Source: Oscillospiraceae bacterium (lineage in GTDB: Bacteria > Bacillota > Clostridia > Oscillospirales > Oscillospiraceae). Taken from it: a stretch of 49,048 nucleotides of DNA. Positions 1 through 49,048 of this stretch are shown here, piece by piece (the first letter of the stretch is position 1; the number at the start of each line of letters is the position of its first letter). The stretch is taken from assembly GCA_031290515.1 (NCBI GenBank), contig JAITNK010000098.1, positions 1-49,048 on the forward strand. Direction: 5' to 3'. The notes under the pieces are model-generated. The model was given only the letters and a program-made list of their open reading frames with translations, was not told the DNA's origin and did no database searches. A program made the translations under genes and the position numbers.

Positions 1-97
1 ACACGGCTTGCGGCGTTACGGACAGAAGCTCCGCAAGGTCGTCTTGCGTGATGTCGCGCGCCCGTCGCAGACGTTTGATGTTTTCGGCTATGTGCAT
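1..97 (-). CDS. XRE-family helix-turn-helix regulator, N-terminal 32 codons only (gene runs off the left edge)
   Basis: Minus-strand ATG at 97-95. Hand translation MHIAENIKRLRRARDITQDDLAELLSVTPQAV is a typical HTH_3 N-terminus. Not in the ORF track because it is truncated by the window edge. Confidence 0.55.
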   Translation of the reverse strand, partial: MHIAENIKRLRRARDITQDDLAELLSVTPQAV

Positions 98-369
98 TGT
101 TTGTCACTCACTTTCGTAATTACAGTTTGTTTGCGGCTTTAGCTCGCGAGGCAAAACCGCGTTTCGCCGTCGGTACCGTAGTGAATTGTAACACCTGGCT
201 GCGGAAAAGTAAATACTACGCGCGGTTGTATTGGATTCAACCGGATTTCCGCTCCGCCGCAAACTTTACACACATTTTACATTCCTCACATCTGTTCTTT
301 ACCGTTGCGGTTTATGATGAATCCGCAATCAAAAACAAGTCGGCACAACACACATTAAGGGAGGACGTT

Positions 370-486
370 ATGAAGAAAATCACGGCAATCACTCTCGCGG
401 AGTATCACGGCGGCAGCGTCCGGATCTCGAGCGTCGAAAACGAGGGTACGACAGTCGTCTGCCTGCTGGAAAACGGCGCGGAATAG
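370..486 (+). pseudogene. 38-codon ORF resembling the extreme C-terminal tail of a histidine-kinase ATPase domain (relic or micro-ORF)
   Basis: AAGGGAGG lies 5 nt before ATG 370. MKKITAITLAEYHGGSVRISSVENEGTTVVCLLENGAE resembles the HGG-x-I-x-V-x-S-x-x-G-x-GT-x-F tail of HATPase_c. The upstream part of track ORF 97-486 has no coding character. Confidence 0.3.
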
Positions 487-503
487 CCGCGCGAAACTTC
501 CGG

Positions 504-532
504 TTTACAAATTCGTCGGTTTGTAGTACAAT
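504..532 (+). promoter_or_regulatory. sigma-A-type promoter TTTACA-17-TACAAT for the lipoprotein-metK unit
   Basis: TTTACA 504-509, 17-nt spacer, TACAAT 527-532, about 30 nt upstream of the ATG at 563. Confidence 0.5.
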
Positions 533-562
533 GTAGGAAATACATTATTTTGAGGAGAATCT

Positions 563-1135
563 ATGAAAACAACCAAACGCACACTCGCGCTGATCCTCTC
601 GCTGACGCTCGCCTTCGCGCTGTTCGCTTGCGGCAAGACGGAAACCGAGGTTTCGCCCTCGCCGGACGCTTCGCCGTCGCCGACAGCGGAATCCTCGCCG
701 GAGGTTTCGCCGTCCCCGACAGCAGAATTGACAGCGGAACCGTCCGCACCGTCCTCCGAGGGCTACGTTGAACGGTATACAAGCGATTTGCTCGGCATAA
801 CGCTCGTATATCCCGCCGAGTGGAGCGGGATTATCAGTTTTGAGGAAAAGGAAGACGGTGTTTTCGTCTACTCGATTCCGCGCCCTGAGTATACGGGGAT
901 TCACGGGTACATCGGAGTAATAAACGCGACCGGAACCTCGGAAAAAGAAGCGGTAATGAACGGCGCCGCGTGGCAAAACACGCCGCACCAAATTCTGCAC
1001 GACGCTGACGGTGTTTTCGTCTATATCGGCTACGCTTCGGACGTGCAGTACGACGACGCGACACGCGACAATTACAAGACGGTCAACGACGGGATAAGCG
1101 CGGGCGCGCTGACGATTGTTGTGCCGCAAAGTTAA
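563..1135 (+). CDS. Secreted lipoprotein, function unknown
   Basis: GAGGAG RBS. Signal peptide with lipobox ([25 protein letters not shown]), then an SP-rich linker ([25 protein letters not shown]). Confidence 0.75.
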
Positions 1136-1166
1136 ATTAAGCAAAACATTACATAAGGAGAACACA

Positions 1167-2351
<1,185 letters not shown>

Positions 2352-2390
2352 ATATTCTCAAATTATTTCAAAATAACCGAAACTATTTCG

Positions 2391-2429
2391 CGGCTTCTGA
2401 CGAATATACCGTCAGAAGCCGATTTTTTG
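2391..2429 (+). terminator. Rho-independent terminator after metK
   Basis: Perfect 12-bp stem CGGCTTCTGACG / CGTCAGAAGCCG (2391-2402 / 2410-2421), 7-nt loop, then ATTTTTTG. Confidence 0.75.
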
Positions 2430-2443
2430 CGGGAGGATACGCG

Positions 2444-2998
2444 TTGAACGACAGCGAAGAAAAACGCCTGGTCCGCAGAGTGCAGCGGCTCGGAGACCGC
2501 GGCGCGGCGGACGCTCTCGTGCGGGGCAGGTACGATGAGATTTTCCGCTTCGTCCGGCGGCAGTCGCCCGACGGGGACTCCGCGCTCGATATTACGCAGG
2601 AGGTGTTCATCGGCTTTCTGCGTACAATCCGGCACTACGACCCGCGCAAAGCCGGACTCAGGACGTGGCTGTACCGGATTGCGGCGAACAAGCTCACCGA
2701 CTTCTACCGCTCCCGCGGGAGAACGCTCGCGGCGGAACCGCTCGAGCTTGCGGACACCGAGCCGGTTGACGGGCGCGACTTCACGGAGCGCGTCGCGGAA
2801 GGCGAGCTTGCGGCGCGCGTCAGCGACTACGTCGGGAACGAGCCGCCGGACACGCAGAGGATTTTCCGGCTGCACGTCTGGGGCGAACGGACGTTCGCCG
2901 AAATCGCGGAAATACTCCGTCTGCCGGAGAGCGGCGTTAAAACGAAGTATTACCGCCTGATTGCGAGACTCAGAAAGGAGTTTTCGGACTATGAATGA
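2444..2998 (+). CDS. ECF-type sigma-70 family RNA polymerase sigma factor
   Basis: TTG start 7 nt after GGGAGG. Region 2 (DITQEVFIGF, WLYRIAANKLTDFYR) and region 4 HTH (TFAEIAEILRLPESGVKTKYYRLIARLR). Confidence 0.85.
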   Translation: MNDSEEKRLVRRVQRLGDRGAADALVRGRYDEIFRFVRRQSPDGDSALDITQEVFIGFLRTIRHYDPRKAGLRTWLYRIAANKLTDFYRSRGRTLAAEPLELADTEPVDGRDFTERVAEGELAARVSDYVGNEPPDTQRIFRLHVWGERTFAEIAEILRLPESGVKTKYYRLIARLRKEFSDYE

Positions 2999-3698
2999 CA
3001 GGGAACGCGACGCGAGCATCGACCTTATCCTCTCGCGCGGACTCGTAAAACCGAAGAGCGCGGCTGCCGTCACGCGCGAAATGCTGCGCGGACTCGGTCT
3101 GCGCTTCATCTTCTGGGACACGGCGTACTCGATAATCTTCGCTGTACTGACGCTCGCGCCGATTGCCGCGGTACTGCTGATTACTCCGACGGAGCGGCAC
3201 TTCACCGTCGCGTTCGCGCTCTCCCCCGCGCTGTTCCTGCTGATTACCGCGTTCGCGGAGACGGCGGAGCGCGCCGGCGCGCTCTACGAACTGAAGCGCA
3301 CCTGCCGCTACACGGTGCGGCAAATCACCGCGCTGCGCATCGCTTGCTACTCGCTCGCGGGAGTCGTCTACTGCGCCGCCGTCACCGCGGTGAGCGCAAA
3401 CTCCGGCGCGGAGCTTGTCCGTCTGCTGACGCTGTGCCTCGGCTCGCTGTTCGTGTGCGCCGCCGCAAGCCTCGCGGTAATGCGGAACCTGCGCCGGCGA
3501 TGGGTGAACGCCGTATTCGCAGCCGCGTGGCTTTTCGCGAATACCGCGCTGCCCGCGCGGTACGGCGCGGAGTGGGAAACCCTGCTCTCGGGCGTACCGT
3601 ACGCCGTGTCCGCAGCCGCCGCCGCGGCGGGAATCGCCGCGCTCATACTTCAACTAAAATCTATGCTTACGGAGGCTTTACCCTATGCTGACGCTTAA
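2991..3698 (+). CDS. Polytopic membrane protein coupled to the sigma factor (candidate anti-sigma, no recognisable anti-sigma domain)
   Basis: The ATGAATGA overlap with the sigma stop codon places the start at ATG 2991. Short cytoplasmic N-terminus followed by about 6 hydrophobic helices. Confidence 0.6.
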   Translation: MNDRERDASIDLILSRGLVKPKSAAAVTREMLRGLGLRFIFWDTAYSIIFAVLTLAPIAAVLLITPTERHFTVAFALSPALFLLITAFAETAERAGALYELKRTCRYTVRQITALRIACYSLAGVVYCAAVTAVSANSGAELVRLLTLCLGSLFVCAAASLAVMRNLRRRWVNAVFAAAWLFANTALPARYGAEWETLLSGVPYAVSAAAAAAGIAALILQLKSMLTEALPYADA

Positions 3699-4536
3699 CA
3701 ATGTTACGAAAAACTACGGCAAATTCACCGCGCTCGACGGAATCAGTCTCGAGTTCACCGGCGGGGTTTACGCGCTGCTCTCGCCGAACGGCGCGGGCAA
3801 GACGACGCTCATCAAAATGCTGACGACGCTCATCTTCCCGACCTCGGGCGAAATACTCTGGAACGGCGACGAAATCGTGAAGCTCGACGCGCGGTACCGC
3901 GGCGTTATCGGCTATCTGCCGCAGGATTTCGGCTACTACCGCAGTCATTCCCCGCGCGAGTTTCTGCGCTATATCGCGGCGGTCAAGTGCGTCCCGCGCG
4001 ACGCCGCGCGACGCAAAATCGACGAGCTTATCGAAGTCGTGGGCTTGTCCGATGTGCGCGACAAGAAGATGCGCAAATTCTCCGGCGGTATGATACAGCG
4101 CGTCGGAATCGCGCAGGCGATGCTTAACGACCCGCAGATTCTCATACTCGACGAGCCGACCGCCGGACTCGACCCGAAGGAGCGCGTGCGTTTCCGCAAC
4201 CTGATTTCGTCGCTGTCGAAGGACCGTATCGTCATACTCTCGACGCACATCGTGTCCGACATCGAGACAATCGCGAGCCGCGTCATTATGTTCCGCGACC
4301 ACAAACTTATGACGAACGACACGCCCGCCGCGATATGCGACTCGCTCGCCGGGAAAGTGTACGAGACGGACAACCTCGCGGCGATTACCGCGCCGTATCT
4401 CGCGCTTACGGAGCGGCAGGACGGCGGGCGCACAATCACCCGGTTCGCCTGCGAGTCGGACTGTTCCGCGGTCGCAGCCGCCGCCGCGCCGAACCTCGAA
4501 GACGTGTTCCTGTACGTCTACCGCGACGCGGTGTAA
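3685..4536 (+). CDS. ABC transporter ATP-binding protein
   Basis: Walker A SPNGAGKTT, signature FSGGMIQR, Walker B ILILDEPTAGLD. GGAGG RBS. Overlaps the upstream gene by 14 nt. Confidence 0.92.
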   Translation: MLTLNNVTKNYGKFTALDGISLEFTGGVYALLSPNGAGKTTLIKMLTTLIFPTSGEILWNGDEIVKLDARYRGVIGYLPQDFGYYRSHSPREFLRYIAAVKCVPRDAARRKIDELIEVVGLSDVRDKKMRKFSGGMIQRVGIAQAMLNDPQILILDEPTAGLDPKERVRFRNLISSLSKDRIVILSTHIVSDIETIASRVIMFRDHKLMTNDTPAAICDSLAGKVYETDNLAAITAPYLALTERQDGGRTITRFACESDCSAVAAAAAPNLEDVFLYVYRDAV

Positions 4537-4539
4537 GCT

Positions 4540-5805
4540 ATGCTGCTGTTTTGGTACGAGCTTAAAAAGCTCTGGAATCTCAAGGTTCTGCTGTTAATCG
4601 GCGCGCTCGCCGCACTCGCGTACTTCGCGATTCTCCGGTTCGAGATAAACCAGTACAACTCCGAACATTCGTACGGTATGTTCGGCGAATATCAGTACGA
4701 AATGTACACGCGGTACGGCGATTCGCTCTCCCCCGCCGAGTACGAGGACTTCGACGTACCCGGCAAAATCGCGGAGCAAATCGCCGTGCTTGACGGAATC
4801 ATCGCGTCGGAGCCGACGTTCGCGAAGTACGGCATTACCTGCTACGAGGATTACGACCGGGTCATAGGCGAACTGACCAACAGCTATATGACCGATACAG
4901 GCAGAGGATTTCAAACCGTGTTTCCGCCCGAAGTTGACTACGATTTAGGCGTAATAGCAGTTGCAATTTCATACACTCCGCCCGGCGCGGAGGACGAAAA
5001 TCAACATCATATCAACGTGCCCACAATTATGCTGCTGCAACAGCTGCATACGGTCGAGTACTACTACGGCACCGACGGTGTTGCGTTAACGTACACATAC
5101 GACGAACGCCCGGTCGTGGCGCGGCGGGCGCAAAAGCTGCTCGCGCAGCCGGAAAAATCTCTGCTGGACTACCATTTTTCGAGCGAATTCTCAACCTACG
5201 CCGCATATACCGCGGTTTTCGCGGCGGTCGTCTCGCTGCTTCCGGTCGCGCTGTTTATCACGACGGACAGGGCGCGGCGGGTACGCGCGCTGCAATACCC
5301 GTCAAAAACCGGACGGCGCGTCTTCCGGACGCAGTTTTTCGCCTGCGCCGTAAGCTCTCTCGCAATCGCCGCCGCGACAATCTGCGCGAGCTACGCGCTG
5401 TTTTTCGCGCAAAGCGGCGCGGCGAAATTACTCGGCTTCGATATGATGCTCTGCGGCGGGACGTTTTTCCTGTACAATATTACGGTCGGCGAATACGTCG
5501 CGGTTCTCGCGGGAATGACCGCCGCGCTGTGCGTCGGGTCGGCTTGCTTCGCGTTCGTGCTCGGCAGATTTTCGTCCGATATTGTAAGTCTGCTGCTGAA
5601 AGCCGTGCCGGTCGGAGCCGCGGCGGGCTTCATCGCTATGTACGCGGTTATGCACGCTCTGTCGGAGCGCAACTGGATATTTTCGTACCCCTTTAACGGA
5701 CGAATCGACGCTGCGGAGGTTCTGACCGCCGCCGCGTTTATGCTGCTCGGACTCGCGGCGGCAGGGCTTGTTATACGGCGAGAACAGCGCGCGGAGGAAA
5801 TATAA
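4540..5805 (+). CDS. ABC-2-type permease-like membrane protein (paralog 1)
   Basis: N-terminal MLLFWYELKKLWNLK motif and TM helix, an extracytoplasmic domain of about 200 aa, then about 5 C-terminal TM helices. Clear paralog of 6839-8083. Confidence 0.7.
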   Translation: MLLFWYELKKLWNLKVLLLIGALAALAYFAILRFEINQYNSEHSYGMFGEYQYEMYTRYGDSLSPAEYEDFDVPGKIAEQIAVLDGIIASEPTFAKYGITCYEDYDRVIGELTNSYMTDTGRGFQTVFPPEVDYDLGVIAVAISYTPPGAEDENQHHINVPTIMLLQQLHTVEYYYGTDGVALTYTYDERPVVARRAQKLLAQPEKSLLDYHFSSEFSTYAAYTAVFAAVVSLLPVALFITTDRARRVRALQYPSKTGRRVFRTQFFACAVSSLAIAAATICASYALFFAQSGAAKLLGFDMMLCGGTFFLYNITVGEYVAVLAGMTAALCVGSACFAFVLGRFSSDIVSLLLKAVPVGAAAGFIAMYAVMHALSERNWIFSYPFNGRIDAAEVLTAAAFMLLGLAAAGLVIRREQRAEEI

Positions 5806-6842
5806 TGCTGTTCCTGTATGAACTCAAAAAGCTGCTCTTAACGCCCGCGATTGCGGCGTTTCTCATAATATGCGCCGTCGTAAACACGTTTATCGTGGTT
5901 TCGTCATACGTCTGGCAGTACGAGCCGGCGAACCTCGCGGAGCAAGCCGACGTTTTCGACGGCTTCGACGCGCGGGAAATCGCCGAGCGGTACATCGGGG
6001 AGTACTCGCTTTCAGGCGGAAGCGAGGCGAATATCCGCGAAAAGTACGCGAAGCTGCAACCGGTAATCGACGCAAAAGCCGCGCGGGACGACAGTATGTC
6101 CGAATACTTCGGCGTCAACACGCGCACGCTCCACACGCTGCTGTTTAAGCAGCTGTTCGGCGCAATCGCGGCGGAGTCGTGCGTCGCCGCGCTGTTCTTC
6201 GCGCTGCTCGGAACCGGCTACGAACAGACGCGCAACACCGAGAGCATCGTCTGCGCGTCGCGAACCGGACGGCGGATTCTGCTGCCGAAGCTGCTCGCCG
6301 CGCTTATCGCGTCGGCTGTGTTTCTCGCCGCGCTTACCGCAGTTACGCTCGCGGTCGCGTTCGCCAAATTCGGCTACGCGTCGGTACTCGGCGACAACGT
6401 GTCGAGCTTGTACAACACCGCGGTGCAGGGCAATACCAACAACGGCATTAAGCCGCTGATTACGCTCCGGAGCTTCACCGTCGGCGGGCTTATCGCGGCG
6501 AGTCTCGGGCTGACGCTCGCGCTCGCCTGGTGCTTCGCGCTGTTCGGCTTCGCGGTCGGCGCGGCGATTCGCGGAGGATACGGCGCGACGCTCGCGTCGA
6601 TTGCCGTACTCGCGGCGAGCGTCGTCGCCGCGCCGCTGTTCGCCGTCGGAAGCGAAGCGCGGTACGCGTTCGCGTCGATTCCGCCGGGGCTGATTCTCGG
6701 CGCGGGAACCTGGTTCACGGACGGCGGCGCGATGATAACCCATCTGCGTTTTGAGACGACCGGGACGGCTCTGTCGCTCGCGGTACTCGCCGCGCTGTCG
6801 CTCGCCGCCGCGGCATATTACAAAAGGAGAGACCTGAAATGA
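5805..6842 (+). CDS. ABC-2-type permease-like membrane protein (paralog 2, shorter)
   Basis: TAATG stop/start overlap. Same N-terminal motif (MLFLYELKKLLL). One TM helix, a loop of about 100 aa, then a multi-TM C-terminus. Confidence 0.65.
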   Translation: MLFLYELKKLLLTPAIAAFLIICAVVNTFIVVSSYVWQYEPANLAEQADVFDGFDAREIAERYIGEYSLSGGSEANIREKYAKLQPVIDAKAARDDSMSEYFGVNTRTLHTLLFKQLFGAIAAESCVAALFFALLGTGYEQTRNTESIVCASRTGRRILLPKLLAALIASAVFLAALTAVTLAVAFAKFGYASVLGDNVSSLYNTAVQGNTNNGIKPLITLRSFTVGGLIAASLGLTLALAWCFALFGFAVGAAIRGGYGATLASIAVLAASVVAAPLFAVGSEARYAFASIPPGLILGAGTWFTDGGAMITHLRFETTGTALSLAVLAALSLAAAAYYKRRDLK

Positions 6843-8083
6843 GAGTATTTCTTTACGAACTCCGCAAAATCTGGAACCTGAAAGCGGTACTTATAATCTC
6901 CGCGCTCGGCGCGCTCGCGTATTTCGCGCTGAGCTACGGTCTGATTGCGAGCTACAACGAAGGACACTACTCTACCGGCTACTACGTCAGCGAGATGTTC
7001 CGCCGTTACGGCGCGACGCTCGACGCGGAGGAATACGCCGACTTCGACTTTGCCGGGCGCAAAGCCGAACTTGAGCGCGAAATTACCGAACTGATCGCCG
7101 AATATCCGGTTTTCGCGGAGTACGGCGTCGAAACGCTTGAAGACTATGAGCGCGTCAGCGGTGAAATCTGGGAAGAGCACACGGTCCGGAACCCGGACGG
7201 CTCCGGCTATCTGCCCGACCCGTGGATTTCTGAGTTGCAGGAGATGAGTTTCCTGATTAACGACCTCAACGGCCCGTACTTTAAGCTTATGAACCTGACC
7301 ACAGTAGAGGAATACTACAACCCGCTTGACAAAGAATACGCCGTGTCGTGGTACGTCTCCCCGGAATCCGAAAACGGCAACAGCTATCGCCCGGCGCAGC
7401 TCCGCCGCGCCGAGGCGTTCGCCGCAAGACCGGAGGTGGATCTGATTCCGTACAATCTGACTACGACGTTCTCCGCGTTTGCGATGGTTGTCCTGATATT
7501 CTCGGTCGGCGCGTCGGTCATACTCGCCGCGCCCGCCGTAGTCACCGACCGCCAGCGGAAAGTGTTCGCCCTGCAATACTCGTCGCAAAAGGGGCGGCGC
7601 GTGTTCACCGCGCAGACCGCAGCCGCGCTTTTCTCCGCGTTCGCGCTGACGCTCGCGCTCGTCGCGGCGAGCTACGCGGCGTTTCTGACGCAAACCGACG
7701 CTTCGGACTATCTCGGAGTCCGCATTACGAGTACGCTTATGTCGTTTTATATGTGGGATTTCACGCTTTTGCAGTATTTTCTCCTGCTCGCGGGAATGAC
7801 CGTATCCGTCGCCGCCGGCGCGGCGGGACTCGCGTTTGTGCTCGCGCGGCACTCGAACAGCGTCGTGACGCTGATGCTCAAGGCCGCGCCCGCCGCCGCC
7901 GGCTGCGCCGCGCTCGGCGCGCTCGCGGTGAACTACGCAACCTCAAACTGGAACTATGTGTTCGGTGAAATTTTCAACGGCAAGCGCGACCTGCCGGAGG
8001 TGTGGGTCTGCGCCGCGCTCGCGGTCGCCGGACTGATTCCGGCGGTCGTCACCGCGGTGCGCGAGCGGCGGCTGGACGTGTAG
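6839..8083 (+). CDS. ABC-2-type permease-like membrane protein (paralog 3)
   Basis: ATGA overlap. MRVFLYELRKIWNLKAVL... The shared internal block TDRQRKVFALQYSSQKGRRVF matches TDRARRVRALQYPSKTGRRVF in paralog 1. Confidence 0.7.
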   Translation: MRVFLYELRKIWNLKAVLIISALGALAYFALSYGLIASYNEGHYSTGYYVSEMFRRYGATLDAEEYADFDFAGRKAELEREITELIAEYPVFAEYGVETLEDYERVSGEIWEEHTVRNPDGSGYLPDPWISELQEMSFLINDLNGPYFKLMNLTTVEEYYNPLDKEYAVSWYVSPESENGNSYRPAQLRRAEAFAARPEVDLIPYNLTTTFSAFAMVVLIFSVGASVILAAPAVVTDRQRKVFALQYSSQKGRRVFTAQTAAALFSAFALTLALVAASYAAFLTQTDASDYLGVRITSTLMSFYMWDFTLLQYFLLLAGMTVSVAAGAAGLAFVLARHSNSVVTLMLKAAPAAAGCAALGALAVNYATSNWNYVFGEIFNGKRDLPEVWVCAALAVAGLIPAVVTAVRERRLDV

Positions 8084-8108
8084 AGTAACAGCATAATAAT
8101 ACATCGGC

Positions 8109-8140
8109 GGCGTTACGGTACTTATCCGTAACGCCGTTTG
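8109..8140. terminator. Bidirectional terminator hairpin between convergent genes
   Basis: 10-bp stem GGCGTTACGG / CCGTAACGCC with a 7-nt loop, followed by GTTTG. Lies between the stops at 8083 (+) and 8144 (-). Confidence 0.6.
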
Positions 8141-8143
8141 CGG

Positions 8144-8695
8144 TTACTCTCCCCCGTTCAGCCACACGGCGAGACTGCGCACTCCCTCAAGCGCGGTCTC
8201 GTCCTCCGCCGCCGGAACCGTGTCGGTGTTCATCGACAGCACGGTGTGCGCGCCGAACCCGGAGGCGTTCATCATTCGGAACAGCACCGCGGACATACGC
8301 ACCGCGCCGTTTTCGTTGCCCTTGCCGCCGCCTACGAGAATCAGCCCCGCGCGTTTCGGGCGCAGTACAAACGGGTCGTTCAGCTCGTACTTCGCGTTGC
8401 GCTGCACCTGAAACCGGCTCGCGATGTTCATCATTTGCCCGGGCAGCGTCGAATAGTACACCGGCGAGGCGATAACGGCATTGTCGAAATCGTCGCCGTA
8501 GATTGCGCGCATATCGTCGTCGATAGCGCAGCCTTTGACCCGCGCGCAGGCGCGGCAGTCCACGCACGGCGACAGCTTCGCGCGGTACGCCGACAGCTCC
8601 GCGACCTCGCCGGAAAGGTGCGCGCGCAGCTCCCGGACGAGCGCGGCGGTGTCGCCGTTCACGCGCGGCGAGCCGTTGATGATGAGCGTTTTCAA
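8144..8695 (-). CDS. Flavodoxin-like fold NAD(P)H-dependent FMN reductase / iron-sulfur flavoprotein family
   Basis: MKTLIINGSPRVNGDT... and a CVDCRAC cysteine cluster. TTG start 8 nt after GGAGG. Confidence 0.8.
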   Translation of the reverse strand: MKTLIINGSPRVNGDTAALVRELRAHLSGEVAELSAYRAKLSPCVDCRACARVKGCAIDDDMRAIYGDDFDNAVIASPVYYSTLPGQMMNIASRFQVQRNAKYELNDPFVLRPKRAGLILVGGGKGNENGAVRMSAVLFRMMNASGFGAHTVLSMNTDTVPAAEDETALEGVRSLAVWLNGGE

Positions 8696-8753
8696 GGGCG
8701 GTACCTCCGTATTGTGGTTTGTGTGCTGTGATTATACCCGGTTTTTGAAATTA

Positions 8754-8809
8754 TTTCAACATATTTCGCAAAACCCCTTGACACGCCCCCCCCCGTCATA
8801 TGTTATTAT
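8754..8809 (+). promoter_or_regulatory. Promoter module A: conserved upstream block, TTGACA, C9 tract, TGtTATTAT (20-nt spacer)
   Basis: TTGACA 8778-8783, CG + C9 (8786-8794) + GTCATATGT, extended -10 TGT-TATTAT 8801-8809. The 24 nt upstream of -35 match the second copy at 26229-26252 (minus) at 20 of 24 positions. Confidence 0.5.
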
Positions 8810-8838
8810 GATATATCAAATATTTGGAGGAATCAGCA

Positions 8839-8925
8839 ATGAAAAAAGCAATCTCTAAGACAGTCTCCCTGCTCCTGGCACTTTTCGCCGCAAACTTGAT
8901 TATTGCGGTTCTTGCCGCCGTGTGA
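8839..8925 (+). CDS. Unannotated 28-aa single-pass membrane peptide (micro-ORF)
   Basis: GGAGG 8826-8830 lies 8 nt before ATG 8839. Product MKKAISKTVSLLLALFAANLIIAVLAAV, stop TGA 8923-8925. Too short for the ORF track. Confidence 0.4.
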   Translation: MKKAISKTVSLLLALFAANLIIAVLAAV

Positions 8926-8955
8926 TACAATAGACGCAAAAAAGGCGGTACTGTT

Positions 8956-11058
8956 ATGACTAACGTAGAACTGCTCACCTCGCGGTTCGCCGCGCTCCCG
9001 CGCATCGGGGAAACGGGACCGCAGTCCGGCTTCAACGGAAAGCGTATGACCGCGCTCGGGCGGCGTACGCGCCTGATTCACGCCGCGCTGTGCGTAATCG
9101 GGCTTGCGCCGTTTGCGCTGTGGCTGCTGTACCTGCTGAAGCTCGTCAGCTTTAAGGTGCCGCCGCAGCTCGTCGCGGTCGGCTTCGGGCTTGTCGTGCC
9201 GGGCGGCGGCTTCATTGCCTGCGGCGAGCCGGTGACGGTCGCAATCGGACTGTTTATCTGCTTCTGGCTCTGGAAAAAGCGCGGAATGATGATTCAGGAC
9301 TTCCTCGGCAGCTTTATGGGAATCGTCGGGTTCTGGGCGCTCGGCGCAGCCGGCGGACTGCTCGCGTTCGGGTGGTACTCGTGGGACTACGCCGCGTTCG
9401 GTCTCGCGCCTTTCGGCTACGCGCCGTGGGGGTACGCCGCCGCGGTCGGAACCGCGTTCGCGCTGTTCGTGCCGTACGAGCTTCAGGTGCGCCGTATGTA
9501 TAAGCAGATGTCGGCGGCGCGCGACGAGCGTCTGCCGCTGTTCGACGACGCGGTTGCGGAGCTTGACGCGGCGACCGGCGACCGCAGCATTGTCGGAGAA
9601 AAGGAATTCCGGCAAAACGGCGGCGGCGTCCGGAGCGGTGATACGGCGAAAGAACCCGGCGCGGACGAACTCGACGACGAGCAGCTGCTCGCCGCGCGGT
9701 ATCTGCTCGAGGCGACCGTGCGCGAGAAGGGCGACTTCGACGGCTTCGAGCATTTGTTCGGACTCGCCGACTACCGCTATCAGCTCTCGGTGTACGGTTA
9801 CGGGCTTATGCTGCTTCACGCGAAGTATCTGCCGAACTTCGAGGGGTACCTCAAAAAAGCGCACAGATTCCTTATCGAGTCGTACTCCGACCCGCGCACC
9901 TGCGGCTACTGGGCGAAGCAGGCGAAAGTCGGATACCTGTCGAACAACCCCGACCCGATTGTCAAAGCAAACGTAATGCTCTCCGGCTGGATGATGCCGG
10001 TCGTCGCCGGATACCGCGACCAGTACGGCGACGACGAGTACGAGAAAGAGGCTTCGATTCGCTTTCAGCCGTTCGCCGACAAACCGGAAGAGACGTACGA
10101 CTACAACTCCGCGGGCGTGTTCGGCGTACTGTACCGGCAGTATAAGAATCACGAATACCCGTATATGCTCATTCCGTGCGAACCGCACGTCGCGTTTCCC
10201 GCCTGCAACTCCGTCGCGCTGCTCGGTATGCTCGTCTACGACCGCGACCACGGCACGGACTACTGCGCCGGCTTCTGGGACGAACTGTACGACAACCTGC
10301 AGTCCGACTTCATCGAAATCGACGGTACTATGGCTCTGCGCCGGCAGTATCAGTACGGACTGCGGCACCTGCCCTCGTCGCAAATCGGCTATATGCCGCT
10401 CGCGGACGTTCAGAACTATATGCACTTTTCCGCGATATTCCCCGGTCTCGCGAGACGGTGCTACGCGCTCGTGCGGAAGACTCTGCTGTCAATCGACGCA
10501 GACGGCGCGGCGCAGGTGAACGGTCAGCCGTGGGATATGATGTTCAATATGTTCACGATGAAACCCGACCCCTCGACGCAGATCGCGATGCTCGAGCTTA
10601 CCGCCGCGGAGTACGGCGACCTTCCGGTGTACGACGCGCTGCGCGTCGCCGAGTCGCGGTTCCTCGCGAAGAGCAAAGACCCGACCTCGTTCAAGTTTAA
10701 GGACGTAAACTCGCTGACAGTCGCCTATATCGCGCTCGCGCGGCTGATTAAAAAAGGCTACTGGTCGGACGTTATTCTGCGCGGTATGCCGGAGACTTCC
10801 AAAACGGGTCCCGTGCTGACCGACTGTCCGTTCCCGGACGTTATTCCTGCGAAAGCGTCGAGTTCCGGAGACGACCTCGACCTCGTGCTCACGACCTCCG
10901 GCGAGCCGGTCGCCGCCGGAATCAGAATCGAACGCCTAAAGCCGGGCGCGCGGTACGCGTACGGCGCGGGCGCGTTCACTGCGGACGCGGACGGGGCGGC
11001 GACGCTTACCGTCGAAGTCGGACGGCGCACCGCGATACATATCGTTCCGGAGGCGTAA
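8956..11058 (+). CDS. 700-aa membrane protein: about 6 N-terminal TM helices plus a soluble domain of about 500 aa of unassigned family
   Basis: Long ORF with ordinary amino-acid composition, unlike the Arg-rich antisense ORF 8833-10425. Hydrophobic N-terminal 190 aa. I have only a weak unverified impression of an alpha/alpha-toroid-type domain. Confidence 0.75.
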   Translation: MTNVELLTSRFAALPRIGETGPQSGFNGKRMTALGRRTRLIHAALCVIGLAPFALWLLYLLKLVSFKVPPQLVAVGFGLVVPGGGFIACGEPVTVAIGLFICFWLWKKRGMMIQDFLGSFMGIVGFWALGAAGGLLAFGWYSWDYAAFGLAPFGYAPWGYAAAVGTAFALFVPYELQVRRMYKQMSAARDERLPLFDDAVAELDAATGDRSIVGEKEFRQNGGGVRSGDTAKEPGADELDDEQLLAARYLLEATVREKGDFDGFEHLFGLADYRYQLSVYGYGLMLLHAKYLPNFEGYLKKAHRFLIESYSDPRTCGYWAKQAKVGYLSNNPDPIVKANVMLSGWMMPVVAGYRDQYGDDEYEKEASIRFQPFADKPEETYDYNSAGVFGVLYRQYKNHEYPYMLIPCEPHVAFPACNSVALLGMLVYDRDHGTDYCAGFWDELYDNLQSDFIEIDGTMALRRQYQYGLRHLPSSQIGYMPLADVQNYMHFSAIFPGLARRCYALVRKTLLSIDADGAAQVNGQPWDMMFNMFTMKPDPSTQIAMLELTAAEYGDLPVYDALRVAESRFLAKSKDPTSFKFKDVNSLTVAYIALARLIKKGYWSDVILRGMPETSKTGPVLTDCPFPDVIPAKASSSGDDLDLVLTTSGEPVAAGIRIERLKPGARYAYGAGAFTADADGAATLTVEVGRRTAIHIVPEA

Positions 11059-11059
11059 G

Positions 11060-11209
11060 ATGCTGTGCTGTATAATCGCGGCGGCGTTTATCGTGCGCTA
11101 CGTCGCGCGGGCGGGTACGCTCAAACGCTATCTCGGCTTCGGAAGCGACCCGGAGCCGGAGCCGTTCGGCTGGGACGAATACTGCGAGCTTGACGAGTTC
11201 GACAGCTGA
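11060..11209 (+). CDS. Unannotated 49-aa peptide: one TM helix plus an acidic tail
   Basis: GGAGG 11049-11053 lies 6 nt before ATG 11060, one nt after the upstream TAA. Product MLCCIIAAAFIVRYVARAGTLKRYLGFGSDPEPEPFGWDEYCELDEFDS. Its TGA overlaps the next ATG (TGATG). Confidence 0.5.
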   Translation: MLCCIIAAAFIVRYVARAGTLKRYLGFGSDPEPEPFGWDEYCELDEFDS

Positions 11210-12192
11210 TGAAACCTCTCCGAATCGCGGTGGTCGCGGCGTTCTTCGCGTCCGTCGCCGTGACCGCGCTGACGTACGTTTTCCGCCAGGTTCACGCGCT
11301 GCACCCCGCGCACATTGCGCTCACGAACGCGACGTTTTTGCTGATTGCCGCGTATCTCGCAAAGAGCGCGAAGCTTGCGTCGCTCGCGGGACTGCGCGAG
11401 CTTCGCGCGAACTTCCCGCCGTATGACGGGACTGCGTACGGGCGCGAGACCGAGCTTCGCCCGAACAGCGTCGCGCAAACCGACTGTGAAATCACGCGCG
11501 GCGAGGTCGTCTCCGACGAGTCACCGCTTTCCGGACGGCGCGCGCGCGTTACAAAAACCGCCGGCGACAGGCTGTACCGCGGCAGTATAATCGTTTCCGG
11601 CGCGGCGGCGGCGCGCGGAACCCGGCAGCGGCGGTACGTCGCGGACGTTATGCCGGAGGGCGGCGCGGTTTTCAACGTCTGCGCAGCGTTTCTGGCGCGC
11701 AGCGGAATTTATGTGCGCGGCGAATACGTTCTGCGAAACATCGCGCCGTCGCGCAAGCTTACGGTGCGGTGCGCCGGCGCGAACCGCGCCGGACTTGCGA
11801 AAACGCGCGAAACGCTTGAGCGTATGGGCGTTACGCTCGCGCTCGAAGAAACCGGTCCGGAGTCCGAAATCGCGACCGGACGGCAGTACCGGCTCTGCGG
11901 ATTCGCGGAGTTTGATTCGTATCACGACGCCGTAATCACGCACGACAAGATTACGCATCTGCTCAAACTCGTCTACGCCGCAAGGGTTTACCGGCGCGCG
12001 CGTGCACCCGTACGGTTCATAACCGTCGCCGCTGCCGGCTTCGCGTTCGGCGCGCTGTGCGGATTTAAGCTGTTCGCGCTCGCCGCGCTGCCGTTCGCGG
12101 TCGCGGGAGCCGTGCAGCTCGCATTGCTGCGCCGGCTTGAAAAGAACCTCGCGCGGCGCGTCACTTTTGAGCTTGTCGCAAACACAAAGTGA
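11209..12192 (+). CDS. Miniaturised P1B-type-ATPase-derived membrane protein lacking all catalytic motifs
   Basis: DESPLSGRRARVTKTAGDRLYRGSIIVSG resembles DES-LTGES-PV-K-GD-V-G of the A-domain. ARSGIYVRGEYVLRNIAPSRKLTVRCAGA resembles GILIKG...V-FDKTGT. LERMGVTLALEETGPESEIA resembles L...GI..VMLTGDN..TA. DAVITHDKITHLLKLVYAARVYRR resembles DIVL..D.L..I..AI.LSR.T. Flanking TM helices are present. Confidence 0.6.
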   Translation: MKPLRIAVVAAFFASVAVTALTYVFRQVHALHPAHIALTNATFLLIAAYLAKSAKLASLAGLRELRANFPPYDGTAYGRETELRPNSVAQTDCEITRGEVVSDESPLSGRRARVTKTAGDRLYRGSIIVSGAAAARGTRQRRYVADVMPEGGAVFNVCAAFLARSGIYVRGEYVLRNIAPSRKLTVRCAGANRAGLAKTRETLERMGVTLALEETGPESEIATGRQYRLCGFAEFDSYHDAVITHDKITHLLKLVYAARVYRRARAPVRFITVAAAGFAFGALCGFKLFALAALPFAVAGAVQLALLRRLEKNLARRVTFELVANTK

Positions 12193-12239
12193 GCGCAACC
12201 GGACTCCCCGCAAAATCGCCGCCCGGCGGCGCAAATACG

Positions 12240-12268
12240 TTGACAAACCTCCGCTAAAGTGGTACAAT
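12240..12268 (+). promoter_or_regulatory. sigma-A-type promoter TTGACA-17-TGgTACAAT (distal)
   Basis: TTGACA 12240-12245 and TACAAT 12263-12268 with a TG at -15/-14. Confidence 0.45.
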
Positions 12269-12410
12269 ATACAAAATTTAGCAAGCGGCAGGCGAAATAA
12301 TGAACTTCCGGCAGTCCCGCATCCCGCGCAGGCGGCGTTCCGCCGCAGCCCGGACGCAGTACGGATTCATCCGTCCGGGCGGCGTCTATTCAAATTATTA
12401 TATAAAACGC

Positions 12411-12439
12411 TTGAAAACCGGAGATGTTTGCGCTATAAT
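12411..12439 (+). promoter_or_regulatory. sigma-A-type promoter TTGAAA-17-TATAAT (proximal) for the hybrid kinase gene
   Basis: TTGAAA 12411-12416 and TATAAT 12434-12439, 56 nt upstream of ATG 12496. Confidence 0.5.
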
Positions 12440-12495
12440 GTTCAAGCAGGCAACGCTTCTTCCGGTCGGATAATTAAGCGGGAGGTTACACGCGA

Positions 12496-15411
12496 ATGTT
12501 CAAAAAATGGAATCTGAAAGCTAAGATATTCGTTTTTGTCACGGTCGTCGTCGTCGTGTCGCAAATCGCCATTACGTCGATGGTCGCCGCGCAGACGGTC
12601 TCGCTCACGAAGCGAGACGCATACGATCTTGCCGAGGTCACAGCCGAAAAATTTAAGAACGAAATCAAGTCGGAGATACAGGGCGCGCGGATTACAGCCG
12701 AGACTCTCTCGACCGTGATGGAGACGCTCAAGGCGAACGGCGTTAACGACCGCGAGCTGATGAACGAGGTTCTCAAAAACGCGCTCGCGTTCAAGGAGTA
12801 CATTACCGCGTTCTGCGTCGCCTACACCGTGGACGGACTCGACGGTATGGACTCGTTTTACGCCGGAGAGCCGGGTTCCATCTACAGTACAGACGGGCGT
12901 TACGCGCCCTACTGGAACAAGTTCGGCGACAGCATTGACGTGGAACCGCTTCAGGAAGCCTATCTCGACGAAGGCGTCACGCTCGACCAAGTTCCCGCGC
13001 TTCAGGAAGCCGGTCTCCCCTACGGTCAGACGCTTGACGAGCAGGACTGGTGGTACGTCCCCGAAGCAAACTGGGAAAACGGCGTCGTCGAATACATTAC
13101 GGAGCCTTACGCGTTTATGCTTCAGGGACAGAACGTCATTCTCGAAAGTCTGATTTTCTCTTTCGGCGACGCGGACGGCAATTTCCTCGGTCTCGTCTCG
13201 TCCGACATTGTGCTTGAGAACTTCCAGGCTATGGTAGAGCGCGTTAACCCGCAGAGTCAGGGCGGCTTTACCGAGATTTTCTCCAACGCCGGTTTCGTAA
13301 TCGCGCACCCGGACAGAGAGTACCTCGGTACGGACATCGAGGACGTGCTGAACGGCAGCGGCGACGCGTCCGCCGCCGCGAGCCTCGGCGACGTGAGAGC
13401 CGCGATTGCCGCCGGCGAATCCTATATTCACAGCGGAACCGACTATTACACCGTCTATATGCCGATCAGCTTCAGCGATGTCACCACGCCGTGGTCTGTC
13501 GCCGTGAGTATTCCTATGTCGGAAGTGCTCGGCAAAGCCGCGTCTATCAGAAACTACATTCTGACGATTTCGGCGATTGCCGCCGTCATAGTGATTGCGG
13601 TGCTGTACTTCATCTCGAGGAATATCACAGCCCCGATACTCGCGCTCGCGGACGCCGCGAAAGTCCTCGGCGACGGCAACTTCGAGGCGGAGATTCCGAG
13701 TACGGACGCGGGCGGCGAAATCGGCGTGCTTGCCCGCGCGGCAAAGTCTATGGCGGAGAAAATCAGCGACCTCGTCACAAAACTGCGTCACAACGCAGAA
13801 GAGCTTGAGGACAAGAACCGCAGTCTCGTCGCGCTCAACCTCGAGCTTGTAGAGGCTAAAGACCGCGCCGAAAGCTCAAACCGCGCAAAGAGCGACTTCC
13901 TGTCTAATATGTCGCACGAAATGCGCACGCCGCTCAACGCAATCATCGGTATGACCGCAATCGGCAAGCGCGCTCCGGATACCGAGAAGAAAGACTATTC
14001 GTTCGGCAAAATCGAGAACGCGTCCGCGCACCTGCTCGGCGTTATCAGCGATATTCTCGATATGTCCAAAATCTAGGCGAACAAGCTCGAACTCTCGCCG
14101 CTTGATTTCAGTCTCGACAAGGTCATTCAAAAGGTCTCCAACGTCATCGGATTCCGGGTCGAGGAGAAGAACGTCGCGTTCCGCGTCTCGGTCGATAAGG
14201 CTATCCCGCAGCGAATCGTCGGGGACGACCAGCGGCTCGCGCAGGTGCTTACGAATCTGCTGTCAAACGCCGTGAAATTCACTCCGGAGGACGGCGAGGT
14301 GTCGCTCGGCGTTACGCTGCTCGCGGAAAACGATTCGCTGTGCCGGCTGCAATTCTCCGTTACCGACAACGGTATCGGAATCAGCGCGGAACAGCAGACG
14401 CGTCTGTTCACGTCGTTCCAGCAGGCGGACAATTCCACCTCGCGGCGGTTCGGCGGCACCGGACTCGGTCTGTCAATCTCCAAGCGCATCGTCGAGCTTA
14501 TGGGCGGCGACATTCGCGTCGAGTCGGAACTCGGACACGGTTCCGTGTTCACCTTTACGATTAACGCGGAGCGCGGCAAAGCCGACCACCCGAGTCTGCT
14601 GAACCCCGGCGTGAACTGGAAAAACGTAAGCATACTCGCGGTGGACGACGACCCGGAGACGCTTGCGTACTTCCGCGAACTTGCGCTGACGCTCGGAATA
14701 AAGCTCGACGCGGCTTCCGATGCGGAAGAGGCGCGCGCGATACTCGACCGCGGCGTTCTGCACGACATTTATTTCCTCGACTATAAAATGCCGGGTATGA
14801 GCGGTCTCGAACTTTGCCGGACGATTAAGGACTCGCGCGCCGACAAAACCGCGGTCGCGATTATCTCCGCCGCCGACTGGAGCTCAATCTCGGAACACGC
14901 GAAAACCGCCGGCGTCGATCGCTTTGTCTCAAAACCGCTGCACTCGTCCGACATTGAGGACTGCATAAACGAATTCCTCGGCAACACCGCTCCGGCGGAG
15001 GAAACCGCTTCGGACGACGAGCCGGACAACTTCAAAGGACACACGATTCTGCTCGCGGAGGACGTTGAGATTAACCGCGAAATCGTCGTCGCGCTGCTTG
15101 AGCCGACGGAGGTTACTGTGGACTGCGCCGAAAACGGCGCGGAAGCCGTCCGCCTGTTTACGGAGAACCCGGAACGCTACGACCTGATTCTTATGGACGT
15201 GCAAATGCCGCAGATGGACGGACTTGAGGCGACGCGCGTCATACGCGCGCTTGACGTTCCGGAGGCGAAAACCGTCCCGATAGTCGCGCTTACGGCGAAC
15301 GTATTCCGCGACGATGTTGAAAAGTGCCGCGAAGCCGGTATGAACAGTCATCTCGGCAAGCCGCTGATTCTCGACGCGCTGCTCGCGGAGCTTCGCAAGT
15401 ACTGCGTGTAG
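12496..15411 (+). pseudogene. Hybrid sensor histidine kinase (TM, dCache, HAMP, HisKA, HATPase_c, 2 x REC) interrupted by one in-frame TAG at 14074-14076
   Basis: Track ORFs 12496-14076 and 14245-15411 are in the same frame. Reading through gives [19 protein letters not shown], where kinases have SKIEAGKLEL. H-box [14 protein letters not shown]-box LLSNAVKFT, G-boxes, and two receiver domains (ILAVDDD..., ILLAEDVEINREI...DLILMDVQMPQMDG). Confidence 0.75.
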
Positions 15412-15422
15412 GGTTGAATTGC

Positions 15423-15466
15423 AAAAAAATACGCGGAGAGCTATGCTCCCCGCGTATTTCGTTTTT
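15423..15466. terminator. Bidirectional terminator
   Basis: A7 run, then a 14-bp stem AATACGCGGAGAGC / GCTCCCCGCGTATT (1 mismatch), then TCGTTTTT. Lies between the convergent stops at 15411 and 15471. Confidence 0.65.
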
Positions 15467-15470
15467 CCGC

Positions 15471-16370
15471 TTACTCCCCAAATACCGGGTAACGCGGCAC
15501 ATCCGCAATCACGGAGAATATGCCGTCTTTGTGCATTTTCTTCCGGTCTTCCACAGACAGCCACTTTCCGGCGTGACGCGTGAAGCAGTAACATTCGAGC
15601 CGGTCGTCTTCTGAAATGCCGTAGAACATACCGACGGACTGCATTTTTGACGTATCCATAACGTCCATTCCCATAAGCCCGGGACCCGCCATTTCGCGCC
15701 AGGTGAAAACGTAAATGTTCTCCGCGACTTTGACGTAGCGCGCCGGTTCCGCGATTGTGAGGAACAGGCTGTCCGCGCCGCCGCCGATTTCGTTCAGGAA
15801 AAACTGCGGGTTGATGTAATGGTGCGTGAGCCACATTCCGCCGACGTCCCACGCGGCGACCTTGCCGACGAAATCGTCGGTAAAACTGTGCCGCTCCGCC
15901 GGCAGCTTGCCGTTCACCTCGAACGCGGCGAACGAGATACTGCCCGAAACGTCGCGCGGCGTGTAGTCGTAGTGACCGATTTGCGCGTCGTTTATCGTCA
16001 CGAGACCGGTGTTGAAGTCCACGCAGTACGCGGACATTTTCGGCGGCGGAGTTGATTTTCCTTTGCCGTTCGTGTGCAGGTGAAAGAAAAACACGATTCC
16101 GGGAGCCGCGTCATACGACTCGTAGTATTCCTCAATCCACACTCCGCGCTGGCTGCGGCGCAGATGATTCTCGTCGATAAACTCGTACTCGACGCCGGAA
16201 TTCCCGAACGTCGTGAATTTGAGCTTTTTCGCGTCGCGGAGCTTCGTCGAAAATTTGCGCGGGAAGTGCAATCCCCCGTCGTAGGGGTTGTTCGCCGGGT
16301 CGTTCACAATGTCGTAAATCTCGCGTCGTGTGAACTGGGTTGCGGGGAGTCGTCTTTCGTGCGGCGGCAT
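15471..16370 (-). CDS. Cytoplasmic protein of uncertain family (possibly MoaF/calycin-like two-domain protein)
   Basis: AAAGGAGGA lies 7 nt before ATG 16370 (MPPHERRL...); the start was trimmed from track start 16445. The family guess is weak. Confidence 0.6.
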   Translation of the reverse strand: MPPHERRLPATQFTRREIYDIVNDPANNPYDGGLHFPRKFSTKLRDAKKLKFTTFGNSGVEYEFIDENHLRRSQRGVWIEEYYESYDAAPGIVFFFHLHTNGKGKSTPPPKMSAYCVDFNTGLVTINDAQIGHYDYTPRDVSGSISFAAFEVNGKLPAERHSFTDDFVGKVAAWDVGGMWLTHHYINPQFFLNEIGGGADSLFLTIAEPARYVKVAENIYVFTWREMAGPGLMGMDVMDTSKMQSVGMFYGISEDDRLECYCFTRHAGKWLSVEDRKKMHKDGIFSVIADVPRYPVFGE

Positions 16371-16391
16371 ATATATTCCTCCTTTTATTTT

Positions 16392-16457
16392 CCGGGCGGC
16401 GAAGCCTCCGTCTCCCGGGTTCCGGCACAACGCCGGGCGTGACACGGCTTTGCCGGA
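16392..16457 (-). repeat. Copy 1 of the conserved GC-rich leader element (sense with the downstream gene)
   Basis: Sense strand reads CCGGCAAAGCCGTGTCACGCCCGGCGTTGTGCCGGAACCCGGGAGACGGAGGCTTCGCCGCCCGG and ends 7 nt before the RBS. Aligns with the copies at 34989-35064 and 41795-41864. Confidence 0.45.
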
Positions 16458-16502
16458 ATGCTTTTCCCTATACCGCGCCGGTAAACAGGTAACGCTCCGC
16501 GG

Positions 16503-17543
16503 TTAACTGTCGCAGTATCCGCAGGCTCCGTCGTCGCCGAACAGCGGCGGGAGATACGGCTCGCGCCGCGTGACGCAGTTCCGGTTATCGCATACCGCCC
16601 CGCCGACCGGCTGCGGCTCCGGCTTCTCTCTCGGCATATGCGACGTCTGCGTGAGCAGAGCCATTCGTATGTACATACCGTACCGCGCCTGGTCGAAGTA
16701 CCGCGCGCGCGGGTCCGCGTCCACCTCCGGCGCGATTTCGTTGACCCGCGGCAGGGGGTGCAGTATAATCAGTTCGCGCTTCGCGGCGGCGAGCCTGTCC
16801 TTTGTGAGAATCAGCTCTTCCGGATACTCGCCGAGTCCGCCCATACGCTCCCTCTGAATCCGCGTCATATAAAGCGTGTCAAGCTCCGGAAGCGTCTCCT
16901 CGAGCGACAGGCATTCGTAAAACGGCGCGCCCTGCGACTTCAGACGGCGCGTGATATACTCCGGCATCGAAAGCTCCGGCGGGGAGATAAACACGAACCG
17001 CACGCCGCCGAATTTCGCGAGCGCGGCGACGAGCGAATGAACTGTGCGTCCGTTTTTCAGGTCGCCGCACAGCCCGATTGTGAAATCGCCGATTTTCCCG
17101 CGTATCTCCGCTATCGTCGTAAGGTCGGTAAGCGTCTGCGTCGGGTGCATATGCCCGCCGTCACCGGCGTTTATGACCGGCACGTCGGAATACAGCGACG
17201 CGGCTTTCGCCGCCCCCTCGACCGGATTGCGTATGACGATAACGTCGGAATACGTCGCCGCCATACGAACCGTGTCCGCGAGCGACTCGCCTTTTGATGC
17301 CGAGGTCGCGTCCGCGTTTTCAAAGCCGAATACTTTGCCGCCGAGTCTTTGCATCGCGGCTTGGAACGAGAATTTGGTCCTCGTGCTCGGCTCAAAGAAA
17401 AGCGACGCCATAAGCCGGTCGCGGCAAGCGTCGCTGTAGTAGTGCGGGTGCGCGATAATCTCGCGGCACAGCGAGTACAAAGAGTCCCACCGCGCCGTGT
17501 CTATGTCGGCAATGCCGATAAGGTGCCTGCCCTCCGGCTTCAT
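16503..17543 (-). CDS. pyrB: Aspartate carbamoyltransferase catalytic chain with a C-terminal PyrI-type zinc-domain extension
   Basis: STRTKFSF, HPTQ and HPLPR motifs. The extra 45 aa end in CDNRNCVTRREPYLPPLF...CGYCDS (C-x4-C ... C-x2-C). Confidence 0.93.
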   Translation of the reverse strand: MKPEGRHLIGIADIDTARWDSLYSLCREIIAHPHYYSDACRDRLMASLFFEPSTRTKFSFQAAMQRLGGKVFGFENADATSASKGESLADTVRMAATYSDVIVIRNPVEGAAKAASLYSDVPVINAGDGGHMHPTQTLTDLTTIAEIRGKIGDFTIGLCGDLKNGRTVHSLVAALAKFGGVRFVFISPPELSMPEYITRRLKSQGAPFYECLSLEETLPELDTLYMTRIQRERMGGLGEYPEELILTKDRLAAAKRELIILHPLPRVNEIAPEVDADPRARYFDQARYGMYIRMALLTQTSHMPREKPEPQPVGGAVCDNRNCVTRREPYLPPLFGDDGACGYCDS

Positions 17544-17803
17544 TCCGCGAAGTCGGAGGAGATGATTTTGTGCAGCGCGTCTACGGCCTCTTTTTCGTCC
17601 GCGCCGTCGCCGATGATTTTAATCTCTTCCCCTGTCCCCACGCCGAGCGACAGAACGCCGAGAAGGCTCTTCGCGTTAATGCGGCGTTCTTCCTTCTCAA
17701 GCCAGATACTGCTGTCGAATTCATTGGCTTTTTGAATCAGGAATATGGCGGGACGGGCGTGAAGTCCGATAGGGTTGGAAATTACCGCGGTTTGAATGTA
17801 CAT
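17540..17803 (-). CDS. ptsH: Phosphocarrier protein HPr
   Basis: MYIQTAVISNPIGLHARPA (His15) and NAKSLLGVLSLG (Ser46). GGGAG RBS. ATGA overlap with the pyrB start. Trimmed from track start 17851. Confidence 0.85.
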   Translation of the reverse strand: MYIQTAVISNPIGLHARPAIFLIQKANEFDSSIWLEKEERRINAKSLLGVLSLGVGTGEEIKIIGDGADEKEAVDALHKIISSDFAE

Positions 17804-17865
17804 AAAGCCGCTCCCTTCGTCGCTTGACCGGCAAGGCTTTCTATGCCCCAATATCAGTCGTGTCT

Positions 17866-17894
17866 ATTTTACAACGAACCGCGCGCTTTGTCAA
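17866..17894 (-). promoter_or_regulatory. sigma-A-type promoter TTGACA-17-TAAAAT for ptsH-pyrB
   Basis: Minus strand: TTGACA (17894-17889), 17-nt spacer, TAAAAT (17871-17866). Confidence 0.55.
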
Positions 17895-17988
17895 TGAGTA
17901 AATTTGAGAATATTAGCCGCCCGGTCTTCGGAGTCCGCCGCGCTCAGTATTTTTGCCGCCCGCGGACGGCGAAACTTTCTCCCCGCCG

Positions 17989-19422
17989 TCAAACTTTAAG
18001 CTCCGGCGCAGCAGCGTCCGTCACGCCGTACCGCTCGAGCAGCGGGTACACGGAGCCGCGCAGAAACTCCGTAACCTGCTCCGCGCTGCGTCCGGTGTAG
18101 AGCGACGCGTCGGACAACTCCGCAAGCTCGTCAAGCGCAAGATGAAAATCCGGGTCGTTTGTTATGGCGGCGAGCAGGTCGTTGTCTTCGCCGAACTCTT
18201 TGACTCCCCTGCCGGCTTCAACCGAGTATATACGAATCTTCTCGTGCAATTCCTGCCTGTCTCCGCCGTTTTTAACTGCGCGCATCAGGATATTTTCCGT
18301 CATCATAAACGGCAGTTCGGCGTCGATATGCTTTGCTATAACCGCCGGGTACACCCTGATTCCGGAAGCGACATTCAGCCAGATGTTCAGAATCGCGTCA
18401 ACCGCGAGAAACGCCTCGGGTACGGAAATCCGCTTGTTCGCGGAGTCGTCGAGCGTGCGCTCGAACCACTGACCGGACGCCGTAAACGCGGCGTTCTGCG
18501 CGTCGTTTATGACGTACCGCGCGAGCGAACAGATACGCTCGCACCGCATCGGGTTCCGCTTGTACGGCATTGCCGACGAACCGATTTGCTTGTCTTCAAA
18601 CGGCTCCTCGCACTCTTTGAGGTGTGACAGCAGCCGCATATCCGTCGCGAACTTCGCCGCGGACTGCGCCGCGCCGGACAGCGCGGACAGGACAAAGTAG
18701 TCCGTCTTGCGCGAATATGTCTGTCCCGAGACGGGTACGGTTTCCGCAAAGCCCGTCTGCTCCGCAATCAGCGTGTCGAGCTTTTTGCATTTTTCGCTGT
18801 CGCCGTCAAACAGTTCGAGGAAGCTCGCCTGCGTACCCGTAGTACCCTTGCAGCCGAGCAGCTTCAGGCGTTCAAGCTCAAACGTAAGCGTCTCAACGTC
18901 GAGCAGCAGTTCGTTAATCCACAGCGTCGCCCGCTTGCCGACGGTGGTGAGCTGTGCCGGCTGAAAATGCGTAAACCCGAGCGTCGGCAGACTCTTGTGT
19001 TCGTCCGCGAACTTCGCGAGCGCGGCGGCGACGCGCAGAGCTTTCGCGCGCACAAGCGTCAGGGCTTCGCGCATTATGATAATGTCGGTGTTGTCCCCGA
19101 CGTAGCAGCTCGTCGCGCCGAGGTGGATTATCGGCATAGCGGACGGCGCGGCGGCTCCGAACGTGTGGACGTGCGCCATAACGTCGTGCCGCAGTTCGCG
19201 TTCGAGCTTTGCGGCGAGAGCGTAATCTATATCGTAAATATGCGCTTCCATTTCGGCGATTTGCGCGTCCGTGATGTTCAGCCCGAGCGTTTTTTCGGCG
19301 CGGGCGAGCGCGACCCAGAGCTTGCGCCAGGTCGAAAACTTCTTGTCCGCCGAGAACAGAAACTGCATTTCGTCGGACGCGTACCGCGTACTGAGCGGCG
19401 AGACATAGCGGTCGTCAGGCAT
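17989..19422 (-). CDS. purB: Adenylosuccinate lyase
   Basis: MPDDRYVSPLSTRYAS..., GSSAMPYKRNP signature. GGAGGG lies 4 nt before ATG 19422. Confidence 0.95.
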   Translation of the reverse strand: MPDDRYVSPLSTRYASDEMQFLFSADKKFSTWRKLWVALARAEKTLGLNITDAQIAEMEAHIYDIDYALAAKLERELRHDVMAHVHTFGAAAPSAMPIIHLGATSCYVGDNTDIIIMREALTLVRAKALRVAAALAKFADEHKSLPTLGFTHFQPAQLTTVGKRATLWINELLLDVETLTFELERLKLLGCKGTTGTQASFLELFDGDSEKCKKLDTLIAEQTGFAETVPVSGQTYSRKTDYFVLSALSGAAQSAAKFATDMRLLSHLKECEEPFEDKQIGSSAMPYKRNPMRCERICSLARYVINDAQNAAFTASGQWFERTLDDSANKRISVPEAFLAVDAILNIWLNVASGIRVYPAVIAKHIDAELPFMMTENILMRAVKNGGDRQELHEKIRIYSVEAGRGVKEFGEDNDLLAAITNDPDFHLALDELAELSDASLYTGRSAEQVTEFLRGSVYPLLERYGVTDAAAPELKV

Positions 19423-19513
19423 ATTACCCTCCAAAGCGGCGCGCTGCCGCTGTTTACTAAGTTAGGTAACGAGGAACGCGCTTTCCCCGCGAAAAAGCCG
19501 CGCCCCGGCGTAC

Positions 19514-20713
19514 CTACCCCTGCGCGTCCCCCGCAACGAACTCCGCTATGCGGTCGAGTCCCTCGGCGATGTCGTCCATACCCGCGGCGTACGTCATACG
19601 CACGAATCCCGGCGCGCCGAACGACTCGCAGGACACGAGCGCGACGAGCTTCCGCTCAAGCAGCGCGAGCGCGAAATCGTCCGCGTTCGCTATCGCCGCG
19701 CCGCCGGTCGTCCTCCCGAACAGCCGCGAGACGTTTATCATAACGTAAAACGCGCCGTCCGGCGTAATGCACGACAGGTCCGGGATTTCGTTGACGCGCC
19801 GCACGATGTACTCGCGCCGCCGCACGAACTCCAGCCGCATTGCTTCGACTGACGTCTGGTCTCCGGCGAGAGCTTCGACCGCCGCCCACTGCGACACGGT
19901 ACTCGGAGCGGAAGTCGAGTGCGACAGGTAGTTCTCCATAACCCGCGCGAGACTTGCGGACGACGCGCTGTAGCCGATGCGCCATCCGGTCATCGCGTAG
20001 GACTTCGACACGCCGTTTATTAAAACAGTACGCTCTTTTATGTCGGCTCCGAGCGACGCGATTGAAGTGAATTTCCCGCTGTAGACGAGCTTGTAATAAA
20101 TCTCGTCGGCGACGATATACAGGTCGTGCCGGACGCAAACGTCCGCGAGCGCGCGAAGCTCCGCTTCGGAATACAGCATTCCGGTCGGGTTCGACGGATT
20201 GTTGATAATAAACAGCTTCGTTTTCGGCGTGACCGCGGCTTCGAGCTGCGCCGCCGTAATCTTGAATCCCGCGCTCTCGTCCGCCGCGACAATCACCGGG
20301 ACCGCGCCGCACATTTTGACGGCTTCCGGGTACGTCACCCAGTACGGAGCGGGAATCACCGCCTCGTCGCCCGGGTTCAGCAGGGCGCGGAGCGCGGCGT
20401 AAAACGAGTGCTTCGCGCCGGACGCTATGACGATTTCCGCGGGCGCGTAACCGGGTCCGCAGTCCTCACGGAGCCTTGCGCACACCGCTTTCTTAAGCTC
20501 CGCGATACCCGACGCGGCGGTGTACTTCGTCTTCCCCGCGGCAATCGCGGCGACCGCCGCGTCCTTGATGTTCTGCGGCGTGTCGAAGTCCGGCTCGCCG
20601 GTGCCGAAGCCGATAACCGGCTTGCCGTCGGCTTTCATCTGCTTCGCGAGCGAGTCCACGGCAAGCGTCGCGCTCGGCGCGACGCCCTCCGCGAGGGTTG
20701 ATATAGGTTTCAT
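19514..20713 (-). CDS. Pyridoxal-phosphate-dependent aspartate aminotransferase (class I)
   Basis: GEPDFDTP, NPSNPTG, and SKSYAMTGWRIGY (PLP lysine). Confidence 0.9.
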   Translation of the reverse strand: MKPISTLAEGVAPSATLAVDSLAKQMKADGKPVIGFGTGEPDFDTPQNIKDAAVAAIAAGKTKYTAASGIAELKKAVCARLREDCGPGYAPAEIVIASGAKHSFYAALRALLNPGDEAVIPAPYWVTYPEAVKMCGAVPVIVAADESAGFKITAAQLEAAVTPKTKLFIINNPSNPTGMLYSEAELRALADVCVRHDLYIVADEIYYKLVYSGKFTSIASLGADIKERTVLINGVSKSYAMTGWRIGYSASSASLARVMENYLSHSTSAPSTVSQWAAVEALAGDQTSVEAMRLEFVRRREYIVRRVNEIPDLSCITPDGAFYVMINVSRLFGRTTGGAAIANADDFALALLERKLVALVSCESFGAPGFVRMTYAAGMDDIAEGLDRIAEFVAGDAQG

Positions 20714-20915
20714 ACGTTTCGTCCAATCACTTCAGCGTTTATGGTTCGCTGTTTCTTCGCTTTGGGAGCGTCGCAAACGATTGCGCTAACGGCTTCCGGC
20801 GGAACCCCCGGCTTAGAATATGTGTACAGCGGCATTTCATCCGAATCCGCCGTACTCTCCGACGCCGCGCAGTCGTTGTTTGCGGCTCCCGGTACGCAGC
20901 GTCAGCCGCCCGCGA

Positions 20916-20944
20916 ATTATAGCACATACGCGGCAAAACCGCAA
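20916..20944 (-). promoter_or_regulatory. sigma-A-type promoter TTGCGG-17-TGcTATAAT about 200 nt upstream of the aminotransferase
   Basis: Minus strand: TTGCGG (20944-20939), 17-nt spacer, TGC-TATAAT (20924-20916). Confidence 0.45.
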
Positions 20945-20974
20945 CATATTTCGCGCGCGTCAACGCCCGCGGTA

Positions 20975-21169
20975 TTACTTCCGCGGCGTAACGTCCGGAA
21001 GCGCGATAACGAGCAGCCGGACTGGCAGTCCGATGAAAAACGCCGCAATCGTCCAGTTCCGCTTGTTGTATCCTTTTCTTTCGGCAATTTCGCCCCACAG
21101 CGTCGCGATACGAATCAGAACTCCTGCCGCGACTATGGCGGCGACGCTTACGGCTGCCCAGAACCACAT
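20975..21169 (-). CDS. 64-aa two-TM membrane protein, unknown function
   Basis: GGAGAG RBS. MWFWAAVSVAAIVAAGVLIRIATLW...WTIAAFFIGLPVRLLVIAL. Confidence 0.5.
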   Translation of the reverse strand: MWFWAAVSVAAIVAAGVLIRIATLWGEIAERKGYNKRNWTIAAFFIGLPVRLLVIALPDVTPRK

Positions 21170-21305
21170 AAAATCTCTCCTGTTTATCGTATATTTGTTT
21201 CAAAAGCACGCTCTTTCCACCACATTATACTCCCGCGTTTTCCCGCGTGTCAATCCCCGACCGGTAAAGCGCGCTCGTTTTTACACAATTTCTGACTATC
21301 GGTAC

Positions 21306-21334
21306 TTGAAAAGCTCCGCGAGGCGTTGTATAAT
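21306..21334 (+). promoter_or_regulatory. sigma-A-type promoter TTGAAA-17-TATAAT for the ABC exporter pair
   Basis: TTGAAA 21306-21311 and TATAAT 21329-21334. Confidence 0.55.
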
Positions 21335-21365
21335 AGCTTAAATAAAAGTTATGGGTGAATGAGAA

Positions 21366-23147
21366 TTGAATGTTAAAATCCTGCTGCTTGGCTACTTCCG
21401 CCGCAAATGGCCGCGTTACGCCGCCGGACTCGCGCTTGTCTTTATCTCGACGTATTTCAACACGCTGATTCCGAGCTACCTCGGGCGCGCCGTTGACCAG
21501 CTCCGCGCCGGCGACCCGCTGTCCGACGTGCGCCGCACCGCGCTTCTGCTTGCCGCGGCGGGCTTCGGCGCGTTTTTGCTGTACTTTATCTGGCGGTATA
21601 TGGTGCTCGGGTTTATGCGCGGCGCGGAAATCCACCTGCGGCGCGGCGTTTTCGCGCACCTCGAGTCGCTTACGAGCGACTTTTACGTCAGATACAACAC
21701 CGGCGACATTATCACGCGGAGCATTTCCGACGTGCAGGCGATACGCAAAATGTTCGGCGGCTCGCTCGTCTGGATTGCGAACTCCGCGGTGACATTCGCG
21801 CTCGCGGCGATGCATATGGTTCGCACGTCGGGCGCGCTTATGTCGTTTATCGCGCTCGCGCCGATTCCGGCGCTGCTGTACTTTATAATGAAAATCCGCA
21901 AGGTTCTGCGCGGGCGTCAGCGCGACATCCGCGCCGCGACGAGCGATATGGCGGCGAAAGCGCAGGAAAATCTCACGGGTATCCGAATCATCAAAGCGTT
22001 CGCGCGCGAAAATTCGGAGCGTGACGCGTTCGCCGCGTTCTCCGACCGCAAGCGCGCGGCGGAGGTTCGCAAGGCGAAGCTCTCCGCGATTGTCGGACCT
22101 CTGATTATGCTCGTGTACGCCGGCGTGTTCACCGTTTATATCCTCGTCGGAAGCCGTATGCTCAGCGCGGGAGACATCACAATCGGCGATTTCACCGCGT
22201 TCAACGGCTACATACTGCTTATGGTCGGACCCATCGCGCTTCTCGGGCAGGCGATAGAGGACTGGCAGAGCGGTATGGCGTCTATCGGGCGGCTCGACGA
22301 AATGCTGAACTGCGAGCCGGAGTCGCGCGACCGCGACGGACTCGCGGAGGAGTGGCTTTCTCACGAAAACCCGTTTGAGCAGGCGCAGACCGCGGCGGAC
22401 GGCGACTGGATTTCGGTGCGCAACCTTACGTTCCGCTATCCCGGCACGGACGTTAACGTACTGAAAAACGTCGGTTTCTCGGTGCGGCGCAATGAGATTG
22501 TCGCGATAACGGGCCCGGTCGGCTGCGGCAAAACGACGCTTTTGAGTCTGTTTGAGAGGCTGTGGTCAGCCCCGCGCGGTATGATAAGTTTCGCGGGGTA
22601 CGACGTGAACGACATTCCGATTGAAGTGCTGCGCTCGGAAATCGGTTTCGTCCCGCAGGACAGCTTCCTGTTTTCGGACTCGATTTCCGAGAATATCCGC
22701 TTCTTCGCCGAACACCGCGGCGACGAGGACGTACTCGAAGCCGCGCGCGCCGTCGCGGTGCACGGCAACGTAATCGAGTTCGCGGACGGCTACAGTACGA
22801 TTGTCGGCGAGCGCGGAGTCACGCTGTCCGGCGGTCAGATGCAGCGCGTTTCTATCGCGCGCGCGCTCGTGCTGCACCCGAAGATACTGCTGCTTGACGA
22901 CTGTCTCTCCGCGGTGGACGCGGAGACGGAGCGCGAAATACTCTCCGGTCTGCGAGCGTATCTTGACGGCTGCACGGCGGTTATCGTCACGCACCGCGTC
23001 GCCGCGGCGTCTCTCGCCGACAGAATCGTCGTACTCGGGCAAGGCGGAACGGTTGACGAAACCGGCACGTTTGACGAACTGCTCGCGAAGGACGGCGCGT
23101 TCGCCGCACTCGTCCGGCTCCAGAACGGAAAGGAGGCGGCGGAGTGA
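21366..23147 (+). CDS. ABC exporter half-transporter (TMD-NBD), degenerate-site partner
   Basis: Six-TM N-terminus. Walker A GPVGCGKTT, LSGGQMQR, and Walker B ILLLDD (catalytic Glu replaced by Asp). TTG start; the RBS is weak. Confidence 0.88.
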   Translation: MNVKILLLGYFRRKWPRYAAGLALVFISTYFNTLIPSYLGRAVDQLRAGDPLSDVRRTALLLAAAGFGAFLLYFIWRYMVLGFMRGAEIHLRRGVFAHLESLTSDFYVRYNTGDIITRSISDVQAIRKMFGGSLVWIANSAVTFALAAMHMVRTSGALMSFIALAPIPALLYFIMKIRKVLRGRQRDIRAATSDMAAKAQENLTGIRIIKAFARENSERDAFAAFSDRKRAAEVRKAKLSAIVGPLIMLVYAGVFTVYILVGSRMLSAGDITIGDFTAFNGYILLMVGPIALLGQAIEDWQSGMASIGRLDEMLNCEPESRDRDGLAEEWLSHENPFEQAQTAADGDWISVRNLTFRYPGTDVNVLKNVGFSVRRNEIVAITGPVGCGKTTLLSLFERLWSAPRGMISFAGYDVNDIPIEVLRSEIGFVPQDSFLFSDSISENIRFFAEHRGDEDVLEAARAVAVHGNVIEFADGYSTIVGERGVTLSGGQMQRVSIARALVLHPKILLLDDCLSAVDAETEREILSGLRAYLDGCTAVIVTHRVAAASLADRIVVLGQGGTVDETGTFDELLAKDGAFAALVRLQNGKEAAE

Positions 23148-24949
23148 ATAAGCGCAAAAAACTCGCGGCGGACGTAGAAGTTCGCGGGCGTATGAGCGAA
23201 TATGAGGAGAAGTCCAAACGGCGGACGCTGTTTCGGCTGCTCAAATATTTCAAAGCCGCGCCGGGACTGCTCGCGTTCGCGCTGGCGTCCTCCGTACTCG
23301 TAAACGCGGCGCAGCTCGCCGCGCCTCTGATAGTCCAGACGCTGATTGACGACCATTTTTCAATCCCCGGCTTTGACGTTTCGGCTGTGGCATACCTCGC
23401 GGTGCTGTACATCGCGGTCTGCGTAGTGCAGCACGTTTTTTCGTACGCGCAGCGCGTTACGCTTACGAGTCTCGGGCAGTCGATTCTGCACAAAATCAGG
23501 ACGGAGCTTTTCGCGCATATCCAGTCGCTCAGTATGCGCTTCTTCGACAAGAACGCGTCCGGACGCATTCTTACCCGCGTCACGGGCGACGTTGACGAGC
23601 TTCAGGAGCTGTACGCGAACATATTCATTATGGCAATCCGCGAGGGTATGCTCATTATCGCGATGCTCGCGACTATGTTCGCGCTCGACTTCCGGCTCGC
23701 GCTGTGGTGTCTGCTCGCGGTGCCGGTAATCGCGGGTCTGACCGTCGCTTACCGCTTCATCGCGCGCAAGACGTTTATCAAGGTCAAGTCGCTCAACTCG
23801 CGCATTAACGGCTATCTCGCGGAACACGTCACCGGTATGCGAATCGTGCAGATTTTCAACCGCGAAAAGCGCAAGTACGACGACTTTTCCGCGATGAACG
23901 ACGAGCATTACCGTCTCGGGCTGATTCAGGTTATCCTGAACAGCCTGTCGAACCCGCTGATTACGATGATTGCGAACATTATGATCGCGCTGATTATCGC
24001 TTACTTCGGCTCGCGCGTCGGACTGCACTTACTCGACATCGGCGTGCTGTACACGTTCACGACGTATATCCGTCAGCTGTTTCAGCCGATAGCTCAGCTC
24101 GCGGAGCAGCTTACGGCGGCGCAGTCCGCGCTCATATCCGCGGACAGAATCTTCGACATTATGGACAACACCGTGGACTTTGAGGATCTCGACGCTCCCG
24201 GGCGTTCCGCGGAAAACCTCACCGGCAAAATCGAGTTCCGCGACGTATGGTTCGCGTACAACGACGAGGACTGGGTGCTGCGCGGCGTGAGCTTCACGAT
24301 TGAACCCGGTCAGCGGTGCGCTTTCGTCGGCTCTACCGGCTCCGGAAAGACGACGGTTATAAGCCTGATTTCGCGCTATTATATCCCGCAGAAAGGGCGG
24401 ATTCTCATCGACGGCGTTGACATTGCGGAGTACAATCTGCGCAGTCTGCGCCGCGCCGTCGGAATCGTTATGCAGAGCGTGTTCCTGTTCTCCGGCAACA
24501 TTCGCCACAACATCAGCCTCGGCGACCCGGACGTAGACGACGGCGCGGTGCGCGAGGCGGCGGTCGCCGCGCGGTGCGACGGATTTATCTCGGAGCTTGA
24601 CGGCGGCTACTCGCACTCGGTCGCGGAGCGCGGCTCCGACTTCTCGCTCGGTCAGCGTCAGCTCATCTCGTTTGCGCGCGCGCTTGCGGTGAAACCGCGT
24701 ATGCTGATACTCGACGAAGCGACCGCGTCGATTGACACCGAGACCGAAAAGACGCTGCAAGACAGACTGTATGAGTACTCCGAGGGCAAGACGCTGATAA
24801 TGATTGCGCACCGTCTGTCCACCGTCGTCGGCTGCGACCTGATTTTCGTCCTCGACCACGGTGAAATCACCGAGCGCGGCTCCCACGCGGAGCTTATGGC
24901 GCGCGAAAACGGCGCGTACCGCAAGCTGTACGAGCTGTCGGTGCGGTAA
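23144..24949 (+). CDS. ABC exporter half-transporter (TMD-NBD), consensus-site partner
   Basis: GTGA overlap and AAAGGAGG RBS. Walker A GSTGSGKTT, degenerate signature FSLGQRQ, Walker B LILDEATASID. Confidence 0.9.
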   Translation: MNKRKKLAADVEVRGRMSEYEEKSKRRTLFRLLKYFKAAPGLLAFALASSVLVNAAQLAAPLIVQTLIDDHFSIPGFDVSAVAYLAVLYIAVCVVQHVFSYAQRVTLTSLGQSILHKIRTELFAHIQSLSMRFFDKNASGRILTRVTGDVDELQELYANIFIMAIREGMLIIAMLATMFALDFRLALWCLLAVPVIAGLTVAYRFIARKTFIKVKSLNSRINGYLAEHVTGMRIVQIFNREKRKYDDFSAMNDEHYRLGLIQVILNSLSNPLITMIANIMIALIIAYFGSRVGLHLLDIGVLYTFTTYIRQLFQPIAQLAEQLTAAQSALISADRIFDIMDNTVDFEDLDAPGRSAENLTGKIEFRDVWFAYNDEDWVLRGVSFTIEPGQRCAFVGSTGSGKTTVISLISRYYIPQKGRILIDGVDIAEYNLRSLRRAVGIVMQSVFLFSGNIRHNISLGDPDVDDGAVREAAVAARCDGFISELDGGYSHSVAERGSDFSLGQRQLISFARALAVKPRMLILDEATASIDTETEKTLQDRLYEYSEGKTLIMIAHRLSTVVGCDLIFVLDHGEITERGSHAELMARENGAYRKLYELSVR

Positions 24950-24955
24950 AAACGG

Positions 24956-24989
24956 CATTCCCCCGCGGACTTCGGTCCGCGGGGGAATG
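24956..24989. terminator. Bidirectional terminator (perfect 15-bp stem)
   Basis: CATTCCCCCGCGGAC-TTCG-GTCCGCGGGGGAATG, flanked by A5 upstream and TTT downstream. Lies between the convergent stops at 24949 and 25006. Confidence 0.8.
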
Positions 24990-25005
24990 TTTGGTCGTAC
25001 GACTG

Positions 25006-25695
25006 TTATTGACTGTATCCGCTTTTGAATCTATCAAGCATTGCCTTGGCAAGAGTACTGTCTGCGGTGTTGGTTTTGACATTAACAGCATTTTCCAAAA
25101 TCTGAAGCGACTGTTGATTTGTCAGGTAACGGAACAAACCCGACCTCCAACTATCTGCGGTACTGTTTGAGGTTTGATAGAAGTCCCAATAATTGAAATT
25201 CTGCTTTTCATCGATACTGAACTTGAGTCTGTTTTCAGAACTGCTTGCGACGTATCCCTCGCTATTTCTGTCACCAACAGAACAGTCGTCGATAAGAAAA
25301 AGCGCAAAAACTTTACGGTCTTTCTCGGCTGCATACCGCTCGAGAGTCGTCAGAACGCATAAGCCGCCGACCTTTGCACCTTTGATTCTGCGCTTACTAT
25401 CGTTCTCAATATCTATCCCCGCGCGCATTCTCCAGTCAACGAGCAATGTGCTTTCGTAACACAAAAATTTTTCTTGTGAAAGTTGTTCATATTCGATTTC
25501 ACGTTTGATATAACGAGAGCAGGCACTTTCCGAACACCACCGGCGTTTGGCTGTATAAATATTGTAATGGATGTTATCATTTGAGCAGACGCCGTTGAAT
25601 CCGAATTCACCGTTCCCGCGTCCGCCGTCGCAAAAGTTGCACTTGAATGCAATGCCGCCGCGGCTGCGGTTTGCATTATTGTTTGAAATTACCAT
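25006..25695 (-). CDS. 229-aa cytoplasmic Cys-rich orphan protein (no family recognised)
   Basis: AAGGAGG lies 7 nt before ATG 25695. N-terminal cysteines form C-x2-C ... C ... C-x4-C (FKCNFCDGG...VCSND...WCSESAC). Sits in low-G+C DNA. Confidence 0.7.
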   Translation of the reverse strand: MVISNNNANRSRGGIAFKCNFCDGGRGNGEFGFNGVCSNDNIHYNIYTAKRRWCSESACSRYIKREIEYEQLSQEKFLCYESTLLVDWRMRAGIDIENDSKRRIKGAKVGGLCVLTTLERYAAEKDRKVFALFLIDDCSVGDRNSEGYVASSSENRLKFSIDEKQNFNYWDFYQTSNSTADSWRSGLFRYLTNQQSLQILENAVNVKTNTADSTLAKAMLDRFKSGYSQ

Positions 25696-25726
25696 TGTTG
25701 TTCCTCCTTATATATTTGCCGCGCGG

Positions 25727-26143
25727 TTAGAAAAACTCGACCGAACCTGTATAAGTAAATGTATCGCCCTTATAACCGGTGACTTGTATCGCCACTCCGA
25801 AATACTGTCTTACCGTTGCGCCAAAGCTGTTTTGAGAATCGACATATCCGAGGACAAGCCATTCGTCTGTTGTGATTTCAGTAACTTCCCATCCGCCGAA
25901 TTTGGCTGTAGAAGGACTCGTCAATCGTTTCTCTATCTCAGATTTCGCTGTGCCTACCGCGGTGTATTTATCGAACTTTTGACTGCTCGGGCTGCTCGGG
26001 CTGCTCGGGCTGCTCGAACTGCTTTGGTTATTCACCTCAGCAACATACCACACCATAGTCACAACAAAAAGGACAAAAAGGACAATTATAAGGCTGACAC
26101 AGCAACCGTAGAGTCCGCTTTTTTTTGGCGTGTTTTCGTTCAC
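25727..26143 (-). CDS. 138-aa N-terminally anchored membrane protein with a Ser/Pro linker and a small extracytoplasmic domain
   Basis: GTG start 7 nt after AAGGGGG. TM helix LYGCCVSLIIVLFVLFVVTMVWYV, an SSSSSPSSPSSPSS linker, and a C-terminal domain of about 80 aa. Confidence 0.7.
   Translation of the reverse strand: MNENTPKKSGLYGCCVSLIIVLFVLFVVTMVWYVAEVNNQSSSSSPSSPSSPSSQKFDKYTAVGTAKSEIEKRLTSPSTAKFGGWEVTEITTDEWLVLGYVDSQNSFGATVRQYFGVAIQVTGYKGDTFTYTGSVEFF
25983..26021. repeat. 9-bp tandem repeat (CTGCTCGGG x3, plus a degenerate fourth unit) encoding the (SSP)n linker
   Basis: Direct reading: CTGCTCGGG CTGCTCGGG CTGCTCGGG CTGCTCGAA CTGC. Confidence 0.85.
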
Positions 26144-26196
26144 TGCATTTCCCCCTTGATTTTGTACGTAACTGCGCCGCCGCTGTACGCGAAGCT

Positions 26197-26252
26197 ATTA
26201 TACCACAAATAGGGGGGGGGGCTGTCAAGCGGTTCTGTGAAATTTGTTGAAA
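26197..26252 (-). promoter_or_regulatory. Promoter module B: conserved upstream block, TTGACA, C10 tract, TGgTATAAT (20-nt spacer)
   Basis: Minus strand reads TTTCAACAAATTTCACAGAACCGC-TTGACA-G-C10-TATTTGTGG-TATAAT. The G10 run on the plus strand is at 26212-26221. Confidence 0.5.
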
Positions 26253-26263
26253 ATATCTGTATA

Positions 26264-26320
26264 ACAAAAGCCGCGCCTTTCGGCGCGGCTGATAAACAAA
26301 CGCAGACCCTCGCGGTCTGC
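26264..26320 (-). terminator. Tandem terminator hairpins after the PNPOx-family gene
   Basis: Minus strand: GCAGACC-GCGAG-GGTCTGC followed by GTTTGTTT, then AGCCGCGCC-GAAA-GGCGCGGCT followed by TTTTGTT. Confidence 0.65.
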
Positions 26321-26339
26321 GCCTGCGGTTTCGCAATCT

Positions 26340-26816
26340 CTATTTCATAAGCCGCTTGCCGGTGAACTCCGATGCGGTCAGCCGCAGCACCGCCGTGAGC
26401 GCAAGCGATTTCTCGTTGTAGGCGTAATCTTCGCCGACCGCGCCGTAGTGCCGCATAATGCAGTCGAGTCCGAGCCGCCGCTCCTCCGGGTCGTCAATCG
26501 GCTCGATGAAGCCGGAGCCGACTATGCTCTCGTAATTCATCGAGTATTTGCAAGGCTCGTCGCGCCGAATCAGTTCAACCGAGCAGTCCGCCTCGAAACC
26601 GGCGGCGCAGCCCGGACCGATCAGCGCGATTTTGCGCCCTTCGCGCGCGCCGTGGAAGTACAGCGTCAGCGCGCCGTTTTCGTACGAGTGTCCGAAACTC
26701 ATCGGCACGATGTACGGCGCGCCGCCGGTGCCGAGCGCGACGCGGCACACTTCGCACCGCGCGAGAACGCCGAGTATGTCTTGAATTTGCGTGATTTCCC
26801 GGTTCGCCTGCCGCAT
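26340..26816 (-). CDS. Pyridoxamine 5'-phosphate oxidase-like FMN-binding split-barrel protein (NimA-like family)
   Basis: AAAGGAG RBS before ATG 26816. MRQANREITQIQDILGVLARCEVCRVALGTGGAPYIVPMSF...LYFHGAREGRK. The rest of track ORF 26340-27815 is antisense overlap with guaA. Confidence 0.8.
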   Translation of the reverse strand: MRQANREITQIQDILGVLARCEVCRVALGTGGAPYIVPMSFGHSYENGALTLYFHGAREGRKIALIGPGCAAGFEADCSVELIRRDEPCKYSMNYESIVGSGFIEPIDDPEERRLGLDCIMRHYGAVGEDYAYNEKSLALTAVLRLTASEFTGKRLMK

Positions 26817-26842
26817 ATGCACACTCCTTTGAGGCGGAATTT

Positions 26843-28378
26843 CTACTCCCACTCGATTGTCGCGGGGGGCTTCCCCGTGACGTCGTACACGACGCGGCTC
26901 ACTCCGCGCACCTCGCCGCATATGCGCGACGCGGTTCTGCCGAGCAGACTGTGCGGCAGCGGGACGTACTCGCAGGTCATAAAGTCCGTCGTTTTGACGG
27001 CGCGGAGCGCGACCGTCAGCCCGTGAGTGCGGAAGTCGCCGACCACGCCGACGCTGCGCGTGTCGGTCAGCACCGCGAAGTACTGATCCGCTTTCGCCCT
27101 CGAGCGGCGCATTTCCTCGCGGAAAATCGCGTCCGCGGCGCGCAGCATACCGAGCTTCTCCCGCGTGACCGCGCCGATTACGCGCACCGCGAGACCCGGT
27201 CCCGGGAACGGCTGCCGCCCGACGAGTGCGCGCGGCAGTCCGAGTTCGCGCCCGAGCGCGCGCACCTCGTCCTTGAAAAGCCCGCGCAGCGGCTCGACTA
27301 CGCCCTCGAACTTCATATCTTCCGGCAGTCCGCCGACGTTGTGGTGGCTCTTTATCGTCGCGGAAGCGTTCGCGCCGGACTCGACTACGTCCGGATAAAT
27401 CGTGCCCTGCGCGAGAAACGAAATCTCGCCGTACCCGCGGCGAAGCCGCTCCGCCTCGTCCTCGAATACGCGCACAAATTCCTCGCCGATGATTTTGCGC
27501 TTCTTTTCCGGTTCCGAAACTCCGCGCAGCTTCGCAAGGAACCGCTTTTCGGCGTTCACGCGTATGAAGTGCAGACTGCGCTTTGAAAACGCCGCCTCCA
27601 CTTCGTCGCCCTCGTCCCGCCGCATAAGCCCGTGGTCTACGAATACGCAGTGCAGCCTGCCGGGTACCGCCTCCGCGAGCAGCGCGGCGCACACCGACGA
27701 GTCCACGCCGCCGGACAGCCCGAGCAGCACCCGCTTGTCCCCGACCCGCTCGCGCACCTCGCGCACCATACGCGCGTGATAGTCCGTGATGTTGTAGTCG
27801 CCCGCCGCGCCGCATACGCCGTACAGAAAATTACGCAGCATCAGCGAGCCGTTCGGCGTGTTCTCCACCTCCGGGTGAAACTGCGTCGCATAGAGCTTCC
27901 GTTCCGCGTTTTCCATCGCGGCGACCGGGCAGTCGGCGGTGCTCGCGGTAATCGCGAAGCCGTCCGGCAAAACCTCGACCTGATCCGTGTGGCTCATAAG
28001 TCCGGTTTGCTTCGCCGCGAGTCCCGAAAACAGCGCGGACGACGCGTCGCACTCCACCGCGACGCGCCCGTACTCGCTTTTTCCGCACGGTTTCACCGAG
28101 CCGCCGAGCGTGTACGCCGTAAGCTGCATTCCGTAGCAGATTCCGAGTACCGGAACGCCGAGTTCAAACAGCCGCTTATCTGTCCGCGGCGCGCCGTCGC
28201 GGTACACGCTGTCCGGTCCCCCGGTGAGGATTATGCCTATCGGGTTTCGCTTGGCAATCTCGCCGACCGGAGTGCGCCCGGGGATTATCTCCGCAAGGAC
28301 ATTGTTCTCGCGGACGCGCCGCGCTATCAGTTCTTTATACTGCCCTCCGAAATCGAGGACGAGAACGAGCTGATTCAT
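26843..28378 (-). CDS. guaA: GMP synthase (glutamine-hydrolysing)
   Basis: GATase domain (GICYGMQL), ATP-PPase P-loop SGGVDSSV, and C-terminal ...GKPPATIEWE. Confidence 0.97.
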   Translation of the reverse strand: MNQLVLVLDFGGQYKELIARRVRENNVLAEIIPGRTPVGEIAKRNPIGIILTGGPDSVYRDGAPRTDKRLFELGVPVLGICYGMQLTAYTLGGSVKPCGKSEYGRVAVECDASSALFSGLAAKQTGLMSHTDQVEVLPDGFAITASTADCPVAAMENAERKLYATQFHPEVENTPNGSLMLRNFLYGVCGAAGDYNITDYHARMVREVRERVGDKRVLLGLSGGVDSSVCAALLAEAVPGRLHCVFVDHGLMRRDEGDEVEAAFSKRSLHFIRVNAEKRFLAKLRGVSEPEKKRKIIGEEFVRVFEDEAERLRRGYGEISFLAQGTIYPDVVESGANASATIKSHHNVGGLPEDMKFEGVVEPLRGLFKDEVRALGRELGLPRALVGRQPFPGPGLAVRVIGAVTREKLGMLRAADAIFREEMRRSRAKADQYFAVLTDTRSVGVVGDFRTHGLTVALRAVKTTDFMTCEYVPLPHSLLGRTASRICGEVRGVSRVVYDVTGKPPATIEWE

Positions 28379-28391
28379 ACCGTCTCCTTGT

Positions 28392-28424
28392 CAAAACCAA
28401 CAAAGGGCGATTTCCCGCCCTTTG
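28392..28424 (-). terminator. Terminator-like hairpin between the zinc-ribbon gene and guaA
   Basis: Minus strand: CAAAGGGCG-GGAAAT-CGCCCTTTG followed by TTGGTTTTG. The guaA RBS follows immediately. Confidence 0.5.
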
Positions 28425-28441
28425 CCGTTATTCGTTTTTCG

Positions 28442-29113
28442 TCATTTACCGCAGCGGATTATTACTTTTTGCGTCTTTCCGCCGCAGGTAACTGTGAGCG
28501 TCGCGTTGCCGTTCTTAATCCAGGTGACGGTCACGCTTCTGCCCGTCGTATCCGTCGCCACTACATCGAAAACCGCGGTGTTGCTGCTCGTCCAGACCGG
28601 AACGTCCTCGATTCCGGACGGCGTAATCTTCAGCGTCAGCTTAATCGACGTACTCTTCGGGAGCGTCAGCTCCTTGTTGCCGGTCGGTTTTTTCTGAGCG
28701 TCTAACTCGTCGTATCGCAGCGGCGCGTTGTTGTACTGCACCTCAATCGCCGTAGCTCCCGCGACCGGAGGCGGCTCCGACGGGAGCGGCGTGTCCGACG
28801 GCTCCGGCGGCATACTCGTATTCGGCGGCTCCGACACGACCGAGACAACGCCGTCTCCCGCGTTGAGCGGACCGGACGGCGACGGTGTCGGGGTTGGCTC
28901 CGCGTTGCCGTTCACGGCGAGTCCAATGCCCACGCCGACGACGAGCAGCGCAAACACTACGATTCCGATTATCATCTTTGCCTTGAGATTGTCAATATCG
29001 CGCGCGTGCTTCCCCTGCGTGCCGCGCCGCGCGCCGCAAAACGGGCAGTGCGCCCTGACCGCGGAATAATATCTGTCGCATTTTCCGCATTTCACTTCGG
29101 AAACTTTTGCCAT
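28442..29113 (-). CDS. Zinc-ribbon / single-TM / Pro-rich linker / Ig-like (Big_2-type) domain protein
   Basis: N-terminal CGKCDRYY...CPFCG, TM helix MIIGIVVFALLVVGVGIGLAV, and a C-terminal segment WTSSNTAVFDVVATDTTGRSVTVTWIKNGNATLTVT. Confidence 0.7.
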   Translation of the reverse strand: MAKVSEVKCGKCDRYYSAVRAHCPFCGARRGTQGKHARDIDNLKAKMIIGIVVFALLVVGVGIGLAVNGNAEPTPTPSPSGPLNAGDGVVSVVSEPPNTSMPPEPSDTPLPSEPPPVAGATAIEVQYNNAPLRYDELDAQKKPTGNKELTLPKSTSIKLTLKITPSGIEDVPVWTSSNTAVFDVVATDTTGRSVTVTWIKNGNATLTVTCGGKTQKVIIRCGK

Positions 29114-29152
29114 ACTTTTTTACTCCTTCCGTATCCGGTTTGCCGAACCCGT

Positions 29153-30367
29153 TTATCTTTCAACTATCGCCTTCGTATCCCGCGCAATCATAAGCTCCTC
29201 GTTCGTCGGAATCGTAAATATTCTGACTTTGGAGCCGTTTCCGGTAATATCCACCGTGCCGCGCACTTTGTTTTTCTCCGGGTCGAGCGAGATTCCGAGT
29301 CCGGCGAGGGGCTTTGTAATCTCCGCCCGCGCTTCCGCCGAGTTCTCGCCGAGTCCCGCCGTGAACACAATTGCGTCGGCTCCGCCGAGCGCGCCGTAAT
29401 ACGACGCGAGGTACTTCATCACATTGTAGTAAAAAACCTTGAGCGCGAGATTCGCCCGCGCGTACAGCGGCTCTCCGCCGTTCTCCGCGACAGCCTCGAT
29501 TTCTCGGAAGTCCGACGACACGCCGGAAATCCCGAGTACTCCGGACTCGTGGTTCAGCAGGTGCAGCGTCTCCGCCACGGTCAGCTTCTCGCTGTCCGCA
29601 ATGTACTCGACGATTGCGGGGTCGATACTGCCCGAGCGCGTCCCCATCGGCACACCCTCAAGCGGCGTAAGTCCCATCGACGTGTCGATACACTTCCCGC
29701 CCCGAATCGCGGCGAGCGAGGAACCGTTTCCGAGGTGACAGGTGATAATCCGCGTGTTCTCCGCCTTTGCGCCGAGCAGTTTAACCGCCTCCTGCGAGAC
29801 GTATTTGTGGCTCGTGCCGTGGAAGCCGTACCTGCGGATATGATACTTCTCCTGATACTTGTACGGAATCGCGTATGTATAGGCGTAGTCCGGCATCGTC
29901 TGGTGGAACGACGTGTCAAACGTCGCGACCTGCGGCACGCCGGGCATCGCCCCGATACACGCGCGGATTCCGGACAGATTGTGCGGGTTGTGCAGCGGTC
30001 CGAGCGGAATAAAGTACTCTATATCCTTAATGACCGAAGCGTCCACAAGCGCGCTTTCCGCGTACTTCGGTCCTCCGTTCAGCACCCGGTGTCCGACGGC
30101 TCCGATGTCCGACAGGCTCGAAACCACGCCGAATTCCGGGCTTACAAGCTTCTCAAGCACCGCCTTGATTGCGTCCGTATGCGTCGGGAGCGCGATTTCC
30201 ACTTCATACGCCGGTTTTCCGTTTTGCGGACTGTGCTTCATATGACCGGAGCCGGGGGCGATACCGATTTTTTCGCACAGACCTTTTGCGATCAGCGTCT
30301 CCGTCGTCATATCAATGAGCTGGTACTTGACGGACGAGGAGCCTGCGTTTATCACGAGAACTTTCAT
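29153..30367 (-). CDS. ackA: Acetate kinase
   Basis: MKVLVINAGSSSVKYQL..., RRYGFHGTSH, ITCHLGNGSS. Start trimmed from track 30463 to ATG 30367. Confidence 0.95.
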   Translation of the reverse strand: MKVLVINAGSSSVKYQLIDMTTETLIAKGLCEKIGIAPGSGHMKHSPQNGKPAYEVEIALPTHTDAIKAVLEKLVSPEFGVVSSLSDIGAVGHRVLNGGPKYAESALVDASVIKDIEYFIPLGPLHNPHNLSGIRACIGAMPGVPQVATFDTSFHQTMPDYAYTYAIPYKYQEKYHIRRYGFHGTSHKYVSQEAVKLLGAKAENTRIITCHLGNGSSLAAIRGGKCIDTSMGLTPLEGVPMGTRSGSIDPAIVEYIADSEKLTVAETLHLLNHESGVLGISGVSSDFREIEAVAENGGEPLYARANLALKVFYYNVMKYLASYYGALGGADAIVFTAGLGENSAEARAEITKPLAGLGISLDPEKNKVRGTVDITGNGSKVRIFTIPTNEELMIARDTKAIVER

Positions 30368-30382
30368 ATATAAAAACACCTC

Positions 30383-30411
30383 TTGAAAATAGTTGCAATC
30401 CGTAGTAATAT
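30383..30411 (+). promoter_or_regulatory. sigma-A-type promoter TTGAAA-17-TAATAT
   Basis: TTGAAA 30383-30388 and TAATAT 30406-30411, in the divergent ackA/tmcAL intergenic region. Confidence 0.45.
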
Positions 30412-30467
30412 AGTTGAGACAAATATAGTATACTATATACCTTTTTGCGGAGTAAATCAACAAAAAA

Positions 30468-31646
30468 ATGAAGATTTCCGAAAATACTTTAGAAAACCGC
30501 TCCGCCGCCGGCGTAATCTGCGAGCTTAACCCGCCTCACGCCGGACATTCCGCGCTGTTTCGCAGAATCAGAGCCGCGTCGGACGCGCCCGTGGTCTGCG
30601 TAATGAGCGGCAATTTCGTACAGCGCGGCGAGCCGGCGGTTTTCCCAAAACTTCCGCGCGCGGAATGCGCCGTACTGCTCGGAGCCGACCTCGTAATCGA
30701 ACTGCCGGTCTCGGCTTCGCTCTCTTCCGCGGAGGGGTTCGCGGAAGCGGGCGCGGCTCTTCTCGCGTCGCTCGGGGTTAACCGCATCGCTTTCGGCTGC
30801 GAATCCGGCGAACTCCCGCCGCTTACTCTCGCGGCGGAAGCATTGAACTCCGAAGCCGCGGAGACCGCGACGCGGCGCGCGCTCGCGTACGGCAAATCGT
30901 ACGCCGCGGCGCGCGGGTACGCTCTGCGCGAAGTCCTCGGCGGTGCGGCGGACGTACTGCGCGAGCCGAACAACACCCTCGCGGTCGAGTATATCCGCGC
31001 GGTCGGACGGCTCGGCGCGGACATTGCGCCGCTTGCATTCCCGCGCGAACCTGGGTACTCGTCGGAGCGCGTGCGAAGTTTGCTGCTCGCCGGAGACCGC
31101 GGCGCGTGGGACGTCGTTCCGCCGGACTGCGCGGAGCTTTTGCGTCCCGTGCCGCCCGTGTTCCCCGGCGACCTTGAAACCGCGCTGCTGTCGCGGCTCC
31201 GCGCGCTCTCCCCCGACGGTTTTTCGGAAATATCCGGCGGCTCCGACGGTCTCGCGGAGCGCGCCGCGAAAGCCGTAAGCTCCGCCGCGACGCTCGGCGA
31301 ACTGCTTGCGCTGACCAAAACGCGCCGTCACGCGATGAGCCGCGTCAAACGGTATATGCTTGCCGCCGCACTCGGTCTGCGAGCGGAAACGCTTCCGCCG
31401 CAATATATTCGTCCGCTCGCGCTGTCGGAGCGCGGCGGCGCGTTGCTGAAGCGCGCGCGGCTTCCGGTAATCTCGCGCACGGCGGACGTCCGCAGTCTGC
31501 CGGAGGACGCGCGGCGCGCGTTCGCGCTCGAAGCCGCCGCGACCGACTTCTATACGCTCGGCTACGCCGCGCCGGAACTGCGCCGCGCCGGGAGCGAACT
31601 GCGTCTGTCGCCGAAGTTTATCGGAACCGCTACCGAATCGCGTTAA
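30468..31646 (+). CDS. tmcAL: Nucleotidyltransferase-family protein, probable tRNA(Met) cytidine acetate ligase (YlbM/TmcAL family)
   Basis: The N-terminal segment GVICELNPPHAGH matches the EYNPFHNGH motif of YlbM-type proteins. Length is about 390 aa. The RBS is poor, so the start is uncertain. Confidence 0.65.
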   Translation: MKISENTLENRSAAGVICELNPPHAGHSALFRRIRAASDAPVVCVMSGNFVQRGEPAVFPKLPRAECAVLLGADLVIELPVSASLSSAEGFAEAGAALLASLGVNRIAFGCESGELPPLTLAAEALNSEAAETATRRALAYGKSYAAARGYALREVLGGAADVLREPNNTLAVEYIRAVGRLGADIAPLAFPREPGYSSERVRSLLLAGDRGAWDVVPPDCAELLRPVPPVFPGDLETALLSRLRALSPDGFSEISGGSDGLAERAAKAVSSAATLGELLALTKTRRHAMSRVKRYMLAAALGLRAETLPPQYIRPLALSERGGALLKRARLPVISRTADVRSLPEDARRAFALEAAATDFYTLGYAAPELRRAGSELRLSPKFIGTATESR

Positions 31647-32901
31647 TCCAGCCGGTGATGCGCGGGATTTTCGCGCCGTCGGCGTCGGCGTAATCCGTGC
31701 CGTCGTTGAACTCGAAGTCGTTCAGCGCGGGAATCCAGACGAGGTGGTCTACCGGTGTGGGCGTAACGCCGTCGGGGAACAGATAGCCGTGCGCTAAAAC
31801 CGCGATACGGCTTTTTTCGTTTGCGCCGAGGTACGGCTTCATCTCGGTTCTCACGCCGTCCGTGTCAAAATCACCCTCGCCGTGTACGCAGAACACCGGA
31901 ACGGAAAGCGCGGCTTTGCGCTCGTCCTCACTCAAAACGTACATTCCGCAGCACGGAACCGCGCCTTTGACGCGTTCCGGGTGCGCGGCGAGACAGAGCC
32001 ACGTCATAAAGCCGCCCATCGAGAAGCCGCCTATAAACACGCGGTCGGCGTCCGCGTCCGGGTGCTGTTTGAGGAAGTCACGGAGCATAAGGAAAAACGG
32101 CTCGACCTGCGCTGAGTTCCACGACATACCGTGACCGTCGCGCAGGTCCTCGTTCGCCCTCGGCGCGATTATGTACGCTCCGCCCTCGGCAAAGCGCGAC
32201 TGCATTTCATCTTTTGCCCAGTTGGCAATCGGGTTGAACTCGAACAGACTCGTTTGCGTGTGCGTACCGCTGTGCAGTCCGTGGAACCACACGAATACCG
32301 GATATTTCACGCCGTCCGCAGCCCGCGGTCCGAAGTAGTTGTACTCGATTGCGAGTCCGTTTGCGGCTTTCGGTCCCCAGGCTGACCGGAACTTGCGGAT
32401 TTGCTCGAGTATCGCGCCGTCTCCGAACGCCGGTTGGTGACTTACCCACATTTCGGCGATTTCTCCCGCGGGATTCAGCCGGACGAACCAGTAGTCGTCC
32501 CAGCCGGCTTCCGCGTCCGCGACCTTTTTCGCGTAATCCTCCGGAATACCCGCCTTGCCGAACATCCACATCGGCGCGTCCGGCTCAAAGCGGTATTCGC
32601 GGTCGCCGAGACGTATCGCGCCGTCCCGCGGAGCCGCGACCGTGTACCCGGCAATCAGATTTTCGCTGAGCCGCGTTTTTGTGACGTAGCCGCCGCCGCC
32701 GAACGTACATTCATACACGCCGGGCCACATCGCGTAGCCGGGTTCCCCGCGCAGGTCAAACTCCGGAAGAATCCGCACGTCCGTAAGCGCGCCGTCAACA
32801 AGAGCTTTGTAAACGTTGTGGTCGGGCGCGCCCGGCTGCGAGCGCACCTCTGTAACGCCGCCGGGAGCCTCAATCCCCGTAAAGCAAACGATTTTTTCCA
32901 T
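31630..32901 (-). CDS. Alpha/beta-hydrolase (esterase) with an N-terminal domain of about 190 aa of unknown family
   Basis: Nucleophile elbow GGFSMGG and a downstream HGEGD. AGGAG RBS. The 3' end overlaps tmcAL convergently by 17 nt. Confidence 0.75.
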   Translation of the reverse strand: MEKIVCFTGIEAPGGVTEVRSQPGAPDHNVYKALVDGALTDVRILPEFDLRGEPGYAMWPGVYECTFGGGGYVTKTRLSENLIAGYTVAAPRDGAIRLGDREYRFEPDAPMWMFGKAGIPEDYAKKVADAEAGWDDYWFVRLNPAGEIAEMWVSHQPAFGDGAILEQIRKFRSAWGPKAANGLAIEYNYFGPRAADGVKYPVFVWFHGLHSGTHTQTSLFEFNPIANWAKDEMQSRFAEGGAYIIAPRANEDLRDGHGMSWNSAQVEPFFLMLRDFLKQHPDADADRVFIGGFSMGGFMTWLCLAAHPERVKGAVPCCGMYVLSEDERKAALSVPVFCVHGEGDFDTDGVRTEMKPYLGANEKSRIAVLAHGYLFPDGVTPTPVDHLVWIPALNDFEFNDGTDYADADGAKIPRITGWINAIR

Positions 32902-32959
32902 TATCGATAACTCCTATGCATTGTTTTTGCGAATGACGCGAGGGACGCGGAGAACGTAA

Positions 32960-32995
32960 GGTGACGCGCTTTTCCGGCTAAAAAAGCGCGTCACC
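32960..32995 (-). other. Perfect 14-bp hairpin between the ftsH terminator and the hydrolase gene
   Basis: GGTGACGCGCTTTT / AAAAGCGCGTCACC with an 8-nt loop and no clear U-tail. Confidence 0.4.
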
Positions 32996-33010
32996 CCCGG
33001 TTCCACTCGC

Positions 33011-33041
33011 GCAAAACAAGGCGCGGGTAAACGCGCCTTGT
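33011..33041 (-). terminator. Rho-independent terminator after ftsH
   Basis: Minus strand: CAAGGCGCG-TTTACC-CGCGCCTTG followed by TTTTGC. Confidence 0.65.
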
Positions 33042-33048
33042 GCCTGTT

Positions 33049-34968
33049 TTAGAATATGTCCGGCAGTGCTGCGTCCGCCGTCTGCTCGTCCGCGACCGTT
33101 TCTATAACGCCTCGTCCGCCTTCGCACAGCCGCCTGAACTCTTCGCCGCCCATCGTCTCGTACTTCAGCAGATGCTCCGCCGTCGCCGCGACGAGGTCTG
33201 CGCGCTCTTTCAGCAGCCGCGTACATTCCGCAATCGCGCGGTCGAATATCTCCTTGACCGCTCGGTCAATCGCGGCGGCGGTCTCCTCGCTGTAGCTTTT
33301 TGTCTGCTGGAAATCGCGCCCGATAAACACGCTGTGCGACGAATCGTCGAACGATATGGGACCGAGTTCGTCGCTCATACCGTACATAGTTACCATAGCC
33401 CGCGCGATTTGCGACGCCTGCTGTATATCGCTCGACGCGCCGGTCGAAATGTCGGCGAGGAACAGCTGTTCCGCAACGCGGCCGCCGAGCGCGGCGACAA
33501 TGCGTTCAAACATCTCGCTGCGCGACTGGGTGCCTTTGTCCTCCTCCGCGCGGTAAACCGTTACGCCGCCCGCCTGACCTCTCGGGATAATCGAGATGTG
33601 GTGAACCGGGTCTGTGTGTTCGAGAAAGAACGCGGCGACGGCGTGTCCCGCCTCGTGGTACGCGGTGAGCTTCTTTGCTTTCTCCGTGACGACGCGGCTC
33701 TTTTTCTCGGGTCCCACCATAACCTTGAGCATCGCGTCCTCAATGTCGGACATTTGCACGACCGGTCTGTCCGCGCGCGCGGCGAGCAGCGCGGATTCGT
33801 TGAGCAGATTTTCAAGGTCCGCGCCGGTAAACCCGACCGTCGTCTGCGCGATGTGCTTCAGCGACACGTTTTCGTCAAACCGCTTCCCGCGCGAGTGTAC
33901 CTTCAGAATTTCCTCGCGCCCCTTAACGTCCGGCAACCCGACGTACACGGTGCGGTCGAACCGCCCCGGACGCAGAAGCGCGCTGTCGAGAATGTCCGCG
34001 CGGTTCGTCGCCGCGATTATGATAACGCCCTCGTTCGTCGTGAATCCGTCCATCTCGACGAGCAGCTGGTTCAGCGTCTGCTCTCGCTCGTCGTGACCGC
34101 CGCCGAGACCGGCTCCGCGCTGCCGCCCCACCGCGTCGATTTCATCAATGAATATTATCGCGGGAGCGAGTTTTTTCGCCTGGTCGAACAAATCGCGCAC
34201 ACGGCTCGCGCCCACGCCGACGTACAGCTCGACGAAGTCGGAGCCGGAAATCGACAGAAACTGCACCCCCGCCTCTCCGGCGACGGCTTTTGCGATTAGC
34301 GTTTTGCCGGTGCCCGGAGGTCCCACGAGCAGCACGCCCTTCGGTATTCTCGCTCCGAGTTCCGTGTATTTTCCCGGCGCGCGCAGGAAATCCACGATTT
34401 CGGCAAGTTCCGCCTTTTCTTCGTCCGCGCCCGCAACGTCCGCGAACGTGACCTTCTTCTTGTCCTCGGAGGCGAGCCGCGTCCGCGCCTTACTGAAGCG
34501 CATCGCACCCCTGTCCCCGCCCGCGCCGCTGCGGTTCATCATCATATTGAATACAAATATAAACACGCCGATAACGATTACATACGGTATTATCGAGAAC
34601 CACCACGGCATCTGCGCGTTCGGTGTGAGCGTATATATAAAGCCGCCGGACGGATTCTCCATCGCCTCGTCGATATATCCTTTGTTGTCCTCGTAAAACG
34701 TGTAGAAGTCGTAGAGCGTGTGCGACACGGTCGTCGCCTGCTCGTGATTTTCGTCGGGGCGTATCAGGTCGATTGTGAGCGTACTGCCCTTAATCTCGAA
34801 GCTCTTGACGTTATGCTCGATAAAATAGCGGCGAACCTCGTAGTACTCGACCTTTATCGGCGTGCCCGGTCTGAAGAACCTCGCGACGACTATCGCGAGA
34901 ATAAGCGCAATCGCGACTAAAACCAGAAAGCCCTTGTCGCGCGGTTTTTTTTGGTTTTTTGGATTCAA
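33049..34968 (-). CDS. ftsH: ATP-dependent zinc metalloprotease FtsH
   Basis: Walker [12 protein letters not shown], and zinc motif HEAGHAV. Likely TTG start at 34968, 7 nt after AAGGAG; the frame stays open to 35052. Confidence 0.95.
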
Positions 34969-34988
34969 CTTTACTCTCCTTATTATTT

Positions 34989-35106
34989 GCTCGGTCGGGC
35001 AAAGCCCTCCGTTCGCTTCAGATTCCGGCAAAACGCCGCTTCCGTGAGACACGGCTTTGCCGCATTAACCGCTCAGTCGGGCAAAGCCCTCCGTTCGCTT
35101 CAGATT
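34989..35106 (-). repeat. hpt-ftsH intergenic: two 36-bp direct repeats (1 mismatch, 82-bp period) flanking copy 2 of the conserved leader element
   Basis: 34989-35024 and 35071-35106 are identical except G/A at 34993/35075. Both contain a GGGCAAAGCCC hairpin. The central GGCTTTGCC (35053-35061) is complementary to both. Confidence 0.6.
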
Positions 35107-35147
35107 TTAACCGCCCGGACGGCGGCGACGCCCGCAGCCCGCGGGAT

Positions 35148-35690
35148 TCAGCTGCCGTCCGGCAAATAAATCTCCGGCTTCAGCACGCCGATATACGGAA
35201 GATTGCGGTAACGCTCCGCGTAGTCGAGTCCGTAGCCGACGAAGAATTCGGACGGACACCCGAAACCGGTATAGTCCGCGGAAACGTCCGCTTCGCGCCG
35301 TTCGGTTTTATCGAGAAACGCGCATATTTTCACCGACGCGGGGTTCTGCGCGAGCAGCTTGTCGCGAAGTTTTTTAAGCGTACGCCCCGTGTCGAGAATG
35401 TCCTCGACTATCAGAATGTGCCTGTTTTCGGCGGCGACACTCATCGAGACCTCGACCGTGCCGGACGTGACCGCGGCGAAACCGTAGCTCGACGCTTTCA
35501 GAAACTGCACCTCGAGCGGGAATCCGCAGGCGCGCACAAGATCCGCCATAAAGACGAACGCGCCCTTTAGTATGCCGATAAACACCGGATTTTTATCCGC
35601 GTACTCACTTTGAAGCGCGGCGGCGAGTTCCCGCACCCTGCGCCGTATTTCGTCCTCGGAGTACGCGATATACAAAACGTCTTTATGCAA
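35148..35690 (-). CDS. hpt: Hypoxanthine phosphoribosyltransferase
   Basis: ILIVEDILDTGRTL PRPP-binding motif. TTG start 7 nt after GGGGGG. Confidence 0.93.
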   Translation of the reverse strand: MHKDVLYIAYSEDEIRRRVRELAAALQSEYADKNPVFIGILKGAFVFMADLVRACGFPLEVQFLKASSYGFAAVTSGTVEVSMSVAAENRHILIVEDILDTGRTLKKLRDKLLAQNPASVKICAFLDKTERREADVSADYTGFGCPSEFFVGYGLDYAERYRNLPYIGVLKPEIYLPDGS

Positions 35691-35776
35691 GCGGCTGCCC
35701 CCCGGATATGAAGTATTCTAACACAAACGCGTCTGAAAATAAAGCTGTTAACGGAAATTTCTTAAAATAATAGTCT

Positions 35777-36784
35777 TTATGACCGTCTTTTCGGTCTCGG
35801 CGGCAGAAAAATCAGCATATCGCGCTCTCTGACGACGAGAGCTTCCGGTACGTCGAGGTACTTTGTGCCGTTTTTGGAAGCGCACAGCGCGGTTATGCCG
35901 TCAACCGCCCGCCGCGTCAGCCGGACGCCGGAAAGCTCGCGCAGAACCCGCGCGGCGAGCGCGCGCGGCATAGCGTACAGCGCGGACGCGGGAAACGCGG
36001 TTCCGCCGCCGGATTCGCCGGTTATCCCGAGTTTCGCAATTTCCACGCGCGCCGCGGACGCGATAAACTCTTCGTCCTCTCGCAGCGACTCGGAAAGCTC
36101 CGCCGTATGCTCCGAAACGCGCGGATTGACACCGCGCAGAACCGGCATTACCGAGTGCCTGATTTTGTTGCGCGCGTAAGACTCGTCGCCGTTCGACGAG
36201 TCTTCGGTGTGCGGCACGTTCTCCTCGCGGAGCAGCGTCTCGATTTCCGCGCGGGCGACGGTCAGCATCGGGCGGATAATGCCGCCGCGCACGGGCGGGA
36301 TTCCCGACAGTCCGCGCGCTCCGGCTCCCCGGGCGAGATTTAAGAGCACCGTCTCGGTATTGTCGTCGGCGTTGTGCGCCGTCGCGACGACGGAACCGCG
36401 CGTTTCCGCAACGGCTTCGAGGAATTCGTACCGCAGCCGGCGCGCCGCGTCCTCCGTGCCGAGCTTTTCGGAGAGCGCGAACGCGCGCGTGTCTCCGCTT
36501 CCGACGTCAAGCTGAATACCGTTCCCGCCGCACCAGCTTTCGACGAACTCGCGGTCGCGGTCGGACTCCGCGCCGCGAAGCCTGTGGTCAAAGTGCGCCG
36601 CAGTAACCCCGAAGCCGAGCGACGGCGCGATGCGCGTCAGCACCGTCAGCATTGCCATAGAGTCCGCGCCGCCGGAGACCGCCGCGGTCACGCGGGAAAC
36701 TCCCGCGAACATTTTGTGCCTGTCCGCGAACGCGGTTACGGTCTCCGAAACGCGCCGCAACGCGGACGCGCCGCGGTCATTCAT
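35777..36784 (-). CDS. tilS: tRNA(Ile)-lysidine synthase
   Basis: PP-loop SGGADSMAM. Start taken at the ATG in the ATGAATGA overlap with the dnaB stop; an upstream in-frame start at 36805 is also possible. Confidence 0.9.
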   Translation of the reverse strand: MNDRGASALRRVSETVTAFADRHKMFAGVSRVTAAVSGGADSMAMLTVLTRIAPSLGFGVTAAHFDHRLRGAESDRDREFVESWCGGNGIQLDVGSGDTRAFALSEKLGTEDAARRLRYEFLEAVAETRGSVVATAHNADDNTETVLLNLARGAGARGLSGIPPVRGGIIRPMLTVARAEIETLLREENVPHTEDSSNGDESYARNKIRHSVMPVLRGVNPRVSEHTAELSESLREDEEFIASAARVEIAKLGITGESGGGTAFPASALYAMPRALAARVLRELSGVRLTRRAVDGITALCASKNGTKYLDVPEALVVRERDMLIFLPPRPKRRS

Positions 36785-38129
36785 CGTCGTCGTGGTGCCG
36801 TTCAAGCGTGGAGTACAGCGTAAGCTCCGGCGACCAGTGCAGGAACACCTTTCCGGTTTCGCCGCGCCGGTTTTTCAGGATAATAAGCTCCGCCGTGTTC
36901 GGGTGTTCCGTCTCGGGGTTATAGTATCCCTCGCGGTAGAGTCCGAGCACAACGTCCGCGTCCTGCTCTATGGCTCCCGACTCGCGCATATCGGACAGCA
37001 CCGGACGCTTGTCCGCGCGCGCCTCGTTCGCGCGGGACAGCTGCGACAGGCAGATAACCGGGACGTTAAGCTCTTTTGCCATAATCTTAAGCATACGCGA
37101 GATGTCGGACACGACCTGCGTCCGGTTTTCGGACGCGTAACCCGACCTTCCGCCCGCGGACTGCATAAGCTGGAGGTAGTCTATGATGACGAGTCCGAGC
37201 TTCGGGACGCGGCGGCACTGCGCGTTCATATCCGCGACGGAGACGGACGGATTATCGTTGATTAAAAGTTCCGACTTGCTGATTCGCGCCGCCGCGTCGA
37301 GCAGCTTTGCCCAGTCTGCCTGCGAAAGTCTGCCCGTTTGCAGGCGTTTACCGTCAATGCAGCTCTCGGACGAGAGCAGCCGCAAAGCGAGCTGCTCCCT
37401 CGACATTTCGAGCGAGAAAATCGCGACCGACCGCTCCGTAACGCGCGACGCGTTCAGCGCGATGTTCAGCGCGATACTCGTTTTGCCCATACTCGGGCGC
37501 GACGCAATCAGAATGAGGTCCGCTTTGTTCAGTCCCATAATCGCGTTGTCGAGGTCGGCGAGCCCGGACGGGATTCCGGTGATTCCGCTTCCGAGCTTGC
37601 CCGCGTCCGTAATCTGCGCGAACACGCCGGTCAGTATCTTGCCGACCGGCTCGAGTCCGTCGGTAGACCGCCCCTGCCGCAGCGCGTATATTCTGCGCTC
37701 CGACGCGTCGAGAACGCTCTCCGCGCCGCCCTCGCCGCTTGACGCCATACCGGTAATGTCGGTTCCCGCATCCGCGATTTGGCGCAGAAGCGCGCTGTCC
37801 CGCACAATTTTCGCGTATTCGAGGACGTTCGCCGCCGTCGGAGTTATGTTCATCAGGTCGATGAGGTACTGCATCGCGTCGGCGTTCACGATTCCGCGCT
37901 CGCGCATATTCGCGTCCACCGTTACCGGGTCTATCGGCTTCCCGAAGTTGAACATCGAGATAATCGTCGCGTAAATCTCGCGGTGCGTCTCTGAATAGAA
38001 ATCGTCCGCTTTAAGGAGCGTTACGACTTTCGGAACGCAGCCGCCGTCGATTATCATTGCGCCGATAACGGACTGTTCCGCCTCGGGCGAGTGCGGCGTT
38101 TTATACTGCGCCGCGGAATACTCGGGCAA
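36777..38129 (-). CDS. dnaB: Replicative DNA helicase
   Basis: PHSPEAEQSVIGAMI..., Walker A SRPSMGKTS, IIDYLQLM, and ELNVPVICLSQLSR. Probable TTG start at 38129 after a GGGGGG RBS; the ORF is open to 38210. Confidence 0.93.
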   Translation of the reverse strand: MPEYSAAQYKTPHSPEAEQSVIGAMIIDGGCVPKVVTLLKADDFYSETHREIYATIISMFNFGKPIDPVTVDANMRERGIVNADAMQYLIDLMNITPTAANVLEYAKIVRDSALLRQIADAGTDITGMASSGEGGAESVLDASERRIYALRQGRSTDGLEPVGKILTGVFAQITDAGKLGSGITGIPSGLADLDNAIMGLNKADLILIASRPSMGKTSIALNIALNASRVTERSVAIFSLEMSREQLALRLLSSESCIDGKRLQTGRLSQADWAKLLDAAARISKSELLINDNPSVSVADMNAQCRRVPKLGLVIIDYLQLMQSAGGRSGYASENRTQVVSDISRMLKIMAKELNVPVICLSQLSRANEARADKRPVLSDMRESGAIEQDADVVLGLYREGYYNPETEHPNTAELIILKNRRGETGKVFLHWSPELTLYSTLERHHDDDE

Positions 38130-38284
38130 GGCTTCGCACCCCCCTTTACGCACACGCAAAGCGCGTGCGTGTAATATATAAGTGATAAGCGTCAAACCGG
38201 GAACTGACACGTTTTTTTTACTAAACTTTGCTTTTGCAGCTTTTTTCCCGGAAACGCGCGCGTCCCCGCGGCTTTCGCGCCCCG

Positions 38285-38728
38285 CTACTCCTCCGTGACG
38301 AGTACGCTGAGCGCGCCGGACACTTCGTAGCCGAGCTTGACCTTTATCTCGTATGTGCCGAACGCCTTGATATGTTCCGACACGAACTTGTTTTTCTCGA
38401 TTTTGACGCCGTGCTGCGCTTCGAGAGCCTCCGCGATTTCGGTGTTCGTAACCGAGCCGAAGAGCCGTCCCGCGCCGCCGGACTTCGCCGTGACGCGCAC
38501 CTGAATCTCCGACAGTTTTTGCGCGGTCGCCTGCGCCTCCGCTCTGTCAAGCTCGCCGCGTCGTTTCTTCGCCGCGTCCTGCTGCTTCATTTGGTTGACG
38601 GTTTCCGCGGTCGCCTCCACCGCGAGCTTGCGCGGCAGCAAAAAGTTTCTCGCGTAGCCGTCCGAAACCTCTACCATCTGCCCTTTTTTGCCCTGGTCGC
38701 GCACGTCCTGCCGCAGTATAACTTTCAT
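38285..38728 (-). CDS. rplI: 50S ribosomal protein L9
   Basis: [45 protein letters not shown]. Confidence 0.96.
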
Positions 38729-38810
38729 CTGTAATCTCCTCTTAATTTATCGCCCGGTCGGCGCAGCCTCCCGCCGCTTCGCGCCCGTAATCCCGCGCGC
38801 CGCAACGCTT

Positions 38811-40832
38811 TCATCTGTGAATCTCTTCCGCCTTAATGTCCGTTAAATGCTCGTCGATAGCGCGCAAAAGCTGTTGCGACGCGGTTTCTATGTCCGTACT
38901 CCTGACCGTCGCTCCGGCGATTGACTGGTTGCCGCCGCCGCCGAGCTTTTCGAGTACGAGCTGGACGTTTATCCGTCCTATGCTCCGCGCCGAAACGACC
39001 ACGTCTTCCCCGCTCGTCGAGATTACGAAAGAGCAGGTCACTCCCTCGATAGTCAGCAGTTCGTCCGCCGCCTGCGCGACGGAAACCCTCGATTCGTCCT
39101 TTTCCGAGACGGCGATTGCGACCCCGCCCTTGTACACTTTCGCGTTGCGGACTATCTCGAACCGCTGCATCGCGGTCTGATAGTCGGACTGCATAAGCGA
39201 CTTAACGTCCGTCGTCTCGGCTCCCGCGCGCCGCAGGAACGACGCCGCGTCGAACGTGCGCGAGCCGGTGTGAATCGAAAACGTCTTGGTGTCGAGTACG
39301 ATTCCGGCGAGCAGCGCGTCCGTCTCCGCTTTCCTGATTTCGCCGGTTTCGACGAGGTACTGGAGCATTTCCGTGACAAGCTCGCTCGCGGAGGACGCGT
39401 ACGGTTCGTTGTAGTTGAACACCGCGTTTTCTATAAACGTCGCGGCGCGCCGGTGGTGGTCGATAACCGCGACTCTGGCGCAGGCTTCGAGCAGCGGCAG
39501 AGACTCCACTTCCTCCGGGCGCGACGTGTCCACCACGACGAGCAGCGTCCGCGCGTCGGCTGTGATAAGCGCGTCCGTCGGCGTGAGGAACGCTCCGGCG
39601 AAGTCGGGCGACTCTCTGAGCGACGCGATGAGCTTCGCCGACATTGTGCGCGTCTCGTCGGCGACGATGAACGCCGGAATGCCGAGCGAAAACGCGATTC
39701 GGCAAATTCCCGCCGCCGCGCCGACGCAGTCGTAGTCGCCGTTTCTGTGCCCCATAACGTAAACGGACGACGCGTCCGCGATAAGCTGCCCGAGAGCGGT
39801 TGACATAACGCGCGAGCGGACTTTTGTGCGCTTCTCGTGTTCGGCGGAACTGCCGCCGAAAAACTCGAAATTGCGCTCGTCCTTGATTACCGCCTGGTCG
39901 CCGCCCCTCGCGAGAGCCATTTCGAGCGCGAGCTGCGCGAACCTGACGCACTCTCCGAGCGTTTCGGCTCCCCGCCCCGCGCCGATTGACAGAGACGCCC
40001 GCGTACCCCCCGCGCCCTCGATTTCGCGAACGGCTTCAAGCACGGAAAACTTGTCTTTCGGGAACTTCGCGGCGTTGCGCTCCTCACAGACGAACAGATA
40101 CCTGTCGCGGTCGTACTTGCGGAGGAAGCCGCCGATTTCGCCGGTCCAGGTCTGAAGCTTGCCGTCGATGTCGGAGAGCGCGGTGGATTTGTCCCGCTCG
40201 GACAGGTTTTTCAGGATTTCCTCATAGTTGTCAATCGCGATTATCGCCGCGACGAGCCGCGAGTCCGCGTATTTGGCGGCGATTTCCTCATAGCGGGACA
40301 CGTCCAGCCAGTAGGTCGTGCAGATATACGCCGCGCTGTCGCCGCGCGCCGGAGCGCGGAGCATAGTGCCGTACACGCGCATATGCCTGTCCCCGACGGC
40401 GACCGTCTCCGGCGACTCGATTTTGCCGTCGCGCAGCCACTGATACGAGAATCCGGGCACTAAGTCGCCGACTCCGATTTCAAAAAAGTGCTTGCGGGAA
40501 CCGGTTATCGTGTTGAATCCTTCGTTCGCCCAGATGATGTTTCCGGTGTCGGCATAAAACACCGCGACCGGCAACGGCGACCGCGCGAGCGAGTTTTCGG
40601 AAGCCGAGCCGATACTCTCCGAAACGGTCTCGATATACTTCGCTAACTTGTCGGTGCGGCGGCGGTTGTCCGCGAGCGTGTAAATCCCGAGCAGGATTAT
40701 CACGACGGTTTCCGCGACCGCGAGGTAATAGTTGTTTCCGGCGAAGAAGTATGTCAGCGCGGCGAATATGACGAGCAGGAAGAAGAACAGCCGCATACTC
40801 GGGCGCATAAATCTCGGTAAACCCGGTTTCAA
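38811..40832 (-). CDS. gdpP: GdpP-type cyclic-di-AMP phosphodiesterase (2 TM, PAS-like, degenerate GGDEF, DHH/DHHA1)
   Basis: Domain order and the conserved gdpP-rplI-dnaB synteny of Firmicutes. DHH motif region VIDHHRR and GGGNQSIAG. TTG start 8 nt after AAGGAGGG. Confidence 0.85.
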   Translation of the reverse strand: MKPGLPRFMRPSMRLFFFLLVIFAALTYFFAGNNYYLAVAETVVIILLGIYTLADNRRRTDKLAKYIETVSESIGSASENSLARSPLPVAVFYADTGNIIWANEGFNTITGSRKHFFEIGVGDLVPGFSYQWLRDGKIESPETVAVGDRHMRVYGTMLRAPARGDSAAYICTTYWLDVSRYEEIAAKYADSRLVAAIIAIDNYEEILKNLSERDKSTALSDIDGKLQTWTGEIGGFLRKYDRDRYLFVCEERNAAKFPKDKFSVLEAVREIEGAGGTRASLSIGAGRGAETLGECVRFAQLALEMALARGGDQAVIKDERNFEFFGGSSAEHEKRTKVRSRVMSTALGQLIADASSVYVMGHRNGDYDCVGAAAGICRIAFSLGIPAFIVADETRTMSAKLIASLRESPDFAGAFLTPTDALITADARTLLVVVDTSRPEEVESLPLLEACARVAVIDHHRRAATFIENAVFNYNEPYASSASELVTEMLQYLVETGEIRKAETDALLAGIVLDTKTFSIHTGSRTFDAASFLRRAGAETTDVKSLMQSDYQTAMQRFEIVRNAKVYKGGVAIAVSEKDESRVSVAQAADELLTIEGVTCSFVISTSGEDVVVSARSIGRINVQLVLEKLGGGGNQSIAGATVRSTDIETASQQLLRAIDEHLTDIKAEEIHR

Positions 40833-40907
40833 ATAACCTGCCCTCCTTTAGTCAGCCGCCCGCCGGAAATGAATCCCGGCTCCGCTCAATACTTGTACCT
40901 TTGTACC

Positions 40908-40936
40908 ATTATAATACAACCGTGCGCAAAACGCAA
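40908..40936 (-). promoter_or_regulatory. sigma-A-type promoter TTGCGT-17-TATAAT upstream of gdpP
   Basis: Minus strand: TTGCGT (40936-40931), 17-nt spacer, TATAAT (40913-40908). Confidence 0.5.
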
Positions 40937-40955
40937 TAACAAGTTGCGCGGCGCG

Positions 40956-41603
40956 CTAATCCTCTAACCGCACTCTCTTTTTCGCGCGCGCCGCCAGCAC
41001 AATCCGCACAAACCACAGCAGAATGAACAGCTGCGCGACTCCGCAGACGATGAACAGCAGCCACGCGTACCGAAGCTCGCTCAAAAACAGGTACACGCAG
41101 GCGGCGGAAGTCCAGGCGAGCGCGCTTACCGATATGAACAGCAGCTTCGGTCCCCACCACAGCGCGGAGGCGACGACAAACGCCGCGGCGGACGCCGGCA
41201 CCGCGACGACAAACGTAATCCACGCGTACGGAATCTCCGGAAATATCAGCTTCCAGAACGTAAACGCGAGCGTCGCGGCAAGCCAGACGCAGACGAGAAT
41301 CTGAAGAAATACGACTACCCTGCTGCGGTTTCCGGGTGCGACGGGCATACCCGCCGAGGCGGGCGTTTCTATCAGAAAGTCATTCACGGTAACGCCGTAA
41401 AGCTCCGCGAGCCTGCTGAGCAGGAACACGTCCGGCGTACCGCCCGCGCGCTCCCACTTGGAGACGGACTTATCCGAATAGTTAATAAGCGCGGCAAGCT
41501 CGCTCTGCGTCAGTCCGCGCTGTCTTCTGTAATACACGAGGTTTTTCGCTATCGTCGTCGAGAGTTTCCCGTTGCCGGATTGCTCTTCTGAAATGAAAAA
41601 CAC
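40956..41603 (-). CDS. XRE-family HTH regulator fused to a C-terminal membrane domain of about 4 TM helices
   Basis: HTH segment RQRGLTQSELAALINYSDKSVSKWERAGGTPD, then hydrophobic helices. The start is uncertain: GTG 41603 abuts the SD, and ATT 41594 has ideal spacing. The track start at 41669 lies inside the predicted promoter. Confidence 0.7.
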   Translation of the reverse strand: MFFISEEQSGNGKLSTTIAKNLVYYRRQRGLTQSELAALINYSDKSVSKWERAGGTPDVFLLSRLAELYGVTVNDFLIETPASAGMPVAPGNRSRVVVFLQILVCVWLAATLAFTFWKLIFPEIPYAWITFVVAVPASAAAFVVASALWWGPKLLFISVSALAWTSAACVYLFLSELRYAWLLFIVCGVAQLFILLWFVRIVLAARAKKRVRLED

Positions 41604-41640
41604 CTCTCTTTCAGTCACTCTACTGAGGATAGATACGTTT

Positions 41641-41669
41641 ATTATAACTCTACTTTCGCAAAAGCGCAA
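41641..41669 (-). promoter_or_regulatory. sigma-A-type promoter TTGCGC-17-TATAAT for the XRE-membrane gene
   Basis: Minus strand: TTGCGC (41669-41664), 17-nt spacer, TATAAT (41646-41641). Confidence 0.5.
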
Positions 41670-41697
41670 TAGTAGATTTTTGACGGCGAACGGTATA

Positions 41698-41726
41698 TTG
41701 CGTTTTTCAGGCAGCCAACATATAAT
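41698..41726 (+). promoter_or_regulatory. sigma-A-type promoter TTGCGT-17-TATAAT giving a leader of about 195 nt before degV
   Basis: TTGCGT 41698-41703 and TATAAT 41721-41726. Confidence 0.5.
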
Positions 41727-41794
41727 TATTTACGATGAACCGCGAACGCGCGCCGCGCCGTATGCGTGCGGCGGTGTGCGGTCAGGCGGACATA

Positions 41795-41864
41795 TCGGCG
41801 AAGCCGCGTCTTACGGAGCGGCGTTTTGCCGAAACTTGAGCGCGGGAGGGCTTTCTCGCCCCGC
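41795..41864 (+). repeat. Copy 3 of the conserved GC-rich leader element (sense with degV)
   Basis: TCGGCGAAGCCGCGTCTTACGGAGCGGCGTTTTGCCGAAACTTGAGCGCGGGAGGGCTTTCTCGCCCCGC aligns with the ftsH and 16392-16457 copies. Confidence 0.45.
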
Positions 41865-41928
41865 AAAGTCTGCGGACTTCGCGGGGACCCCGATTGCCTG
41901 ACCAAGCGGATAACGGGAGGTATTAAAT

Positions 41929-42816
41929 TTGGCTGGGTATCAGGTCACAGCGTCCTCGACGACGGATTTGCCCGCGGATTACTATGTGAAGCGGAGCGTT
42001 CCGATTGCGAACTACAGGTTTCATCTTGACGGAGAGGTTTATCTCGACGATTTCGGGAAGTCTCTGCCGCTCTCCGAGTTTTACAGGAGAATCGGCGAGG
42101 ACGGCGCGGAGCCTACGACTTCGCAGCTCAACCTGTCGGACTATATCAGTCTATTCGAGCCGATTCTGCACCGGGGCGAGGACGTTCTGCACCTTGAGAT
42201 GTCCTCGGCTATCACCGGTTCGATTCAGTCCGCGTACTTTGCGCGCGACCAGCTCTCCGCGCAGTACCCCGACCGCAGGATTTATCTTGTGGACACGCTC
42301 GCCGCGAGCGCGGGCTACGGGCTGCTGCTCGACAAAGTACTCGACTTCCGCGACGAAGGTATGCCCGCAGAAGAGCTTTACAACTGGACCGAGGCGCACA
42401 AGCTGAATATGCACCACTGGTTTTTTACGTCGGAGCTGAAACACCTGCGCCGCGGCGGGCGCGTCTCGGCTTCCGCCGCAATCGTCGGGACGTTTCTGAA
42501 CATCTGCCCGCTTATGAATATGTCGAATGAGGGCAAGCTGACCCCGAGGGCTAAAATCCGCGGCAAAAAGCACGTCGTCGCGGAGTGCGTCCGGCGAATG
42601 GCTGAGTTCGCGGACGGCGGAACGTCATACTCCGGCAAGGTCTTTTTGTCGCATTCCGCGAATATGACGGACGCGCAGTCCGTCGTGTCGCTGGTACTCG
42701 CGACGTTCCCGAACGTCAGGGAGGTTCAGGTTTCCGACGTCGGCACCGTCATCGGAAGTCACACCGGACCCGGTACTGTCGCGCTGTTCTTCTGGGGGCG
42801 GAAGCGCGTGGATTAG
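41929..42816 (+). CDS. DegV-family fatty-acid-binding protein
   Basis: TTG start 8 nt after GGGAGG. Typical DegV layout (SSTTDLP..., TSQLNLSDY, SSAITGSIQSA, GTVIGSHTGPG). Confidence 0.9.
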   Translation: MAGYQVTASSTTDLPADYYVKRSVPIANYRFHLDGEVYLDDFGKSLPLSEFYRRIGEDGAEPTTSQLNLSDYISLFEPILHRGEDVLHLEMSSAITGSIQSAYFARDQLSAQYPDRRIYLVDTLAASAGYGLLLDKVLDFRDEGMPAEELYNWTEAHKLNMHHWFFTSELKHLRRGGRVSASAAIVGTFLNICPLMNMSNEGKLTPRAKIRGKKHVVAECVRRMAEFADGGTSYSGKVFLSHSANMTDAQSVVSLVLATFPNVREVQVSDVGTVIGSHTGPGTVALFFWGRKRVD

Positions 42817-42828
42817 CGGAAATACCGC

Positions 42829-42870
42829 AAAAAGCAAAGGAGCGTACTTTCGTACGCTCCTTTGCTTTTT
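42829..42870. terminator. Strong bidirectional rho-independent terminator
   Basis: Perfect 18-19-bp stem AAAAGCAAAGGAGCGTAC-TTTC-GTACGCTCCTTTGCTTTT, flanked by A and T runs. Confidence 0.85.
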
Positions 42871-42938
42871 GCTTCGGCGGCAGCCGCGGACGGCGTAAGT
42901 CCGCCCGCCGCCTGCGTTCTGACCCGTCCGAGTGGCTA

Positions 42939-42985
42939 TTGACAATCCGCATATTTCGTAATATTATATAATTGTTTACAATTAT
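42939..42985 (+). promoter_or_regulatory. Promoter TTGACA-17-TATTAT with an 8+2+8 perfect palindrome (operator-like) at the transcription start
   Basis: TTGACA 42939-42944 and TATTAT 42962-42967. Palindrome ATAATTGT-TT-ACAATTAT at 42968-42985. Confidence 0.55.
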
Positions 42986-43020
42986 CCTCCGCTTTGCGTA
43001 AACGGTAAGGAGACGCGATT

Positions 43021-44610
43021 ATGTTTTACAGCATACTTTTTCCCTCTCCGGAACACATTGCTCTGACCGAGAGTCCGCCGCAGTATTTCGCCGATACTAA
43101 CCTCGACCAGCTCGTGTTTCACATTGCGACCGTAAAGAAGGCGCATAAGCTCGCGCCGCACTTCTGTACTCCGCTGTCCGACCTGCGGACAATCGAATAC
43201 CGGCAGCAAGTCCTGCGCGAGCTGGAGGACGGGAGTCTGCGCGAGCTTTACGGCGAGCTTTCGGACGCGGTCTGCGAAATCGAAGCCGCTATGGAAAAAG
43301 CGGGCGGCGACCTGACGTCTTTCGCGAACGCCAACCTCGACGGGTCGCCGCGCTATAAATATTTCGCGCTCGGACAGTTTCTGAACTGCGCGTCGAATTA
43401 CTGCGCCACTATCGAAAAGCTGACGGCTTCCGTCGCCGCCGCGGAGTTCAGGTCCGAAGGACTGCGCGCGTTCGCCGAATACCTCGCCGGGTACGCCGCG
43501 TCGGAGGAGTTTGCGAAACTGCGCTCTCAGGCGGCGGAACTTCGCGGCAAGCTCAAATCTGTGCGGTACAATATGCTGCTCGAAAACACGCAAAGCGGTA
43601 TGAAAGCGGCGTCTGCCCGCGTCCGGCGGTACGACGGCGAGGAATCGTATTCGGACAGTCTGCTCGCGCTGTTCCGAAAGTTCAGGCAGTCGGACGGCGA
43701 GCCGTACAAACGCGTCTTGCCGGAAACACCGGTGTCAGTGGCGAATGAACACGCGCTGCTCGGACTGGTCGCGAAAACGCACCCGGAAGTTTTCGTCAAG
43801 CTTCGGAGCTTTTGTATGGCTAACCTCAGTTACCTCGACGAAACTATCGGCAGATTCGCGCACGAGATTCAGTTTTACATAGGCTGGCACGAATACACCG
43901 CCGCGGTGCGCGCCGCGGGACTGCCGCTGTGCTATCCGACGCTGATAACCGGCGCGGGAGACGTGCGCTTGCGCGGTATGTTTGACGTTGTGCTCGCGGC
44001 AAAGCAGCGGGGAACCGGTATAATTCCGAACGACTTTGAACTCGTTGCGCCGGAGCGGATTGCGGTCATCACGGGACCGAACCAGGGCGGCAAGACGACT
44101 CTCTCCCGCGCTTTCGGACAGGCGCACTACTTAGCGTCGCTCGGTCTGTCCGTACCCGGTACCGAAGCGCGGCTGTTCCTGTGCGATAAAATACTGACTC
44201 ACTTCGGCAAGCAGGAGGACCTCGAAATGCTGTCCGGACAGTTGCAGGACGACTTAATCCGGCTCAAGTCGCTGTTCGACTCGGCGACGCCGCGCAGCAT
44301 CATTATCATCAACGAAATATTCGCGTCAACGACGCTGTTCGACGCGCTCGCAATCGGCAGGCTCGTAATGGATAAGCTCACGAAACTCGGCGCGCCCGCG
44401 CTGATGATTACGTTTCTCGACGAGCTTGCGGACTACGGCGAAAACACAATCAGCGTCGCGGGCGTCGTGGACGCGGAAAGTCCGGAACGCCGCACATACA
44501 GGTTCGAGCGCAAGCGGCCGGAGAGCCTCGCTTACGCCGGACACATTATGCGCAAGTACAACCTCACCCCCGAGCTTATGGACGGGAGACTGCAAAAATG
44601 CAAAAGCTGA
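43021..44610 (+). CDS. MutS-family core/ATPase-only protein (no mismatch-binding or Smr domain), paralog A
   Basis: AAGGAG RBS. Walker A GPNQGGKTT, Walker B IIIINE (D to N), and an N-terminal MutS-core-like helical region (IEYRQQVLRELED). Confidence 0.8.
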   Translation: MFYSILFPSPEHIALTESPPQYFADTNLDQLVFHIATVKKAHKLAPHFCTPLSDLRTIEYRQQVLRELEDGSLRELYGELSDAVCEIEAAMEKAGGDLTSFANANLDGSPRYKYFALGQFLNCASNYCATIEKLTASVAAAEFRSEGLRAFAEYLAGYAASEEFAKLRSQAAELRGKLKSVRYNMLLENTQSGMKAASARVRRYDGEESYSDSLLALFRKFRQSDGEPYKRVLPETPVSVANEHALLGLVAKTHPEVFVKLRSFCMANLSYLDETIGRFAHEIQFYIGWHEYTAAVRAAGLPLCYPTLITGAGDVRLRGMFDVVLAAKQRGTGIIPNDFELVAPERIAVITGPNQGGKTTLSRAFGQAHYLASLGLSVPGTEARLFLCDKILTHFGKQEDLEMLSGQLQDDLIRLKSLFDSATPRSIIIINEIFASTTLFDALAIGRLVMDKLTKLGAPALMITFLDELADYGENTISVAGVVDAESPERRTYRFERKRPESLAYAGHIMRKYNLTPELMDGRLQKCKS

Positions 44611-46085
44611 GCGCATATCTGATGCTCCGCGGCCGCGCGTTCGACGCGGACGCGCCGAAGTGCGCCGGACACCCGACACTTACCGCCGATTTGGAGCTTA
44701 CGCACATCATTAAAGCTATGGCGCGGGGCGACGGCGTTATCCGCGACGCGTGCGCCGCCGCGCTGCTTACGCCGCTTCAGACGCGTGAGGAGATAGAGTT
44801 CCGCCATACTGTACTCCGGGACGCGCAGGCAAATTCGGACGCGGTTCGCCGGCTTTACGAAATCATCGCGGACGCGGATAAAATCCGCGACGACGGATGG
44901 CGCGCATTTTCCGGCACGTCGGACGCAAAGATTTATCTGCACGCGCTCGACGTACTGGTTGCCTACCTTGATTCGCTTGCGAAGCTGCGCATTGCGGCGA
45001 ACGGAGACGCGGCGCGTTTCAAGTCGGACGGTATGAAAAACCTGTACGCTATGCTTTTAACAGAGCTGGACGACGAACTTTTCACCGAAGCGCGCCGCCG
45101 GATTAACGAAATGTCCGCGATTAACACGGTGCTGGTCAGCGCGGAACTTGACGACAATCTGTTTGGCGTTAACTACACCCTGCGCAAGAAAAAAAGCGGT
45201 ACGGCTTGGCTGCAATGGCGGCTTGCCCCGATTTACAGTTTTGACGAGGACACGAGCGGTATGACGTTCGGAAAAGACGACTGGGAATCCCGCCGCGACC
45301 GCGCGTTCAACGATTTGGCGTACGTTCTCGCGCAGGCGGCGCGGTACCTCGACACGTTTTTCGCAATGCTGCGCCGCGAGCTCGCGTTCTACATAGGCTG
45401 TCTGAATCTTGAGGACACGCTCCGAGCTATCGGCGCGCCGTACTGTCTGCCGGAGCTTCGGGACGCCGGACGCTTCGACCGCAGTTACCGAAATCTGTAC
45501 GATTTGAGTCTTACGCTCGTGACCGGCAAACCCGCCGTCGGCAACGAGCTTGACAGCGCGGACACGAAGCTCTACGTCGTCACCGGCGCGAATCAGGGCG
45601 GCAAGTCCACTTTTCTGCGAAGCGTCGGACAGGCGCAGCTTATGGCGCAGTGCGGTATGCCTGCGGCTGCGGACGGCGCGAGTTTTCCGCTGCGCGGCAA
45701 CGTGTTCACGCACTTCAAGCGCGAGGAGGACGCGGGTATGCGCTCCGGCAAGCTCGACGAGGAAATGCGCCGAATGGACGCAATCGTCGAAAATACCGCG
45801 CCGCACTCAATGGTGCTGCTGAACGAGTCGTTCGCGTCCACGAACGAGCGCGAGGGTTCGGAGATTTGCCGCCGGATTACGCGGGGCTTCACGCGCAACG
45901 GCGTCGAAGTGTTTTCCGTGTCGCACCTGTACGCGTACGCGTCGTCGTTTGCCGGGGAGGATAACACGCTTTTCTTACGCGCGCAGCGTCTCTCCGACGG
46001 CACGCGCACATTCAGGCTCGAGCGCGCGGAGCCTCTCGCGACCGCGTTCGGCGAGGAGCTGTACCACAGGATTTTCGGGGAGTGA
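44598..46085 (+). CDS. MutS-family core/ATPase-only protein, paralog B
   Basis: 13-nt overlap with paralog A. Walker A GANQGGKST, Walker B MVLLNE (D to N), and IEFRHTVLRDAQ. Confidence 0.8.
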   Translation: MQKLSAYLMLRGRAFDADAPKCAGHPTLTADLELTHIIKAMARGDGVIRDACAAALLTPLQTREEIEFRHTVLRDAQANSDAVRRLYEIIADADKIRDDGWRAFSGTSDAKIYLHALDVLVAYLDSLAKLRIAANGDAARFKSDGMKNLYAMLLTELDDELFTEARRRINEMSAINTVLVSAELDDNLFGVNYTLRKKKSGTAWLQWRLAPIYSFDEDTSGMTFGKDDWESRRDRAFNDLAYVLAQAARYLDTFFAMLRRELAFYIGCLNLEDTLRAIGAPYCLPELRDAGRFDRSYRNLYDLSLTLVTGKPAVGNELDSADTKLYVVTGANQGGKSTFLRSVGQAQLMAQCGMPAAADGASFPLRGNVFTHFKREEDAGMRSGKLDEEMRRMDAIVENTAPHSMVLLNESFASTNEREGSEICRRITRGFTRNGVEVFSVSHLYAYASSFAGEDNTLFLRAQRLSDGTRTFRLERAEPLATAFGEELYHRIFGE

Positions 46086-46194
46086 AAGGGCGCGGAGGGA
46101 ACGCTCAAAAATCGTCTGATTTACCGCAATTTCCGCGACGCCGATAATATTTCCTCCGTTTTCCGCCGCATAATACCGCTTGCGCGCTTGCCGT

Positions 46195-47736
46195 TCAGGG
46201 CAGCCACTCTCCGCCGACGTCGGCGCGCGTCAGGTGGTACTCAATGACGTCGAGGACGAACGGGACGTATTTTTCGCCGTGTTCGTCCATCAGCTCGTGG
46301 TATTCGCCGGAGTTTGTGGGTCGGAACGGCGCGGAGACGTTGTAATAGTCTCCGAAAGCCGCGCGCTCCGCGTCCGTCCACTTATAGACTTCCCCGACGC
46401 AGCCGAGGTTGCGGCGCAGCCGCTGTTCGACGAGCGCGTGCGCCGCCTTGAATCCGTCGAAGCCAAGCAGCGCGGACTTCGCGAAATCGTCGTCCTCCAG
46501 ATAATAATAGCACTCGCAGAACGCGTAGTTCAGTACGCAGTCCGTGCCGGAGATGTTAAAATCCATAAGTCCGGCGAGCTTACCGCCGTCAAAAAGCAGA
46601 TTCGAGTTGTTCAAATCCGCCTGAAAGACGGCTTTCGGCAGCGCGCGGTACGTCGGCTCGAACGCGGCGTAGCGTCTGCGAAACTCCCGTACGAGCGCGG
46701 CGATACGCTCCGCGTACTGCGGGTAGTCCGCGCTTATGCGCCGCTCGAGTCCGGCGGCGTTTGCGAGGATTTCGACGTCCTCGTCGTCCGGCGAAAACCT
46801 GTCGTATATGTCGTACGCGCTCACCCACGGGACGAGCGGCGCGGAGCTTGCCGCGACGAGTCCGAGTCCGCGGAACAGCTCCTCCGCGAAGTTCTCGCGC
46901 TTGCAGTTTTTGTCCTGCGCGAATTTTGAGAACTCCTCCGCCCAGACGACGTAACCGTTAAGTTCGGCGGTATAATCGCCGGCGGCGGTTCGCAGATAGC
47001 GCGGCGCGTAAATCCCGAGCGCGTTGTACCGCTCCGTGAGGTCTGCCCAGCCGTTCACGCGCTCGCGAGTCGAGAAGCCGCTTTTCGCGGCTTTTATCAC
47101 GCATTTGCCTCGCCCGTGGAACTCGGCGAAAAACGTGAGCCGCAAGTCGTTTTTGCGCTGCGAGCCGTCGTGAAACGCGATGCTCACCGACGGTTCCGCG
47201 GAAAACAGCGCGGCGAGAGCCGCCGTGTCGAATCCGTCCGCGAGCATACATTTCTTGAACATAAGCAGTTTCGCGCCGAAGCGTTCCTTGTCGCCGAACG
47301 GGTCGCGCGTGAATCCGCAACGCTCGAAAAACGCGATTGCGGGCGCGTCCGTCTCACCGGCGCGCAGGAAAATCTCGCCTATGCCGAGCGTTTTGAAATA
47401 CTCCGCCGCGTACTCCATAAGCCGCCGCCCGAACCCTTTGCCGCGATGCTCGGGAAGTATGTAAACCGTCTCGACGCAGCCTGTGTCCAGGTCGCCGTAA
47501 AGTTCGCGCTTTTCAAGGACAATCAGACCGACGGAAACGCCGCCGAGCGTCGCCGCGACGATTGAATCCGGCGCGCCGGCAAACTGCCGCCGCCTTGCGT
47601 CAAGCTCTTTTGCGTAGAATTCGTCGGAGACTTCAGCCCCGAGCGTCAGTTTATACGTCTCGCGGAACGCCGACGAGTACAAGTGCGGCTGCGCGTCAAC
47701 GTCGAGCGGTGCGAAATCCGGTTTATTTGTTTCCAC
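46195..47736 (-). CDS. Fusion of a GNAT acetyltransferase (N-terminal) and an aminoglycoside-phosphotransferase-like kinase (C-terminal)
   Basis: GNAT motif A HRGKGFGRRLMEYAAEY...FFERCGF. APH-like catalytic loop FQADLNNSNLLFD and GLMDFNISG. GTG start 8-9 nt after GGAGG. Confidence 0.75.
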   Translation of the reverse strand: METNKPDFAPLDVDAQPHLYSSAFRETYKLTLGAEVSDEFYAKELDARRRQFAGAPDSIVAATLGGVSVGLIVLEKRELYGDLDTGCVETVYILPEHRGKGFGRRLMEYAAEYFKTLGIGEIFLRAGETDAPAIAFFERCGFTRDPFGDKERFGAKLLMFKKCMLADGFDTAALAALFSAEPSVSIAFHDGSQRKNDLRLTFFAEFHGRGKCVIKAAKSGFSTRERVNGWADLTERYNALGIYAPRYLRTAAGDYTAELNGYVVWAEEFSKFAQDKNCKRENFAEELFRGLGLVAASSAPLVPWVSAYDIYDRFSPDDEDVEILANAAGLERRISADYPQYAERIAALVREFRRRYAAFEPTYRALPKAVFQADLNNSNLLFDGGKLAGLMDFNISGTDCVLNYAFCECYYYLEDDDFAKSALLGFDGFKAAHALVEQRLRRNLGCVGEVYKWTDAERAAFGDYYNVSAPFRPTNSGEYHELMDEHGEKYVPFVLDVIEYHLTRADVGGEWLP

Positions 47737-47762
47737 AGCGCGTACCTCCGAAAATTACATAA

Positions 47763-47805
47763 CGCATATTTTCATTATTATAGCGCATATTTTCGCGGGT
47801 TACAA
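47763..47805 (-). promoter_or_regulatory. Promoter TTGTAA-17-TATAAT bracketed by two GAAAATATGCG direct repeats (21-nt period)
   Basis: Minus strand: TTGTAA (47805-47800) and TATAAT (47782-47777). The repeats are at 47794-47784 (in the spacer) and 47773-47763 (just downstream of -10). Confidence 0.5.
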
Positions 47806-47833
47806 TGCGGAAGCCTTACGCCGTCAGCCGCGC

Positions 47834-49048
47834 TCACGCATAGAGCGCAAGCAGCACCGGTAAACCGCGCATAACGTATGTGTTTTCGCCTGTTTTCTGG
47901 ATTATCCAGTGCATAAACTCCGGACTGCCGTCGCGGGTTAAACCTCCGGGAAACGCCCCCGGGTCTGCGTACATTTTCCCGAATCCGGCAAGTTCCCCGT
48001 CCCACTCTATTCCGCAATCATAATCGGCAATCCACTGGTCTTGCGTCAGACTATACGCTTCGGTTGCCGTCAGGTTAAGCGATTTAAGCCACTCTTTTTC
48101 TTGCGTTTCGTCATATACCGTCACGGAATGCAGAATATAATCTGTAATAGTGAATGACTGTCCGGCGTGTGAAACGCTCAGATAATCAAGCATTATCCGC
48201 CCCAGTTCCGCCGCAATTGCATCGATACTCGTTTCTTTCGTTGTTAATTCAAAGATAACCGGACAGTCAACCGCGCTTCTGAACACAAGCCAGTCGTCGT
48301 CGTACTTCGCGTTATACAACACTATTGCCTCCTCCGTGGGTTCCGATGCCGCGTCGAACGTAATTTGATTAACCCCCGCACCAAGCAAAATGCTCTTTGC
48401 GATTGCGTCGATTTGTTCCGGCGTGAAGCTGCTTCGGTCAAGGTCAAACGCGACGTAAACCGGAAGCGTTTTGCTGTAAGAAACTATGCCGAAATTGTAG
48501 TCCGCTTCGCCGTAATTCCCCGAGGCGGAGCCGTTGCCGCTAAACGCAAGGTCATTGTAGACGTAGGTCGTCGCGGTCGCAAGCGCGCCGGTGTCGCTGA
48601 CAACGTCGTACTTTTCGTTAATCAGGAAGCTGTAATGCGCGCCCAAACCGATTTGATTGTAAACCATCATCGGCGAAAACTCCGCCGCCGGGACGCCGGC
48701 AAGCGCGTCGGGGTCGTAGATGTTGTAGCCGAGACTTCCGACCGCAATGCCGTTTGCGCCGAGCACCGGAATGTTGGAAAACGTGCCGGAAATGCCGTCG
48801 GGATACAGCGATTTGCCGCTGTCGATTGTCATTCCGTCCGGCAGAACTACCGCGAGCCTGAACGCAGCGTCAAAAACAGCCGCGCTGTATTCGGTTTTGC
48901 CGTCCTCGTTTGCGGGGAACGCGACTAAATATCCGTTGCCGTCAGGCGTTGTGATAACGGGCGCGGCGGGCGTAGGGCTTGTCGCGGCGGGCGTGGGCGT
49001 TGCGCTGACCGGCGCGTCCGGCGTGGGGCTGACCGGTGCGTCCGGCGT
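47834..49048 (-). CDS. Secreted or cell-surface protein with a Pro/Thr-rich repeat linker; 5' end outside the window
   Basis: I translated the frame upstream of the track start at 48832 by hand. It stays open to 49048 (...TPDAPVSPTPDAPVSATPTPAATSPTPAAPVITTPDGNGYLVAFPANEDGK...), so the gene is 5'-partial. Confidence 0.7.
   Translation of the reverse strand, partial: TPDAPVSPTPDAPVSATPTPAATSPTPAAPVITTPDGNGYLVAFPANEDGKTEYSAAVFDAAFRLAVVLPDGMTIDSGKSLYPDGISGTFSNIPVLGANGIAVGSLGYNIYDPDALAGVPAAEFSPMMVYNQIGLGAHYSFLINEKYDVVSDTGALATATTYVYNDLAFSGNGSASGNYGEADYNFGIVSYSKTLPVYVAFDLDRSSFTPEQIDAIAKSILLGAGVNQITFDAASEPTEEAIVLYNAKYDDDWLVFRSAVDCPVIFELTTKETSIDAIAAELGRIMLDYLSVSHAGQSFTITDYILHSVTVYDETQEKEWLKSLNLTATEAYSLTQDQWIADYDCGIEWDGELAGFGKMYADPGAFPGGLTRDGSPEFMHWIIQKTGENTYVMRGLPVLLALYA
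49004..49048. repeat. 24-bp tandem repeat encoding TPDAPVS(P/A), truncated by the window edge
   Basis: GCTGACCGGCGCGTCCGGCGTGGG is followed by GCTGACCGGTGCGTCCGGCGT. Confidence 0.7.

Follow-up and report, generated by a model that had tools for sequence, protein, structure and literature searches.

A membrane-anchored protein of the linalool dehydratase/isomerase family encoded with an MxCC micro-protein and a relic of a copper pump

What kind of system is encoded by four closely spaced genes of an Oscillospiraceae bacterium, two of which specify peptides of only 28 and 49 residues? The genes lie in the window, the stretch of 49,048 nucleotides (contig JAITNK010000098.1) that was analysed, and were taken in an initial annotation to encode a membrane complex of unknown function. 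The four same-strand reading frames described there are present (Table 1), and their junctions were seen again in the sequence, with a gap of 30 nt between ORF1 and ORF2, a TAAgATG junction between ORF2 and ORF3 that has its GGAGG inside ORF2, and a TGATG overlap between ORF3 and ORF4. The genes around the module in the window itself are uninformative for function. In dozens of contigs ORF2, ORF3 and ORF4 recur together as a module of conserved synteny, which bears out the proposed co-occurrence of the 700-aa and 327-aa homologues with an intervening micro-ORF, in this case the 49-mer only, not the 28-mer. The public annotations of the homologues are all “hypothetical protein” or an automatic label, in agreement with the earlier statement that no system of this composition has been described, and nothing comparable to a module of an Ldi-type protein, an MxCC micro-protein and an ATPase relic was found in the literature searched.

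Table 1. Features of the locus, with positions in the window
Feature	Position	Strand	Description
Promoter-like module	8778-8809	+	TTGACA 8778-8783, C-run in spacer, extended -10 TGtTATTAT 8801-8809
ORF1	8839-8925	+	28 aa; hydrophobic peptide MKKAISKTVSLLLALFAANLIIAVLAAV; strong SD GGAGG 8826-8830
ORF2	8956-11058	+	700 aa; Lis-type membrane-anchored Ldi family member
ORF2 residues 1-210	8956-9585	+	Cytoplasmic N-terminus (predicted) with conserved IPRIEETGP motif, membrane anchor, charged stalk helix
ORF2 residues 235-617	9658-10806	+	(α/α)6 barrel of Ldi type (HMMER alignment to 5hlr/5g1u)
ORF2 C408	10177-10179	+	Invariant; matches one Cys of the Ldi catalytic pair
ORF2 C417	10204-10206	+	Invariant; matches the other Cys of the Ldi catalytic pair
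ORF2 residues 620-698	10813-11049	+	C-terminal β-sandwich domain (AF2 strands, pLDDT >90)
ORF3	11060-11209	+	49 aa; MxCC micro-protein; SD GGAGG 11049-11053, within ORF2
ORF4	11209-12192	+	327 aa; 4-TM relic of a Cu(I)-type P1B-ATPase, catalytically dead
ORF4 residues 28-35	11290-11313	+	H-A-L-H-P-A-H, “His ladder”; located at the outer end predicted for TM-B (the former M2)
ORF4 residues 80-245	11446-11943	+	A-domain remnant (β-strands 80-137) and P-domain remnant GIYVRG...TRETLERMGVTL...DAVITHDKITHLLKLVY, without phosphorylation site; assigned from alignment, AF2 secondary structure and structural matches

The soluble domain of the 700-aa product, which the initial annotation could not place in a family, identifies ORF2 as a member of the linalool dehydratase/isomerase (Ldi, PF18566) family. 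It matches PF18566 with an E-value of 2e-53 (182 bits versus a cutoff of 26), the profile of its own family (91 homologues, mostly 650-700 aa) matches Ldi among PDB chains at E 1e-18 (HMMER; alignment to 5hlr/5g1u), and the top 27 Foldseek matches of its AF2 model (pLDDT 90.9) are all Ldi structures (E 5e-10, TM-score (target) 0.68). In the family profile the CEPxxxFxxCN motif aligns with the catalytic cysteines of Ldi, whose role is known (PMC6600392), and column counts show C408, E409, C417 and N418 to be invariant in 35 of 35 diverse homologues. C316 and C624 are conserved in addition to the catalytic pair, as are the YDR-HGT and AxE-GD motifs, and M341 aligns with M125 of Ldi. The published mechanism of Ldi is purely Cys-based acid/base catalysis, and a covalent thio-terpene intermediate has been proposed (PMC6600392). 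In 33 of the 35 sequences a tryptophan, W345 in ORF2, stands where Ldi has the catalytic H129, so that the chemistry may differ from that of Ldi.

Behind the Ldi structures, a second tier of Foldseek matches comprises GH127 HypBA1 (E about 1e-3), followed by N-acylglucosamine epimerase, GH88 and GH76, and the combination of an (α/α)6 barrel with β-sandwich domains is the same in GH127 as in ORF2. In Lachnospiraceae and Treponema the Ldi-type gene is located directly after sugar-type ABC transporter genes, in a context of DUF624, a YesM/YesN-like two-component system, GH3, GH1 or a sulfatase. These likenesses would suit a carbohydrate-active ORF2, either an unsaturated-sugar hydratase (as a functional analogue of GH88/GH105) or a GH127-like cysteine glycosidase working on imported glycans. 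Such a role is unlikely, however, since in sequence as well as in structure Ldi outranks every other match by a wide margin, the Ldi cysteine pair is conserved together with YDR-HGT and AxE-GD, and terpenoid or isoprenoid contexts are seen elsewhere, with ADH, ALDH and P450 in Rhodococcus, uppS and dgkA in Aureimonas, as well as UbiA and ABC1. Moreover, an imported terpenyl glycoside whose aglycone is the substrate would account for the sugar context as well. Overall, the neighbours of Ldi genes are heterogeneous and include flavoenzyme reductases, sugar ABC transporters with GH3, and isoprenoid-lipid genes.

The membrane part assigned to the 700-mer is confirmed, but not the number of about six TM helices. 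There are five hydrophobic segments, which on the AF2 model are best read as four TM helices (residues 43-60, 92-105, 120-137 and 157-171) and one re-entrant PGGG loop (VPGGGF, residues 70-89); within this anchor G78, P82, G83 and A88 are invariant. The mean number of lysines and arginines per loop is 8.2, 2.3 and 7.8 for the proposed inside loops and 0.6 and 0.9 for the outside loops, or 18.3 versus 1.5 in sum, and the cysteine content of the soluble part is 1.8%. The barrel probably faces the cytoplasm. The architecture of ORF2 matches that of the linalool isomerase (Lis) of Thauera, which likewise combines an N-terminal membrane anchor with an Ldi-type domain: in the 644 aa of Lis, four TM helices at the N-terminus are joined to an Ldi-like domain in the cytosol (PMC4791888).

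The 49-mer proved to be a real and conserved micro-protein, and belongs to a family so far without annotation. ORF3 has an invariant M1-x-C3-C4 N-terminus, one TM helix, a K/R-rich juxtamembrane stretch and an acidic tail, YLGF...FGWDEYCELDEFDS. It is kept in at least 16 loci (phmmer E 1e-10 to 1e-17, in a small database), the family is found at 23 metagenome loci, and 1.84e9 representatives yielded 12 clusters of relatives, all of 48-50 aa and none of them fused; fusion proteins joining members of the module were likewise absent from the 91 ORF2 homologues. Nearly all membrane-anchored Ldi genes for which downstream sequence is available have an MxCC ORF directly 3′ or no more than about 1.5 kb away, namely in Oscillospiraceae, Lachnospiraceae, Treponema, Tardiphaga, Steroidobacteraceae, Alteromonadaceae, Rhodococcus opacus, Novosphingobium resinovorum and Aureimonas. 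The pairing therefore spans Clostridia, Treponema, Proteobacteria and Actinobacteria, three cultured strains included, and no MxCC ORF is present beside periplasmic-type Ldi homologues. The strict MxCC motif has 43 matches in 1.43 M six-frame residues, and among the matches listed all are at the expected place.

The initial annotation inferred a single stoichiometric membrane complex of all four products, the 28-mer among them, in which the peptides would be KdpF- or sarcolipin-like partners of the ATPase scaffold. The tight junctions and SD sites fit coupled translation, in Clostridia ORF3 without exception directly precedes the ATPase or its remnant, and the tail YLGF...EYCELD occurs only in lineages with one or the other. 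By contrast, in Treponema, Proteobacteria and Actinobacteria the MxCC ORF follows the Ldi gene with no ATPase present; the micro-protein would primarily be a partner of the Ldi-type protein. Furthermore, the family membership of ORF2 speaks against an unknown function, and ORF1 is unique to the window, with no homologue in any related locus (phmmer) and, in the about 25 related loci that were inspected, no comparable small ORF ahead of the Ldi gene. Because ORF1 is not conserved, its membership of the module is doubtful and it appears to stand outside the conserved unit. A complex of all four products is thus quite improbable.

For the 327-mer, alignment and Foldseek agree with the earlier reading as a P1B-ATPase derivative without catalytic residues that cannot act as a pump. 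ORF4 scores 27.6 bits against PF00122, slightly below the cutoff of 28.1, the top Foldseek matches of its AF2 model (pLDDT 81.6) are CopA (7r0g/4bbj) and ZntA, and the A-domain of CopA (2hc8) aligns at an rmsd of 2.2 Å. It consists of TM-A, TM-B (equivalent to M2), remnants of the A- and P-domains, M5 and M6. Alignment to full-length relatives shows that M3/M4 with CPC, DKTGT, the N domain, TGD, GDGxND, YN and MxxSS are missing, and that TGE is changed to SGR, so that the TGE glutamate is gone. The relatives grade from complete pumps accompanied by DsbD_2 (L034, L062 and L063; 711-735 aa, with HMA, CPC, DKTGT, YN and MSLSS) via forms with the N domain deleted (L017-L019) or the P domain lost (L016) to 4-TM remnants, both of the window type (310-327 aa) and of the L002 type, in which the A domain is also lost. 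Of the distinct remnants, 20 of 22 have at least three histidines in the 16 residues before TM-B, where full-length relatives have YFEA/FYES, and in L002/L054 the same loop has DDHASHGESAPV repeated 6x. On these alignments, the His ladder was gained in the remnants.

Copper and thiol genes recur in the neighbourhood of Ldi genes. In Clostridia, DsbD_2 and a P1B-1 ATPase are found next to the Ldi gene, and in other phyla the same position is taken by unrelated families, at a single locus by CopC-like and CopD genes (L026; the CopC match of 21 bits is below the Pfam cutoff of 23.3) and at another single locus, in Rhodococcus opacus, by Caa3_CtaG. SCO or DsbA-like genes adjoin periplasmic-type homologues, and at several proteobacterial Ldi loci no copper gene is nearby. 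Together with the four conserved cysteines of ORF2 and the His ladder, these neighbours could indicate a copper/thiol-stress device, in which Cu(I) would be bound or buffered by the Ldi-like protein and the MxCC peptide, neither of them with a catabolic role. There is little probability in this, since the sole characterised relatives, Ldi and Lis, are catabolic enzymes, the loci lie within catabolic or transport operons rather than cop/cso regulons, and the pump was discarded in the window lineage.

Variable truncation of the 327-aa gene in close relatives had been named as a mark of plain gene decay, and the lengths do range from 247 to 735 aa, with every catalytic motif absent from the window copy. 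Nevertheless, it is very improbable that ORF4 is a dying copper-pump pseudogene whose position by the Ldi-type gene is meaningless. The loss is stepwise by domain, and each size class recurs as intact ORFs in many diverged genomes. The dN/dS values of the remnant family are 0.15-0.36 (pairs with unsaturated dS, including one at dS 0.076), indicating that the relic is held under purifying selection. Six sequences of about 40% identity share 66 invariant columns, a C-terminal K-L-S-F-E-K-V motif persists from the full-length to the smallest forms, the remnants have gained the His ladder, and the peptide-remnant pair stays together even where it is inverted relative to the Ldi gene (L012, L046 and L058).

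We therefore favour as probable a three-gene module without ORF1, in which a Lis-type enzyme is joined by accessory membrane subunits with an ancestral role in the handling of copper or thiols. ORF2 would be the enzyme, held by its membrane anchor with the (α/α)6 barrel toward the cytoplasm. Since the Cys-x8-Cys acid/base pair of Ldi is kept, it would most likely hydrate, dehydrate or 1,3-isomerise a membrane-partitioning allylic alcohol or alkene; a terpenoid or polyprenol-like alcohol, perhaps set free from an imported glycoside, is a candidate substrate. ORF3, as a near-universal partner of this enzyme class, would be a single-pass helix with M-x-C-C at the outer membrane face and the tail in the cytoplasm. 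In deeper-branching Clostridia the ATPase is complete and is encoded, together with a DsbD_2 protein, between the genes for the enzyme and the micro-protein. In the window lineage the pump has lost every catalytic and ion-binding element, yet a 4-TM protein has been kept under purifying selection and carries a new His ladder at its predicted outer face. ORF3 and ORF4 may thus form an accessory membrane unit that is needed for assembly or activity of the enzyme and whose ancestral task concerned copper and/or the redox state of the Cys pair. Should the barrel be cytoplasmic, the action of a Cu exporter, CopC or DsbD_2 would take place on the opposite side of the membrane, so that the link would have to run via the micro-protein. 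To our knowledge, the soluble Ldi crystal structures contain no metal, and given the Cys-only catalysis this fold would thus offer no precedent for a copper cofactor. Recombinant Lis in E. coli was inactive, both full-length and with the TM anchor removed, and Lis activity is irreversibly killed by detergents and requires a reductant (PMC4791888). This behaviour is consistent with missing partners, and the module hints that membrane enzymes of the Lis/Ldi type need helper subunits, possibly copper.

Cysteines are alkylated by other (α/α)6 barrels, among them protein prenyltransferases and LanC. By analogy, and in view of the invariant M-x-C-C, the obligatory position of the micro-ORF beside the enzyme gene across phyla and the thio-terpene intermediate proposed for Ldi, the micro-protein could itself be the substrate, with its N-terminal Cys pair modified by the barrel, e.g. 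S-alkylated by an allylic (terpenoid) cation in a RiPP- or lipidation-like manner; this is highly improbable, since the predicted topology places Cys pair and barrel on opposite sides of the membrane, the hydrophobic segment is TM-helix-like, protease or exporter genes are not present, and LanC and prenyltransferases are not in the top structural matches of ORF2.

The poly-C promoter module reported upstream of ORF1 is real. TTGACA-CG-C9 begins at 8778, and the TTGACANNCCCCCCC pattern is present in two copies in the window (8778 on the + strand and 26214 on the - strand) versus 0.02 expected. A strict sigma-70 scan of the window did not call the module at 8778 because its -35/-10 spacing is 20 nt; the second copy has the same layout.

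The operon at 8754-12192 of the window comprises four same-strand ORFs (ORF1-ORF4), whose coordinates and junctions (in order 30 nt, TAAgATG and TGATG) were found on rereading the sequence just as the initial annotation had given them. ORF2, ORF3 and ORF4 form a conserved three-gene module. While that first description was accurate, the accompanying view of all four products as one membrane complex was partly right, and departs from the present results for the 28-mer, for the large protein and for the partner assigned to the micro-protein. ORF1, which had been counted as part of the unit, was rejected as a member of the module, since phmmer detected no homologue in any of the related loci compared with the window and no similar micro-ORF is found upstream there. 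A strict consensus promoter scan did not call the promoter-like module ahead of the operon because of its 20-nt spacing. The pattern TTGACANNCCCCCCC nevertheless has two matches in the window with 0.02 expected, the second one at 26214 on the reverse strand with an identical layout, and the twin modules (8778-8809, +, and 26228-26190, -) both consist of TTGACA, 2 bases, 9-10 C and an extended -10 element TGnTAT(T/A)AT. The search for a riboswitch or other structured RNA in the leader or junctions returned zero Rfam matches at E ≤ 0.1 within 8000-13000. An Arg-/Val-rich antisense ORF of 530 aa (8833-10425, -) overlaps ORF2 but has no homology support; shadow ORFs of this sort are to be expected at 60-63% GC.

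Features of the window operon and of related loci (L numbers denote related loci or contigs compared with the window)
Feature	Source	Position	Strand	Length	Description
Promoter-like module	window	8778-8809	+		TTGACA, then C-run, then TGtTATTAT
ORF1	window	8839-8925	+	28 aa	GGAGG 8 nt 5' of start
ORF2	window	8956-11058	+	700 aa	
ORF3	window	11060-11209	+	49 aa	GGAGG (11049-11053) within ORF2, 6 nt ahead of start
ORF4	window	11209-12192	+	327 aa	
Next promoter-like site	window	12240-12268			Ahead of downstream sensor kinase
ATPase	L034, L062, L063			711-735 aa	Complete
ATPase	L017, L018, L019			~610-650 aa	Only N domain missing
ATPase remnant	L016			~360 aa	A domain, M3/M4 (CPC -> SPS) and last TM helix kept; P domain missing
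ATPase remnant	window, L001, L003, L005, L007			~310-327 aa	Without M3/M4, DKTGT, N domain, TGD, GDGxND; TGE degenerate (window SGR); M5/M6 without YN, MxxSS
ATPase remnant	L002, L004, L008, L009, L010, L012			~250-350 aa	A domain missing too
MxCC ORF	Treponema				3' of Ldi-type gene, no ATPase
MxCC ORF	Tardiphaga, Steroidobacteraceae and Alteromonadaceae MAGs, further metagenome contigs				3' of Ldi gene
MxCC ORF, unannotated	L067, NZ_CP082159.1 plasmid, Rhodococcus opacus DSM 44186	8478-8588			Starts MACCVLIALLIATV
MxCC ORF, unannotated	L068, NZ_CP017076.1 plasmid, Novosphingobium resinovorum SA1	from ~7345			Starts MSCCILAALLIAHI
MxCC ORF, unannotated	L069, NZ_CP006369.1 plasmid, Aureimonas sp. 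AU20	from 6377			Starts MACCILAGLAFGAAL

ORF2, the protein that could not be placed at first, is an enzyme of the family of linalool dehydratase/isomerase (Ldi) and of Lis, the linalool isomerase of Thauera linaloolentis 47Lol, as evident from Pfam, a profile comparison and Foldseek. Its residues 274-564 match PF18566 with 182.4 bits (E 2e-53; cutoff 26.1), and the same domain is present in 91/91 homologues, which are mostly 650-700 aa long and are encoded in MAGs of Oscillospiraceae, Lachnospiraceae, Treponema and a few other lineages. A profile built from 35 ORF2 homologues recovered the chains of Ldi crystal structures at E 1e-18, and in the HMMER alignment the invariant C408-E-P...C417-N block of ORF2 is placed on CEPDNYFVQCN of Ldi. 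C408 and C417, conserved in 35/35 sequences, thereby correspond to Ldi C170 and C179 (5G1U numbering), nine residues apart, a cysteine pair that acts in Ldi catalysis in its reduced form and is essential by mutagenesis (PMC6600392). M125 of Ldi is found as M341 in ORF2. H129 of Ldi (NIMYKGH motif), a catalytic residue of the active site, is replaced by W345 in ORF2 and by Trp in 33/35 family members, and its equivalent is retained in the periplasmic-type homologues. In the AF2 model of ORF2 (pLDDT 90.9, pTM 0.90), a conserved and cytoplasmic N-terminal stretch precedes five hydrophobic segments, of which one is a helix broken at the invariant VPGGGF motif; a stalk with a helix of 50 residues, a barrel and a C-terminal β-sandwich come after them. 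With this model, the Foldseek hits ranked 1-27 were Ldi without exception (E 5e-10 to 6e-9; target TM-score 0.65-0.70), and GH127 followed far behind as the second structural class. The GH127 β-L-arabinofuranosidase HypBA1 likewise has an (α/α)6 barrel followed by β-sandwich domains, but the match is weak (E ~1e-3, TM-score ~0.25, 10% identity) and GH127 is devoid of the Ldi-specific motifs. HypBA1 is known for cysteine-based catalysis and a Cys-rich metal site. ORF2 also carries a 23-residue insertion, SIVGEKEFRQNGGGVRSGDTAKE, at residues 211-233 (window 9586-9654) that none of the 34 homologues in the alignment shares and whose low pLDDT (< 50) predicts disorder; because of it, ORF2 is 700 aa long compared with ~675 aa in its relatives.

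The Ldi of Castellaniella defragrans (PDB 5hlr, 5g1u, 5i3t) shares with ORF2 the (α/α)6 barrel, PF18566, the catalytic Cys pair, M125, and the YDR-HGT and E-GD motifs. However, Ldi has a Sec signal peptide and forms a soluble homopentamer in the periplasm, with a C48-C101 disulfide, whereas ORF2 is membrane-anchored and probably faces the cytoplasm, has the Trp in place of His129 as well as the extra C-terminal β-sandwich, and is ~20% identical. AF2 and hydropathy reveal no signal peptide in ORF2 and instead a multi-helix N-terminal anchor, and the N-terminal 100 residues of Ldi have no alignment with the ORF2 profile. Averaged over 35 sequences, K+R amount to 8.2 in the N-terminus, 2.3 in loop 106-119 and 7.8 in the stalk, and to 0.6 in loop 61-69 and 0.9 in loop 138-156, which sums up to 18.3 for the proposed inside versus 1.5 for the outside loops if residues 70-105 cross the membrane once. 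Together with a Cys content of 1.8% in the soluble part, these counts favour a modelled topology with four membrane crossings, one re-entrant loop and a cytoplasmic barrel. This arrangement resembles that of Lis, described as a 644-aa protein in which four TM helices at the N-terminus precede an Ldi-like domain in the cytosol (PMC4791888). Lis as published and ORF2 as modelled are both two-domain proteins of ~640-700 aa that combine an N-terminal anchor of ~4 TM helices with an Ldi-like domain at the C-terminus, which in ORF2 would probably be cytosolic too, and the dependence of Lis on reduced cysteines is expected for ORF2 as well. By contrast, no accessory genes have been reported for Lis, while an MxCC micro-ORF and then an ATPase relic lie 3' of the ORF2 gene, and Lis comes from a denitrifier, whereas the ORF2 host is a strictly anaerobic, Oscillospiraceae-like bacterium, probably of the termite gut or a similar habitat.

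Membrane-anchored Ldi genes pair with MxCC micro-ORFs across phyla. Homologues of ORF3, identified with phmmer and a small HMM, are 37-53 aa long and present in every sufficiently long Oscillospiraceae locus, directly 3' of the Ldi-type gene or directly 5' of the ATPase-like gene, and M1, C3 and C4 are invariant in the family. A metagenome scan independent of the loci search, using peptide patterns built from 8 closer ORF3 sequences, yielded 23 loci with an ORF3-type peptide, all of which except L048 have an ORF4-like gene right 3' of the peptide or a contig that ends too early, and most of which have an adjoining Ldi-type gene on the same or the opposite strand. The clostridial type of ORF3 is represented by 12 clusters among 1.84 billion cluster representatives, all 48-50 aa long and without a fusion to any other protein, and fusions of ORF3 with ORF2 or ORF4 were found neither in these 12 clusters nor in the 91 ORF2 homologues. 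In many further lineages an ORF with an M-x-C-C-hydrophobic start lies directly 3' of membrane-anchored Ldi genes (table), and on the three plasmids (L067, L068, L069) its upstream neighbour is an Ldi-family protein annotated as ‘hypothetical protein’. The public names of the clostridial ORF3 homologues read ‘hypothetical protein’ as well. The strict MxCC motif has 43 matches in 1.43 M six-frame residues, and among the matches listed all are at the expected place; no MxCC ORF was seen beside Ldi homologues of the periplasmic type, proteins with a signal peptide but without an anchor. From these sequence comparisons, ORF3 is a real conserved micro-protein whose primary partner would be ORF2. 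The initial annotation had paired the 49-mer with the ATPase, but ORF3 follows the enzyme gene, including in Treponema where an ATPase is absent.

Since K/R residues follow the hydrophobic stretch of ORF3, its Cys pair would be located at the outer face and its acidic tail in the cytoplasm. Single-pass micro-proteins of ~30-50 aa encoded beside a P-type ATPase are also found in the CcoI-CcoS (FixI-FixS, ccoGHIS), KdpF-KdpB and sarcolipin-SERCA pairs, and the CcoI/CcoS pair, a Cu(I) P1B-ATPase with its tiny membrane protein, helps a further membrane enzyme to mature. ORF3 differs from CcoS, however, in being encoded 5' rather than 3' of the ATPase, in its M-x-C-C hallmark and in tracking the Ldi-type gene, and its assignment to CcoS/FixS, KdpF or another known family was rejected, with no Pfam or NCBIfam match at E ≤ 1. 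In the rumen Oscillospiraceae MAG ruminal_MAG_449, a second Ldi-type paralogue (L021:5821-7848) is present without micro-ORF, DsbD_2 and ATPase and is followed 3' by FAD-type and OYE-type reductase-like genes, while the full module of this MAG is at L017.

ORF4 is a pump-dead P1B-ATPase relic under purifying selection. It matches PF00122 with 27.6 bits and NCBIfam IB-type models at E 5e-4, and can be aligned collinearly with full-length ATPase relatives that occupy the matching locus position. Its AF2 model, which rests on 6 sequences (pLDDT 81.6; a homologue search with the ORF4 profile gave just two more), has its best structural matches in CopA, ZntA and KdpB, with a Foldseek E of 1e-8 for CopA and an rmsd of 2.2 Å over 94 columns for the CopA A domain 2hc8. 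With the CopA-type Cu(I) P1B-1 ATPases (PDB 3rfu, 4bbj, 7r0g), ORF4 has in common an MA-like helix, the helices M2, M5 and M6 and portions of the A and P domains. It is devoid of the HMA domain, M1, M3/M4 with the CPC motif, the N domain, the motifs DKTGT, TGD and GDGxND, and the metal ligands within the membrane; TGE is changed to SGR, and a His ladder has been gained at the outer face. In the alignment the phosphorylation motif reads KLTVRCAGAN in the window versus VVFDKTGTLT in L018, L034 and L019, the N domain, TGD and GDGxND are all deleted, and the TGE site of the A domain is DESPLSGRRARV versus DESGLTGESRPA in a full-length relative; a Pfam Hydrolase match was not obtained for ORF4. Likewise, the intramembrane metal site is gone with the absence of M3/M4 and the retention of M5/M6 without YN and MxxSS, whereas the full-length relatives carry the Cu(I) signature CPC / YN / MxxSS in addition to the HMA CxxC motif. 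Lacking both the phosphorylation and the metal-site motifs, ORF4 can be neither phosphorylated nor pump.

In the Lachnospiraceae-type loci the Ldi-type gene comes first, followed by DsbD_2, which has the motifs HCxxMCGG and LPCG, then by the micro-protein and finally by a complete ATPase. This ATPase has HMA CxxC, TGE, CPC, DKTGT, TGD, GDGxND, YN and MSLSS as well as an N domain containing the HP motif, which is the Cu(I) P1B-1 signature. The related loci present shorter forms as well (table), and from the full-length to the smallest ones a C-terminal K-L-S-F-E-K-V motif is retained. The remnants have a dN/dS of 0.15-0.36 in pairs with unsaturated dS, and six ORF4-type sequences at ~40% identity have 66 invariant columns; on the dN/dS values and the conserved motifs, ORF4 as a plain pseudogene was rejected. 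At least 3 His within the 16 residues before TM-B, the second TM helix of ORF4 and former M2, are present in 20/22 distinct remnants (H28, H32 and H35 in the window), in a position where full-length relatives have YFEA/FYES. One remnant, L002:8311-9375 (identical to L054 and L006), contains a sixfold DDHASHGESAPV repeat, DDHASH(G/E)(E/G)SAPV, between its first two TM helices, a His/Asp-rich, metal-binding-like insertion predicted at the outer face. The P1B-1 ATPases without an N domain (L017:10883-12841, L018:3397-5304, L019:10764-12647) keep HMA CxxC, TGE, CPC, DKTGT, GDGxND, YN and MSLSS, and their occurrence in both Oscillospiraceae-type and Lachnospiraceae-type loci suggests that the N domain was deleted repeatedly.

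The window has the ATPase relic alone, but other loci encode families of haem-copper oxidase assembly factors, namely Caa3_CtaG and CopC/CopD beside or between the Ldi-type gene and the MxCC ORF, and SCO beside a periplasmic-type homologue. In Rhodococcus opacus a gene of the Caa3_CtaG family (E 3e-39), carried on plasmid pRop44186_a, lies between the Ldi-type gene and a MACC micro-ORF that overlaps its end, and on an Alteromonadaceae contig CopC-like (below the Pfam cutoff) and CopD (above it) genes are inserted between the Ldi-type gene and the MACC micro-ORF. Because copper-handling genes are few per genome, the recurrence of three copper families in one slot in three phyla is, by a rough estimate, very unlikely to be due to chance. 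A nearby copper gene is missing from several proteobacterial loci, a scan of ten large ORFs from the rest of the 49-kb window revealed no functional Cu ATPase, and oxidase genes are absent from the related loci inspected, some of whose hosts are probably strict anaerobes. On an Agrobacterium vitis plasmid (L070:5028-7101) a SCO-family gene is located directly 3' of a shorter Ldi homologue with no MxCC ORF nearby, and in a Pseudomonadales MAG a DsbA-like thioredoxin-fold gene with a FACIPC motif directly follows an Ldi homologue (L031:7902-10268) that carries a signal peptide but is not membrane-anchored, and that is likewise not accompanied by an MxCC ORF. The catalysis of Ldi is described as purely Cys-based acid/base, and to our knowledge the soluble Ldi structures contain no metal. 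Three unrelated copper families beside a fold thought to be cofactor-free would point to an unknown metal or redox need, or to a new logic of copper protection for thiol enzymes.

Taken together, ORF2, ORF3 and ORF4 may act together in the membrane, such that ORF3, joined by ORF4 in the window lineage, would be an accessory unit that the enzyme needs to assemble or to be active, which ancestrally would have handled copper or the thiol redox state. The published Lis data fit a missing partner: recombinant Lis, either full-length or anchor-less, is inactive in E. coli, detergents kill the enzyme irreversibly and a reductant is required (PMC4791888). A nearly universal but unannotated partner micro-protein and a metal-handling factor are thus a candidate explanation for the failure to produce active Lis in E. 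coli, and the same trio is present in the cultured Rhodococcus opacus DSM 44186, Novosphingobium resinovorum SA1 and Aureimonas sp. AU20. It is conceivable, albeit rather improbable, that Lis-type membrane enzymes are obligate hetero-oligomers with the MxCC micro-protein, the outer Cys pair of which carries Cu(I) or a redox-controlled dithiol put in place by factors akin to those that assemble oxidases (P1B-1 ATPase with DsbD_2, CopC/CopD, CtaG). If so, these membrane enzymes would constitute a new class, dependent on copper or gated by it, with members in strict anaerobes as well, and the 327-aa protein would be a conserved pseudo-P-type-ATPase kept as a metal-binding chaperone or scaffold after the loss of its pump function. 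We know of no earlier example of a conserved pseudo-P-type-ATPase, and the natural deletion series from the complete form via N-domain-less (with DKTGT) and P-domain-less to 4-TM forms, with purifying selection on its members, is an unusual case of pseudoenzyme evolution in a transporter family. While Ldi and Lis were already known, the MxCC partner family, its copper-factor association and the conserved pseudo-ATPase have no description in the literature searched or in database annotation; nor did the literature on PF18566, gut-bacterial Ldi homologues, truncated or pseudo P1B-ATPases and FUPA families contain anything matching the ORF2-ORF4 system. Ldi-type enzymes are sought for alkene/alcohol chemistry, so that required partners would be of practical value.

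Among 108 neighbours in 22 clostridial loci, components of ABC transporters, FAD_binding_2 flavoproteins (7), OYE-type reductases (4) and SDRs (3) are the commonest, and genes for Mo-dependent aldehyde oxidoreductases are also present. In Lachnospiraceae and Treponema, genes for ABC transporters of the sugar type directly precede the Ldi-type gene, accompanied by DUF624, a two-component system resembling YesMN, GH3, GH1 or a sulfatase, and ADH, ALDH, P450 and ferredoxin genes are found in the vicinity in Rhodococcus. In the Aureimonas locus (L069:3754-6903) uppS lies directly upstream of the Ldi-type gene and a dgkA-like kinase gene after the micro-ORF, while UbiA and two ABC1 kinases are encoded upstream of membrane-anchored Ldi genes on two other contigs (listed as L065:2146-5901 and the upstream regions of L036 and L060). 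These isoprenoid-lipid neighbours hint at polyprenol-type substrates, and the different contexts could all be accommodated by a lipophilic allylic (isoprenoid) alcohol that in some cases arrives as a glycoside. The flanks of the window operon, with an ABC transporter, a divergent FMN-reductase-like gene, a hybrid sensor kinase and housekeeping genes, are uninformative as to the substrate. The hybrid sensor kinase 3' of the operon (ORFs 12496-14076 and 14245-15411, +) is split by a single in-frame stop at 14074-14076 into a dCache-HAMP-HisKA part and a part with HATPase_c and two receiver domains, the frame continuing past the stop. The stop lies in the context SKI*ANKLEL, where HisKA proteins normally have SKIEA-KLEL. 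The gene could be a pseudogene, or the stop could be a sequencing error or a codon that is recoded.

Follow-up and report, generated by a model that had tools for sequence, protein, structure and literature searches.

Two near-consensus promoters with C9 and C10 tracts in 20-nt spacers on an Oscillospiraceae-like chromosome: candidate length-tunable contingency promoters

The window, by which we mean the whole 49-kb stretch of DNA that was analysed, is ordinary chromosome of Oscillospiraceae-like character (60% GC), with metK, purB, guaA, ackA and genes for an ECF sigma factor, ABC transporters and HPr; neither an Rfam family nor a tRNA was detected in it. Its proteins have their nearest homologues, at 66-70% identity, in Oscillospiraceae MAGs. 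For three of its genes other strains were sought by look-up of the exact protein, with no match on record, and the loci of the two promoter modules considered here, A and B, were absent from the metagenome collection searched. For a flanking ABC gene the nearest relative is 70% identical, and synteny with it is gone beyond the ABC pair. The features of the two loci are collected in Table 1; the positions of both modules agree with those given in an initial annotation of this DNA.

Table 1. Promoter modules A and B and the features around them (positions in the window).
Feature	Position	Strand	Remarks
Module A, upstream A/T-rich block TTTCAACATATTTCGCAAAACCCC	8754..8777	+	UP-element-like, about -59 to -36
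Module A, -35 hexamer TTGACA	8778..8783	+	perfect
Module A, spacer, CG + C9 + GTCATATGT	8784..8803	+	20 nt
Module A, C9 homopolymer	8786..8794	+	candidate slippage tract
Module A, -16 TRTG motif and extended -10 (TATGtTATTAT)	8799..8809	+	TG 8801-8802, TATTAT 8804-8809
Divergent promoter TTGAAA-17-TATAAT of the FMN-reductase gene (8695..8144)	8731..8759	-	-35 overlaps the first bases of module A
28-aa hydrophobic sORF (MKKAISKTVSLLLALFAANLIIAVLAAV), first gene 3' of module A	8839..8925	+	transmembrane; GGAGG ribosome-binding site 8826-8830
700-aa membrane protein, linalool dehydratase/isomerase-like (Ldi) domain	8956..11058	+	Pfam PF18566, E=2e-53
49-aa and 327-aa genes completing the module A operon	11060..12192	+	327-aa product a fragment-like E1-E2 ATPase
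Terminator of the upstream gene, 5' bound of module B	26269..26290	-
Module B, upstream A/T-rich block TTTCAACAAATTTCACAGAACCGC	26229..26252	-
Module B, -35 hexamer TTGACA	26223..26228	-	perfect
Module B, spacer, G + C10 + TATTTGTGG	26203..26222	-	20 nt
Module B, C10 homopolymer (G10 on the + strand)	26212..26221	-	candidate slippage tract
Module B, TRTG motif and extended -10 (TGTGgTATAAT)	26197..26207	-	perfect -10 TATAAT 26202-26197, TG 26205-26204
138-aa protein with N-terminal transmembrane anchor, Ser/Pro linker and small C-terminal domain	25727..26143	-
229-aa Cys-rich cytoplasmic protein, second cassette gene	25006..25695	-
Strong intrinsic terminator closing the module B operon	24956..24989	-

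Homologues of the 700-aa Ldi protein are at most 66% identical, and the three larger genes of the module A operon are syntenic at three orthologous Ldi loci (60-66% identity). The module, the C tract and the sORF are all missing from those three loci, which therefore give no comparative information on the tract of A. Module A is followed, 3.5 kb downstream, by the gene for a hybrid histidine kinase; this kinase has receiver domains only, and an in-frame TAG interrupts it where the DxSKIE motif has its conserved Glu.

The two-gene cassette under module B forms a low-GC island, with 42-48% GC compared to 60-65% in its flanks, and is proposed to have been horizontally acquired. The Ser/Pro linker of its 138-aa protein is encoded by a perfect in-frame tandem repeat (9 nt x 3.8). 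Comparison of the two cassette proteins with Pfam, NCBIfam and PADLOC gave no significant family. Distant homologues of both occur among phages, those of the 138-aa protein being in Clostridium and Enterocloster phages, and homologues of the 229-aa protein at two further loci (at most 48% identity) stand in other contexts with no promoter in common. The initial annotation had both modules driving small membrane-protein genes, which describes the first gene of the A operon, but a 700-aa membrane protein comes next there, and in the B cassette an anchored 138-aa protein is followed by a cytoplasmic one.

The two modules resemble each other closely in sequence and in layout. The upstream 24 nt are identical at 20 of 24 positions, both spacers measure 20 nt, both -10 hexamers carry a TGn extension (TATGt in A, TGTGg in B), and each contains ATTTC repeats that recur about every 10 nt, all as had been stated before. 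In both modules the C tract begins 1-2 nt past the perfect TTGACA, and the spacer has the same geometry of 11 G/C-only bases followed by 9 bases. The 30-nt degenerate pattern put forward in the initial annotation has two matches in the window (A and B) and none in 100 shuffles of it; the same pattern had no match in viral contigs, and a window-wide repeat search returned no further sequence related to the modules. At 17 nt from the -10 there is no alternative -35, the hexamers at that place being ACACGC in A and ACAGCC in B. No dyad symmetry common to the two spacers was found in the sequence, and searches for leader RNA structure 3' of either promoter gave z-scores of about 0. A short inverted repeat that flanks the -35 and tract in both modules was set aside as likely due to chance, its arms being out of register, and a hand-aligned likeness of the upstream block to the CodY box (12/15 in B, 10/15 in A) was taken as a by-product of A/T-richness.

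The C9 of module A and the C10 of module B are the only G/C homopolymers of at least 7 in the 49-kb window. C runs of 4, 5 and 6 number 75, 16 and 3, with none of 7 or 8, and G runs of the same lengths number 37, 5 and 1, so that the run-length spectrum drops about 4.5-fold per extra base and shows a gap between 6 and 9. A Markov-1 model of the window predicts 0.07 G/C runs of 9 or more, compared to the 2 observed. Measured against the window's own run-length spectrum, the tracts of A and B are outliers in a genome with an avoidance of G/C runs.

The spacing of the two promoters is also unusual for this stretch of DNA. A promoter scan of the window, in which at least 5/6 matches were required in each hexamer (-35 and -10), found 17-nt spacing at 8 sites, 16 nt at 3 and 18 nt at 1. 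The earlier statement, which gave an invariable 17 nt for 12 other promoters, was therefore too strong, but the contrast with 20 nt is real. At spacings of 19-23 nt the scan returned a few weak sites, mostly intragenic or second readings of one -35 box, and the only near-perfect (11-12/12), TG-extended sites at 20 nt in the window are modules A and B.

In order to place the upstream block, the pattern ATTTCNCANAACCNCTTGACA, which fixes 17 of its bases, was scanned against a genome collection containing one genome per species. It matched at least 118 loci, and most of the matches listed are in Clostridia, Oscillospiraceae or Ruminococcus; over its proximal 15 nt, the module A block agrees with the block of more than 118 promoters of other genomes. 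Among the matches listed, 84 are distinct, tract-less and have a recognisable -10, with a spacer of 17 nt in 69 of them and of 16-18 nt in 74. The consensus of these 84 promoters, again among the matches listed, reads aaattttt.aAaAAATTTC.CAAAACCcCTTGACAAA...atgTg.TATAAT. An A/T-rich block at -40 to -60, as is typical of stable-RNA promoters, is present 5' of the consensus -35, where the consensus of the 84 listed promoters is aaattttt.aAaAAATTTC.CAAAACCcCTTGACA, and a tRNA gene lies directly downstream at no fewer than 7 of the 60 block-bearing loci checked. The 24-nt block lines up with AAAWWTWTTTTNNNAAA, which we take to be the UP-element consensus. Its richness in A/T, a T-run near -50, an A-run near -42 and its occurrence at consensus promoters that include those of tRNA genes make it like an UP element of the E. 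coli rrnB P1 type, at which binding of the alpha subunit would be putative. Judged by these matches, the upstream block is a generic, UP-element-like feature of strong promoters and not a special activator site. The ATTTC direct repeats of A and B follow from the phased A/T runs of the generic block and, with the block generic, the C tract is left as the only abnormal element of the two modules.

This result bears directly on one of the two readings offered in the initial annotation, in which a regulon-specific activator (of the OmpR/PhoB or LytTR type) would bind the ATTTC repeats, phased at 10 nt and adjoining the -35, and would be needed because of the long spacer. Such an activator could draw on the repeats themselves, on the distal 9-mer TTTCAACAW, which matches at 8 of 9 positions between A and B where such a match occurs in 0.5% of generic promoter pairs, and on the hybrid histidine kinase gene downstream of module A. 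Its main support is lost, however, with the finding that the block is generic, which the initial annotation had itself named as evidence against the idea: the proximal repeat and -35 recur at more than 118 Clostridia promoters, which include tRNA promoters and have 17 nt in about 80% of those listed, and the consensus of the generic promoters already has phased A/T tracts. In addition, the -35 is perfect here, whereas activator-dependent promoters normally have a poor one, the block has no third copy in the 49-kb window, and the nearby genes include none for a DNA-binding response regulator; the kinase is stop-interrupted and has receiver domains only. We hold this activator to be very improbable, and the assignment of A and B to promoters of the OmpR/PhoB or LytTR/AgrA type was rejected on the same grounds. 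The identical distal 9-mer is also found in one unrelated genome.

Tracts of this kind occur in promoter spacers of other genomes. Two low-GC Clostridia genomes among the 119 generic matches listed carry them, L036 with G9 in a spacer of 16 nt and L098 with G10 in a spacer of 21 nt. Within the 0.82 Mb of other, mostly Clostridia, DNA that was fetched around block-bearing promoters there are three G/C runs of 8 or more, two of which are these spacer tracts, corresponding to an approximately 800-fold enrichment of tracts in promoter spacers. A metagenome scan with the pattern AACCNCTTGACAN{0,6}CCCCCCCC yielded 87 loci, including about 20 independent clusters with a good -10. In these clusters, which have at least 8 C just past the -35, spacers range from 13 to 22 nt; a 17-nt spacer is seen in 1 of 20, compared to 69 of the 84 tract-less promoters listed (Fisher p=1e-10, identical scoring criteria), and a 20-nt spacer in 3 of 20, to which modules A and B of the window are additional.

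Scattered spacings could also mean that such promoters are simply detuned, that is, that a past expansion of a short C run shifted the boxes of a strong promoter out of phase and left weak constitutive transcription from the extended -10 and that the tract is a tolerated accident. TRTGn extended -10 elements of Gram-positive promoters can work without a -35 box, both modules have such an element, and most tract promoters of other organisms likewise stand at non-optimal spacings. Nevertheless, two independent accidents at the same position would be needed in 49 kb that hold no other G/C run above 6, the perfect TTGACA and the UP-like blocks have been kept though they would be useless in that case, and the roughly 800-fold enrichment elsewhere argues against accident. 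A run of 9-10 C is also intrinsically unstable, so that heterogeneity would arise anyway. Static detuning is for these two modules a doubtful explanation.

Tract length differs between closely similar loci in other assemblies. Among 23 human-gut contigs with a lipoprotein gene downstream, the tract is C8 in 2, C9 in 17 and C10 in 4, while the upstream flanks are mostly 93-100% identical and the tract prefix varies between T, CT and TT. Three loci that are 98.4-99.8% identical (L137, L157 and L184) carry C11, C10 and C8, respectively. The first genes after tract promoters mostly encode lipoproteins, signal-peptide proteins and prepilin-like proteins, with a repeat-rich secreted protein and a surface-sugar enzyme also among them. 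Taken together, the types of downstream gene and the length-variable tracts elsewhere appear to be the signature of contingency promoters.

Part of the tract-length variation in assemblies could be homopolymer error, and homopolymers are error-prone in general, in long-read assemblies especially. That the lengths of the two tracts in the window, or the tracts themselves, are artefacts of sequencing or assembly is nonetheless extremely improbable: they are internal, have unique flanks and occupy the same promoter position at two loci, the ORFs around them are mostly intact, and like architecture is present in many independent assemblies. An error of one base in either direction would leave the spacers over-long all the same.

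A different account takes the length of the tract as fixed. Here, a 20-nt spacer with a block of about 10 bp of oligo(dC)·oligo(dG) would be a functional design whose length is under purifying selection, working either through an A-like stiff tract structure or through a protein at the tract or -35-proximal region that realigns the -35 and -10 as activators of the MerR and AgrA type do. The 11+9 architecture is the same in A and B despite differing flanking bases, for the distal 9-mer A and B agree better than 99.5% of generic promoter pairs do, and 20 nt is among the commoner values of the tract clusters. At two other loci (L126 and L196), which are 88-93% identical, both promoters have C10, a 20-nt spacer and TGgTACAAT, a pair that hints at conservation of tract length. 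Against a fixed length stand the spread of tract promoters elsewhere over 13-22 nt with no clustering at 20, the variation of tract length among near-identical loci, and the lack of any dyad symmetry conserved in the spacers; among the genes scanned near A or B there is no regulator of the MerR, LytTR or OmpR type. We therefore regard a fixed geometry as unlikely. A form of recognition in which about 10 bp of oligo(dC) past a consensus -35, within a fixed 20-nt spacer, would be read by some factor or adopt non-B DNA, with its length conserved, seems quite unlikely as well; it is hinted at by the 11+9 geometry of A and B and by the C10 and 20 nt kept in L126 and L196 despite about 10% divergence. 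We know of no poly-C-specific bacterial transcription activator.

Spacers of this length are found in activator-dependent promoters, with 19-20 bp in those of the MerR family and 20 bp in Staphylococcus aureus agr P3. Modules A and B are like these in having 20 nt between a recognisable -35 and -10. They differ in that MerR sites are spacer dyads and AgrA sites are LytTR direct repeats beside a weak -35. A MerR-type mechanism was rejected, as no spacer dyad was found and no MerR gene is among the genes scanned.

Slippage in the tract, the other reading of the initial annotation, is the one that we favour, given that the tracts are extreme outliers and that the same architecture elsewhere has scattered spacers and strain-level polymorphism in tract length. 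We consider it moderately probable, on the combined sequence analyses, that A and B are slipped-strand, length-tunable contingency promoters captured at a low-output length, and we infer that tract length varies in the source organism and controls output. In the proposed mechanism, each module would be a near-consensus promoter for the housekeeping sigma factor (sigma-A/sigma-70 type), composed of the UP-like block, a perfect TTGACA and a TRTGn extended -10, in which a hypermutable C9 or C10 run directly past the -35 would set the distance between -35 and -10 at 20 nt. Replication slippage in the C run would change the spacer in 1-bp steps, and one population would come to contain cells with promoters of differing strength, whether this is termed contingency, phase-variable or rheostat control. 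At 20 nt, contacts with the -35 and UP element would be displaced by about 100 degrees and 1 nm and, as no alternative -35 is available at 17 nt, the extended -10 alone should give basal transcription. Contraction to 19, 18 and 17 nt should then raise output stepwise. The targets would be accessory membrane and surface genes, namely the sORF and Ldi-like operon at A and the low-GC cassette at B.

The initial annotation had suggested that losing three C residues restores 17 nt and so switches the promoter on. That version of slippage is awkward: it puts the optimum at C6 or C7, lengths that slip much more slowly, and in classical switches it is a long tract that gives the optimum. Output graded over 18-21 nt makes a more plausible model than all-or-none switching. 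The perfect 9-nt tandem repeats of a module B gene, inside a low-GC island, are counted in favour of slippage. Counted against it are the shared 11+9 geometry, on which independently drifting tracts need not agree, and the fact that the genes under A and B are not classical surface antigens. Modules A and B most likely serve to grade or switch the expression of membrane and surface genes by mutation, a device well known from pathogens.

Homopolymer length in or near the core promoter tunes RNA polymerase contacts in the poly-A spacers of Mycoplasma hyorhinis vlp and in the T-tract of sabA. In Neisseria meningitidis porA, the length of a poly-G run between -35 and -10 sets graded expression, with 11G giving the optimal spacing (PMC3639595), and opc of the same species has a poly-C phase-variable promoter (Sarkari 1994, cited in PMC5084427). 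The fim2, fim3 and fimX promoters of Bordetella pertussis contain a C-stretch in which one-base changes alter transcription and whose lengths differ among strains (PMC1891110), and the promoter of Helicobacter pylori sabA has a T-tract that acts as a rheostat (PMC2715451). The precedents of porA, opc and fim have been demonstrated by experiment. Modules A and B are like porA and opc in having a G/C homopolymer (about 9-14 nt in those genes) between the -35 and -10 of a sigma-70-type promoter; the targets of porA and opc are envelope proteins. Unlike porA, whose optimum is a long tract, the long tracts of A and B bring the spacer to 20 nt, which exceeds the optimum by 3. The source here, unlike the hosts of porA and opc, is an uncultured Gram-positive-type gut anaerobe, for which length variation and its effects on expression are predicted. 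The fim promoters share with A and B a poly-C run placed 3' of an upstream element and 5' of the -10, as well as a longer-than-canonical spacing, but they are BvgA-dependent, with a ‘fim box’ and no consensus -35, whereas A and B have a perfect -35 and a generic block; the fim tracts (C10-C18) are also longer than C9 and C10. The vlp and sabA tracts differ from those of A and B in consisting of A/T in AT-rich genomes, and that of sabA lies upstream of the -35. By anatomy and statistics, A and B fit the family of homopolymer phase-variable promoters as candidate members.

Literature searches returned homopolymer-in-spacer switches for Neisseria, Bordetella, Helicobacter and Mycobacterium and none for Oscillospiraceae or other Clostridia, and the literature on phase variation in gut commensals is concentrated on invertible promoters (invertons). 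The mechanism itself would be familiar to specialists, and it is its occurrence in this clade that is undescribed in the literature searched. If the tracts vary, uncultured gut Clostridia would also use slippage-tuned promoters to diversify the output of membrane or surface genes, and the expression of horizontally acquired, possibly phage-related, cassettes would be tuned by slippage as well. The combination of the generic block, TTGACA and a G/C run of at least 8 provides a searchable signature, with many candidate metagenome loci, mostly before genes for lipoproteins or secreted proteins.

Finally, the 229-aa protein of the module B cassette gave a confident AlphaFold (AF2) model, with a pLDDT of 91. 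The best PDB matches of this model are weak and comprise the McrB YTH-like N-terminal domain (E=0.02), YTH domains and ASCH domains, a hint from the predicted fold that the protein may be a PUA-like reader of modified bases. One of its homologues in other genomes (L210) adjoins a type I restriction HsdR gene.

A C-tract promoter reading TTGACA-(T/CT/TT)-C8-10-GATGTAAAAT and followed by a lipoprotein gene (MKAFKKICTALMLLAFAFVFASCSNG...) was found at one human-gut metagenome locus, present in 23 entries (among them L122, L125, L128, L132, L140, L144, L146, L147 and L155). The length of its C tract differs between samples despite upstream flanks that are mostly 93-100% identical, and the implied spacers measure 13-16 nt, with none of the 23 entries having a spacer of 17 nt. 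In two high-GC freshwater-sediment contigs (66-68%), L126 and L196, a prepilin-like (DUF1559-type) gene is preceded by the promoter TTGACA-ac(a/g)ctg-C10-gTGgTACAAT, whose spacer is 20 nt long; both the C10 tract and the spacer are the same in the two contigs, whose overall identity is just 88-93%. In addition, two low-GC Clostridia reference genomes contain a G tract within the spacer of a consensus promoter, namely G9 in a 16-nt spacer at L036 and G10 in a 21-nt spacer at L098, and these account for two of the three G/C runs of at least 8 nt in the 0.82 Mb of DNA fetched.

Among the matches listed from other genomes (L004-L121), many Clostridia and some Chloroflexota share the block aaAAATTTCnCAAAACCyCTTGACAaa, after which come a spacer of 17 nt and tgTGnTATAAT; a tRNA gene lies directly 3' of the promoter in at least seven of them (L006, L028, L053, L061, L062, L072 and L075). 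This recurrent upstream block looks like a conserved strong-promoter consensus of the UP-element type.

In both of the window's C-tract promoters, modules A and B, the -35 box and C tract are flanked by an inverted repeat of 6-7 nt. The single variable base of this repeat differs between the modules in both arms, and the arms are out of register because they lie 33 nt apart in module A and 31 nt apart in module B; the bracketing repeat is probably a chance product of A/T-rich sequence. The start of module A is also overlapped by the -35 box of the divergent FMN-reductase promoter, TTTCAA being the reverse complement of that box, and no equivalent divergent promoter is present at module B.

Features in the window and in tract-bearing loci from other sources
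Feature	Sequence	Position	Strand	Remarks
FMN-reductase gene promoter	window	8731-8759	-	TTGAAA-17-TATAAT
Inverted repeat, module A	window	8758-8764 / 8798-8804		AACATAT...ATATGTT
Hybrid histidine kinase gene	window	12496-15411	+	domain order: dCache-HAMP-HisKA, HATPase, receiver (x2)
In-frame TAG in kinase gene	window	14074-14076
229-aa Cys-rich protein gene, module B operon	window	25006-25695	-
Perfect in-frame 9-nt tandem repeat (x3.8), module B gene	window	25983-26016		encodes SSP linker
Perfect in-frame 9-nt tandem repeat (x2.4), module B gene	window	26064-26085		within transmembrane segment
Inverted repeat, module B	window	26247-26242 / 26210-26205		ACAAAT...ATTTGT
Tract promoter	L126	about 1728-1753	-
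Tract promoter	L196	about 128-153	-
G9 spacer tract	L036	about 6690
G10 spacer tract	L098	about 1962

The tandem repeats within the module B gene are a potential second source of slippage variation beside the C tract. The operon itself was probably acquired horizontally, as its GC content (42-48% at 25000-26260) marks it as a low-GC island between flanks of 60-65%. Distant homologues of the C-terminal domain of its 138-aa protein are encoded by Clostridium phage phiCT453B, with the tape measure gene on one side and tail genes on the other, and by Enterocloster phage PMBT24, and a homologue of its 229-aa protein is encoded by the human-faecal phage contig MT835621.

The 229-aa protein falls into a Clostridia family of uncharacterised proteins in which Cys54, Cys59 and Cys79 are invariant, as are Leu187, Arg189 and Tyr190 of an LFRY stretch. 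The top PDB matches to its AlphaFold model (pLDDT 91) are the YTH-like N-terminal domain of McrB (E=0.02) and YTH and ASCH domains; these weak but consistent fold matches suggest that the protein is possibly a reader of modified nucleic acid. At another locus, L210, a homologue adjoins a type I HsdR gene.

Downstream of module A, the hybrid histidine kinase gene is interrupted by a TAG codon at the position of the conserved Glu in the kinase motif D-x-SKIE-xGK-LEL, the window reading DMSKI*ANKLEL. This codon could represent a nonsense mutation (a pseudogene), a sequencing error or a site of read-through.

Follow-up and report, generated by a model that had tools for sequence, protein, structure and literature searches.

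A four-helix relic of a CopA-type copper ATPase, retained beside a small Cys-Cys peptide and often beside a linalool isomerase-like gene

P-type ATPases are among the best-understood of membrane machines, and their nucleotide-binding (N) domain and the aspartate of the DKTGT motif are treated as indispensable. What, then, is to be made of an open reading frame that keeps the outline of a heavy-metal (P1B) pump and has neither? The frame lies in a window, by which is meant the whole stretch of 49,048 nucleotides that was analysed, from an Oscillospiraceae bacterium. An earlier note, made from the sequence alone, had pointed to collinear resemblance to P1B ATPases with each catalytic motif replaced, had inferred a retained pseudo-enzyme or scaffold rather than a decaying fragment, and had called for profile searches, superposition of a predicted structure on CopA and dN/dS across orthologues; the lack of a significant profile match to P-type ATPases, neutral evolution or disrupted frames was to count as refutation.

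As to descent, the ORF encodes a pseudo-enzyme derived from a CopA-type (P1B-1) copper ATPase. Pfam E1-E2_ATPase matches residues 83-139 with E=2.5e-6, its 27.6 bits being just below the gathering score of 28.1; Pfam Hydrolase has no match in the 327-aa ORF. Among PDB sequences phmmer finds the A-domain of Archaeoglobus fulgidus CopA (2hc8, E=0.0025), which superposes on the A-domain core with an rmsd of 2.0 A over 69 residues at 32% identity. Profile-profile comparison (hhalign) of the family with P0027, a bona fide P1B relative that passes NCBIfam TIGR01525, gives 99.8% and E=1e-27 over 274 collinear columns covering residues 41-325. The AF2 model of the protein (pLDDT 92, pTM 0.88) has as its best 50 listed Foldseek matches in the PDB nothing except P-type ATPases, with LpCopA at E=9e-9, KdpB chains among the best, and TMq values of 0.57-0.65 for P1B-1 pumps (AfCopA 0.63, ATP7B 0.65). 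Chance resemblance is ruled out by these profile, profile-profile and fold results, and membership of the P-type ATPase superfamily by homology and fold is met through profile, structure, collinear A and P cores and flanking TM helices. The collinearity that had been noticed thus held in the searches and the superposition that had been called for, and the first ground for refutation did not materialise. What is kept is a miniature P-type ATPase fold, in which AF2 shows MA, M2, M5 and M6 together with part of the A-domain beta core and a P-core that is a bare Rossmann fold.

The frame is intact and exactly as had been reported, from an ATG at 11209 to a stop ending at 12192 (features are collected in Table 1); its GC3 of 0.76 is like that of the neighbouring genes, and the profile of the antisense ORF is flat. 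An overlapping start had also been claimed and held, but the large upstream gene, with its stop codon at 11056-11058, has no part in the overlap. The partner is a previously missed 49-aa ORF, the stop of which shares 1 nt with the pseudo-ATPase start in TGATG at 11207-11211; it has GGAGG 6 nt upstream of its own start and a tight junction with the large gene (11058/11060). That the gene ends an operon, as had been proposed, is plausible in the window only: it is followed by a gap of 300 nt, in which two promoter-like sites but no terminator-like site were found, and in most relatives reductase or dehydrogenase genes are directly downstream. A hybrid histidine kinase gene further downstream in the window carries an in-frame stop and is conserved in none of the related loci, and a functional link to it was rejected.

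Table 1. Positions in the window of the pseudo-ATPase, its parts and its two upstream neighbours
Feature	Position	Strand	Basis
Pseudo-P1B-ATPase ORF (P0001), four-TM relic of CopA-type pump	11209..12192	+	ORF, Pfam, hhalign, AF2
TM1, residues 2-24, aligning with P1B helix MA	11212..11280	+	AF2 helix 2-24, hydropathy peak 6-24, alignment
H29-x2-H32-x2-H35 motif, predicted outer end of TM2	11293..11313	+	Alignments
TM2 and stalk, residues 31-67, corresponding to M2 (TFLLIAAYLAKSAK vs vfvLIGKYLERSAK)	11299..11409	+	hhalign, AF2 helix 31-67
A-domain beta core, residues 80-137	11446..11619	+	Pfam residues 83-139, 2hc8 superposition, alignment
SGRR replacing TGES, residues 108-111	11530-11541	+	Alignment
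FNVCA (155-159), relic of M4 xCPCA	11671..11685	+	hhalign columns, AF2 helix 153-164
Degenerate P-domain, Rossmann relic, residues 165-249	11701..11955	+	Alignment, hhalign, AF2 strands
Hinge DAVITHDKITHLLKLVYAARVYRR, residues 240-263, lineage-specific motif common to catalytic relatives	11926..11997	+	Alignments, hhalign
M5 and M6, residues 266-315, metal ligands YN and MxxSS absent	12004..12153	+	Hydropathy, AF2 helices 250-285 and 294-315, alignment
C-terminal lineage-specific tail RRLEKNLARRVTFE, residues 308-321	12130..12171	+	Alignments
49-aa single-pass peptide MLCCIIAAAFIVRY...YLGF...FGWDEYCELD	11060..11209	+	Sequence; homologue adjoining (pseudo)ATPase in relatives
Lis-type membrane-anchored linalool dehydratase/isomerase-like protein, 700 aa	8956..11058	+	Pfam Ldi, PDB LDI matches

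What has gone? In the A domain, kept for only roughly its first two thirds, DESPLSGRR aligns with DESVLTGES, and G109 is the sole residue of SGRR conserved across the family. The phosphorylation strand, KLTVRCAGA (183-191), sits at the tivFDKTGTLT position, is ~7 residues shorter and is without the phospho-Asp, an Asp that is absent there in every mini- and short-class member. GVTLALEETGP, of which LALEETGP is residues 210-217, aligns with GLSLVLLSGD, the TGD being lost; a segment of ~50 residues with the motif-III Lys and GDGxND (GDGMND) is deleted; and the N domain, which takes up ~115 residues of P0052/P0053 and CopA (3j09), is missing. Five strands of the P-domain are modelled by AF2 (167-169, 183-188, 209-214, 227-229 and 241-243), and the hinge ITHDKITHLLK, M5 and M6 are retained. 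The earlier note fared well here: alignment upholds SGRR in place of TGES, EETGP in place of TGDN (as loss of TGD), the absence of the N-domain and GDGxNDxP block and a hinge followed by terminal TM helices, and it puts RCAGA at approximately the DKTGT position, as had been claimed. Deletions in the membrane had escaped it. A gap where MB and M1 would be follows TM1, M3 and most of M4 with its CPC are gone, the helix at 153-164 being the retained cytoplasmic end of M4, and M5 and M6 are devoid of YN and MxxSS. Four TM helices remain, apparent as three hydropathy peaks and an amphipathic TM2.

None of the tests of functional P1B membership is met, whether the DKTGT Asp, TGES, an N domain (SEHPL/HP), TGD/Lys/GDGxNDxP, or CPx with the M5/M6 ligands and a core of 6-8 TM helices. 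Since the N domain is absent the protein cannot bind ATP; without the DKTGT Asp, TGD, motif-III Lys, GDGxND and TGES it can neither form nor hydrolyse an aspartyl-phosphate; and with M1, M3 and M4 (CPC included) deleted, and no YN or MxxSS ligands left, it can move no ion. These incapacities are read from the parts missing in the alignments.

Is it nevertheless a gene that selection has kept? Related loci were found with a 12-sequence alignment, and the homologues form about 25 clusters at 50% identity, 230-573 aa long, from a small group of uncultured gut-type Firmicutes. The clusters have diverged to 30-45% identity, and all keep a consistent architecture and open frames, disrupted in none. 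(Related MAGs bear names of the forms Hs463_bin* and Pc512_bin*.) The single pair with unsaturated dS (L003 versus L006, dS 0.39) gives dN/dS of 0.27, and in the 14 most similar pairs, those listed, pN/pS is 0.32-0.67; the remaining grounds for refutation, neutral evolution or broken frames, are accordingly not met. The pseudo-ATPase is at the same time the fastest-evolving member of its cassette, with 61% identity between L001 and L007, where the Lis-like gene has 86% and the peptide 77%. In a neighbour-joining tree the whole lineage stands at 100%, and the dead forms, also at 100%, are monophyletic and nested inside N-domain-less pumps. The resulting series runs from full-length pump to N-domain-less pump with all motifs intact, to a dead 8-TM form, to the 4-TM mini form and on to forms without an A domain. 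Because these last are nested within the family, where A-less and 230-aa forms arose separately, domain loss is ongoing, and with the gene's being the fastest in its cassette this means that constraint is relaxed. The pseudo-ATPase is maintained, that is to say, under relaxed purifying selection. What is asked of a pseudo-enzyme is met, catalytic residues having been lost while fold and frame are kept under purifying selection across species. The inference that this is no decaying fragment is supported, and ‘scaffold’ was right in kind, with the qualification about constraint.

The dead clade has also conserved features that are new. HxxH at the predicted outer end of TM2 is present in all dead mini, short and tiny forms aligned, and the longer 8-TM dead forms have their own His-rich variants at that position, one of them a single His. 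Catalytic relatives lack HxxH, so it was gained when catalysis was lost. At the same site P0016 has a loop of (DDHASHGESAPV)n repeats. Older is the C-terminal tail, which the full-length pumps P0052/P0053 already have and even the smallest forms conserve.

With classical P1B-1 pumps (CopA of A. fulgidus and Legionella pneumophila, and ATP7A/B) the window protein shares the order of MA, M2, M5, M6, A-domain beta core, P-domain Rossmann core and hinge, so that common descent is clear, but it has 327 aa versus roughly 700-800 and is without HMA and N domains. Its nearest relatives are N-domain-less P1B ATPases (P0027, P0036-P0051), of which the literature searched contains no description. In these the N domain is deleted at the same junction (DKTGTLT..D.LREG), and the hinge ITxN+ITHLLK and a C-terminal ..ITF.K tail are shared with the window protein; at L013 there is a Cys-Cys (CC) peptide, and at L013 and L019 a Lis-like neighbour. 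However, all those aligned keep TGES, CPC, DKTGT, (S/T)GD, Lys, GDGxND, YN and MSxSS, none of which the window protein has, and some keep an HMA (5/17 by Pfam), which it lacks; nor does it have their 8 TM helices or their DsbD_2 partner gene.

A peptide of 45-49 aa is encoded directly upstream in every one of the distinct dead-form loci (15/15) and in 2/3 of the catalytic relatives, catalytic P0027 (L013) and full-length P0053 (L018). It begins with M[LPI]CC, without exception among the peptide sequences read. Sampling from the peptide side, where the family has 44 clusters, again gives an adjoining pseudo-ATPase. No metal-binding family model matches the peptide. Homology to CcoS/FixS was considered and rejected, 12 peptides giving no match to Pfam FixS (PF03597) or NCBIfam ccoS at E<=10 (HMMER filters limit sensitivity for 48-aa queries), and leaves an analogy only. 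The newly conserved HxxH and the invariant partner peptide together favour a retained non-enzymatic role over decay.

Further upstream in the window is the Lis-like protein. Its Pfam Ldi match (E=2e-53, domain 274-564) spans 1-295 of the 318 profile positions, N-terminal TM helices show as hydropathy peaks (43-61, 72-90 and 120-138), and residues 401-455 align in a PDB LDI match with LDI 164-218, placing C408/C417 of its CEPHVAFPAC (window 10177-10206) on positions 171/180. This Cx8C, of catalytic type and belonging to the active-site region in LDI, is conserved in 13/13 Lis-like proteins checked, the window's included. Membership of the Ldi/Lis family is thus met by Ldi domain, Cys-x8-Cys and multi-TM anchor; enzymatic activity is inferred. 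Of the 15 distinct loci with a dead form, 11 have the gene ahead of the peptide, and it is present in 2/3 catalytic loci (L013 and L019); the surrounding clusters contain redox genes for ene-reductases, SDRs and aldehyde oxidoreductases. The peptide and pseudo-ATPase are also found as a pair without it, beside a LysR gene (L003/L006), beside rpoBC (L014) or on their own (L020), so the Lis link is frequent and not obligatory. Lis itself is a membrane enzyme with a cytosolic domain, which needs reduced thiols and is inactive when expressed alone in E. coli (PMC4791888).

What could a pump that cannot pump be for? We lean, at a probability of about 0.55, towards a retained P1B-derived pseudo-enzyme that acts by binding, as membrane partner of the CC peptide and often in the company of a Lis-like enzyme, a role that is inferred without interaction data. 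In this view the 327-aa protein would be partnered in the membrane by the co-translated 48-aa M[LP]CC peptide, which would have gone with the ATPase lineage from the time when this was still a functioning pump. The peptide helix may pack against the four-helix bundle, and the peptide's own YLGF...YGWxEYCELD tail probably docks in the cytoplasm onto a surface formed by the lineage-specific hinge (ITHxKITHLLK) and the C-terminal RRLEK..TFE. In the window and most relatives the pair would be translationally coupled to the Lis-type enzyme, and there, by analogy with KdpB and KdpF alongside KdpA, would most likely be a non-catalytic accessory or stabilising subunit of it. Against this reading, interaction of peptide and pseudo-ATPase lacks physical demonstration, the pair occurs without a Lis-like gene as just described, and the Thauera lis gene stands alone, >150 bp from its neighbours and with no such partner genes (PMC4791888). 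Evolution faster than that of both neighbours, with continued loss of parts, fits a weakly constraining role, and the invariant Cys-Cys and HxxH are unexplained by a purely structural one.

Several known systems offer partial parallels. In KdpFABC the P-type KdpB is assembled with an unrelated working membrane protein and the small single-pass KdpF. The likeness, which is by analogy and architectural, is that of an ATPase-family protein beside a membrane protein and a small single-pass peptide; KdpB, however, is active and energises KdpA, whereas the window subunit is dead and has as putative partner no channel but an (alpha/alpha)6 enzyme. In ccoGHIS, too, a P1B ATPase gene (CcoI/FixI) adjoins one for a single-pass peptide (CcoS/FixS) of ~50 aa whose cytoplasmic tail is acidic, and a Fer4_5 membrane polyferredoxin at L013 is reminiscent of CcoG. 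The CC peptide differs in being upstream and in matching no FixS or NCBIfam model at E<=10; it is found in anaerobic Oscillospiraceae, and none of the loci examined showed genes for a cbb3 oxidase. Thauera linaloolentis Lis resembles the window neighbour in N-terminal multi-TM anchor, Ldi-like domain, length (644-700 aa) and conserved Cys-x8-Cys, but the window gene is coupled to a CC peptide and pseudo-ATPase.

Of the alternatives, the one that survives best, though we consider it improbable, is a neofunctionalised metal-binding module. The peptide's N-terminal Cys-Cys would make up, with the HxxH(+H) at TM2's outer end, a site of Cu/Zn type on the outer membrane face, where CopA releases Cu+, and the dead pump would be a static metal sensor, buffer or guard, for instance protecting a thiol-dependent Lis-like enzyme, and not a mere scaffold. 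In its favour are the invariance of M[LPI]CC, the distribution of HxxH and of His-rich variants (in most longer dead forms) with absence from catalytic relatives, the P0016 repeats in exactly the HxxH loop, the ancestry in Cu+-type pumps with HMA CxxC, CPC, YN and MxxSS, and the requirement of Lis for reduced thiols (PMC4791888). Against it, the topology is predicted only, from the positive-inside rule and homology, the peptide matches no metal-binding family, its CC is already beside catalytic pumps that lack the His motif, and there are no experimental metal-binding data. A bolder joint reading, similarly doubtful, would have the dead clade provide an outer-face metal/thiol centre, built from the peptide's Cys-Cys and an HxxH cluster acquired where Cu+ formerly left M2, that senses or sequesters thiophilic metals for the Lis-like enzyme, and the sister N-domain-less pumps, with every catalytic residue kept, energised without ATP, by a small phosphoryl donor of the acetyl phosphate type or a trans-acting partner.

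Considerably less likely, and already disfavoured, is a decaying gene, a functionless remnant not yet disrupted and carried by the operon. Its speed of evolution, the repeated further losses of separate origin in A-less and 230-aa forms and the disappearance of all catalytic residues would fit; the open frames and consistent architecture of about 25 such divergent clusters, dN/dS of 0.27 with pN/pS <0.7, the pLDDT of 92, the invariant lineage-specific motifs that it has retained or acquired (HxxH, ITHxKITH and the RRLEK..TF tail) and retention of the pair even without a Lis-like gene do not. A still active transporter or phosphatase, using non-canonical residues or a trans-acting nucleotide-binding partner, can be set aside almost entirely: N-domain-less relatives keep every catalytic motif, so the lineage may use an unusual phosphoryl donor, and an acidic EE (213-214) is near the old TGD site, but the phosphorylation strand has a conserved Asp in no member of the mini or short class, the stretch with the Lys and GDGxND is physically missing, the mere four TM helices have no intramembrane ligands, and no stand-alone N-domain gene was found nearby (a 179-aa ORF after the L013 ATPase was rejected as one, having no similarity to the P0052 N domain and no Pfam match).

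For the retained pseudo-enzyme that we prefer, no precedent was found in the searchable literature, where searches turned up no description of a bacterial P-type ATPase pseudo-enzyme or of an Ldi with a P-type ATPase. One clade of pumps has shed its whole nucleotide-binding domain with every other catalytic residue conserved, and a clade nested in it has lost catalysis and half of its membrane helices and persists under selection with a dedicated 48-residue partner, a rare case where stepwise conversion of an ion pump into a non-enzyme can be traced. The graded series amounts to a set of natural deletion mutants, showing which parts of the fold are structurally self-sufficient, and it suggests that P1B pumps have a peptide partner that had gone unrecognised. 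The partner genes may explain the inactivity of membrane-anchored linalool isomerase expressed alone, and the finding would help the annotation of Lis-type enzymes in anaerobic Firmicutes.

Annotation of the family itself holds one trap. The N-terminal ‘TAGxNTVSL’ extensions of short-class database entries were considered as fusions and rejected; they are identical to the +1 frame of the peptide coding sequence and so are miscalled starts.

That the protein encoded at 11209-12192 resembles P-type ATPases exceeds chance. Pfam's E1-E2_ATPase model matches residues 83-139 (E=2.5e-6, 27.6 bits, below the 28.1 cut-off), and the top PDB sequence match is the A. fulgidus CopA A-domain, 2hc8. Exhaustive phmmer searching of 1.84 billion representatives gave 27 homologues, some longer than the query; one of them, P0027, passes the NCBIfam heavy-metal P-type ATPase model TIGR01525 (398 bits vs a cut-off of 346), and an hhalign comparison with it of a 12-sequence profile of the mini class, the four-helix forms including our protein, is collinear across residues 41-325 (99.8% probability, E=1e-27). 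The AlphaFold2 model, built from a 23-sequence alignment, has pLDDT 92.0 and pTM 0.88; P-type ATPases make up all of the best 50 among 61 Foldseek matches in the PDB at E<=1e-3. The match to LpCopA (4bbj) has E=9e-9, and query-normalised TM is 0.63 against AfCopA (7r0g) and 0.65 against ATP7B (7xun). The resemblance claimed in the earlier note thus held in profile searches and in predicted structure. No curated family covers the protein, and Pfam does not match the short family forms at all.

Every catalytic element which that note had listed as lost is indeed missing. The phosphorylation strand is KLTVRCAGA, 7 residues shorter than ..FDKTGTLT.., LALEETGP stands in place of LLSGD, the motif-III Lys and GDGxND segment are deleted, and there is no N domain. 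Beyond that list, the protein has lost the ion pathway and is down to four TM helices. It can neither bind ATP nor become phosphorylated, and it cannot transport, but it retains a miniature P-type fold under purifying selection; that it is a P1B-derived pseudo-enzyme is very likely (about 0.9). Its anatomy (see table) rests on alignments, hhalign, hydropathy and AlphaFold2.

Coordinates of protein segments (residues), window features and features of other loci (nt)
Feature	Position	Strand	Remarks
TM1, aligned to MA	residues 2-24		retained; MB and M1 deleted behind it
M2 and stalk	residues 31-67		retained
A-domain beta core, about first two thirds	residues 80-137		retained; SGRR (108-111) in TGES position
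Short helix with FNVCA, aligned to xCPCA	residues 153-164		M4 relic; M3 and most of M4 lost
Minimal Rossmann P-core	residues 165-249		degenerate
Hinge ITHDKITHLLK	residues 240-263		retained
M5 and M6	residues 266-315		retained, without YN or MxxSS
RRLEK..RVTFE tail	residues 308-321		retained
Lis-like protein	8956-11058	+	700 aa; N-terminal TM helices and Ldi domain
CEPHVAFPAC	10177-10206		conserved in 13/13 Lis-like proteins checked
Peptide ORF	11060-11209	+	49 aa, MLCCIIAAAFIVRY...YLGF...FGWDEYCELDEFDS; unannotated-looking
Hybrid histidine kinase	12496-15411	+	dCache, HAMP, HisKA, HATPase_c, two receiver domains
In-frame TAA in kinase	14074-14076		DMSKI*ANKLEL; same frame continues
MoaF_C-domain protein	15471-16445	-	near cassette
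N-domain-less pumps, examples	L013 4433-6289; L019 8001-9836		P0027, P0036-P0051 (>=17 clusters)
DsbD_2 (PF13386)	L013 6338-7225; L018 113-871; L019 9864-10517		beside catalytically intact members, never dead ones
P0016, A-domain-less	L017 8001-9062		His-rich repeats
Faint MoaF match	L015 10640-11371		near cassette

The ORF boundaries of the earlier note held (327 aa, from an ATG at 11209 to a stop codon whose last base is 12192), and GC by codon position (0.67/0.51/0.76) is coding-like and near the neighbours' values; a long antisense ORF has a flat profile. What had been missed is the small ORF whose stop the ATPase-like start overlaps, the two sharing one base in TGATG (11207-11211). It begins 2 nt past the Lis-like stop, with GGAGG 6 nt upstream, and is translationally coupled on both sides. 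Downstream of 12192 lies a gap of ~300 nt with two sigma-70-like sites, in which no terminator-like hairpin was found.

Retention, also inferred in the earlier note, held: all homologues are intact, and dN/dS is 0.27 for L003/L006, the only pair of loci with unsaturated dS (0.39), with pN/pS 0.32-0.67 in the 14 most similar pairs. Yet between L001 and L007 the pseudo-ATPase is 61% identical, the Lis-like protein 86% and the peptide 77%; because the ratios are below 1 while evolution is faster than in neighbouring genes, selection is real but relaxed. The dead clade gained a conserved HxxH, mostly HxxHxxH, at the predicted outer end of TM2; catalytic relatives lack it. One member, P0016, has about seven tandem DDHASHGESAPV-like His-rich repeats inserted in the TM1-TM2 loop, precisely at the HxxH site.

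The family loses parts in a nested series. The N domain is missing from P0027 and 16 or more other clusters (588-638 aa, 47-87% mutual identity), and the 12 aligned keep TGES, CPC, DKTGTLT, (S/T)GD, Lys, GDGxND, YN and MSxSS. How such pumps are phosphorylated without an ATP-binding domain is a puzzle, and, complete as they are in other respects, they form a surprise of their own that deserves follow-up. Their closest N-domain-bearing relatives, P0052 and P0053, have the same lineage-specific hinge and C-terminal ..ITF.K tail. A 481-573-aa class retains 8 TM helices while its motifs erode (DKTGT to DKTAL to DDTAK, DESAL, GASAR; TGES to TGD/TGA; CPC to SPS/TPA); then come the mini class (~310-340 aa), 264-353-aa forms without an A domain, and one of 230 aa. 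In a neighbour-joining tree (46 sequences, 311 columns, 60 bootstraps) support is 100% for the whole lineage, 77% for N-domain-less plus dead forms, 100% for all dead forms inside the N-domain-less pumps and 100% for mini, short and tiny forms together, with A-domain-less forms inside the mini class. Long-branch artefacts remain possible, though the deletion junction (…D.LREG…) common to N-domain-less and dead forms accords with the tree.

The pseudo-ATPase is genetically locked to the small CC peptide. A 45-49-aa peptide gene lies directly upstream in 15/15 distinct dead-form loci and at two of three catalytic loci, with P0027 (L013) and full-length P0053 (L018); none was found beside P0040 (L019). 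The peptide sequence runs from M[LPI]CC through a hydrophobic helix and basic residues to YLGF and then (Y/F)G(W/Y/F)xE(Y/H)(C/G/S)ELD. Profile searching gave 44 clusters (48-58 aa), every one annotated hypothetical, those with a named organism all from Oscillospiraceae, and the family has been found only beside this ATPase lineage; starting from one of these peptides and following its 96-kb contig again led to a pseudo-ATPase downstream. The window peptide has no Pfam or NCBIfam match. Apparent fusions, the 'TAG(K/R)NTVSL' N-terminal extensions of short-class P0013, P0015 and P0019 (L009 6968-7036, L010, L011), were ruled out: they are the peptide's YGWEEYCELD coding sequence read in the +1 frame, from miscalled starts.

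A Lis-type gene is upstream in 11/15 distinct dead-form and 2/3 catalytic loci, and the peptide and pseudo-ATPase pair also occurs without it. Its product carries a conserved CEPH[VL][AS]FPxC and joins several N-terminal TM helices to a Pfam Ldi domain (E=2e-53), the architecture of Thauera linalool isomerase. The Thauera enzyme combines four N-terminal TM helices with a cytosolic Ldi-like domain, requires reductant and showed no activity when E. coli expressed it on its own (PMC4791888). Recurrent flanking genes encode OYE/Pyr_redox_2 and FAD_binding_2 reductases, SDRs, aldo-keto reductases, xanthine-dehydrogenase-type aldehyde oxidoreductases and LysR regulators, a gene content that would fit the conversion of allylic or terpenoid alcohols. 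The literature searched yielded no bacterial P-type ATPase pseudo-enzyme, N-domain-less P1B ATPase, Ldi-ATPase association or Lis-type enzyme in anaerobic Firmicutes.

We envisage that the pseudo-ATPase would act through binding, as membrane partner of the CC peptide, the docking surface likely being the lineage-specific hinge and C-terminal tail, and that in the window it may serve the Lis-like membrane enzyme as an accessory subunit. This mechanism as a whole is inferred, and we would no more than half expect it to be right. The main rival, that Cys-Cys and HxxH form an outer-face metal site giving the relic a new metal-related function, draws on conserved residues of both partners and seems unlikely. 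Ongoing decay is very unlikely given the intact frames and dN/dS, and residual catalysis, with every catalytic element missing, is all but excluded.

Catalytic loci have a DsbD_2 membrane protein instead of, or in addition to, the Lis-type gene, and L013 also a Fer4_5 membrane polyferredoxin, loosely resembling ccoGHIS clusters. Named family sources are all uncultured Oscillospiraceae or Clostridiales MAGs. The single TAA breaking the window's histidine kinase is either a nonsense mutation or a sequencing error.

Follow-up and report, generated by a model that had tools for sequence, protein, structure and literature searches.

The islet at positions 24990-26260 of the window, the 49,048-nucleotide stretch of DNA that was analyzed, consists of two genes located between a PNPOx gene on one side and an ABC exporter gene on the other. 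A preliminary description, made from the sequence alone, took these genes for a horizontally acquired cassette, possibly a two-component module of defense, immunity or toxin type under a potentially switchable promoter. This locus raises the questions of whether the DNA is foreign, whether its two genes belong together, and what their products might do. The genome that harbors the islet is that of an uncultured gut Clostridia bacterium.

Composition and Borders of the Islet

The G+C content of the islet is 44-47%, compared to a genome mean of 60.5%. Windows of 300 nt over 24950-26299 gave values of 45-47%, while those in the flanks gave 55-69%. When the genome was divided in 1-kb windows the standard deviation around the mean was 3.5%, and just 0.2% of the windows had 46% G+C or less; the islet is within this lowest 0.2%. 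The two genes have G+C contents of 44.3% and 46.3% and a GC3 of 48-49%, compared to 78-81% for the GC3 of the neighboring ABC exporter, PNPOx and guaA genes. The low G+C, originally estimated by counting a few rows, was therefore borne out by windowed G+C and GC3 values.

The terminators proposed as borders of the segment were also confirmed on both sides (Table 1). On the side of the ABC exporter, the hairpin has CCGTTTTTAC directly after the stem in the minus strand, and in the plus strand it is preceded by an A-run and followed by TTTGG. Flanked by an A-run and a T-run in this way, the structure can serve as a terminator for the ABC exporter gene as well as for the islet operon. Of the hairpins on the PNPOx side, the one at 26269-26290 was called by a terminator scan and the other one, at approximately 26304-26322 (GCAGACCGCGAGGGTCTGC and GTTTGTTT), was read from the sequence. 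Both genes are intact, are located on the minus strand with the open reading frames first given for them, and have strong ribosome-binding sites.

Table 1. Coordinates of the islet features in the window.
Feature	Position	Strand	Basis or remark
Bidirectional terminator, perfect 15-bp stem, 4-nt loop	24956..24989	.	Common to ABC exporter gene (+) and islet operon (-)
Gene of the 229-aa cytoplasmic protein, core-only member of an unannotated family	25006..25695	-	ORF list, homologs, model
Shine-Dalgarno AAGGAGG, 7 nt before the ATG of the 229-aa gene	25703..25709	-	Sequence
Gene of the 138-aa protein, GTG start, Shine-Dalgarno AAGGGGGA	25727..26143	-	ORF list, sequence
In-frame 9-bp tandem repeat, 4 units (last two degenerate), encoding the SSP linker	25983..26027	-	Repeat search, family D1
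A8 run in the coding strand, codons 5-8 of the 138-aa gene; possible frameshift-prone tract	26119..26126	-	Sequence
Promoter: TTGACA, 20-nt spacer with C10 (26212-26221), TGgTATAAT	26197..26228	-	Sequence reading
A/T-rich upstream module (ATATTTTCAACAAATTTCACAGAACCGC)	26229..26262	-	Alignments with other poly-C promoters
Two tandem terminator hairpins of the upstream PNPOx gene, right islet border	26269..26322	-	Scan and sequence reading

Foreign Origin

Horizontal acquisition of the islet, as first proposed, is well supported by its extreme composition, the lack of a match in relatives, its patchy spread in the order and the presence of homologs on mobile DNA. Searches of 11 congeners (63-94% complete) and of 40 relatives identified neither gene, and the family of the 229-aa protein is present in only 8 of 301 genomes of the order. 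Elsewhere, homologs of both genes are carried by phages or by islands that include an integrase or a resolvase. At 90% identity, the cluster of the 229-aa protein among 15 billion collected proteins includes this contig alone, and no DNA similarity was detected between the islet and phage records.

What stands against an insertion event is that no empty site, integrase or repeats document it. The ORF list and a repeat search agreed with the initial observation that integrase and flanking direct repeats are missing, and nothing relevant was found when tRNA genes, Rfam families and flanking direct or inverted repeats were sought near the islet. No empty site was available for comparison because synteny is broken on both sides of the junction in relatives. 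In two of them (G002 and G008) different genes (oxidoreductase, GGDEF protein) come after the ABC exporter pair, in seven the DNA after guaA is unrelated to the window, and the PNPOx homologs of congeners are merely 35-42% identical and located elsewhere. An exact-sequence look-up of PNPOx returned no record, and a single metagenome scan identified relatives at about 41% identity only; neither gave a same-species record. The islet would be a dispensable insert with about 1.14 kb of foreign coding sequence in a low-G+C stretch of about 1.2 kb. By itself, this small piece of imported DNA is ordinary.

The 229-aa Protein and Its Family

The preliminary description could not assign either protein to a family by eye. 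Comparison of the 229-aa protein to Pfam, NCBIfam (E ≤ 1) and PADLOC produced no match; its family, with about 800 sequence clusters, is unnamed in these three libraries. The predicted architecture consists of a four-cysteine cluster, located in a helical insert of about 70 residues, a PUA-like barrel that harbors this insert, and C-terminal helices. The AlphaFold2 model (pLDDT 89.4, pTM 0.87) was used in Foldseek searches, and the top matches were of the PUA class: 6p0f (the N-terminal domain of T. gammatolerans McrB), 3iuw and 5gus (ASCH), 1zce (EVE), the Lon N-domain and DUF3850, with a best E of 0.03 and TM values of 0.2-0.35. A search in BFVD identified an EVE-domain protein with a probability of 0.82. 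Neither the 229-aa protein nor the family cores in alignment A1 were matched by EVE, ASCH, SRA or YTH sequence models, a PDB profile search with the family core gave chance-level matches only, and PF01878 (EVE) had no match at E ≤ 1e-10 in 151 Clostridia genomes. Matches to a "malate synthase" from a Priestia plasmid (22-23% identity, C-terminal half only) were considered uninformative and are probably mis-annotated.

A Tudor domain of the UvrD type is found at the N-terminus of most relatives. Fusions of the core to HNH_2 (four proteins), SAD_SRA (one protein) and an SF2 helicase (one protein) were identified, and in two further members (P0040 and P0042) the tail is PD-(D/E)xK-like. Whatever the architecture, the family members share four invariant cysteines and a number of invariant charged or aromatic residues, and the islet protein has kept all the family-invariant residues (K18, D23-G24-G25, C37, C54, C59, C79, E81, W88, R127, W170 and R189). 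Of these, W88, W170, R127, R189 and E81 are candidate base-pocket residues.

The same conservation permits another interpretation. Instead of a passive reader, the core could be an enzyme whose substrate is a modified nucleoside or nucleic acid, such as a glycosylase or a hydrolase or nuclease of the ASCH type, with K18, D23, E81, E124, R127 and R189 as its active site. Catalytic ASCH proteins include YqfB of E. coli, which is an N4-acetylcytidine amidohydrolase, and the ASCH protein of Z. mobilis, which is a ribonuclease. The presence of ASCH-type structures among the fold matches and of invariant charged residues in every architecture are compatible with this activity, and the strong conservation of K, D, E and R could point to catalysis rather than to a reading pocket. 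However, no alignment to a known catalytic motif was achieved, and the joining of the core to a distinct nuclease (HNH_2) and to another reader (SRA) is what one would more often expect of a sensor module. Catalysis by the core is considered unlikely.

Genomic Neighborhoods of the Family

The genes that surround the relatives were inspected in 80 loci. An mREase_IV identified by PADLOC (PLD-helicase-DUF3427, SauUSI-like, E 2.8e-242) adjoins the family gene in 10 of them, WYL regulators do so in nine, and Azaca ZacB/ZacC genes abut or overlap it in six. At two loci the family genes (P0004 and P0012) are located directly after hsdR of a type I restriction-modification (R-M) system, with gaps of 31-51 nt. 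About two thirds of the family neighborhoods have no defense gene. The defense role put forward as a possibility at the outset gained partial support for the 229-aa protein, on the basis of the HNH_2, SRA and SF2 helicase fusions and the R-M, SauUSI-like and Azaca neighbors of its family, and none for a two-gene module.

Four members of the family (P0254, P0257, P0258 and P0269) combine sensor and nuclease in one protein, with HNH_2 after the core, while the islet protein consists of the core only and has no nuclease neighbor; therefore, it is not itself a restriction enzyme. Type I R-M, ZacC and a true SauUSI-like enzyme were not found in this genome, so that, with the usual partners absent, no effector is at hand for the 229-aa protein. 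The possibility that the family is the ZacA component of Azaca was considered and ruled out. ZacA has been described as DUF6361 (bioRxiv 10.1101/2025.07.10.664194), a domain absent from all Pfam scans, and five long-form members had no PADLOC match.

The Poly-C Promoter

The promoter upstream of the islet genes consists of TTGACA (26228-26223), a spacer of 20 nt formed by G, C10 and 9 nt, and TATAAT (26202-26197). The length of this spacer explains why the promoter was not called by a consensus scan, which accepts 16-18 nt. The upstream module is near-identical at other poly-C promoters, with blastn matches on four other contigs of the genome. About 19 poly-C promoters were identified in this genome, mostly before surface-protein genes, and none in 40 relatives. 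Their spacers cluster tightly at 20 nt, even though the length of the C-run varies from 9 to 14, while the spacer optimum of the ordinary promoters of this genome is 17 nt. The suggestion that the islet brought a promoter of its own did not hold, since the class it belongs to is genome-specific and has about 19 copies. Membership in this class makes the promoter a host feature and not cargo: it is of host type and was not imported.

A 20-nt spacer would normally be expected to result in a weak promoter, and this raises the question of whether the islet is expressed to any purpose. It could be inert baggage, a decaying piece of a former defense or prophage region that is poorly expressed from an over-long spacer and has no function now. 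The absence from the genome of all the usual partner systems of the family, the loss of mobility genes and the departure of the spacer from the 17-nt optimum are in line with this idea. On the other hand, both open reading frames are intact and have kept every family-invariant residue as well as strong ribosome-binding sites, and the sharply conserved 20-nt spacing suggests that the poly-C class is functional. We consider decay to be unlikely.

The 138-aa Protein and Its Relation to the 229-aa Protein

The 138-aa protein begins with a short basic N-terminus, which leads to one transmembrane helix (12-40), a Ser/Pro linker and finally an ectodomain of the NTF2-like type, marked by the signature L-x-SPSTAKF ... 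VDSQNSFGATVR. In the AlphaFold2 model (pLDDT 82.9) about 10 residues are left in the cytoplasm, and a helix (59-73) lies on four strands in the arrangement of the NTF2-like/cystatin-like fold, a helix on a curved antiparallel sheet. Foldseek matched the model to the NTF2-like 3f14 (probability 1.00, E 0.013), the VirB8-like 4o3v and the G3BP NTF2-like domain, all with modest E-values. The protein matches phrog_13160 (E 6.7e-16) and has 113 weak homologs, and the family is common on phages and integrative elements. In the alignment of this family (A3), the invariance of LKSPSTAxF and VDSQNSFGATxR is inflated because the search requires shared exact 5-residue words, and these motifs were not taken as evidence of a catalytic site. 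No paralog was found in this genome; a low-G+C lipoprotein on contig C70 shows a motif resemblance, and its BLASTP comparison was not significant. The model suggests that the protein would display its small NTF2-like domain on the outside of the membrane, and the gene would fit the surface/lipoprotein class that this bacterium keeps behind poly-C promoters. Its relatives are extra cargo genes of phages and integrative elements.

The gap of 31 nt between the islet genes includes no terminator, from which we infer their co-transcription. Both would be transcribed as one unit from the host-type poly-C promoter down to the hairpin that also serves the ABC exporter gene. The proposal of a two-component module was not sustained by the distribution of the genes: a homolog of the 138-aa protein was found in none of the 97 loci (17 and 80) with a homolog of the 229-aa protein, and the latter was missing from the two contexts examined for the 138-aa family. 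PADLOC assigned no family to either islet protein or to five long-form relatives. A functional pair with membrane and cytoplasmic components, in a defense, immunity or toxin-type module, is highly improbable because, although the genes are this close on the same strand with strong ribosome-binding sites and equally low G+C, the families do not co-occur in these loci and contexts and elsewhere travel alone, neither protein has a PADLOC match, and the 138-aa protein has so little of its chain in the cytoplasm. The two genes of the islet are unrelated, and each family moves on its own.

A Probable Modification Sensor

The explanation that we favor, with somewhat better than even confidence, is that the islet is a foreign insert of two unrelated genes in which the 229-aa protein is a probable stray DNA-modification sensor, and not a two-part toxin/immunity module. 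The protein would be the minimal, core-only form of its family, in which a four-cysteine cluster, probably a zinc site, is inserted in a PUA-like beta-barrel. This core would recognize a modified or unusual base in DNA, possibly in RNA, as EVE, ASCH, SRA and YTH domains do. In the relatives, cores joined to an HNH or PD-(D/E)xK-like nuclease, or located beside nuclease-helicase systems, would supply target discrimination. The islet protein would most likely either bind modified foreign DNA on its own and so block or mark it, with a possible effect against phages, or be a stranded remnant of a defense island. Several observations speak against this explanation, among them the conservation of potentially catalytic residues discussed above, the weak structural matches behind the PUA-like assignment, the lack of a matching sequence model, the many neighborhoods free of defense genes and the missing effector.

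A more extended and rather improbable scheme is that the cysteine cluster and PUA-like core constitute a new class of sensors for modified or damaged bases. Its commonest form would be tethered to RNA polymerase through the UvrD/PcrA-type Tudor domain, leading to transcription-coupled detection of foreign modified DNA and its handover to SauUSI-like enzymes, Azaca or type I R-M systems. The copy in the window would be a stripped-down, stand-alone version, under the control of a promoter of the lineage-specific poly-C class, whose fixed 20-nt spacing would imply an unknown factor or DNA structure.

The 229-aa gene leads to a large family that curated libraries do not name, and the fusion partners (HNH, SRA, helicase, UvrD-type Tudor) and neighbors (type I R-M, SauUSI-like, Azaca, WYL) of this family are those of an anti-phage modification sensor. 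The family is open to testing because it is carried by several cultured strains, among them Oscillibacter valericigenes Sjm18-20, Acetobacterium species and Hathewaya proteolytica. Knowledge of the ligand would extend the toolkit for detection of DNA modifications by one reader domain, and it could show how Azaca-type and SauUSI-type systems choose their targets. The approximately 19 poly-C promoters may represent a new promoter architecture or else a set of switchable surface genes that is unusually large for a commensal Firmicute.

Comparison with Known Systems

Phase-variable promoters with homopolymer tracts are found in Neisseria (the poly-G of porA and the poly-C of opc) and Bordetella (the poly-C of fim). 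The islet promoter resembles them in that C10 is located between the -35 and -10 hexamers and a surface-protein gene lies downstream. It differs in that one genome includes about 19 copies and 40 relatives none, and in that the spacers are fixed at about 20 nt. The 138-aa protein resembles the "moron" membrane proteins of phages in its matches to phrog_13160 and to phiCT453B_44, a 119-aa protein of Clostridium phage phiCT453B whose gene is located between the tail chaperone and tape-measure genes; unlike them, the gene in the window has no surrounding prophage.

The anti-phage system Azaca (ZacABC) was reported to cleave phage T4 DNA (bioRxiv 10.1101/2025.07.10.664194). The islet shares with it the proximity of ZacB/ZacC to the genes of relatives, but the 229-aa family is not ZacA and this genome has no ZacC. 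The N-terminal YTH/EVE-like domain of Thermococcus gammatolerans McrB (6p0f) is the best, though weak, structural match in the PDB (E 0.036, TM 0.28-0.35, 10% identity), and the islet includes neither the AAA+ motor nor the McrC partner of that system. In modification-dependent restriction enzymes, the standard arrangement is a PUA domain together with HNH or PD-(D/E)xK (PMC6765204); examples of such enzymes are VcaM4I (EVE-HNH) and the SauUSI-type PLD-helicase-DUF3427 proteins (PMC6765204, PMC7897488). This architecture has its counterpart in the relatives with HNH_2 or a PD-(D/E)xK-like tail and in those with a SauUSI-like neighbor, but not in the protein of the window, which has neither nuclease domain nor nuclease neighbor.

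A stand-alone EVE or ASCH protein beside a type I R-M system is a described pattern (Bell, Wolf and Koonin 2020, PMC7641849). The 229-aa protein differs from those proteins in that it is matched by no EVE or ASCH model and has a four-cysteine insert in the barrel, in the Tudor domain found in most of its relatives, and in the lack of type I R-M in this genome. It resembles them in being small, cytoplasmic and without an effector domain, in its predicted PUA-like barrel, in the location of the homologs P0004 and P0012 after hsdR, and in a predicted role in telling modified DNA apart.

Composition and Origin of the Islet

The preliminary description had recognized a low-G+C islet between terminators, and the windowed composition agrees with it. 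The 300-nt windows across positions 24950-26299 contain 45-47% G+C throughout, while the flanks contain 55-69%. In the assembly taken together (1.955 Mb in 164 contigs, 60.4% G+C), the 1-kb windows have a mean of 60.5% (sd 3.5%) and only 0.2% of them are at or below 46%. The GC3 of the islet genes is 48-49% versus 78-81% in the adjacent ABC exporter, PNPOx and guaA genes. Hairpins are present at both borders, and the left one could terminate transcription in both directions because it has a T-run on one side and an A-run on the other. The two open reading frames, their start codons and ribosome-binding sites were confirmed in the sequence as first described, as was the lack of an integrase or flanking repeats; tRNA genes and Rfam families were likewise not found around the islet.

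Coordinates of the features of the islet, its surroundings and related loci
Feature	Location	Coordinates	Strand	Remarks
Left border hairpin	window	24956-24989		perfect 15-bp; T-run on minus strand, A-run opposite
229-aa protein gene	window	25006-25695	-	
138-aa protein gene	window	25727-26143	-	
Islet poly-C promoter	window	26197-26228	-	TTGACA, G-C10-TATTTGTGG, TATAAT; spacer 20 nt
Right border hairpin pair	window	26269-26322		behind PNPOx gene
PNPOx-like gene	window	26340-26810	-	downstream of guaA
Second poly-C promoter	window	8777-8810	+	
Second low-G+C two-gene unit	source genome, C70	166-1520		behind poly-C promoter
C/G runs of 17-33 nt	source genome, C25	4382-4512		
C/G runs of 17-33 nt	source genome, C98	1-21, 6702-6763		
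C/G runs of 17-33 nt	source genome, C43	7-15		
138-aa homologue and TIR_2 gene	L055	5001-6496		
Azaca-like gene string	L065, MT835621.1	13659-24343		also in L119, L124, L128
Gene of ~585-aa protein	L106	3343-5097		relatives in L075, L080, L105, L126, L133, L138
Priestia "malate synthase" gene	L056, NZ_CP085443.1	1774-2628		WP_252285441.1, 284 aa

Neither islet gene was detected when profiles were searched against the 11 further species genomes in the genus (completeness 63-94%), and the islet DNA had no blastn match among 40 relatives. Of the 301 genomes of the order, just 8 carry the 229-aa family, none of the eight from the taxonomic family of the source genome, and the 90%-identity cluster of the 229-aa protein consists of the window contig alone. 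The junction in relatives, from which presence or absence of the segment was to be read, gave no empty site, as the surrounding synteny is broken. The exporter pair is kept in two relatives (G002 and G008), but different genes come next; seven keep guaA with its upstream neighbour, followed by DNA unlike that of the window; congeners have their PNPOx counterparts at other places, with an identity of only 35-42%. Since all three contexts differ, the islet lies at a synteny breakpoint, which is the whole guaA-to-ABC exporter interval. The PNPOx-like gene itself has native composition. Horizontal acquisition thus has the support of atypical composition and patchy distribution rather than of a documented insertion event, and on these two grounds the islet is imported DNA.

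A Host Promoter Class

The islet's own promoter had been taken as part of the imported cassette. This view did not hold, as the promoter is one of a genome-wide host class. Its upstream module is repeated on other contigs of the source genome, where about 19 of the 36 G/C homopolymers of at least 8 nt are located between CTTGAC(A/G) and a TATAAT-like hexamer. The form of these ~19 promoters is CTTGAC(A/G)-N0-3-C9-14-N5-9-TATAAT, and the strict pattern has 14 matches in the genome and none in 40 relatives, 11 congeners among them. Because the class recurs in the source genome and is absent from the relatives, the islet poly-C promoter belongs to the host. The congeners' orthologue of one poly-C-driven gene has unrelated upstream DNA. 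Lipoproteins, TM proteins and LRR surface proteins are the usual products of the first gene behind these promoters, a clientele that the 138-aa surface protein fits. While the spacer of ordinary TTGAC[AG]-N-TATAAT pairs peaks at 17 nt (49/79), that of pairs including a C8+ run (C-run 9 to 14) peaks at 20 nt (9/13), a tight mode that free slippage of the C-run does not readily explain.

A second low-G+C unit (42-43%) on contig C70 has the layout of the islet, a 160-aa lipoprotein gene followed by the gene of a 244-aa TM-anchored protein. Promoters of a subfamily (contigs C29, C84, C114, C129, C147 and C159) have in common the 5' leader TCGTGATATAATG-AAAAACTTTAGACTAAAcGGAGG, which extends into the ribosome-binding site; its conservation suggests that a promoter-leader cassette was duplicated or that the subfamily shares a post-transcriptional element. 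The C/G runs of 17-33 nt are embedded in low-complexity sequence of extremely high G+C, and some of them are at contig ends; they may stem from faulty assembly or belong to an unusual repeat region.

Two Unpaired Genes

The genes share a predicted operon, with a 31-nt gap and no terminator between them, an arrangement compatible with the two-component module proposed in the preliminary description. Such a module was not borne out: a 138-aa homologue was found in none of 17 and none of 80 loci with a 229-aa homologue, nor was a 229-aa homologue found near the 138-aa homologue in the two loci examined. Given this lack of co-occurrence the genes are not a pair, and we read the shared operon as a chance juxtaposition of two accessory genes.

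The 138-aa protein starts with a basic N-terminus and has a single TM helix at residues 12-40; only about 10 of its residues are cytoplasmic. Beyond the helix are a Ser/Pro linker, whose coding sequence is an in-frame 9-bp repeat, and a C-terminal domain that, modeled with pLDDT >90, packs a single helix against a sheet of four strands. The best structural matches of this domain were NTF2-like proteins, VirB8-like proteins and the PBP2a NTF2-like domain. The protein matches phrog_13160 (E 6.7e-16) and has no paralogue detected in the source genome. Many of its 113 weak homologues include an N-terminal zinc ribbon, and their alignment shows a striking LKSPSTAxF / VDSQNSFGATxR motif, partly an artefact because the search requires shared 5-residue words. 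Homologues were found in integrase/resolvase islands (two loci), one beside a TIR protein, and in Clostridium phage phiCT453B, where the small gene is inserted between those for the tail chaperone and the tape measure. At locus L055, within an integrase and resolvase island, 78 nt separate the homologue from the downstream gene of a 352-aa TIR_2-domain protein.

The 229-aa Family

The 229-aa protein had no match in Pfam, NCBIfam or PADLOC, and only a chance-level one in PHROG. A word-indexed search identified 41 homologues (29-48% identity), all unnamed and mostly from Clostridia. The full profile search retrieved 798 cluster representatives at E<=1e-3, 395 of them at E<=1e-30. When species genomes were scanned with a pattern, 167 loci were confirmed, almost all of them from Bacillota. 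Cultured carriers include Oscillibacter valericigenes Sjm18-20, several Acetobacterium species, Hathewaya proteolytica and Anaerotignum species. Residues K18, D23-G24-G25, C37, C54, C59, C79, E81, S82, W88, T116, E124, R127, W170, G186-L187 and R189 are invariant in every architecture, and the window protein keeps the full set. Priestia plasmid genes labeled "malate synthase", probably wrongly, are weakly similar to the C-terminal half of the family core.

Most members are 330-360 aa long and have an extra N-terminal domain of ~50 residues, the profile of which matches the UvrD/PcrA C-terminal Tudor domain in PDB (7egt_B, E 1.4e-4; also 7egs, 6yi2 and 5dma); individual members weakly match Pfam PcrA_UvrD_tudor and CarD_TRCF_RID. 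The UvrD/PcrA Tudor domain is a tether to RNA polymerase. Longer relatives include a C-terminal HNH_2 nuclease (four), an N-terminal SAD_SRA (one) or an SF2 helicase (one), and two family proteins end in a PD-(D/E)xK-like tail. The window protein consists of the core alone, as does about one fifth of the top 150 profile matches. Its AlphaFold2 model is confident (pLDDT 89.4, pTM 0.87) and consists of a beta-barrel, in which a helical insertion of ~70 residues with the four invariant cysteines comes after strand one, and of two C-terminal helices. The best PDB match by Foldseek, a weak one, was the Thermococcus gammatolerans McrB N-terminal domain (6p0f), with further weak matches to ASCH (3iuw, 5gus), EVE (1zce) and the Lon N-domain; among the best BFVD matches, weak too, were an EVE-domain protein (prob 0.82), DUF3850 and ASCH proteins. 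Weak as they are, these matches all point in one direction.

Defence Links and Comparison with Known Systems

A short-form homologue follows hsdR of a type I R-M system by 31-51 nt in two loci, and another homologue is in a mobile element after NERD, radical-SAM and HATPase_c_3 genes. Others are in integrase/IS islands or alone amid housekeeping genes, one of them within the dcw cluster. Among 80 genome loci, a PLD-helicase-DUF3427 protein of the SauUSI type was present in 10 (PADLOC mREase_IV, E 2.8e-242), a WYL regulator in 9, Azaca ZacB/ZacC in 6, with overlapping stop and start codons in some, and an ADP-ribosylglycohydrolase in 4. In ~9 of the 80 a protein of about 585 aa, which has its own cysteine clusters and no Pfam or PADLOC match, directly adjoins the family gene, before it in some loci and after it in others; it may be a dedicated partner, and is absent from the window.

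All three Zac proteins of Azaca were reported necessary for phage T4 DNA cleavage (bioRxiv 10.1101/2025.07.10.664194). The family, for which there is no PADLOC model, was considered as ZacA and this identity was rejected. A conserved string of four loci consists of a ZacB-like PLD nuclease, the ZacC helicase, a long-form homologue whose start overlaps the ZacC stop, an ADP-ribosylglycohydrolase and a WYL regulator; in MT835621.1 it runs on into an ImpB-type polymerase, a GIY-YIG nuclease and YjbR. This string may be an extended Azaca variant.

The most informative part of the islet is the 229-aa protein, which represents, in core-only form, a defence-associated family that has no annotation. 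We lean towards reading it as a PUA-like sensor that carries zinc and recognizes modified bases. No type I R-M system, ZacC or true SauUSI-like enzyme was found in the source genome; without these usual partners, the protein there either acts alone or is a leftover. Two comparable arrangements have already been published: stand-alone EVE/ASCH proteins beside type I R-M systems (PMC7641849), and HNH or PD-(D/E)xK nucleases linked to a PUA or DUF3427 sensor (PMC6765204). The family fits both patterns, and differs from them in having a core that is unrecognized in any library.

Follow-up and report, generated by a model that had tools for sequence, protein, structure and literature searches.

The stretch of DNA analysed here as a whole, referred to below as the window, is a 49,048-nt contig from an uncultured gut Oscillospiraceae bacterium. 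A G+C-rich sequence able to form a long imperfect stem recurs in it upstream of unrelated genes, and the question raised by the segment at 41795-41864 is what kind of element this is. The original prediction left open two alternatives, a cis-regulatory leader RNA family and an orientation-biased REP-like repeat, and it was partly supported: the second alternative stood and the first did not. The element is best read as a DNA repeat that spreads, rather than as an RNA switch tied to particular genes. We consider it probable that its two parts are modules of a lineage-specific family of non-coding mosaic repeats, which has been massively expanded in one Oscillospiraceae species.

Three composite copies in the window

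The three sequences on which the prediction was based are present in the window as described, and show a mean column identity of 73% on alignment. They are conserved copies of one element, and the segment at 41795-41864 lies within the third. To describe them we used a covariance model, R1, which is based on 62 copies and whose structure was written by hand, since RNAalifold on a MAFFT alignment recovered only 4 pairs because a bulge shifts the arms out of register. Each copy consists of two hairpins, module A followed by module B, and two further module B units stand alone in the window. The features are as follows.

34975-35075, minus strand: composite A+B in the hpt-ftsH spacer (R1, 80.6 bits)
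35023-35063, minus strand: module A hairpin of the ftsH composite (nhmmer)
34982-35017, minus strand: module B hairpin of the ftsH composite (nhmmer)
35064-35099, minus strand: extra stand-alone module B, GAAGCGAACGGAGGGCTTTGCCCGACTGAGCGGTTAAT (nhmmer, 35.1 bits)
38745-38778, minus strand: stand-alone module B (nhmmer, 21.5 bits)
16503-17543, minus strand: pyrB (Pfam)
16376-16468, minus strand: composite in the spacer between pyrB and the MoaF_C-domain gene (R1, 68.7 bits)
15471-16370, minus strand: MoaF_C-domain gene (Pfam)
41783-41921, plus strand: degV-proximal composite (R1, 62.9 bits over 139 nt)
41791-41834, plus strand: module A of the degV copy
41838-41854, plus strand: 5' half of module B of the degV copy
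41855-41894, plus strand: palindrome nested in the degV copy (module C)
41895-41914, plus strand: 3' half of module B and tail of the degV copy

In the hpt-ftsH spacer, the tail of the composite (...GAGCAAATAAT) is followed directly by AAGGAG and the ftsH TTG start at 34968, and the extra module B lies directly 5' of the composite, giving a B-A-B mosaic. A further G+C-rich hairpin, CCCGCGGGCTGCGGGCGTCGCCGCCGTCCGGGCGG (35100-35147, minus strand), begins directly after the hpt stop codon and ends in GCGGTTAAA, which mimics the module B tail. The whole 179-nt spacer is thus made of repeat-like modules. In the pyrB spacer, module A (16420-16461, nhmmer) is followed by a degenerate module B, and the copy stops just 5' of AAAGGAGG and the ATG at 16370. 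Of note, the gene downstream of pyrB, past the repeat, has a MoaF_C match only and is not another pyr gene. The stand-alone module B at 38745-38778 lies 16 nt upstream of the ATG of rplI (38285-38728), which encodes ribosomal protein L9 and carries L9 Pfam domains.

The third copy precedes a gene with a DegV Pfam match. It had been described as ending about 55 nt before the ribosome-binding site (RBS), a distance that proved to be mistaken: the 40-nt palindrome splits module B there, and the resumed 3' half stops 14 nt short of the TTG start at 41929, with GGGAGG at 41915-41920. In the predicted fold the inserted hairpin lies within the loop of module B, and the same B-C-B form recurs on other contigs. 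The three copies do lie upstream of genes, as stated, but two of the three occupy intercistronic spacers and not 5' leaders. A 14-nt core, GGCRAAGCCGYGTC, has four exact matches in the window; the fourth, at 13531, was dismissed as a chance match, being within a coding region and lacking the rest of the element.

The hpt-ftsH spacer and the spacer between pyrB and the MoaF_C-domain gene showed no site resembling a promoter or terminator. A promoter or terminator inside the element was rejected, none being found at the three window loci and no U-tract following either hairpin. The original prediction did not recognise the element as any known riboswitch or leader class, and Rfam 15 gave no match at gathering score across the whole window; at E values up to 10, the region of the ftsH copy (34940-35160) returned chance-level matches only.

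A mosaic repeat present in hundreds of copies

The window is contig C53 of an assembly of 1.96 Mb in 164 contigs, with 60% G+C and 95.6% completeness. An iterated nhmmer search seeded with the three window copies returned 181 composite copies in this genome, and R1, for which 150 candidates were scored, at least 148. Counted separately, module A, a bulged hairpin of about 47 nt, is present in 136 copies, and module B, a hairpin of about 36 nt, in 441. A strict pattern for module B gave 213 genomic matches, versus none for a reversed control. The composite has the consensus GGCATTTCGGCAAAGSCGCG...CGSCGTTTTGCCGAAAC-TTGAGCG-NN-GGGAGGGCTTYGCCCGACC-RAGCGG-NTAAT, and module B alone GAGCG-NN-GG-GA-GGGC-TTY-GCCC-GA-CC-RAGCGG-NTAAT. 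Only three of the 181 composites and 14 of the 441 module B copies fall inside called genes. These numbers, with the strong sense bias described below, agree with an orientation-biased REP-like repeat.

Module B is the common 3' unit of the mosaic. It is joined to alternative 5' hairpins, namely module A, an "E" module and others, and it forms head-to-tail tandem arrays. Units of the mosaic are also found alone or one nested in another. The anchor motif of the "E" module is found 53 times, upstream of htpG, serC, prfA, murA and response regulators among others; the "E" composite reads ...ACGGAACGGCAGCGGCGTTTTTGAGCCGC-NNN-GCGGCGAAAAATATT, followed by module B. Examples are the following.

C49:2318, minus strand: "E" module
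C86:179, plus strand: "E" module
C39:551, plus strand: "E" module
C17:15779, minus strand: "E" module

A variant of it, GGCGTCAAATTCGAGC..GCGAGAATTT, has the architecture found in relatives of the same genus.

Repeated sequence makes up about 21% of intergenic bases, and module B is also found within longer G+C-rich hairpin mosaics that break the assembly. Upstream of one module A subfamily, such mosaics contain G/C-tract palindromes (GGGGGAACCACAGGGGGA...CCCCTATGGCTCCCCC...CCCCCTCT) at C63:1850-2140, at C142:4900-5190 and at equivalent places on C26 and C49; the mosaics coincide with contig ends, and the palindromes resemble BoxC or intrastrand-triplex-type repeats of Escherichia coli. The genes that carry a copy are functionally unrelated (ftsH, rplI, glyA, htpG, prfA, murA and tRNA genes). 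A sense copy is located upstream of about 12% of genes, and lies against the RBS in about 5-6%.

Hairpins are kept between subfamilies by paired changes

The long imperfect stem described in the original prediction is real. When 62 genomic copies were scored, pairing reached 92.9% of cells for the 14-pair helix of module A and 82.9% for the scored part of module B, compared with 26-55% in a control with slid partner columns. The compensatory change at the outermost pair of module A, first noticed between window copies, is also seen among these genomic copies, with U-A in 35 copies, C-G in 8 and U-G in 8. Two inner pairs also switch, between A-U and C-G (43/14) and between G-C and C-G (27/21). 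Among the inner stems of module B, 159 are GGGC/GCCC, 107 GGC/GCC and 20 GGAC/GTCC. A tandem GA/GA step flanks this stem in 250 of the 335 copies that were parsed, and the core GA-GGGC-TTY-GCCC-GA hardly varies.

The mismatches within the stems lack an RNA-type asymmetry. Counts of G·U against A·C mismatches are 39:36 for module A and 15:38 for module B, and an excess of G·U was found in neither. We read this as subfamily founders retaining the hairpin while individual copies drift neutrally. Folding of single sequences reproduced both hairpins and predicted the Shine-Dalgarno (SD) sequence to be unpaired. The folding-energy z-scores, from -0.8 to -1.9, are unremarkable alone.

Copies are polar and abut gene boundaries

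The position of copies relative to genes was assessed on genes called with our own codon-model caller, with RBS-aware starts. In co-directional gaps, module B is found in sense orientation only in 117 regions, in antisense orientation only in 20 and in both in 4, some of these orientation classes being possibly wrong. For A+B loci in the same gaps, 75 are sense and 15 antisense (binomial p of about 1e-10). Their density per intergenic kb is the same across gap types, with 90 loci in 192 kb of co-directional, 25 in 60.5 kb of divergent and 16 in 32 kb of convergent gaps, which shows that the repeats also occur outside 5' regions. According to the prediction, an ordinary REP element would be equally frequent in both orientations and at gene 3' ends, with no covariation. 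The answer was mixed: copies at 3' ends exist, orientation is far from equal, and the stems covary between subfamilies.

Placement of the sense copies is sharp. Among 151 informative regions, 77 have a nearest sense module B whose 3' end falls 10-29 nt before the start codon, where uniform placement predicts about 20. A typical junction reads ...GACCRAGCGGTAAAT-AAGGAGG-N7-9-ATG. At three tRNA genes, a sense module B ends 6-9 nt before the 5' end of the tRNA. In antisense copies, the same AT-rich tail usually adjoins or overlaps the stop codon belonging to a gene that reads towards the copy, and some of these copies adjoin the 3' end of a tRNA gene. In a cluster of tRNA genes for Cys, Phe and Asp (C108:1066-1914), antisense module B units are located 0-76 nt from tRNA ends, and one of them touches the 3' end of tRNA-Asp.

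Several simple explanations for this polarity were rejected. A link to replication does not hold, as 16 copies run against and 15 with the coding-strand-corrected GC skew, itself weak. Nor are antisense copies decaying, their scores being no different from those of sense copies. That the element itself supplies the SD is contradicted by array units that have none, by a spacing to the SD that varies from 0 to 8 nt or more, and by the copies that adjoin tRNA genes.

Expansion in one species and patchy occurrence elsewhere

FtsH places the genome in the Oscillospiraceae, nearest to termite-gut metagenome-assembled genomes (MAGs) and Sporobacter termitidis, at 68-71% identity. R1 gave one to four weak matches in 3 of 11 genomes of the same genus and none in 29 other genera. 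The module B core, GAGGGCTTYGCCCGAC, is present in 1-8 copies in 8 of these 11 genomes, and copy number thus differs about 100-fold between sister species. Beyond the genus, the strict module B pattern was absent from all 120 other genera of the family searched, and a 17-nt module B core from 400 other Bacillota. Other 5' hairpins accompany the core in the same-genus genomes (CCGCCGCG..GCGGCG and AAATTCGAGC..GCGAGAATTT), where it is also often found directly before the SD and ATG.

The insertion sites are not shared. Six same-genus genomes have an hpt-ftsH spacer of 30-60 nt that lacks the element, and in the closest relative the spacer holds module B only, versus B-A-B in this genome. Conversely, none of 10 genes with module B upstream in relatives carries it here, against a chance expectation of about 12%. 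Non-conserved sites, a burst in copy number and the lack of a G·U excess together speak against a cis-regulatory leader RNA family. No strain-level presence/absence polymorphism was seen: an exact-protein look-up led to a single further contig, identical at 1917 of 1919 nt and so from what is practically the same strain.

The exact 22-nt core GAGGGCTTYGCCCGACCRAGCG was found in 26 JGI metagenome contigs of 67-74% G+C, whose proteins share a median identity of about 41% with those of this genome; same-genus loci have 53-63% G+C. A rough estimate for this core in high-G+C DNA is about one chance match, and the copies on the high-G+C contigs are therefore homologues. Their flanks, which the search did not prescribe, extend the core to a symmetric hairpin in which the tandem GA step occurs twice, GC-GA-GG-GA-GGGC-TTY-GCCC-GA-CC-GA-GC, and lineage-specific hairpins are located 5' of this double-GA hairpin. 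The exact core was not found in viral contigs, a search of plasmids gave chance-level matches only, Rfam gave no match on the high-G+C metagenome homologues, and a literature search with the core sequence returned none.

A sense module B repeat lies upstream of glyA in this genome (C30:4221-4309, plus strand), and a sense module B is also found upstream of glyA in an unrelated organism of about 70% G+C (metagenome loci L132:947-968 and L135:522-543, both minus strand) whose GlyA is 62% identical. This may be a coincidence, given the roughly 12% of genes that carry a copy here.

Search for a partner enzyme

A six-frame Pfam search of the assembly (95.6% complete) found no Y1_Tnp, RVT_1, DEDD_Tnp_IS110 or TnpB zinc-ribbon domain, and no rve, DDE_Tnp_1, Transposase_mut or DDE_Tnp_ISL3 domain. 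In particular, a RAYT (Y1_Tnp, PF01797) had no match in this assembly, and control genomes did respond to the same search. MAGs often lose copies of insertion sequences (IS), and absence from an assembly is not proof of absence. The sole recombinase-like match was a Resolvase (serine-recombinase) remnant with three stop codons at C159:1969-2346 on the plus strand. The 3' end of the element, RAGCGGNTAAT, is no inverted copy of its 5' end, RGGCATTYCGG, and no target-site duplication was found in the flanks of single copies. An origin by reverse transcription, which was considered in view of the constant 3' end and variable 5' ends, was set aside since no RVT_1 was found. What emerges is a gut bacterium whose 2-Mb genome contains a 36-nt hairpin about 440 times, and in which none of the transposase and reverse-transcriptase families searched for was detected.

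Interpretation and rival explanations

The species-specific burst, the non-orthologous sites, the arrays and the nesting argue for a spreading DNA repeat over a gene-specific regulator, as do the neutral mismatch spectrum and the patchy distant occurrence. The element would behave as a non-autonomous mobile or self-expanding DNA repeat whose propagation requires the hairpin, most likely because a folded single strand is recognised by an enzyme. Such a requirement would explain why subfamilies keep their stems by paired changes and why copies decay without wobble bias. Copies may land, or survive only, at AT-rich gene boundaries, that is, just 5' of the SD, in the 5' flank of tRNA genes and at stop codons. 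The sense bias could reflect either polar insertion or the loss of antisense copies, the latter being removed because they would put CCUCCC, an anti-SD string, into the mRNA near the RBS. Sense copies would necessarily be transcribed within operon mRNAs, where two hairpins are predicted and the true SD would be left free. The effect on expression is probably small; at most, a copy might serve, as a 5'-proximal hairpin, to insulate or stabilise the cistron that follows.

Two other explanations have to be weighed against a spreading repeat. In one of them, which we hold to be unlikely, module B and its 5' partner hairpins form a functional RNA signal 5' of the SD or of the tRNA 5' end: a trans-acting protein or RNase would bind or cut the hairpin and so act on mRNA stability, processing or translation, and the copies would make up a post-transcriptional regulon whose repeats spread because they are useful. 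The strong sense bias with its peak before start codons (77 observed versus 20 expected) fits such a signal, and so do the abutment on SD and ATG that is repeated in same-genus relatives with different 5' hairpins, the nearly invariant core (GA/GA in 250/335) that is identical in distant lineages, the compensation in the inner stem (GGGC/GCCC, GGC/GCC, GGAC/GTCC) and an SD predicted to be unpaired. It is difficult to reconcile, however, with sites that are not conserved between species, with an equal density in convergent gaps, where no start codon follows, with antisense copies preserved as well as sense ones, with stems lacking any excess of G·U over A·C, with the 100-fold gap in copy number between sister species and with the functionally unrelated carrier genes. 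A role at the DNA level, as for enterobacterial REP/BIME, appears far less probable still. Here the copies would be sites of binding or cleavage for gyrase, IHF-like or other nucleoid proteins or, in an alternative form, cruciform or slipped structures organising supercoiling domains between transcription units. G+C-rich palindrome mosaics do occupy about a fifth of intergenic DNA, the symmetric G·U and A·C mismatches fit a structure readable on either strand, and other modules of the mosaic resemble G/C-tract palindromes; but a site in double-stranded DNA predicts neither a 6:1 sense bias relative to transcription nor 3' ends pointing towards gene boundaries, and GC skew is unrelated to orientation.

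The spreading repeat is thus the reading that we prefer, and the sharp abutment on the RBS, seen also in same-genus relatives, and the near-identical distant core would also fit an RNA function. Because of the strict polarity, the invariant double-GA hairpin and the missing enzyme, we keep in play both the RNA role, at the low probability given above, and a new mechanism of insertion. Under the latter, a speculative proposal that we rate as improbable, module B would be the recognition element of a horizontally moving insertion or copying system that uses no known transposase family and places its cargo with fixed polarity at gene boundaries, its targets being 5' of SD sites and tRNA genes, or stop codons. 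In a variant of this proposal, a conserved factor would bind the hairpin in mRNA, which would make it a portable cassette for translation start or stability. If copies affect mRNA stability or translation even slightly, expression would be reshaped genome-wide.

Comparison with known repeat families

The family is an uncatalogued BIME/BOX-like mosaic repeat with unusual polarity, and BIME/REP and BOX are its closest analogues in the way they work. It has in common with the BIME/REP sequences of E. coli and pseudomonads the presence of hundreds of short, G+C-rich, imperfect intergenic palindromes (136 to 441 copies here) in mosaics with other motifs, a presumed co-transcription with flanking genes, and stems kept by paired changes between subfamilies. 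It differs from REP in its unrelated sequence, its strong sense polarity and its abutment on the RBS. The defining tests for REP-RAYT and for MITEs gave negative results. No Y1_Tnp/RAYT gene is present in this assembly, and the copies do not form the inverted doublets of REPINs, mixed strands occurring in one of 167 clusters and arrays being head-to-tail. A MITE was rejected on the lack of terminal inverted repeats and target duplication and of a parent IS among the families searched.

Two other classes were also rejected. A riboswitch or cis-regulatory leader is contradicted by the 0/10 orthologues, the six empty spacers, the unrelated carriers and the lack of an Rfam match, and an integron attC site by copies dispersed over most contigs between housekeeping genes rather than in a clustered cassette array. 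Look-alike G+C-rich "leaders" in MAGs can thus be dispersed repeats, and a whole-genome count together with a check of orthologous sites settles the question of leader versus repeat quickly. Known models for REP, MITE and BOX explain neither the identical core in distant high-G+C lineages nor the strict polarity at gene boundaries.

BOX of Streptococcus pneumoniae (boxA-boxB(n)-boxC; PMC3049150) is likewise a Gram-positive modular composite with variable internal units, folds stably into hairpins and is co-transcribed with the genes next to it. The modules here include tandem B units, but they follow no fixed A-B(n)-C grammar and have no sequence relation to BOX. The terminal inverted repeats of BOX have been likened to those of ISSpn2, whereas no IS and no repeats of that kind came to light here. 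Gaps between convergent genes are enriched in BOX, RUP and SPRITE (PMC3049150, Table 1). The present repeat instead has an equal density across gap types, with the nearest sense module B abutting the start site in half of the informative regions, 77 out of 151.

ERIC/IRU and Correia (CREE/NEMIS) elements have an orientation-dependent effect on mRNA through cleavage by RNase E or RNase III (PMC3049150). Like the present family, they are hairpin repeats inserted in transcribed regions, but they are 100-150 bp long and have terminal inverted repeats, whereas the units here are 36-47 nt long, without such repeats and without duplication. Correia elements make TA target duplications. The MIRUs of Mycobacterium tuberculosis, which Supply et al. 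are said to have described in 1997, are reportedly short, gene-oriented repeats in the intercistronic spacers of operons; they are also said to be direct tandem repeats with small ORFs that overlap the stop and start codons of their neighbours. By comparison, the modules found here are hairpins that contain no ORF.
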